Below, piece after piece: positions 1 to 18,688 of a stretch of 18,688 nucleotides of DNA (its first letter is position 1; every line of letters begins with the position of its first letter). The stretch spans positions 1 through 18,688 of the forward strand of contig CBFFRQ010000117.1 of the NCBI GenBank assembly GCA_965644315.1. Reading direction: 5' to 3'. A model generated the notes under the pieces. It was not told the DNA's origin. It was given only the letters and a program-made list of their open reading frames with translations, and made no database searches. Source of the DNA: Caecitellus pseudoparvulus. Taxonomy: Eukaryota; Protista; Bigyra: Bicosoecida. The position numbers were made by a program, and so were the translations under genes.

Positions 1-2668
1 CGGAAGTGTACGCCGCCTGCGCAGCGCCTGGATGGACACGTTTGTGCTTGCAGCCCAACCATCCTCCCAAAACGCAACTCACAACACACCAAGCAACTCT
101 GATCACAAGGCCGCTGTCACTGCACTGGAGGCAGCGCGCAGACCCCCTGCTCCGCCCAGTGCTCTGCCTCACAGCATGGCATCTGGCGCCGCCTCCGGCG
201 AGGGTGAGGCGAGTCAACCTACCCTGGGCATCGGCCAGGCCTGGTTGCGGGCTGTCAAGCGCGATGCCCTGCTGCAGTTTCTTCTGGGCGTGCACGCCTT
301 CGGCGTCCAGCACGAGCAGGCCGTTGTGAGCCTGCTAGGCCACCCTGGCCAGCACACGCCACCCGGCCAAGCAACAACAGAGAGCAGCCAGGCAGCCAGT
401 CCCGTGCGCCGCGGCATCAGTGCATTTGTTCTCCGGCTCTTCTCGCAACAAGAAGGGAGCAAGGCGCCCTATTCGCCAACCCGCGAAGACGTGCAGGCTG
501 TCATGCAGTTCCTGGCGGCCAATTGTGTTGGTGTGTGGAGGTCGCTGCGGCGCGCACGCTCGCCCAGTTTGCCGCACCACGCCGCCGCGCCCCGCGCTCC
601 GCTGCAGATGAAACCCTCAAAGTTCTCTTTCTAGAAAGTGGTGTGAACTTTGACAGCGTCGGGGGCGACGTACGCCTGCTGCTGGTGGACCTCTCCAACC
701 TCGTGCTTGACTTCCAGGCTCGCGCTGCAATGCCACAGGCCGAGCAGGCCGACGAGCCCTTCCCCCTGATAGACTTCCCCAGCACACAGCCCCAGGGGGA
801 GCAGGCAAGCGAGGACTCGATTCAAGCGCTGCCTCCTGCCATGCGGCGCCTGCTGGCGGCAGCGCTGGCCGCTGAGCGCCCCCTTGCACTTGGTGCGGAA
901 AGTGATGCCCTCTCGGCACTTGTGACCACCGCGCTGTCGGCGGTGCGGCAGCAGACCGCCGCCTTGCGCCGCCAGCAAGCCGAGGGGAGGGCGACACACA
1001 CGCCCATCGTGACCGTGTCACAGCTGCGTCTGCTGCGCTACATGGCAGCGCAGCACGACGACCGCGTGGGCGAGGCAGTGCAGCCCGGCAACAGCCTGCC
1101 ACCCACTCTTGACACATGGCCCTTCCTGCTGCCGTCCCTGGCGCAGGCGGCACACCTTCGCCCGGCCTTTCGACCCCGCCCCCTGGTCTTGCTTCTGTGG
1201 TCCCTGCAACAGGCCTGGTTCGACAGCACCATGCGGAAGGCGCTGGGGTCTGCACTGCCCTCTGCACCCGTGTGCGCAGCTCCCCACCTCATGCCGGGGG
1301 CCACGGCACCCAGCCTGAACGCCCTGCGACCCACCGACGCCCCAGGGGAGGGTGCGTGGGTGTGCTCTGGCGGCGAGGAGGACGCTCCCCTCCTTCTGGG
1401 TGAGGAGCGCCCTCCACCAGCCACTGCCCTGGCAGCTGCGGCAAGGGAGGTGCACGGGCACTTCCCTCAGCGCCCCATTCGCCCGCGCTGGGAAAGCGAG
1501 TCTCCAGGGGGGTTCCCAGAAAGTCTTCGCAGAGGCTTGGCGGGCCTGGGGCCTGAGGAGGTGGACGCTCTGCTGGCCTCGGCATACGCGTCTACCCTCA
1601 TGCTGCGGGCCACGTTCAACTTGTCCGACTTCATGCGGCAGGTGTGGTACCCACACGTCATCCTGGCACACGCCCAGCACCTGTTCCCGCCCTGGACCAC
1701 GCCCTCCTCGCTGGCCCGCGCAGCTGAGCTGCACGCGGCAGAGGGCACCGCCCCCACGCCCACAGCAAGCGCCGCTGCAGCTGCCCCCCCAAGCAGCCCA
1801 CAGTCACCACCAGGGTGGGCAGCGGCGACCCAGGTGGCCCAAGCGAACCTCGCAGCCGCTGGCTCCGCCGCCACACAGCACTTCTACAAGCCCTTCATGC
1901 TGTCCTGGGCGCATGACGGCCTGCCGGGTGCCAACACCTCTGCCAGCAGCTGGATGATGGACACGTTGGCGGAGGAGGGCGACTGGCTGCCGGCCGTGAA
2001 CCCGCTGTTTTTCTACTTCCCCCAGGCCCTGCCGACAGGCAAGGCCGCCGCTGGCATCCTGCAGGACACGGAGTATGTGAGCGACGGCGGCCCAGCGAGT
2101 GGCAAGGATGTGGAGGTGACAGCGATGCGCCTGTGGGAGCGCGGCGCCAGCCAGGAGCTGAAGGAGGCAGGTAGGCAGCTGGACCTGCTGGTGGACCAGG
2201 GCAGCGAGAACGCCAAGCAGTTCAAGGCTGCTGCTGGTGCCCTCAGGGCTGCTGCCAAGGCCCGCAGGGACGTGGAGAAGAAGCTGCGGAGGAACTTGGA
2301 GACTGAGGGGCCCAAAGTGGAGGAGGCATTCACACGTCTGAAGGCCGCGCAGCAGCAGCGCACGGAGCTGTGGGACACTCTGGAAAAGCAAAACGTGGCC
2401 TATGCGTTCTTGGACAAAGTGCGGGCACTGGTACGGCTGGGCGCTGCCTCCTTCACGTTGGCGCGTGTCACCTCCACTTGCACCCCTCCCTTCTGCACAG
2501 GCTTCGCGCGAGAACCGCTGCGTTGGATGTCGTTGCTTGGTTCAGGGAGAGGGTGGATTCTGCTGCTGCCTCGGACCCATTGCCAGGCGCAGGGCGTGCT
2601 ACTTGTGCCTCCTCATTGCCGTGCTCATCGTCAACGTCGTCCTCCTCATCAACGCTGCTCGCTCCTGA
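1..2668 (+). CDS. 5'-partial large protein with C-terminal coiled coil and tail-anchor TM (SNARE-like C-terminus); exons <1-530, 608-2418, 2501-2668
   Basis: The frame of ORF 32..634 is open from base 2. Intron 531-607 (GTGTGT..CTGCAG) joins it in phase (G+AT = Asp) to DETLKVLF. Intron 2419-2500 (GTGCGG..GCACAG, phase 0) joins a helical charged region (ELKEAGRQLDLL...LEKQNVAYAFLDK) to ASRENRCVGCRC...RRRACYLCLLIAVLIVNVVLLINAARS*, a hydrophobic C-terminal anchor. Confidence 0.7.
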
Positions 2669-2787
2669 GCCTGTTTGAAATGAACCCTCGCGAATTTAGG
2701 CACAGCAGCGCACCTGCACGAAGCCAAAACCAAATCTTGGAAGACACAGCTCACGCTTGCAGGTGCTGCGCGGGGATTTGTGTGCCC

Positions 2788-5067
2788 ATGGACCGGTTTG
2801 TGGTGCGCAAAGCCCGGGTGGCTGTTGCCCAATTTCCGCAGGCCCGGCCAGCCCGCCGGCGCGGACGCAGGGCACGGGACCTGGACAGCCCCAGCTCCAG
2901 CAGCGCAGGGAGTGACGAAGAACTCAGCTCCAGCTACACACTCTCAACGGCGCCGAATCGAGGCGCTTCGCCTCGCAGCCCTGGCTCGGACAGCAGCACT
3001 GCTCTGGCTCAGCCAGCTCCCTCACGCGGGACGCTGCATGCGCATCTGCGACCTGTCCAGGGAAGTGTGCTGCCCCAAGCGCAGAGCTCTCCTCGTGTGC
3101 CACCCACTCGGCGCCGCAGGTGGCCGCATGGAGCGTCTGTTCTGGAGCAGCTGCGACTGCGGCGCATTGGCTGCGACGCTCACAGAGATTTGAAGGTGGC
3201 GCGGGCTAGGCAGGATGCTGCCTGCCACGCCGCCGCAGCAGAGAGCTGCAGCCTGTGGCAAGCGCCTTCGCCCAATGTGTTGGCGGCGCCTTGTGCGGCT
3301 CATGCAGCAGCAGGGCGTTTCGCCGTGCACGTTAAGTCCCGCTGCGCAGTCTGCACGTGGGTGCCAGGGCACAGACACACCCCCCCCCACGTGTCCGTGT
3401 TCTGGCGGCTTGACAACGTGGCTGAGTCGGTCCAAGCGCTGCACCTGGACGACTACGCCTGCCTCGTCGTCACCGCATCCGGCCGCAACGCGTCTCTGAG
3501 CCTGCACCTGCACCTGGTCACAGTGGTCGCTCGCCGATCTAGCCACGCCCTCGCCGCCTCAGCACAAGCAGCGCGAACGGTCTCCTGGCCAGACTCCGGC
3601 GGCGGCCGGCCCATCCTGGCTGTGCAGTCCGCCCTCCAGGCAGGACAGGGTCCACGCCTGGCGGTGAGCTGGGGGAGCAGGCTGGCCTGCTTCACGCTGC
3701 AGCCTCCCGTGGCCGGGCGGCCAGCCTGGGACCTGCCTCCCCCCACCTGGCACTGCAGCATCCTCGATCGCAGGCACACCGGGTCGCTGCATGCGTGGGC
3801 TGGCGGGCAGCAGGCGCAGCGCCAGGCGCCACAGCAGGGCGGGGGGAAGCCCCTGCCGCGGCGGCCGCGTCAGGCAGCCTTCGGGCTGGCGGCCCGCAGT
3901 GCTGGTGCGGCCAGCGTCAGGGGCGACAGGGACAGCGCGCATGGCACTAGGGGACCCACCACATCGGGGTCTGTCCCTCCTGCCTCATCTCTGCAGGGCC
4001 AGCAAGTCACAGCACGGCCCACTTCAGCTGGCGTTGCGGCGGGCGTTAGGGTGCCGTCGGCATTGACGCGATGTCAGGTCGCGCAGAAACGCCTGTTCGA
4101 CCGGGTCAAGAGTGCCTCGGGGGCGCAGCCTGGGCTGCACGCTGCACCGGGCAGCGGGCGTGTGGTGGCGGTGGAGTGGTCAGGGCAGTTTCTGCTGGTG
4201 GGCGTGGGGTCCACGCTGCAGGTGTGGGACACACACCGACTGTCCACCCCCTTATTCGGCTCCGCTGCAGAGCCCCACCTAGCGCAGTGCGTCAACGTGC
4301 ACAGCCTGTTCGCTTCCCCCCTCGCCATCGGGCACCCTGCTGGCGGCGGCTTCACCTGCCCGGCCCTGGCGGCTCCCCTCCGCAGCACGGCGTCCGGACC
4401 AGGCGCCGGCGTCGAGACTCGTTTCCCTGGCTGCGCGGTGCTGGAGACATGCAAGAACCGCATTCAGGGGCTGGTGTGCATTGGGCAAGGCAGCCTGGCA
4501 CTGGTGGTGCTGGTGGATGGCGCCGCGTTCACGTTGGATGCGCAGGCCGGGGAAGTGTGCAGCATGGGGTGGGGGGAGGGCGCCCCCAGAGCCAGCACAC
4601 CCTCCTTGGCGCCCCCTGCAGCCCTGCGCACGGCAGAGGCTACCGTATCAAGAGCCATCCTGAGGGCGGCACCGGTGGCTGTTCCCAGAATCGGCCCGGC
4701 GTCTGGCCAGCGCATCGTGCCCGACCCGACGGACACACGCGCCGTGCTGATCATGCATTGGCACGGGGAGACCATCCGTGCGATTCGCCTTCGACACACT
4801 GGCCGGGCGTCGAGTTGCGTTGGGGCGCTGCGCGTGCTGCCGAGTCTGCACAGCACGCAGCTGCCTTGGCAGGGCCGGGGCGCGCTGGAGGCGTTGGAAG
4901 CTGCGATACCCGTGCCTGCGTCAGGTGCGTGGGTGGCGGCCTCTGCGTCCTGCTCAGTCGGAGTGCAGGTGGTGGGGGAGGTGTGTGTTTCGTGGTCTGC
5001 AGACCTTCCCTCCTTGCTGACCCTGCGCCGCTGGCTGCAGCTCGTCAAATGCCCAGCTCGGCCATGA
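2788..5067 (+). CDS. Uncharacterised ~759-aa protein with degenerate WD40/beta-propeller-like segments and an N-terminal APIM-like motif
   Basis: This is the distal half of the 1514-aa ORF. ATG at 2788 gives MDRFVVRK, followed by a disordered S/R-rich region and beta-rich stretches, e.g. VVAVEWSGQFLLVGVGSTLQVWDT. The start codon, any introns and the 3' end are not certain. Confidence 0.5.
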   Translation: MDRFVVRKARVAVAQFPQARPARRRGRRARDLDSPSSSSAGSDEELSSSYTLSTAPNRGASPRSPGSDSSTALAQPAPSRGTLHAHLRPVQGSVLPQAQSSPRVPPTRRRRWPHGASVLEQLRLRRIGCDAHRDLKVARARQDAACHAAAAESCSLWQAPSPNVLAAPCAAHAAAGRFAVHVKSRCAVCTWVPGHRHTPPHVSVFWRLDNVAESVQALHLDDYACLVVTASGRNASLSLHLHLVTVVARRSSHALAASAQAARTVSWPDSGGGRPILAVQSALQAGQGPRLAVSWGSRLACFTLQPPVAGRPAWDLPPPTWHCSILDRRHTGSLHAWAGGQQAQRQAPQQGGGKPLPRRPRQAAFGLAARSAGAASVRGDRDSAHGTRGPTTSGSVPPASSLQGQQVTARPTSAGVAAGVRVPSALTRCQVAQKRLFDRVKSASGAQPGLHAAPGSGRVVAVEWSGQFLLVGVGSTLQVWDTHRLSTPLFGSAAEPHLAQCVNVHSLFASPLAIGHPAGGGFTCPALAAPLRSTASGPGAGVETRFPGCAVLETCKNRIQGLVCIGQGSLALVVLVDGAAFTLDAQAGEVCSMGWGEGAPRASTPSLAPPAALRTAEATVSRAILRAAPVAVPRIGPASGQRIVPDPTDTRAVLIMHWHGETIRAIRLRHTGRASSCVGALRVLPSLHSTQLPWQGRGALEALEAAIPVPASGAWVAASASCSVGVQVVGEVCVSWSADLPSLLTLRRWLQLVKCPARP

Positions 5068-6011
5068 TGCGTTTCATCTCCGCCTCGTCGGCACCCGCCC
5101 CCCCTCCACCAGCTGGCACGGCCGTGCGTGCTGTGGGCGTCGCAGTGGCGCCGGCAGGGGCCGCCACTGCTCCGGCCGGTGTGGCGCCCACCCCCGCCAG
5201 TGCTGCCGTGTGCTCCACGCCCACTTCGGCAAGTACTTGCGCCACGACGTCGTCAGCCTCCGCTTCATCGTCTTCAAAGGCGTCTGCCAGGGCGTCGTCC
5301 ATCATCTCCTGTGTCATGTCCATGCGCTCCGTGGCCATGGCGAAGTCACGTGCCACATGCATCATGTTCTGCTGCTGCATCTGGGCATTCTGCTGCTTCA
5401 GCACGCCAGTGGCCTTGGCCATAGCTGTACCCATGGACGCTGTCGCAGCCATGCTCTGTGTTGGTGGGAGGGGGAGCAAGTGCAGCTGCCGCCGGCAGGG
5501 GGTGCGCCCGTGCGCCGCAACGCACCGTCATCTGCATCTGCATGGAAGACATGTTGGCCGTGAACCCCATCAGTTTGGCCTCGTGGTTGCGCAGCTGCAC
5601 CAGCTGCTTCGCCAGCGTCTTGACAACGTCTTTGTTGCCCTGTCTGGCGGCTCGCTTGATCTCTGCGGTCACCTTCTCTTGCTCCCTCTGCGCAGAGGGC
5701 AGCGTTGCAGCGAGGTGGCAGCAGCGGCACTCTCTGAGCCAGTCGCCAGGTTCAGGCGGCGCTGAGCCAGGCGCCGCACCTTGTTAACCAAGCGCTGTCG
5801 CTCGACGTCTCGCTTGCCACGCTCGATTTCACGCTTCCCTTCCCTCGCGTTCTCTGCGGGGGGGGGACGCAGGGCGCTATGCGTGCGCTACCCAAGTGTG
5901 GGCGTTTCCGGGAAAGGTGCGCCTGGCTTGCCTGCCCAGTTTAGGGGCGTGGCAGCGCCTCGCACACTCACTTTTGGGATCCACAGGCTTTTGGCTACCA
6001 AATGAGAACAT
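5045..6011 (-). CDS. CHMP2: ESCRT-III subunit CHMP2/Vps2 (Snf7 family), 228 aa; exons 6011-5972, 5853-5780, 5687-5526, 5455-5045
   Basis: Three GT..CAG introns give a continuous frame: MFSFGSQKPVDPKKNAREGKREIERGKRDVERQRLVNKREQEKVTAEIKRAARQGNKDVVKTLAKQLVQLRN...ERMDMTQEMMDDALADAFEDDEAEADDVVAQVLAEVG...EAEMKRIMAELGI. This has typical Vps2 motifs (LAKQLV, EMMDDAL, VxQVLxExG) and a C-terminal MIM-like helix. Confidence 0.92.
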
Positions 6012-6099
6012 GCTGGGTGCTCAGGCACTCTGGGAGCTGCTTAGGTCGACAGGGAGCTGGCGAGGCTGGAGCAGGCCAGGTGCAGCAGCACTTCACGCT

Positions 6100-7251
6100 G
6101 TAAATGACCCCCTACCCGCGGCAAGGTACGCTAGAAGCAGGCGTGCATGGACGAAAGGCCAGGAGTGAAAAGTGCAGGGCCGAAGGTGGTGGGTGCTGGG
6201 GTGTGATTTGGATTTTGCAAGGCAGGGATCCCAAGGTGTCCGACTCCCCAACCTCCGGGTGTCAGGGAACTGGCCTTCGACCAGTTCTCGTATCCTTCCC
6301 TCAAGGACCTAAATAAACGATATCCTGTAGTCCATAGCATCGCTTTATGGGCAGAATATGTCTTCTTGTGTCATCCTCTGTGAGTCTGTGTGCCTCTGGA
6401 AGTGCTTCACGTGCGAGTCCGAGTCCTTGGCAGAGCATGAAGGCAACTTTGTGTCACCCACAAGGCTCCTCTGCCAGTTCCATGCGCACACCAGCAGCAA
6501 TGTGGCCAGCTGCTCGCCGAACGTAGCTGCACGTCGTGCTTGAAGAGGCTTCTGAGCCCCATCAGGTCATCAGGGGTCGTGACCTGGGCTATCTGCTACG
6601 GCGACAGCCCAATCGAAGCGAAGCTCTGCACCTGAAGCTTTTGAGCCACTCGGCAGAAAGACTTGCTGTCACATGCGATCGTCTCTGTCGAGACAGGGGC
6701 TGACTGTAGAAGCACCTGTGCCTCATGTACGAGGTTCCGTGCGTGCTCTAGCAAGGCTCTGAGCGCCTCACTGCCAGGCTGAGCTTTCATGGGCTTCTCA
6801 ACACTGAACGTCTTGGCCAGCGCAAGAACTTCTTGCTTGGTCATGCGATGCTTGGCCGGCAGGTGCTTTCTGAGAAGTGTTTCCTTTCGTGCTTCAATAA
6901 AGCACTTCAGGGTCTCAGACCACAGGATTGGTTCTCCAGCGCGCGAATCTGACCGCTGGAAACCCGCGAGACTGTTTCATTTAGCCTTCCACCCCTTCAG
7001 CCCAAGAATTGCAAGCAGGGGGAAGTTGCCAATGCGCAGGTCTGGGCAGACAGCCCTCCAGTTCTGAACTACAGCCTTCCCCTGGTTCACGGACTTCGTC
7101 TCGCAGAAGTGACGGCATACCTCCTGGCTGCAAAGCACACGCAAGAAGCAGCAATAGTGGGCAGTAACTTGCACCTAGGTGAGAAATTGAGAACTGGATG
7201 GAGCTTAGTGACAGTCACAGCCTCCCCAGACTCAGCCGTGCCCTCTGCCAT
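6100..7251 (-). pseudogene. Probable decayed spliced gene of unknown family
   Basis: ATG at 7251 (MAEGTAESG...) and a 47-nt GT..CAG intron (7174-7128) join in phase. One frame then continues through TGA (6979-6977) and TAG (6598-6596). After an apparent frameshift near 6550, another frame has TAA (6347-6345) and TAG (6311-6309). GC is lower than in the flanking genes. The 3' boundary is approximate. Confidence 0.4.
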
Positions 7252-7264
7252 CACGCAGCGAAGG

Positions 7265-7795
7265 TGAAACGTGACCGAAACCCCGGCTGACAACGCCTCA
7301 GTTTCAAACGAATCTGGTCATGTTCAGGAGCCTAGGGGCGTAAATATCAAGCCTCAAGTACAAAAAGTCCTTTAATTCGGTGTATTGTCGGCAAAGTGGC
7401 ACTTGACCCTGCTCGGGAACCAGGGCTGGCAGGCAGATGGAGGAGGAGAGTCCCCCGTCGGCTTGGACACGGGCGGTAAGGGGGGGATCCACAAGTGGGG
7501 GCACCCCCCCTATGGTTGGAATGTCCGGCATCTCAGCGAGAAAGGTGCAGAAATAGCTTCCCGGGCACCCCTTAGATCCCTGTTGCAAGGTTGCCCGAAT
7601 GCCTGTGCAGCTGCAGCCTCGCGAGTGCGCGGCCCAGCCCCCCTCCGACATGTGCATTTCGGCTGCAAGCCAACCCCCTCACCACAACTAAACACTGGAA
7701 CCAAGCATGATTCAGGGGAACCCAAGGCTATGGTGCTGAGTTCAACTGCCTTTCAATCGGCTCGGCACGCGGCCAGCATGAAACGTGACTGAAAC
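7265..7795 (+). repeat. Two direct copies of TGAAACGTGACYGAAAC (7265-7281 and 7779-7795), 514 bp apart
   Basis: The copies are 16/17 identical. Similarity extends 5' (24/30 for 7252-7281 vs 7766-7795, counted by hand). Confidence 0.7.
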
Positions 7796-7807
7796 TCCCA
7801 GTTCAGC

Positions 7808-10460
7808 ATGGAACCCGAGTCCGAAAGGCGTTCGATCCCACTCACAGTGCGCTGTCATGTATGCGGGGAAATAGGCCATCGGGCGGGATTCCGCGATTCG
7901 GTCTATGTTGACTGCCCCAACCGGGCTTGCTACTTGTGGTGCGTGCACAGCGAAACCCTGACGTGGTTTGCACGCCGATGGCAGGCCCACCCCGCTGGCC
8001 TTGTCCGCTCACAGCAAGCAAGACGGCCACACCACAATGACGTGTCCCTACCGAGCAAAGCCTGGGGATGGGAAGCTCGTTCGCAACATGGACGGCAGCA
8101 GCGTGTTGCGTCGGCTGCAGCAGCGTCAGGAGGGTATCACGACGCCAGCGTCCACCGTTGCTCGGCGCCTAATGCGGGCACGACGCCACCTGCCACGCCC
8201 TGTGACACACCTGTGGCAGCAGCCCCAGCACTGGCGCGTGACGTCTGCGCTTGTGAAGGTGCACTCCCGGCGCGTGACGGTGCTGGAGTTCCACCCACAC
8301 CGTCCCGGCCTCCTGCTGAGTGGTGACAAGTTCGGGGAGCTGTGTCTGTGGCGCCATGACGCGACGCAGCGGGAGGTTTGGAGTCCCCACCGGTACCTCG
8401 TATCGGCGCTCTGCTTCGGCGTGCGCGCAGAGGACAATGGCGTCTTCACAGGCAGCCAGGACGGTACGGTGAAGCGTGTGGACCTGACCACGCACGACAG
8501 CACGCCCCTTCTATCCCTGAACCCGGCTGGGTGGCAGGGGCGCCCTAAGGACTGGCGCATGGTGCAGAGTGTGGCGGGGGATGAGCGCTGCCTGTGGGTG
8601 GGGGACGACGTCGGGCTGGTGCACGTGGTGGACCCCCGGGCAGGGGGCGGGGGCCACCGCGTGCAGGCCTCCTTCCAGGCCCACGCCAAGGGGGACAAGG
8701 TGCAGTGCTTGCACGCCAACCCGGGTGTGCCGTGGCTCATGGCCAGCGCAGGCAACGACAAGACTGTGCGGGTGTGGGATGCGCGCATGCTGGGACGCGC
8801 AGCCAGTGCGTCTGCCGGGTGGGGCGTGCCCGGCACGGGTGCATGGTGGGCACCCGTGCCGACAGGGGGGGACCCCACCCCAGTGCTGACTTTGCAGCAC
8901 TCCAGGGCAGTGAGCTCAGCGTTCTGGTCGCCCTTATCAGGGAGGCACCTGCTCACGACGTGCCTGGACAACCGCATCCGGGTGTGGCATGACGTCATGT
9001 GCAGCGGGTTTCCTCAACGCTCAAAGGCACAGCCACCGCCCTCACCTGCTGCCAGTCGGGCTTCGGATGATGCATTTGCCTCCCCAAGCGTGCATGCGCC
9101 AGTGCGGGGTGGTGGCACTCCTCGTGCAGTAAAGAGCGGTGATTTGAACCTTGGCGAGGCGGCCCCACCTCCCTCCACCACGCTCATCCACAGCCACGAC
9201 TTTGGCAGGTACCTGTCACCGTTTCGGGCGGTGTGGGACCCGAAGGACACTCGGGAACGGCTGATCGCGTGTGGGCGGTACATTTCCGACAGCTTCGGCG
9301 GGGTGAAGCTGCACCCCGTGGATTTGCTGGATGCCAGCGGAACTGCGGGGGGATCTGGTGTAGTAGCTCAGCTTGTGGACCCCATCGTGACGACCATCAC
9401 ACCCGTGACAGCAATCTCTCCCCACGAGCAAGCTATCGCAGCGGGGTCCAGCATGTCCCTGTTCTTGTGGAAACCTGTGTCCGCTGGGAAGCAGCGTGCT
9501 GACGGAGAAGGATCGGGCGAAGGCGACGACACGCCAGCCGCCGCATCAGCCGATCGCGACCAGGCCACACGCAGCCCTGCGCCCTCCGACAACACACCTT
9601 GGTGGGAGCTCCCAGAGCACTGCCATGTGGAGTCCCCCGTGAGCAAGGGGAGCAGGAAAAGCGGCAAGAAAGGCGGCAAGAAGCGGCAACGCAATGCCGC
9701 CGCCGCCTTCACTGCCGCTGCCGAAGCAGCCCTTGAGGCCCAGCCCCCAGCACCAGAGGTACTGCTGCTGGACGGGGCTGAGGGTGACGTCCAGCCATAC
9801 AGCATGCAGGCAGCTCTGAAGAAGGCCCGGCGCGCGACCCAGGCAAAAGCGCGCAAGGCCATGAAGACCACGGCAGCGGGCGACACTGCATCCCAGCGAT
9901 CCGGGGCGTCGAGCGAGCCGCGCAAAACTGCACAAAAAGGGACAATACGAAGAAGGAAAGCGACTGACACCAACGCCAGCGTGGCAAGTTCGCAGGGCAT
10001 GGCTCCTGCGTCGCCTGCACCGGCTGCGTCCGCACAGCGGCGGCCCTCACGGCGCAGCAAGGGGTCTACGGCAAGTCCACCAGCTGTGCTCCCCACCTCA
10101 CCACCTTCCACCAGCAAGTCGAAAACAAGTCCGTACTTTGATGCACAAGCTGCCGCTGACCAGGAGCTCCCAGGTGGCGCTGCGGCGGGCTTGGCGAGGT
10201 TTGCTTTTCGGGGTGGTGGAGACCGAGGTCGAGCGGCACGGCAACTGTGCCGTCCAGACGCGCCGAGCAGCACTGCATCTACACTGAACACATCCGCAAC
10301 TTTAACCCAGCCCTCAGATTCCGCTGTGGCAGGCGGCCGCAGGGTCCTGACTGGTACTCAGGAAGTCAGCGACAGCGACAGCGAGGCGGGGGACTTCACG
10401 GGCCCTGCCGCGCCGCCCCCCGAGGCGCCTGAAGGCACCAGCCCCTACTTTAAGAAGTGA
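7808..10460 (+). CDS. DDB2: DNA damage-binding protein 2 (plant/algal type: zinc knuckles + WD40), 858 aa; exons 7808-7938, 8015-10460
   Basis: Intron 7939-8014 restores CHVCGEIGHRAGFRDSVYVDCPNRACYLCKQDGHTTMTCPYR, like the plant DDB2 N-terminal CCHC region. WD40 repeats follow (HSRRVTVLEFHP, SAGNDKTVRVWDAR, LLTTCLDNRIRVW), plus the DDB2-like segment HSHDFGRYLSPFRAVWDPKD...GRYIS...LHPVD. Confidence 0.9.
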
Positions 10461-10505
10461 CTGCCAGACAAAGCAAATGCATTGGTGTGAGCGGGAGCAC
10501 AGCTT

Positions 10506-10583
10506 GCGCTGCAGCGCTGCGTTGGTCAGAGGCGGGTGTCCCGTGAGGGCTGCCACCCGCCTCGTCGTGACGCTCACTTGCGC
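10506..10583 (-). promoter_or_regulatory. Putative non-canonical SECIS element (type II-like) in the 3' UTR of the SelK-like gene
   Basis: Minus-strand RNA: GCGCAAGUGAGCGU C ACGAC GAGGCGGGUG GCAG CCC UCAC GGG A CACCCGCCUC UGAC CA ACGCAGCGCUGCAGCGC. It has a perfect 10-bp helix II closed by opposed GA/GA (CGAC / UGAC), an apical ministem, and a lower helix (GCGU/ACGC, AGUG/CGCU, GCGC/GCGC). It lies ~100 nt 3' of the in-frame UGA. Confidence 0.75.
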
Positions 10584-10649
10584 CGGGGGGAGGAGGGGAG
10601 GTGGTGCCTCGCAGCACCACAGGCCCATGTCAAGGGAAGCGTTGGCTCC

Positions 10650-11018
10650 TTAACATGGGCCGCGCCCTCAAGCCCTGGGGGGCGCCTTGGGCAGGTCCCG
10701 GATGCCCATCACGCGAGGGCCACCCCCCCCGCGCCCACCTCTCCCGCCCCCCCCTGTGGCACGAGCTTGGCCGCCCGCGGCAGGGGGGGCTTGTGGCGCA
10801 GTCATGCACTTGTACACTGCATACCCGGCGCCGCCAAGCAAGGCCCCCTTCATGCCGAGCAGCAAGAAGCCCAGCAGCACGATCCCCCCTGCGATGAGGA
10901 GCTCCTTCTGGCTGCCAGCACAGGCAGAAGCTTGCGCTGGGGCAGCTCGATCAGCCTGTCCATCAGCTTGGGGGGCGGTGGCACCGTTGTCGATGCGCCC
11001 GTTTGTGATTTTCACCAT
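10650..11018 (-). CDS. SelK-like membrane selenoprotein, 122 aa, with putative Sec (UGA) at residue 117
   Basis: Starts MVKITNGRI (cf. human SELENOK MVYISNGQV). A hydrophobic segment LLIAGGIVLLGFLLLGMKGALLGGAGYAVY is followed by a G/R/P-rich tail, then GPRVMGIRDLPKAPPRA-TGA-GRGPC-TAA (cf. SELENOK ...RMGRINHLRGPSPPPMAGGUGR). A SECIS-like hairpin lies downstream. Confidence 0.8.
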
Positions 11019-11227
11019 GGCAGGCGCCTGTGGCAACGCAAGTGAAACGCCGCGACCTACGTTGCGCACCGAGGAGTCCATGTAGGGAGGCGCGCGCAGA
11101 TGACAAGCTCCGGAGAGCCGATGTAGTTTGAAAGCTATGCGGGGATGTCCTGCAGTGCATTGTGCACGATTGTGAGGGGGGAGGGGGGGGCTGTCGTGGC
11201 CTCCAAAACCTTGCGTGAGCCAGGCTT

Positions 11228-12146
11228 TCACTTGGCAGAAGCTGCAGTGCCCTGCGCGGCGACAGCAGCCTCCTTGGCCGCGATGGCATCAGCATCTCCC
11301 AGGTAGTAGTGCTTGATGGGCTTCAGGTCAGCGTCCAGCTCGTACACGAGAGGCACGCCAGTGGGGATGTTCAGCCCCGTGATCTCGTCATCCGACACGC
11401 CGTCCAGGTGCTTCACCAGCGCTCGCAGGGAGTTGCCGTGGGCTGCCACCAGCAGGTCCTTGCCCTCCTTGATGGCTGGTGTGAGGGTGCCTTCCCAGTA
11501 AGGCAGCACGCGCTCCAGGGTCAGCTTCAGGCTCTCCGCAGCCGGCAGGAGGGCAGGGTCCAGGCCCGCGTACTTGGGGTCGTTGGCGGGGTGCCGTTCA
11601 TCCTCCGTGTCCAGGGCAGGAGGTGGGATGTCGTACGACCGGCGCCAGATCTTTACCTGCGCGTCGCCGTGCTTGGCTGCCGTCTCAGCCTTGTTCAGGC
11701 CGGTGAGTGCGCCGTAATGGCGCTCGTTCAGACGCCAGGAGCGACAGACGGGGATCCAGCACAGGTCCATTTCCTCCAAGACATGCCTGTGCGGCGGGCA
11801 GCAGCACTAGGCCATGCTGTGAGCGGGTGGCCAGCAGGCGCGGCACCACTCACCACAGAGTCGTGATGGCCCGCTTCAGCACCGAGGTGTGGGCGGCGTC
11901 GAACTTAAAGCCAGCTTCTTTCAGCAATACACCCGCGGCCTTGGCCTCGCTGTGCCCCTTCTCACTCAAGGCGGCGTCTGCGGGTGCCGGTGAAGAGGTG
12001 CTGGCCAGCTGCGGGAATTGCGCCCCCTCCACACGCTTTCACACACCGTGCCACCCGCAGAACTTGTTGGCCTTGTTCCACTCGCTTTCGCCATGCCTGA
12101 TGAGTACCAGCCTGTGGGCAGCCGCAGAGGAGGATGCTTCGGCCAT
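11228..12146 (-). CDS. gpmA: 2,3-bisphosphoglycerate-dependent phosphoglycerate mutase, 260 aa; exons 12146-12047, 11977-11854, 11786-11228
   Basis: Contains [12 protein letters not shown] (catalytic RHG), [50 protein letters not shown] and [14 protein letters not shown]. Introns 12046-11978 and 11853-11787 are GT..CAG and preserve phase. Confidence 0.97.
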
Positions 12147-12496
12147 GGTGGATGAGGGAGTCGTAGGTTGTTGGGTGGTGGTCTGTGACCTGGACAAGCT
12201 TCGCTGGGTGGTGAAGCGAAGGTGCATTGCTAGGCGGGGCAATCGTGTGGGGGCGAGGGTTTAAGTGTGCATCCCACGCAAGTTGCACCACTCCGCACTG
12301 CCCCGAAGGCCTGTGAGAAAGGGGGGGGTGGCAGATACGTGTGCCAGCGTGAACTGTCCCACTCGCGGTCCCTCAGGCGGGCGGGTAATCTACGCCGGGA
12401 TCGCTCTTGGCCAGGCATGCGGGCGCGTGCAACTCCTCATGCACCACTCGGGGCGCCTGGCCGTGGAAGCCCCACGCCGTGCGCGCACACTCACCG

Positions 12497-14318
12497 TCAT
12501 GCTGAGGACGCTGGGCGTGCGCGTTTTTGAGGCCCGTTGGGCACGGGCGTCGCTGCTGCGCTGCCCGAGTCACTGGCCATGGGCGACACCTCACTCGCTT
12601 CATCTTCCTCCCCAGGCGCAGGCATGTCCAGCATGGGCGGCGTGTGCGCGCCACCCTGCCCCTGCAGCAGCGGCAGCCCCAACACCATGCGTGCTTGCGT
12701 GACGAGCCTTCCCAGCAAGCGCAGCTGCAGCGCAGCGGCGCCTGCCGCCACCCGCAGCAGGCGCTTGTCGGCGTCTTGCGGCGCGACGGGTTCGCACCAC
12801 ATGTGGTCCTCCAAGCTACCCGCCTCCGCCGCCTCCACGCTGGCCCCCGCCGGCAGGGAGATGCCGGCGAGGAAGGGCACCTCCTCCCGCAGGCTGCGCA
12901 AGGCCCGCGCAGCTGCAGCCATCTTGCTGGCCACCTTGCCCGTGAGTGTGTCGCGCAGCTCTGAGAGGACGTCCCGCACCTCCACCAGCGCCTGGCCCGT
13001 CAGGGTGATGGGCATGTACAGGCTCTCCAGCGCAGAGGTGTACTGCCCGCCGCCCAGCAAGTCCGCCTCGAAGGACGCCTGCCCCTCCCACGCGCCAGCA
13101 TCGCCGTCTCCCGCAGCACTGCCCCCGCTGCTGGCCCGCACACGCCGCTTGGTAGGCGATGTGACGCGGAACAGCGCTTCATCCGGCACCTCGTGGCCCT
13201 CAGACCGCACCTCCGCTGCCACCTGCCGCTCAAGGAAGGCGCACACCTGCAGGACAGCTGGACCACTGCGCAGGATGCTGAGCACCTGCTGTGCCACCCC
13301 CAGCAGGGACGCCCGGATGCTGGTGAGGGTGCTCAGGGCCTCCTGTGCCTGCTGCCCCCACCCCGCAACGCCGCCGCCGCTGGCCAGGCCGGCCTCCGCT
13401 GGCTGGGGCAGCCCCAATGCAGACAGGAGGGGGGACTCCTCTGCTGAGCTCGCAGGAGTACGCACTTCGTGACATTCAGGGGGCACTGCCGCCGCCGCCG
13501 CCGCCGCCGCAGTAGCGAGTCGCTCCCGCAGAGCTGCCAGCTCCCCAGCCGCCCCCTTGCGCGCAAAGGCCACCGTGTCCACCAGTTCCTGGGCCTCCTT
13601 GCGCTTGGAGCGTGCGTCGAGGATGGATCGGCCCATGGCCTTGCGCTCAGCCTGCGCCTGGCTCACAGCGCGGCGAAGGCGCAGCAGCTCATAGTGCTGA
13701 GGGAAGCCGCGCTGCAGGCGGCGGGAGAGGGCGGAGCGGCGGTCTGTCAGCAGGCTCAGCTTGGCGTGCAGGTCTCCCCGGACGCCGTGCACGACGGCGT
13801 TGGCCTGCACGGTCTGTTGGTACTGCGAGTGCACCACTTGGATTTGCTTGGCCAGGGTGGCGATGCGGCGCAGGAGCTGCCCCCTGTCGGCCTCCCGGAA
13901 ACGGCTGACAGCGCTGGCCATGGGGCGCACCAAGGACAGCTTCACTGGGCGCCTGGATGCGCGGATGATGGAGAGGGCTTCAGGGAACGCCAGCTTCGCC
14001 AAGGAGCGCCCTGCGCCACAGGGTGAGGTGGAGTGGGGTACCCTGCACGGCGGTGGACAGCGTCCGCGGCACGCACCGTTGGCTGCAACGACATAGTCGC
14101 CCACCTGGAGGTCCAACAGACGCTCTGAAGCGACATGGGAGATGCAAATGCGGCTCTTGGCTGCAGAGTGGGGCGGAGGGCAGTGAGTTCGAGGGGGAGT
14201 TGCACAGTGAAACGCTGGCACCCCTGCCGCCCTCACCCCAGCGAGTGTGCTCTGGCTCTGCAAAGTCAACAAAGTCAATTTTGCGCTCCGACAAGGTGAC
14301 AGTCAGCGTGGACGCCAT
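12497..14318 (-). CDS. PDZ-domain plus coiled-coil protein, ~559 aa; exons 14318-14237, 14160-14077, 14010-12497
   Basis: After removing introns 14236-14161 and 14076-14011, the N-terminus reads ...RICISHVASERLLDLQVGDYVVAANGRSLAKLAFPEALSIIRASRRPVKLSLVRP, a PDZ GDxIxxVNG...L-type pattern. Heptad-like helices follow. Confidence 0.75.
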
Positions 14319-14691
14319 GGCTGGGGTGGCCTTGTGTGCGCCGTGAGCTCAGAATGGTTTGCCAGGCAGCTCACTCCAGCTCTCGGCGCTGCTCGCCGGC
14401 AACGAACCTCAATTGGGGCAGCAAGTGCATGGCGAGCGCTGTTTAGCGTTGGCAAGCGAGGAGTTCAACCTTGTGGGAAGGGTTTGTGACACAAGCGTGC
14501 GACTGTCCAACCGCAGGGTGTGCGAGTTGGCCGCAGGTCTCACATCCCGCCTGCCCGTGCAAATCCAGCGAGCAGTGCCAAGTGCATAGCCTCCAAGTCT
14601 ATGACCCTGATCCTCCGGCAGTCTCCGCGGCCTGCGCAGTGCGCAGCCGCTCTGCCTGGTGCTGGGCGTGCTACGAGCGTTTCGCCTTGCC

Positions 14692-16495
14692 ATGGCAGCG
14701 GCAACGAGGCGTGAGGACGTGGAAGCCGCAGAGGAAGCCCACTTGGCGCCACAAGCAACACAGCCTGGATGTTGCTGTATCTCTGGTCAGTCGCTGCAGA
14801 AGTGAGTGGTGGCATGTCCGCGGACTGTGCCCAGGTCAGCCCTGCACCACACCTCCCTCCTCAGGTGGGCCGAGGAGAGGCAGTACTTTGCAGGCGTGCT
14901 GGAGCGCGCACCGATGTCACAGAAAACCTTCCTGGCTGTGGTGTTCTTCCATTGCACGTTTCTGCTGATCGAGCGTGTGTATGCGTTGGTGTACTCGCAC
15001 GTGTCATACGGAAAGGACGGCCAGACCGACACGGAGGATGTGCAGCTGGATGAACTGTGGATGTTTCTGCTCATGGTGGCCACAACGATGTTCATGGTGT
15101 GGTTCAGCGTGGAGTCTGTGCTGAAAGCCAATGCCTTTGAAGTGGGCGCCTTCTTCGGCACGTCCTTCTTCCTCTTCGTACGGGTCACTGCCGACTACGC
15201 CTGCTTCATGAGCAACAACCGCGAGGACTCCTCTGTGCTGGAGTGCGGCACGCCGGGGCTGTACGGCGCAGCCCCCCACATCATGTTCTCAGTATCCCTG
15301 CTGCTGAACATCGTGGAGTGGGCCCTGGCGGCGGCCATGGTGGACGACCTGCGCTGGACCAAGTACAAAGCCATCGGCAGCGACGTGAAGGTGCGGTCGC
15401 TGTACCGGCACTACGAGCTGTACAGCGCTGTGCGCAAGATGGACCTCCAGTTCTCCAGCATTCTCGTCATCACTGCGCTCGTCTTCTTCTCGAGCTCCAC
15501 AGCAGACATCACGCGGGGCTTGCCGCCCACGGTGCTGCTTCTGTTCGTGGAGGTGCTGTGGGACCGGGCAGGCGTGCGGGCAGTGAAGCAAAAGGACTCC
15601 TGGGCCATGTACGCCTTCTGGATCTTGTCAGTGGTGCTGCCAGTGTATGTCATCGTCATCGGTATGTGCCCGCCCGCCAGCCTGCGCGACGTCCCTGCGC
15701 CCACACGCCGCCGCGGCTGCGTCACTCCCCCCCCCCTCGGCAACTTTCCGCGCAGGCGCTGTGAGTCTGGACGAGAGCAACGAATTCTTCGACGCGCTTC
15801 GGGCTGGCGAGAGTGGCAAGACCAGGAGTGACCGGCTGGCCAAGATTTCTGTGCTCGCCTTCGCCTGTGTCGCGAATCGCATCAGCACCTTCATCATTTC
15901 TGTGCTGCTGTGGCGCCAGTTCGACGACGAGGAGTACAGCGTGCTCATGCAGCTGTTCCGCCAGGGCTTCACAAAGTACGGCAAGCAGCGAGTGACAGAG
16001 CAGCAAGAGCAGCAAGATGTCGTGAACCCAGTGCCAGACGGTGCAGCAGGTGCACCTGGCTCTGCCCCCGCAGCAGTCCCACCTTCCGCTGCTCTGGAAA
16101 TGACGCAAGGCCCCATCACCGTCACAAAGCCTGCCCAACAAGCTGACAGCTCGCCACAGCCCGTGCACACCGCCCGTCTGGCTGCACTGTACGCAGAGGA
16201 GGGCGATGGCGGCTCTATCCGAAGAGGCACCCACTTCGGCTCTGCTCGGCCGTCCCAGCACCGCGCACCCACGCGCCCCCCTGCACCCGAAAAGGGCACA
16301 TCTGCGGCGGATCGTCGAAGCACCTCGGCAGCAGCCTCCAGTGCGGCGCCTGATGTGCCAGGCACTGCCCCACCTGCGGCGCAAGGCGGGCGAGAGGCCA
16401 GCAGCCAACCAGCTGATGACGAAGCCGACCTTACGCCGCGCCAACGGGACTTGCTGCTCATCCAGCAGCTGAAGGCGGCGCGCGGACTCAGGTGA
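14692..16495 (+). CDS. ~8-TM membrane protein, UPF0658 (Golgi membrane protein)-like, ~548 aa; exons 14692-14801, 14865-15661, 15756-16495
   Basis: Introns 14802-14864 (GTGAGT..CTCAG) and 15662-15755 (GTATGT..CGCAG) are in phase. There are eight hydrophobic segments, a central loop WTKYKAIGSDVKVRSLYRHYELYSAVRKMD resembling the UPF0658 motif (recalled, not searched), and a disordered C-tail. Confidence 0.7.
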
Positions 16496-17697
16496 TAGGC
16501 CTTTTTAGGGCTCCTTCACTGGGAACAAATGCTGCTGCGCACAGGCGGCGGCGCCTATGCTTGCGGTGCATGCTGCGCGGCGTGCACGGGCAAAGGAGAG
16601 CGTGCGTTGACGTTATCGGCAGCAGCGGCATCTTGGGCGCACACCAAGCCTGTGCCAGCAGGCAGTGACACTCACGATGCCTCGGACACTCCGCCCTTTC
16701 CTGCACCGCTGAGAGTGTGAGCCGCGTGTGAAGAGCCCCAGGATGCCGTGTTATTCCCACTGGAGCCTTGGGCGTGTGCAGAGTGAAGTGAGCGCTGGCT
16801 TCGTAGGACAGCGTGTGCGCGTTGCGCGCACCAAAGCCGCCGCCTGCAGAATGCACAGTCTTCTCATGCTCTCCAGCCAGCTTACCTACCATGTTTGTCC
16901 GCGTGGTGGCCAATCCCAGCGTGTGCCGTGTCACGGAACATGGCCTGACTTCACTTGCCAGCTTGCAAGGTGTGACGTGTGAATGGAACGTGCCCCCCCC
17001 CCCCTGCAAGCAGCGTGACGCCGGCTGGAGCTTGCCGAGGATGTGCCCCGCCACGCGCACTGCAGGCGTCAAGGTGCACCATTCCCGCGGATTTCTCGCC
17101 TGTGCAAGGCGCGCACACTACGAAAGACATGTCATTCTTGGCCCTTGTCTGCTCGTGGCTTCGCTGGCGGCATGTCTGTGGCGTGGGCCCCGTCGTTCGG
17201 CACCGCTGCCAGAGGCAGCGCTGCTCTTGGCGTTGCGAGGAGGAGTGGGCAGGCCGCCCGCACGGGCGCGCAGACCTTCGTGCTCGGCATTACCAAGCCA
17301 ACACAGGGAACCACAGCCCCCCCCAGACTTCATTATCACCCACCGACCCCGCGGCAGCCTCCGCCACGCTGCCACAGCGCCTCTGCACGCTGCCACAGCA
17401 GGGCGGCGAAAACGCTGATTGCCAGGCAACTCGTCGCAGGTTCCAGACGTGCGTGCATTGCCCCGCAGCTGCCGTTGCACCCCCGCGGCGCGGTGCCCAG
17501 CGGCTTGGCGGCTGTGCAAGCATTTCACGCCTGTTCCGTGCCTCCGCGCTGTGCTTTCGTGTGGAGCCGTGGGGGCCGGCGCAAACCGCACTTCACTGTG
17601 CCAGCGGCGTGCGGCGTCAAGCTTGCTGGCAACGTCAGGGGCAGCAGGCGGATTGCACACGCGCACCTTGCACGCTGGCGTCCTTTCACAGCAAAGA

Positions 17698-18688
17698 ATG
17701 GGGTTCAGTGATGGCAAGGGGAAGTCCTCCGATGCAAGCGTCGGCAGCAGCTCGTCCAGGCAGGGCCGGCGCGGTTCTGGTTTCCCGCCCCGCCATGCCT
17801 CCTTTTCCCCGGAAGAGGACCGCACCTTGCTCTCCCTCCTGCAACGCTTCCCGGCAGGGACGAGCCAGGTGTGGGCTAAGGTTGCTGCACTCATGCCCGA
17901 CCGCACGGGCAAGCAGTGCCGGGACAGGTGAGCGACGCGCGAGAGCCCCCCCCCCTCGCACGGCAGCTGCCTGTGCATCAGCGTCGTGTCGCGAGCCCGG
18001 CGCCCAGTCTGCGCCCGCTCCCACGCCTGCGGCGAGGTTCTGCACGGTGCCCCACGCCCTGCCTGGCACAGGTACATCAACCACCTTCGCCCCCTGGACC
18101 TGACGCCTCTGACGAAGGCCCAGGAGGACGAGCTTTTTCGCCTGGTCCCCAGCCACACCAGTCCAGACCACGCAGTGCAGTGGACGCAGCTGCTTCGCTC
18201 GTCAACCTTTCCAGGCAAGTCCGTCGAGCGCGTGAAGAACAAGTACCGCCGTAGGATCAAGGCCATGCTGGCATCTGGTGAACTGGTTCCCCGCCGGGAC
18301 ACTGGCACGGCTGCCTTCTCGGGGCACGCTGCTGCTGCAGTGCCCTTGCCCAGCACCCGAGGCTTGCTGCCTTCGCCAGCCGGCACCGCCGGCAGCGCCT
18401 CAGCGGGCACACCAGGCAGTGCCGGCTGGCATGGCCAGGCTGCTTGGAGCAGCCACGCACCCCCTTATTGGGGCATGCCTGTGCCACTGCCCCCCGCCCC
18501 CGCCATGGTGCTGCCTCCTGGTGCGGTTCCCGGCGCTGTCACCATGCAGCAGCCAGGGCACGGCTCAGCTCACCAGCACTATGCTGCCCACCAGGGCACA
18601 CCCATCCCCCCGCCATCCTGGCTTCAGGTCCCCGGAATGATGCCATCTCAGCCCAAGCGACCTCGTGTCGAGACGAGCGACGTGCTGG
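17698..18688 (+). CDS. Myb-domain transcription factor (two repeats), 3'-partial; exons 17698-17927, 18072->18688
   Basis: FSPEEDRTLLSLLQRFPAGTSQVWAKVAALMPDRTGKQCRDR|YINHLRP is restored by intron 17928-18071 (GTGAGC..GCACAG). A second divergent repeat ends VKNKY. The Pro/Gln-rich tail is open to the window end. Confidence 0.88.

Follow-up and report, generated by a model that had tools for sequence, protein, structure and literature searches.

A putative SECIS element with an ACGA core behind a membrane-protein gene of Caecitellus pseudoparvulus, and the recurrence of this core in selenoprotein genes of the same genome

The window analyzed here is the whole stretch of 18,688 nt of contig CBFFRQ010000117.1 (assembly GCA_965644315.1) from the bicosoecid Caecitellus pseudoparvulus. 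Its minus strand carries a gene for a short membrane protein whose reading frame contains a TGA close to its end: an ATG at 11018 is followed by 116 sense codons, the TGA, five further codons (GRGPC), and a TAA. The predicted protein contains a single hydrophobic segment, and its tail is rich in Gly, Pro, and Arg. Directly upstream, about 210 nt from the ATG, lies a dPGM-type phosphoglycerate mutase gene (11228 to 12145, minus strand) with three short introns of ~60 to 70 nt; in a protein-atlas look-up, this gene matched only clusters with bacterial labels. On the downstream side, a convergent plus-strand WD40 ORF ends at 10460, leaving a 190-nt gap to the end of the minus-strand ORF at 10650, and the hairpin that is the subject of this report lies within this gap. 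Inside the WD40 ORF, a GC-rich imperfect hairpin (9651 to 9731) has weak matches to miRNA families (E = 0.35 to 9), which we take for chance.

Three sequences of this locus are available: the window, a second contig of the same assembly (C13), and a Logan contig (SRR8404393_72725, L016) from seawater metagenome SRR8404393 (Mariana Trench). On contig C13, the whole gene, the hairpin, and the flanks (window 10400 to 11100 versus L008 = G000:C13:114672-117723) are duplicated at ~98% identity, with a single change inside the hairpin (U to C, in helix II). Several of the genome-wide pattern matches described below likewise occur as near-identical pairs on different contigs; judging from these contigs, either two haplotypes or a recent duplication appear to be represented in the assembly. 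The TGA is kept in all three copies, and the 18 nt that follow it are identical in all three, which is uninformative at ~98% identity.

The original prediction had assigned SECIS geometry to this hairpin without naming a strand. This geometry is present on the minus strand only (10583..10506), where RNAfold recovers helix I, helix II with all ten of its pairs, and the ministem (Table 1), although a longer fold allows a rival GUCA/UGAC pairing in place of helix I. The GA at 10566-10565 stands opposite the GA at 10527-10526, and a single base separates either of them from helix II, which is the register of tandem sheared G.A/A.G pairs; the sequence is compatible with such pairs, and their three-dimensional geometry is inferred only. 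Next to them, the C at 10525 of the 3′ core faces the C at 10567 of the 5′ core. The folding energy of the hairpin is mildly unusual in comparison with shuffled sequences (z = -2.15 and -2.28); in a genome of ~65% G+C, a z score of about -2.2 means that folding energy alone proves little, and it is not the basis of our case.

Table 1. Features of the minus-strand gene and its putative SECIS hairpin (window coordinates), ACGA elements elsewhere in the genome, and 5′ cores of SelT elements from public metagenomes
Feature	Position or locus	Strand	Basis or core
Whole putative SECIS hairpin, form 2 with apical ministem	10506..10583	-	RNAfold folds; leave-one-out model R3
Helix I, 5′ strand GCGU	10573-10570	-	pairs with ACGC 10522-10519 in MFE structure
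Helix I, 3′ strand ACGC	10519..10522	-	MFE structure
Unpaired C between helix I and core	10569	-	
5′ core ACGA, C at 10567 for canonical U (K-turn loop position 3)	10565..10568	-	sequence
C between 5′ core and helix II	10564	-	
Helix II, 5′ strand GAGGCGGGUG	10554..10563	-	10/10 pairs
Helix II, 3′ strand CACCCGCCUC	10529..10538	-	pairs with GAGGCGGGUG, 10/10
Apical region: unpaired G-C-A-G (10553-10550), ministem, loop, unpaired A (10539)	10539..10553	-	folds
Ministem CCC/GGG, loop UCAC	10549-10547 / 10542-10540	-	folds
3′ core UGAC	10525..10528	-	register checked by script
CDS, 122-codon single-pass membrane protein (M1...PPRA116, inferred Sec117, GRGPC122)	10650..11018	-	translation
In-frame TGA, proposed Sec codon, six codons before TAA	10668..10670	-	sequence
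Stop TAA	10652-10650	-	
SelK, ...RGGG-U-G*	L001, 2024		ACGA; Pfam SelK_SelG, 38.7 bits
SelT, FCTA-U-GYRNEF	L005, 1407	-	ACGA; Rdx, 32.4 bits
SelS, ...RGG-U-G*			ACGA; Pfam Selenoprotein_S, 30.4 bits
SelW, VEYCGR-U-GYKPKY	L030 = G000:C30:478900-481100, locus 2030-2075		ACGA; pattern search
Form-2 SECIS behind gene without family assignment	L028 = G000:C18:544332-547387, locus 1507-1552	+	ACGA; 9/10 helix II pairs, 38.3 bits with R2
SelT homologue, 99% identity	L022, L023		ACGA
SelT homologue, 65% identity	L020		ACGA; four compensatory helix II changes
SelT homologue, 54% identity	L121		ACGA
SelT homologue, 52% identity	L122		GUGA
SelT homologue, 48% identity	L021		ACGA
SelT homologue, 44% identity	L124		AUGA

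Published descriptions give the canonical SECIS core as UGAN/KGAW, with cytosines in the apical loop "in a few cases" (PMC3753652), and hold that all SECIS elements have a U at loop position 3, which is held in a protein pocket (E699 and R730 of SBP2; Clery et al. 2007, PMC1874613). Measured in this way, the hairpin satisfies the architectural criteria and fails three that concern sequence. It lies in the 3′ UTR with its core 99 nt past the in-frame UGA (at least about 50 to 110 nt being typical), and it has helix I, an internal loop, a helix II within the usual ~9 to 14 bp, and an apical loop with the ministem of form 2. The sequence criteria that it fails are the U before the GA of the 5′ core (UGAN), where C10567 stands; the W of the 3′ core (UGAC), in which the K is present and C10525 takes the place of the W; and the unpaired apical AA (rarely CC) 10 to 13 nt past the core, in place of which the hairpin has GCAG, with a single A at the 14th base. 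The 5′ core was thus read correctly at the outset as A-CGA-C, and the C is the same in contig C13 and in the Logan contig.

Nor is the hairpin recognized by the curated covariance models: Rfam SECIS_1 to SECIS_5 gave no match at E ≤ 10 in the window or in a 221-nt stretch, where only weak miRNA-like noise appeared, and SECIS_1 (RF00031) matched nothing in the whole genome. That pattern-based searches may miss such an element had been suggested, and the standard searches do miss it.

Whether the deviant core belongs to this hairpin alone can be judged from the other selenoprotein genes of the 30.6-Mb assembly, and recurrence of CGA in the 3′ UTRs of unambiguous selenoproteins had been set beforehand as the test. 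We observe such recurrence in SelK, SelT, and SelS, which were found by Pfam searches, and in SelW. All four genes have the Sec codon at the usual position of their family, and SelK, SelT, and SelS have an ACGA...GA form-2 hairpin 40 to 130 nt past the stop. The SelW gene reads MASSASTPASASVAVEYCGR-U-GYKPKYQKLAG and then enters an intron, so that a standard ORF caller would split it. A further ACGA element, that of L028, lies behind a multi-exon gene without family assignment, whose candidate exons include one that reads ...YLTGYRGL-U-GAAAV and a C-terminal hydrophobic segment. The 3′ cores of the sister elements are UGAU, UGAA, CGAC, CGAU, and CGAG, and the base after the 3′ GA, which faces the C, is often C or A and not the canonical U. 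On this evidence, ACGA appears to be the core of every SECIS found in the genome (with the reservation that only A[CU]GA cores were searched for by pattern), and the hidden selenoproteome suggested in the original prediction is supported for at least six genes.

Other selenoprotein candidates in the genome were rejected. Both GPx genes encode Cys at the relevant position (NTASE-C-GLT across an intron in L002, G000:C67, and VASK-C-GFT in L003/L004, G000:C66) and have no SECIS; a Sep15/SelM-like match (L018) has neither Sec nor SECIS; and L029, a match to model R2 at 21.6 bits, has no 3′ GA and lies behind an ORF for a SET domain.

The window protein itself cannot be placed in any of these families. 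Among 5.8 billion proteins, only near-identical copies were found and no homologues outside its own species (a homologue search with SelS of this genome likewise returned only near-identical sequences), and without outside homologues the conservation of the residues after the UGA cannot be assessed. It has no Pfam family match at E ≤ 10, and membership in the SelK family was rejected in view of a BLASTP E value of 1.9 against the SelK of the same genome and the absence of a Pfam SelK_SelG match. The placement of its TGA near the C-terminus nonetheless resembles ...GGG-U-G* of SelK and ...RGG-U-G* of SelS in this genome; the gene is thus SelK/SelS-like in architecture only, being short and single-pass, with a G/P/R-rich tail and an inferred Sec near the C-terminus.

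To compare C with U on equal terms, the genome was searched with the pattern A[CT]GA-Y-G-R-N9-M-A-R-N17-25-YYY-GA, which treats ACGA and ATGA alike and leaves GUGA-type elements outside its scope, and helix II of each match was scored by script. Seven of the 52 distinct ACGA matches have 9 or 10 of the 10 helix II pairs, whereas the rest peak at 4 to 6 with a maximum of 8, making the distribution bimodal; among 36 distinct ATGA matches, none exceeds 8/10 (Fisher one-sided p = 0.021). The best ATGA matches (C31:405346 and its copy C94:114199) were rejected as SECIS elements: they have 8/10 pairs, only 6 of them consecutive, and no upstream plus-strand ORF. On the minus strand of that region (L119 = G000:C31:403900-405500, with a near-copy on C94) lies a long ORF of lower G+C content and no obvious family, which looks like a mobile-element or viral gene.

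Helix II also covaries. In an alignment of nine elements, nine of the ten pairs change on both sides and 94.9% of cells are paired, a level reached by none of 500 shuffles, while slid controls reach 42 to 54%. These figures are somewhat inflated, as the alignment was fitted to the structure with Infernal and two of the nine elements (L117 and L118) were chosen for their pairing; MAFFT alignments (A1, A2, and A5) were structurally wrong, and Infernal-fitted alignments were used instead. As a check on the window element, covariance model R3 was built from the other ACGA elements without it or its C13 copy. With 29.7 bits and E = 3.3e-6, the segment 10522-10573 on the minus strand is its only significant match across the 18.7 kb of the window; the runner-up scores 8.9 bits. 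Earlier models were less useful: R1, built from two sequences, was too sequence-specific (8.9 bits for SelT), and genome searches with R1 and R2, in which only 150 of the first-look candidates were scored, missed both SelT and SelS.

These results bear on the objection that the hairpin is a chance product of GC-rich sequence between convergent genes, the TGA at 10670 is a plain stop, and the protein ends ...PPRA. The base composition of the genome allows for this, as do shuffled sequences that fold nearly as well (z = -2.15), an extension of only five codons past the TGA, and the orphan status of the protein. Chance would not, however, account for the R3 match when nothing else in the window rises above 9 bits, nor for the presence of a matching core, at matching spacing and in form-2 architecture, downstream of four genuine selenoprotein genes, nor for the bimodal pairing of helix II. 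We regard a chance origin as improbable.

The core was followed beyond this genome through SelT homologues in public metagenomes, taken together with their 3′ UTRs (identities in Table 1 are those of the protein to SelT of this genome). The nearest sequences come from seawater metagenomes, in keeping with an inferred Cafeteria-like bicosoecid. ACGA elements are observed in homologues down to 48% identity, and the suggestion of a lineage-specific form, as well as the demand for covariation and conservation in related elements, is met, within the reach of sequence analysis, by these SelT orthologues of related organisms together with the covariation of helix II. The AUGA and GUGA elements recovered in the same way serve as a positive control of the approach. 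Among the homologues are L021 (ACGA) and L122 (GUGA), whose proteins are 72% identical to each other and have an intron position in common: their SECIS elements align base for base save for the core position and a few paired changes, which implies that the C/U position is homologous and has switched between close relatives. As far as these metagenome sequences can tell, the pair marks a recent C/U switch.

Comparison with these elements also places the apical motif. An A occupies the 14th place past the core in ten of eleven elements (A10551 in the window). Places 12 to 15 read GCAA, ACAA, UAAG, or GAAA in most of the eleven; the window element has GCAG there, and L121 has GAGC. The CA apical deviation of the original prediction is therefore true of the window's GCAG but is partly a matter of register, as the sister elements mostly have GCAA or ACAA and keep the AA one base farther on. 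It is a real but milder deviation, a single apical A being genuine in the window and in one metagenome element (L121).

A C in the DNA need not be a C in the message. Were the mRNA edited from C to U, the functional element would be canonical AUGA, and an unaltered binding protein would suffice. Nothing direct supports this, although DNA sequence alone cannot exclude it. Editing would reconcile the encoded C with the loss of SBP2 binding after a U-to-C change (PMC1874613), and the sister taxon does encode U in its DNA at the homologous position. Against this, site-specific editing would be needed at every SECIS in several species, and the frequent C or A opposite the C suggests that the whole core has drifted. 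We know of no such nuclear mRNA editing in stramenopiles, and we rate this possibility marginally below that of chance.

Another use for a hairpin in this position would be 3′-end formation, stability, or termination of the two convergent transcripts, without any part in recoding. Both the 190-nt gap between the ORFs and the palindromic helix, which forms on the plus strand as well, are in keeping with such a role. The conserved ACGA...GA is, however, strand-specific (the plus-strand version of the hairpin scores only 5.2 bits with R3), and the sister elements are not all located between convergent genes, whereas all follow a UGA-containing gene. We rate this role slightly below editing. Finally, a sequencing or assembly error at 10567 that conceals a true T has nothing in its favor apart from the general expectation of AUGA and is effectively refuted, at the level of contigs and without reads, because three independent sequences of the locus carry C, as do six other loci of the genome and four metagenome contigs of other samples.

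Of the decoding machinery, a tRNA-Sec(TCA) is present in the genome (72.6 bits in Rfam, confirmed by ARAGORN). SBP2 was not found: a Pfam L7Ae search of the genome (loci L110 to L116) yielded five genes only, those for eL8, eL30, SNU13, NHP2, and eS12. No SBP2-like gene was thus seen despite the tRNA-Sec and at least six selenoprotein genes, and it is not settled whether SBP2 is too divergent for this search or absent.

The reading that we favor, and hold to be very probable, is that the hairpin is a functional SECIS of the minus-strand membrane-protein gene, served by a binding protein that tolerates C; no experimental or RNA-level evidence yet supports it. In the 3′ UTR of the mRNA, the hairpin would form a kink-turn-like core, in which the GA dinucleotides of ACGA and UGAC would make the tandem G.A/A.G pairs, with the 10-bp helix II and the apical loop with its ministem atop this core. 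If decoding follows the eukaryotic pathway as it is known, which we infer, the element would recruit a SECIS-binding protein along with eEFSec and Sec-tRNA(Sec), and the UGA at 10670-10668 would be read as selenocysteine, giving a protein that ends ...A-U-G-R-G-P-C. Both the insertion of Sec and a selenium dependence of readthrough are inferences.

Since C occurs in every other SECIS found in the genome, the variant is a property of the decoding system of the lineage and not of one gene. It follows by inference, in the absence of binding data, that the binding protein must accept C, and it probably accepts both C and U because U stands at the homologous position in the sister taxon. The identity of this protein and any change in its specificity are likewise inferred. 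We give about an even chance to the broader proposal that Sec decoding in this lineage (probably the bicosoecid stramenopiles related to Cafeteria) rests on a re-specified contact of protein and RNA, achieved either by remodeling the pocket of the SECIS-binding protein to accept or prefer C or by replacing this protein with another of the L7Ae family (e.g., one that is L30-like). If so, the lineage would hold a natural pair of SECIS and binding protein that is orthogonal to that of animals and that may serve as an orthogonal module for Sec insertion.

Selenoprotein annotation takes the U that precedes the sheared G.A pairs as invariant and relies on patterns and models that incorporate it; a lineage with C as its normal state shows that the U rule is not universal. 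With U built into the models and C in the elements, the selenoproteome of this organism would go unannotated: the ORFs of at least SelK, SelT, SelS, and SelW, plus two more genes, are called truncated or split. Search tools should allow YGA cores. The lineage, including its C-versus-U sister pair, also offers a natural experiment for mapping base specificity in SBP2 and L7Ae proteins. Full-text searches of the literature turned up no account of a SECIS element with a natural CGA core, and a literature search returned no paper linking Cafeteria with selenoproteins.

One of the closest known systems is the canonical form 2 SECIS (RF00031), with which the window element shares its place in the 3′ UTR past an in-frame UGA, helix I, the internal loop, the GA/GA core, a 10-bp helix II, unpaired A-containing apical bases ~12 nt past the core, and the apical ministem. 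It differs in having C for U before the 5′ GA, C and not A or U after the 3′ GA, and CAG for AAR. The CC-type apical loops of vertebrate SelM and SelO also depart from apical AA; unlike these, the window element has one C and one A (CA), and its core is deviant as well.

Two further systems concern the base at loop position 3 itself. SELEX shows that L30 favors K-turns from which a C or A protrudes (PMC1874613), and L30-bound K-turns resemble the window element in being kink-turns that combine tandem G.A pairs with a C protruding at this position; they are, however, rRNA and L30 pre-mRNA sites, whereas the window element is a proposed recoding signal for which there are no eL30 binding data. 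In the SECIS of human SelN, the U-to-C change at loop position 3 abolishes SBP2 binding and underlies SEPN1-related myopathy (Allamand et al. 2006, as cited in PMC1874613). The pathogenic change from AUGA to ACGA is the same change at the same position as that seen here; in contrast to the human mutant, ACGA is the wild-type state in every SECIS found in this genome and is conserved in related species.

A natural counterpart of such a core comes from other protists. GGGA-type SECIS elements, reportedly described by Novoselov and colleagues in 2007, are said to occur in single genes of Toxoplasma and Neospora beside canonical elements. Like the ACGA elements, they would represent a lineage-restricted, natural loss of the core U in a protist that AUGA patterns miss; unlike them, they have G in place of C and are reported for single genes, whereas ACGA appears to be the general form of the genome examined here.

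Follow-up and report, generated by a model that had tools for sequence, protein, structure and literature searches.

A probable membrane-anchored selenoprotein behind an apparent stop codon in Caecitellus pseudoparvulus

Does a small membrane-protein gene of Caecitellus pseudoparvulus end at the TGA where gene prediction ends it, or is this codon read as selenocysteine (Sec)? The window, meaning the whole stretch analysed, is 18,688 nt of contig CBFFRQ010000117.1; the host genome (30.6 Mb) is GC-rich with short introns and occurs in marine samples. The ORF caller's stop is TGA 10670-10668, reached after 116 codons from the ATG at 11018 on the reverse strand. Translation of 11018 to 10500 (reverse strand) shows the frame going on through G-R-G-P-C to TAA 10652-10650, leaving the called protein six residues short, as an earlier note on this DNA had claimed. 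The gene very probably encodes a real hidden selenoprotein whose apparent stop, judged from sequence, is read as selenocysteine. Its coding features are:

10650-11018, reverse strand: coding sequence, single exon, 122 aa with UGA read as predicted Sec117
10998-11018, reverse strand: N-terminal motif M-V-[KR]-I-x-N-G, kept in homologues, with I4 and G7 nearly invariant
10824-10913, reverse strand: hydrophobic segment (residues 36-65), interrupted by invariant G55
10671-10802, reverse strand: Gly/Pro/Arg-rich tail (30% G, 16% P, 14% R)
10668-10670, reverse strand: in-frame TGA, predicted Sec117, aligned with TGA in all distinct homologous loci
10650-10667, reverse strand: tail G-R-G-P-C plus TAA stop, from the read-through translation

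The read-through protein (122 aa) has a pI of about 10.2, hydropathy peaks at 2.1 over residues 36-65, and the Gly/Pro/Arg-rich tail closes with a conserved motif, P-x-[IV]-x-[GT]-[IVM]-x-D-L-P-K-x-P. A low-confidence AlphaFold model (pLDDT 61, pTM 0.26) has helices at 34-54 and 56-73 on either side of invariant Gly55, with the remainder disordered. A shape search of the Atlas with this weak fold model was uninformative, and an Atlas feature search with the window protein came back blank. Longer starts chosen by gene callers (137 or 187 aa) were rejected because homologues begin at the MVKI motif.

Protein searches identified 11 divergent homologues (23-38% identity) from sources including Pseudopedinella elastica, Odontella aurita, a second diatom and Mantamonas plastica, all 11 terminating 3-7 residues past a D-L-P-K-x-P type motif. 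In the five for which DNA was available (L010, L012, L015, L018 and L019), TGA is followed by 2-6 codons and then TAA or TAG. Metagenome loci were also searched with a degenerate DNA pattern for the tail motif from which the stop codon had been left out, and in each of the 12 loci detected (12/12) the first stop is TGA. With duplicates and two PUB-domain proteins omitted, the distinct loci number 11 (L010, L012, L015, L018, L019, L034, L035, L037/L045, L039, L041 and L043), six of them found with the TGA-free pattern and three (L034, L037, L041) partial, their N-terminal part lying outside the available sequence. The check for a conserved TGA that the earlier note had proposed gave TGA at the aligned site in 11/11 of these. 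TAA or TAG lies 2-6 codons past TGA in 10 of the 11, the exception being L034, perhaps interrupted by an intron. No Cys-for-Sec form was seen among the homologous loci; 10 of 12 loci (window counted) have a Cys no more than six residues from Sec, on either side, L018 having none near Sec.

We regard it as very improbable that translation simply ends at the TGA, or leaks through it with Trp, Cys or Arg, and that the hairpins described below arose by chance in GC-rich DNA. Gene callers stop all members at this codon and TGA is frequent in GC-rich genomes, but TGA is kept in 11/11 loci whose GC content (locus or gene) ranges from 31 to 60%, AT-rich loci included, and the short Cys-bearing tails end in TAA or TAG.

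The genome search for Sec machinery suggested in the earlier note identified tRNA-Sec (72.6 bits), SepSecS (414 bits), SPS2 with an in-frame TGA of its own, and eEFSec (domain III match, 78.7 bits), plus a PSTK-like kinase as a candidate only. SBP2 was not found in the genome with an L7Ae model, whose matches we take to be ribosomal and snoRNP proteins rather than SBP2. The best selB HMM matches were eEF1A, EF-Tu, eRF3 and LepA and were not taken as eEFSec.

Also as previously claimed, a SECIS-shaped hairpin is present ~100 nt 3′ of the stop:

10512-10585, reverse strand: type II SECIS with ACGA core, 10-bp helix II, GCAG apical bulge and CCC/GGG mini-stem

Within it, the lower stem spans 10585-10512 and the core 10568-10525, with ACGA at 10568-10564 and the 3′ UGAC at 10528-10525. 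Helix II has 10 perfect pairs, with the internal loop and tandem GA/GA below and the mini-stem above; by itself the hairpin is modestly unusual (z -2.2 to -2.3). The element resembles RF00031 SECIS in helix I, internal loop, tandem GA/GA, 10-11 bp helix II, A-containing apical bulge, mini-stem and 3′ UTR position, but the quartet has C where the 5′ U belongs. Its GA/GA tandem, the length of helix II and the type II apex are canonical, while the 5′ quartet, canonically UGAN preceded by A/G, is CGAC in the window; the published consensus is UGAN/KGAW (PMC3753652). Rfam SECIS_1 (RF00031) gave no match in the window or the genome; it does not score the window hairpin owing to the ACGA..UGAC core and to apical unpaired bases that read GCAG instead of AA.

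The lack of an Rfam match and the departure from the known UGAN consensus (PMC3753652) would fit an ordinary stop. However, an ACGA type II hairpin also lies 3′ of five unrelated genes of this genome that have TGA at the known Sec position, four of which (SelK, SelT, MsrA and SelS, all spliced) were read exon by exon:

L020:2024-2070, forward strand: ACGA SECIS of SelK
L021:1360-1407, reverse strand: ACGA SECIS of SelT
L026:2776-2822, forward strand: ACGA SECIS of SPS2
L029:1029-1073, reverse strand: ACGA SECIS of Sec-MsrA
L070:1135-1182, reverse strand: ACGA SECIS of SelS

All 6/6 selenoprotein genes examined have C in place of the quartet's 5′ U, and AUGA or GUGA occurs in none. A strict pattern (ACGA core, at least 9 pairs, below -15 kcal/mol), set post hoc after the first five elements had been seen, gave eight matches on both strands of 205 kb of genome DNA: the six selenoprotein 3′ UTRs, of which that of SelS came to light once the pattern was already fixed, and two background matches. 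Chance hairpins would have to contend with this background rate of only about 1 per 100 kb. AUGA or GUGA cores gave no match under the same filter in the same 205 kb, and no comparable hairpin was found close behind the stop of the Cys-type GPx and TrxR loci.

Covariance models were built from two and three SECIS sequences. With window, SelK and MsrA elements, the best untrained matches in 49 kb were SPS2 (E 7e-4) and SelT (E 5e-3), and the SelS element ranked top within the SelS locus; with SelK and MsrA only, the window hairpin came first among untrained matches, weakly (E 0.18). A genome-wide model search, in which 150 of 8283 candidates were scored, revealed no new gene and failed to recover the SPS2 and SelT elements already known.

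Homologous loci L012, L035, L037 and L043 have canonical AUGA/GUGA SECIS-shaped hairpins; a simple hairpin scanner gave weak or questionable candidates in L015, L018, L039, L041 and L045 and none in L010 or L019. AUGA/GUGA in the homologues of other organisms indicates that ACGA is a dialect of this organism, not of the protein family. Organism-wise variation of the SECIS core has been noted for GUGA (PMC3473315). The ACGA core carries the same U-to-C change as human SELENON 17195T>C (g.17195T>C), which hits the quartet's 5′ U, impairs SBP2 binding (PMC3541580) and causes myopathy (PMC3541580; PMC12839072); an ACGA core that functions here would therefore need an adapted reader. No report of an ACGA-core SECIS was found in the literature searched, a set that misses most subscription journals.

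The earlier note did not include a second RNA hairpin, located between the UGA and the SECIS:

10622-10661, reverse strand: SRE/SL1-like hairpin, starting 7 nt past UGA and including TAA

This hairpin (10661-10622) is stronger than that of the SECIS (z -4.1, 0/200 shuffles). An SRE-like role is suggested by its position, which matches those of the SELENON SRE (6 nt past UGA) and SELENOS SL1 (9 nt), both of which raise Sec insertion (PMC3628699). Similar hairpins of unrelated sequence are found in L010, L018, L035 and L039 (z -2.6 to -6.9), and none folded right after UGA in eight other loci. A small 8-bp hairpin (10602-10620, reverse strand) follows the SRE-like stem and precedes the SECIS.

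Polyadenylation before 10583 had been named in the earlier note as speaking against Sec. A contig that is probably RNA instead spans the UGA through the SECIS to 10493:

10493-10801: single unspliced contig from run X6 with UGA, stop and SECIS together; RNA by the tool's guess

In run X4 (probable RNA), which also has spliced contigs for a neighbouring gene, a contig over 10758-11002 contains no intron; strand and ends are not given by the contigs of either run. Between strains, G10584A, found in every other strain, converts a lower-stem G.U of the SECIS to A-U, and changes at 10561 and 10555, in one strain each, create a single helix II mismatch apiece. A 15-nt in-frame deletion at 10718, in the Gly-rich repeat, was seen in another strain (run X6). 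Three marks of a eukaryotic selenoprotein gene, namely a conserved in-frame UGA, a 3′ UTR SECIS, probably on the same transcript, and Sec machinery, are present; none of the three findings that the earlier note had set against recoding of UGA to selenocysteine was made, and its proposal is supported.

A further copy of the entire locus (G000:C13:116321-116668) retains TGA, tail and SECIS. It is probably the other haplotype, or haplotig, since identity is 97.7% over 3.3 kb, neighbours included. MsrA is also present twice, on C5 and C10. The upstream neighbour of the selenoprotein gene is a phosphoglycerate mutase gene, and a WD40 gene (7968-10460, forward strand), encoding a protein with a Lys/Arg-rich tail, converges on it, the two stops lying ~190 nt apart with the SECIS occupying much of the gap. 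NCBI files close matches of three neighbours under Symbiodinium sp. KB8, an assembly probably contaminated by the organism of the window:

11228-12146, reverse strand: gpmA
12497-14278, reverse strand: gene for an unnamed protein
5045-5730, reverse strand: chmp2b

To which family does the protein belong? The SelK/SelS identity proposed in the earlier note found no support. The window protein has no match to PF10961 (SelK) at E ≤ 10 and no Pfam match to PF06936 (SelS), and the genome has separate genes for SelK (G000:C28:42688-42933; PF10961, 38.7 bits; end GGG-U-G) and SelS (G000:C180; PF06936, 30.4 bits; end RGG-U-G), neither recovered at E ≤ 1 by a profile of the window family. The window protein has the layout of SelK/SelS, but the MVYI-type start quoted in the earlier note belongs to the C28 SelK gene. 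A Pfam C19orf12 match of the window protein (E 2.1) was disregarded.

DUF4605 matches the membrane part of 3/12 family members (E 1.8e-4, 1.9e-3 and 0.19), all three below the curated cut-off (27 bits; best score 21.7), and hydrophobic stretches can produce such matches. The window protein itself has no DUF4605 match, and a DUF4605 search of the genome gave no candidate. Two unnamed clusters, one of diatoms (0.94) and one of oomycetes (0.86), are Atlas neighbours of one homologue, followed by a DUF4605 cluster (0.85). The conserved N-terminal 20 residues presumably resemble those of FAM241, the human form of which ends just past its membrane part and is not known as a selenoprotein. FAM241 proteins (121-132 aa, ER-associated, function unknown) have a conserved N-terminus plus DUF4605 and, as reported, were not detected in single-celled eukaryotes (PMC11880036). 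The window protein is like FAM241A/B (PF15378) in its length of about 120-130 aa, a conserved N-terminal motif with one hydrophobic domain, and a predicted ER association, the last as described for FAM241 (PMC11880036). On balance it seems reasonably probable, from these sequence likenesses, that the membrane/N-terminal part is related to FAM241 (DUF4605).

We consider it unlikely that the protein is instead a SelK paralogue that has diverged, or belongs to a loose SelK/SelS superfamily and is already so labelled, with no tie to FAM241. It is small and basic, with a membrane anchor, a G/P/R tail and Sec near the end, and its N-terminal motif resembles that of the genome's SelK. One homologue, P0008, matches PF10961 over the Gly-rich tail (E 0.003; 18.4 bits vs cut-off 23.3), but this is 1/12 members for SelK against 3/12 for DUF4605 in the membrane part, the family profile misses the genome's SelK and SelS, and up to six residues follow Sec, compared with 1-2. 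The loose SelK/SelS superfamily of Shchedrina 2011 reportedly comprises proteins of <300 aa with an N-terminal membrane segment, a G/P-rich basic tail, high pI and a Sec or Cys ≤5 residues from the C-terminus. The window protein fits in size, membrane segment, tail and pI; Sec is sixth from the C-terminus here (2-6 residues past Sec in homologues) and the final residue is Cys. Family members may already stand under a SelK/SelS label in SPDB, Selenoprofiles or Shchedrina 2011. However, two algal selenoproteome studies show none of the family motifs in their supplements. Ostreococcus MSP is a different protein and was rejected as a relative, and so were hypothetical proteins 1-3 of that alga.

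In its layout, the window protein is like SELENOK/Drosophila SelG (PF10961), with a small basic membrane protein, N-terminal start, G/P/R-rich tail and near-C-terminal Sec in common, but has another membrane segment, the DLPK motif, five residues past Sec and a terminal Cys. With SELENOS/VIMP (PF06936) it shares a membrane anchor and a disordered tail carrying Sec and a partner Cys, and the hairpin after UGA recalls SELENOS SL1 just past its UGA (PMC3628699); it lacks the coiled-coil region, however, and here the Cys follows Sec. The comparisons indicate a family separate from SelK and SelS though SelK/SelS-like in layout, which occurs in diatoms, Pseudopedinella, Mantamonas and metagenomes.

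Two metagenomic genes encoding PUB-domain proteins, L040:184-1059 (forward strand; PUB) and L044:94-1360 (forward strand; PUB plus glutaredoxin), carry this DLPK tail and an in-frame TGA as well, indicating that the Sec tail is a modular unit. The simple scanner found no SECIS in either, L040 having little 3′ sequence. PUB domains bind p97, as do SelK and SelS, and the same tail on such proteins points to a p97/ERAD setting. Algal PUB selenoproteins (Ostreococcus hypothetical protein 1; PMC7539508) also have a C-terminal Sec on a flexible tail, but on a soluble PUB scaffold rather than a membrane anchor, and hypothetical protein 1 ends GCUG without the DLPK motif.

The best explanation for the locus as a whole, and a highly probable one, is a membrane-anchored selenoprotein of 122 aa from a protist family set apart from SelK/SelS and probably FAM241-related. 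More tentatively, the family may be an old, undescribed eukaryotic Sec family of stramenopiles, CRuMs and unclassified marine protists, related to FAM241A/B, with a portable DLPK..U tail, together with a fully switched ACGA SECIS dialect read by an SBP2 tolerant of the SELENON change.

We have strong confidence in SECIS- and SRE-assisted Sec insertion at UGA117. A ribosome at this codon would meet the hairpin 7 nt further on and slow down, while the 3′ UTR SECIS, its G.A/A.G kink-turn pairs intact despite C for the 5′ U of the quartet, would recruit SBP2/eEFSec/Sec-tRNA for Sec insertion, after which five more residues would be translated. Under selenium shortage UGA would act as a stop and yield a tail-less form. 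The hydrophobic hairpin would anchor the protein in the ER membrane and leave the disordered basic tail in the cytosol, an arrangement we regard as likely. Cys122, the last residue, may be the partner of Sec117; the two could form a reversible pair, a redox handle for membrane clients close to p97/ERAD, the setting of SelK and SelS, and we lean slightly towards such a role.

It is doubtful, at the same time, that Sec is inserted without making an ERAD redox enzyme, serving instead as a switch of stability or assembly that depends on selenium (with the full-length form kept and the truncated form degraded) or in acyl transfer of the kind proposed for SelK. The protein has no folded catalytic domain, the tail is disordered in the model, residues after Sec vary freely and L018 lacks a Cys near Sec. 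On the other hand, the nearby Cys in 10/12 loci, on either side, is compatible with a selenenylsulfide, and one PUB carrier of the tail (L044) has a glutaredoxin domain.

Among other genes of this genome, Sec is retained in SelK, SelS, SelT, SPS2 and one MsrA. Both GPx genes seen are Cys-type, and two thioredoxin reductases (L084, L085; G000:C87, C92) end LCCG, with Cys at the usual Sec place. A Sep15/SelM-like gene (L025; G000:C6:156695-156820; 20.6 bits) has no evident Sec codon or SECIS.

Discovery of new eukaryotic selenoprotein families is rare, and here the gene caller misplaces the end of all members with DNA available to this analysis. Should the link to FAM241 prove right, it would point research on two human proteins of open function towards the ER membrane, redox and p97, and would extend to unicellular eukaryotes a family so far reported absent from them. 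SECIS finders that demand UGA in the core would, these data suggest, miss the selenoproteome of this organism. Its ACGA SECIS is a natural, seemingly genome-wide counterpart of a human disease mutation and is directly testable: the organism's SBP2 or ribosome should reveal compensation for the lost U.
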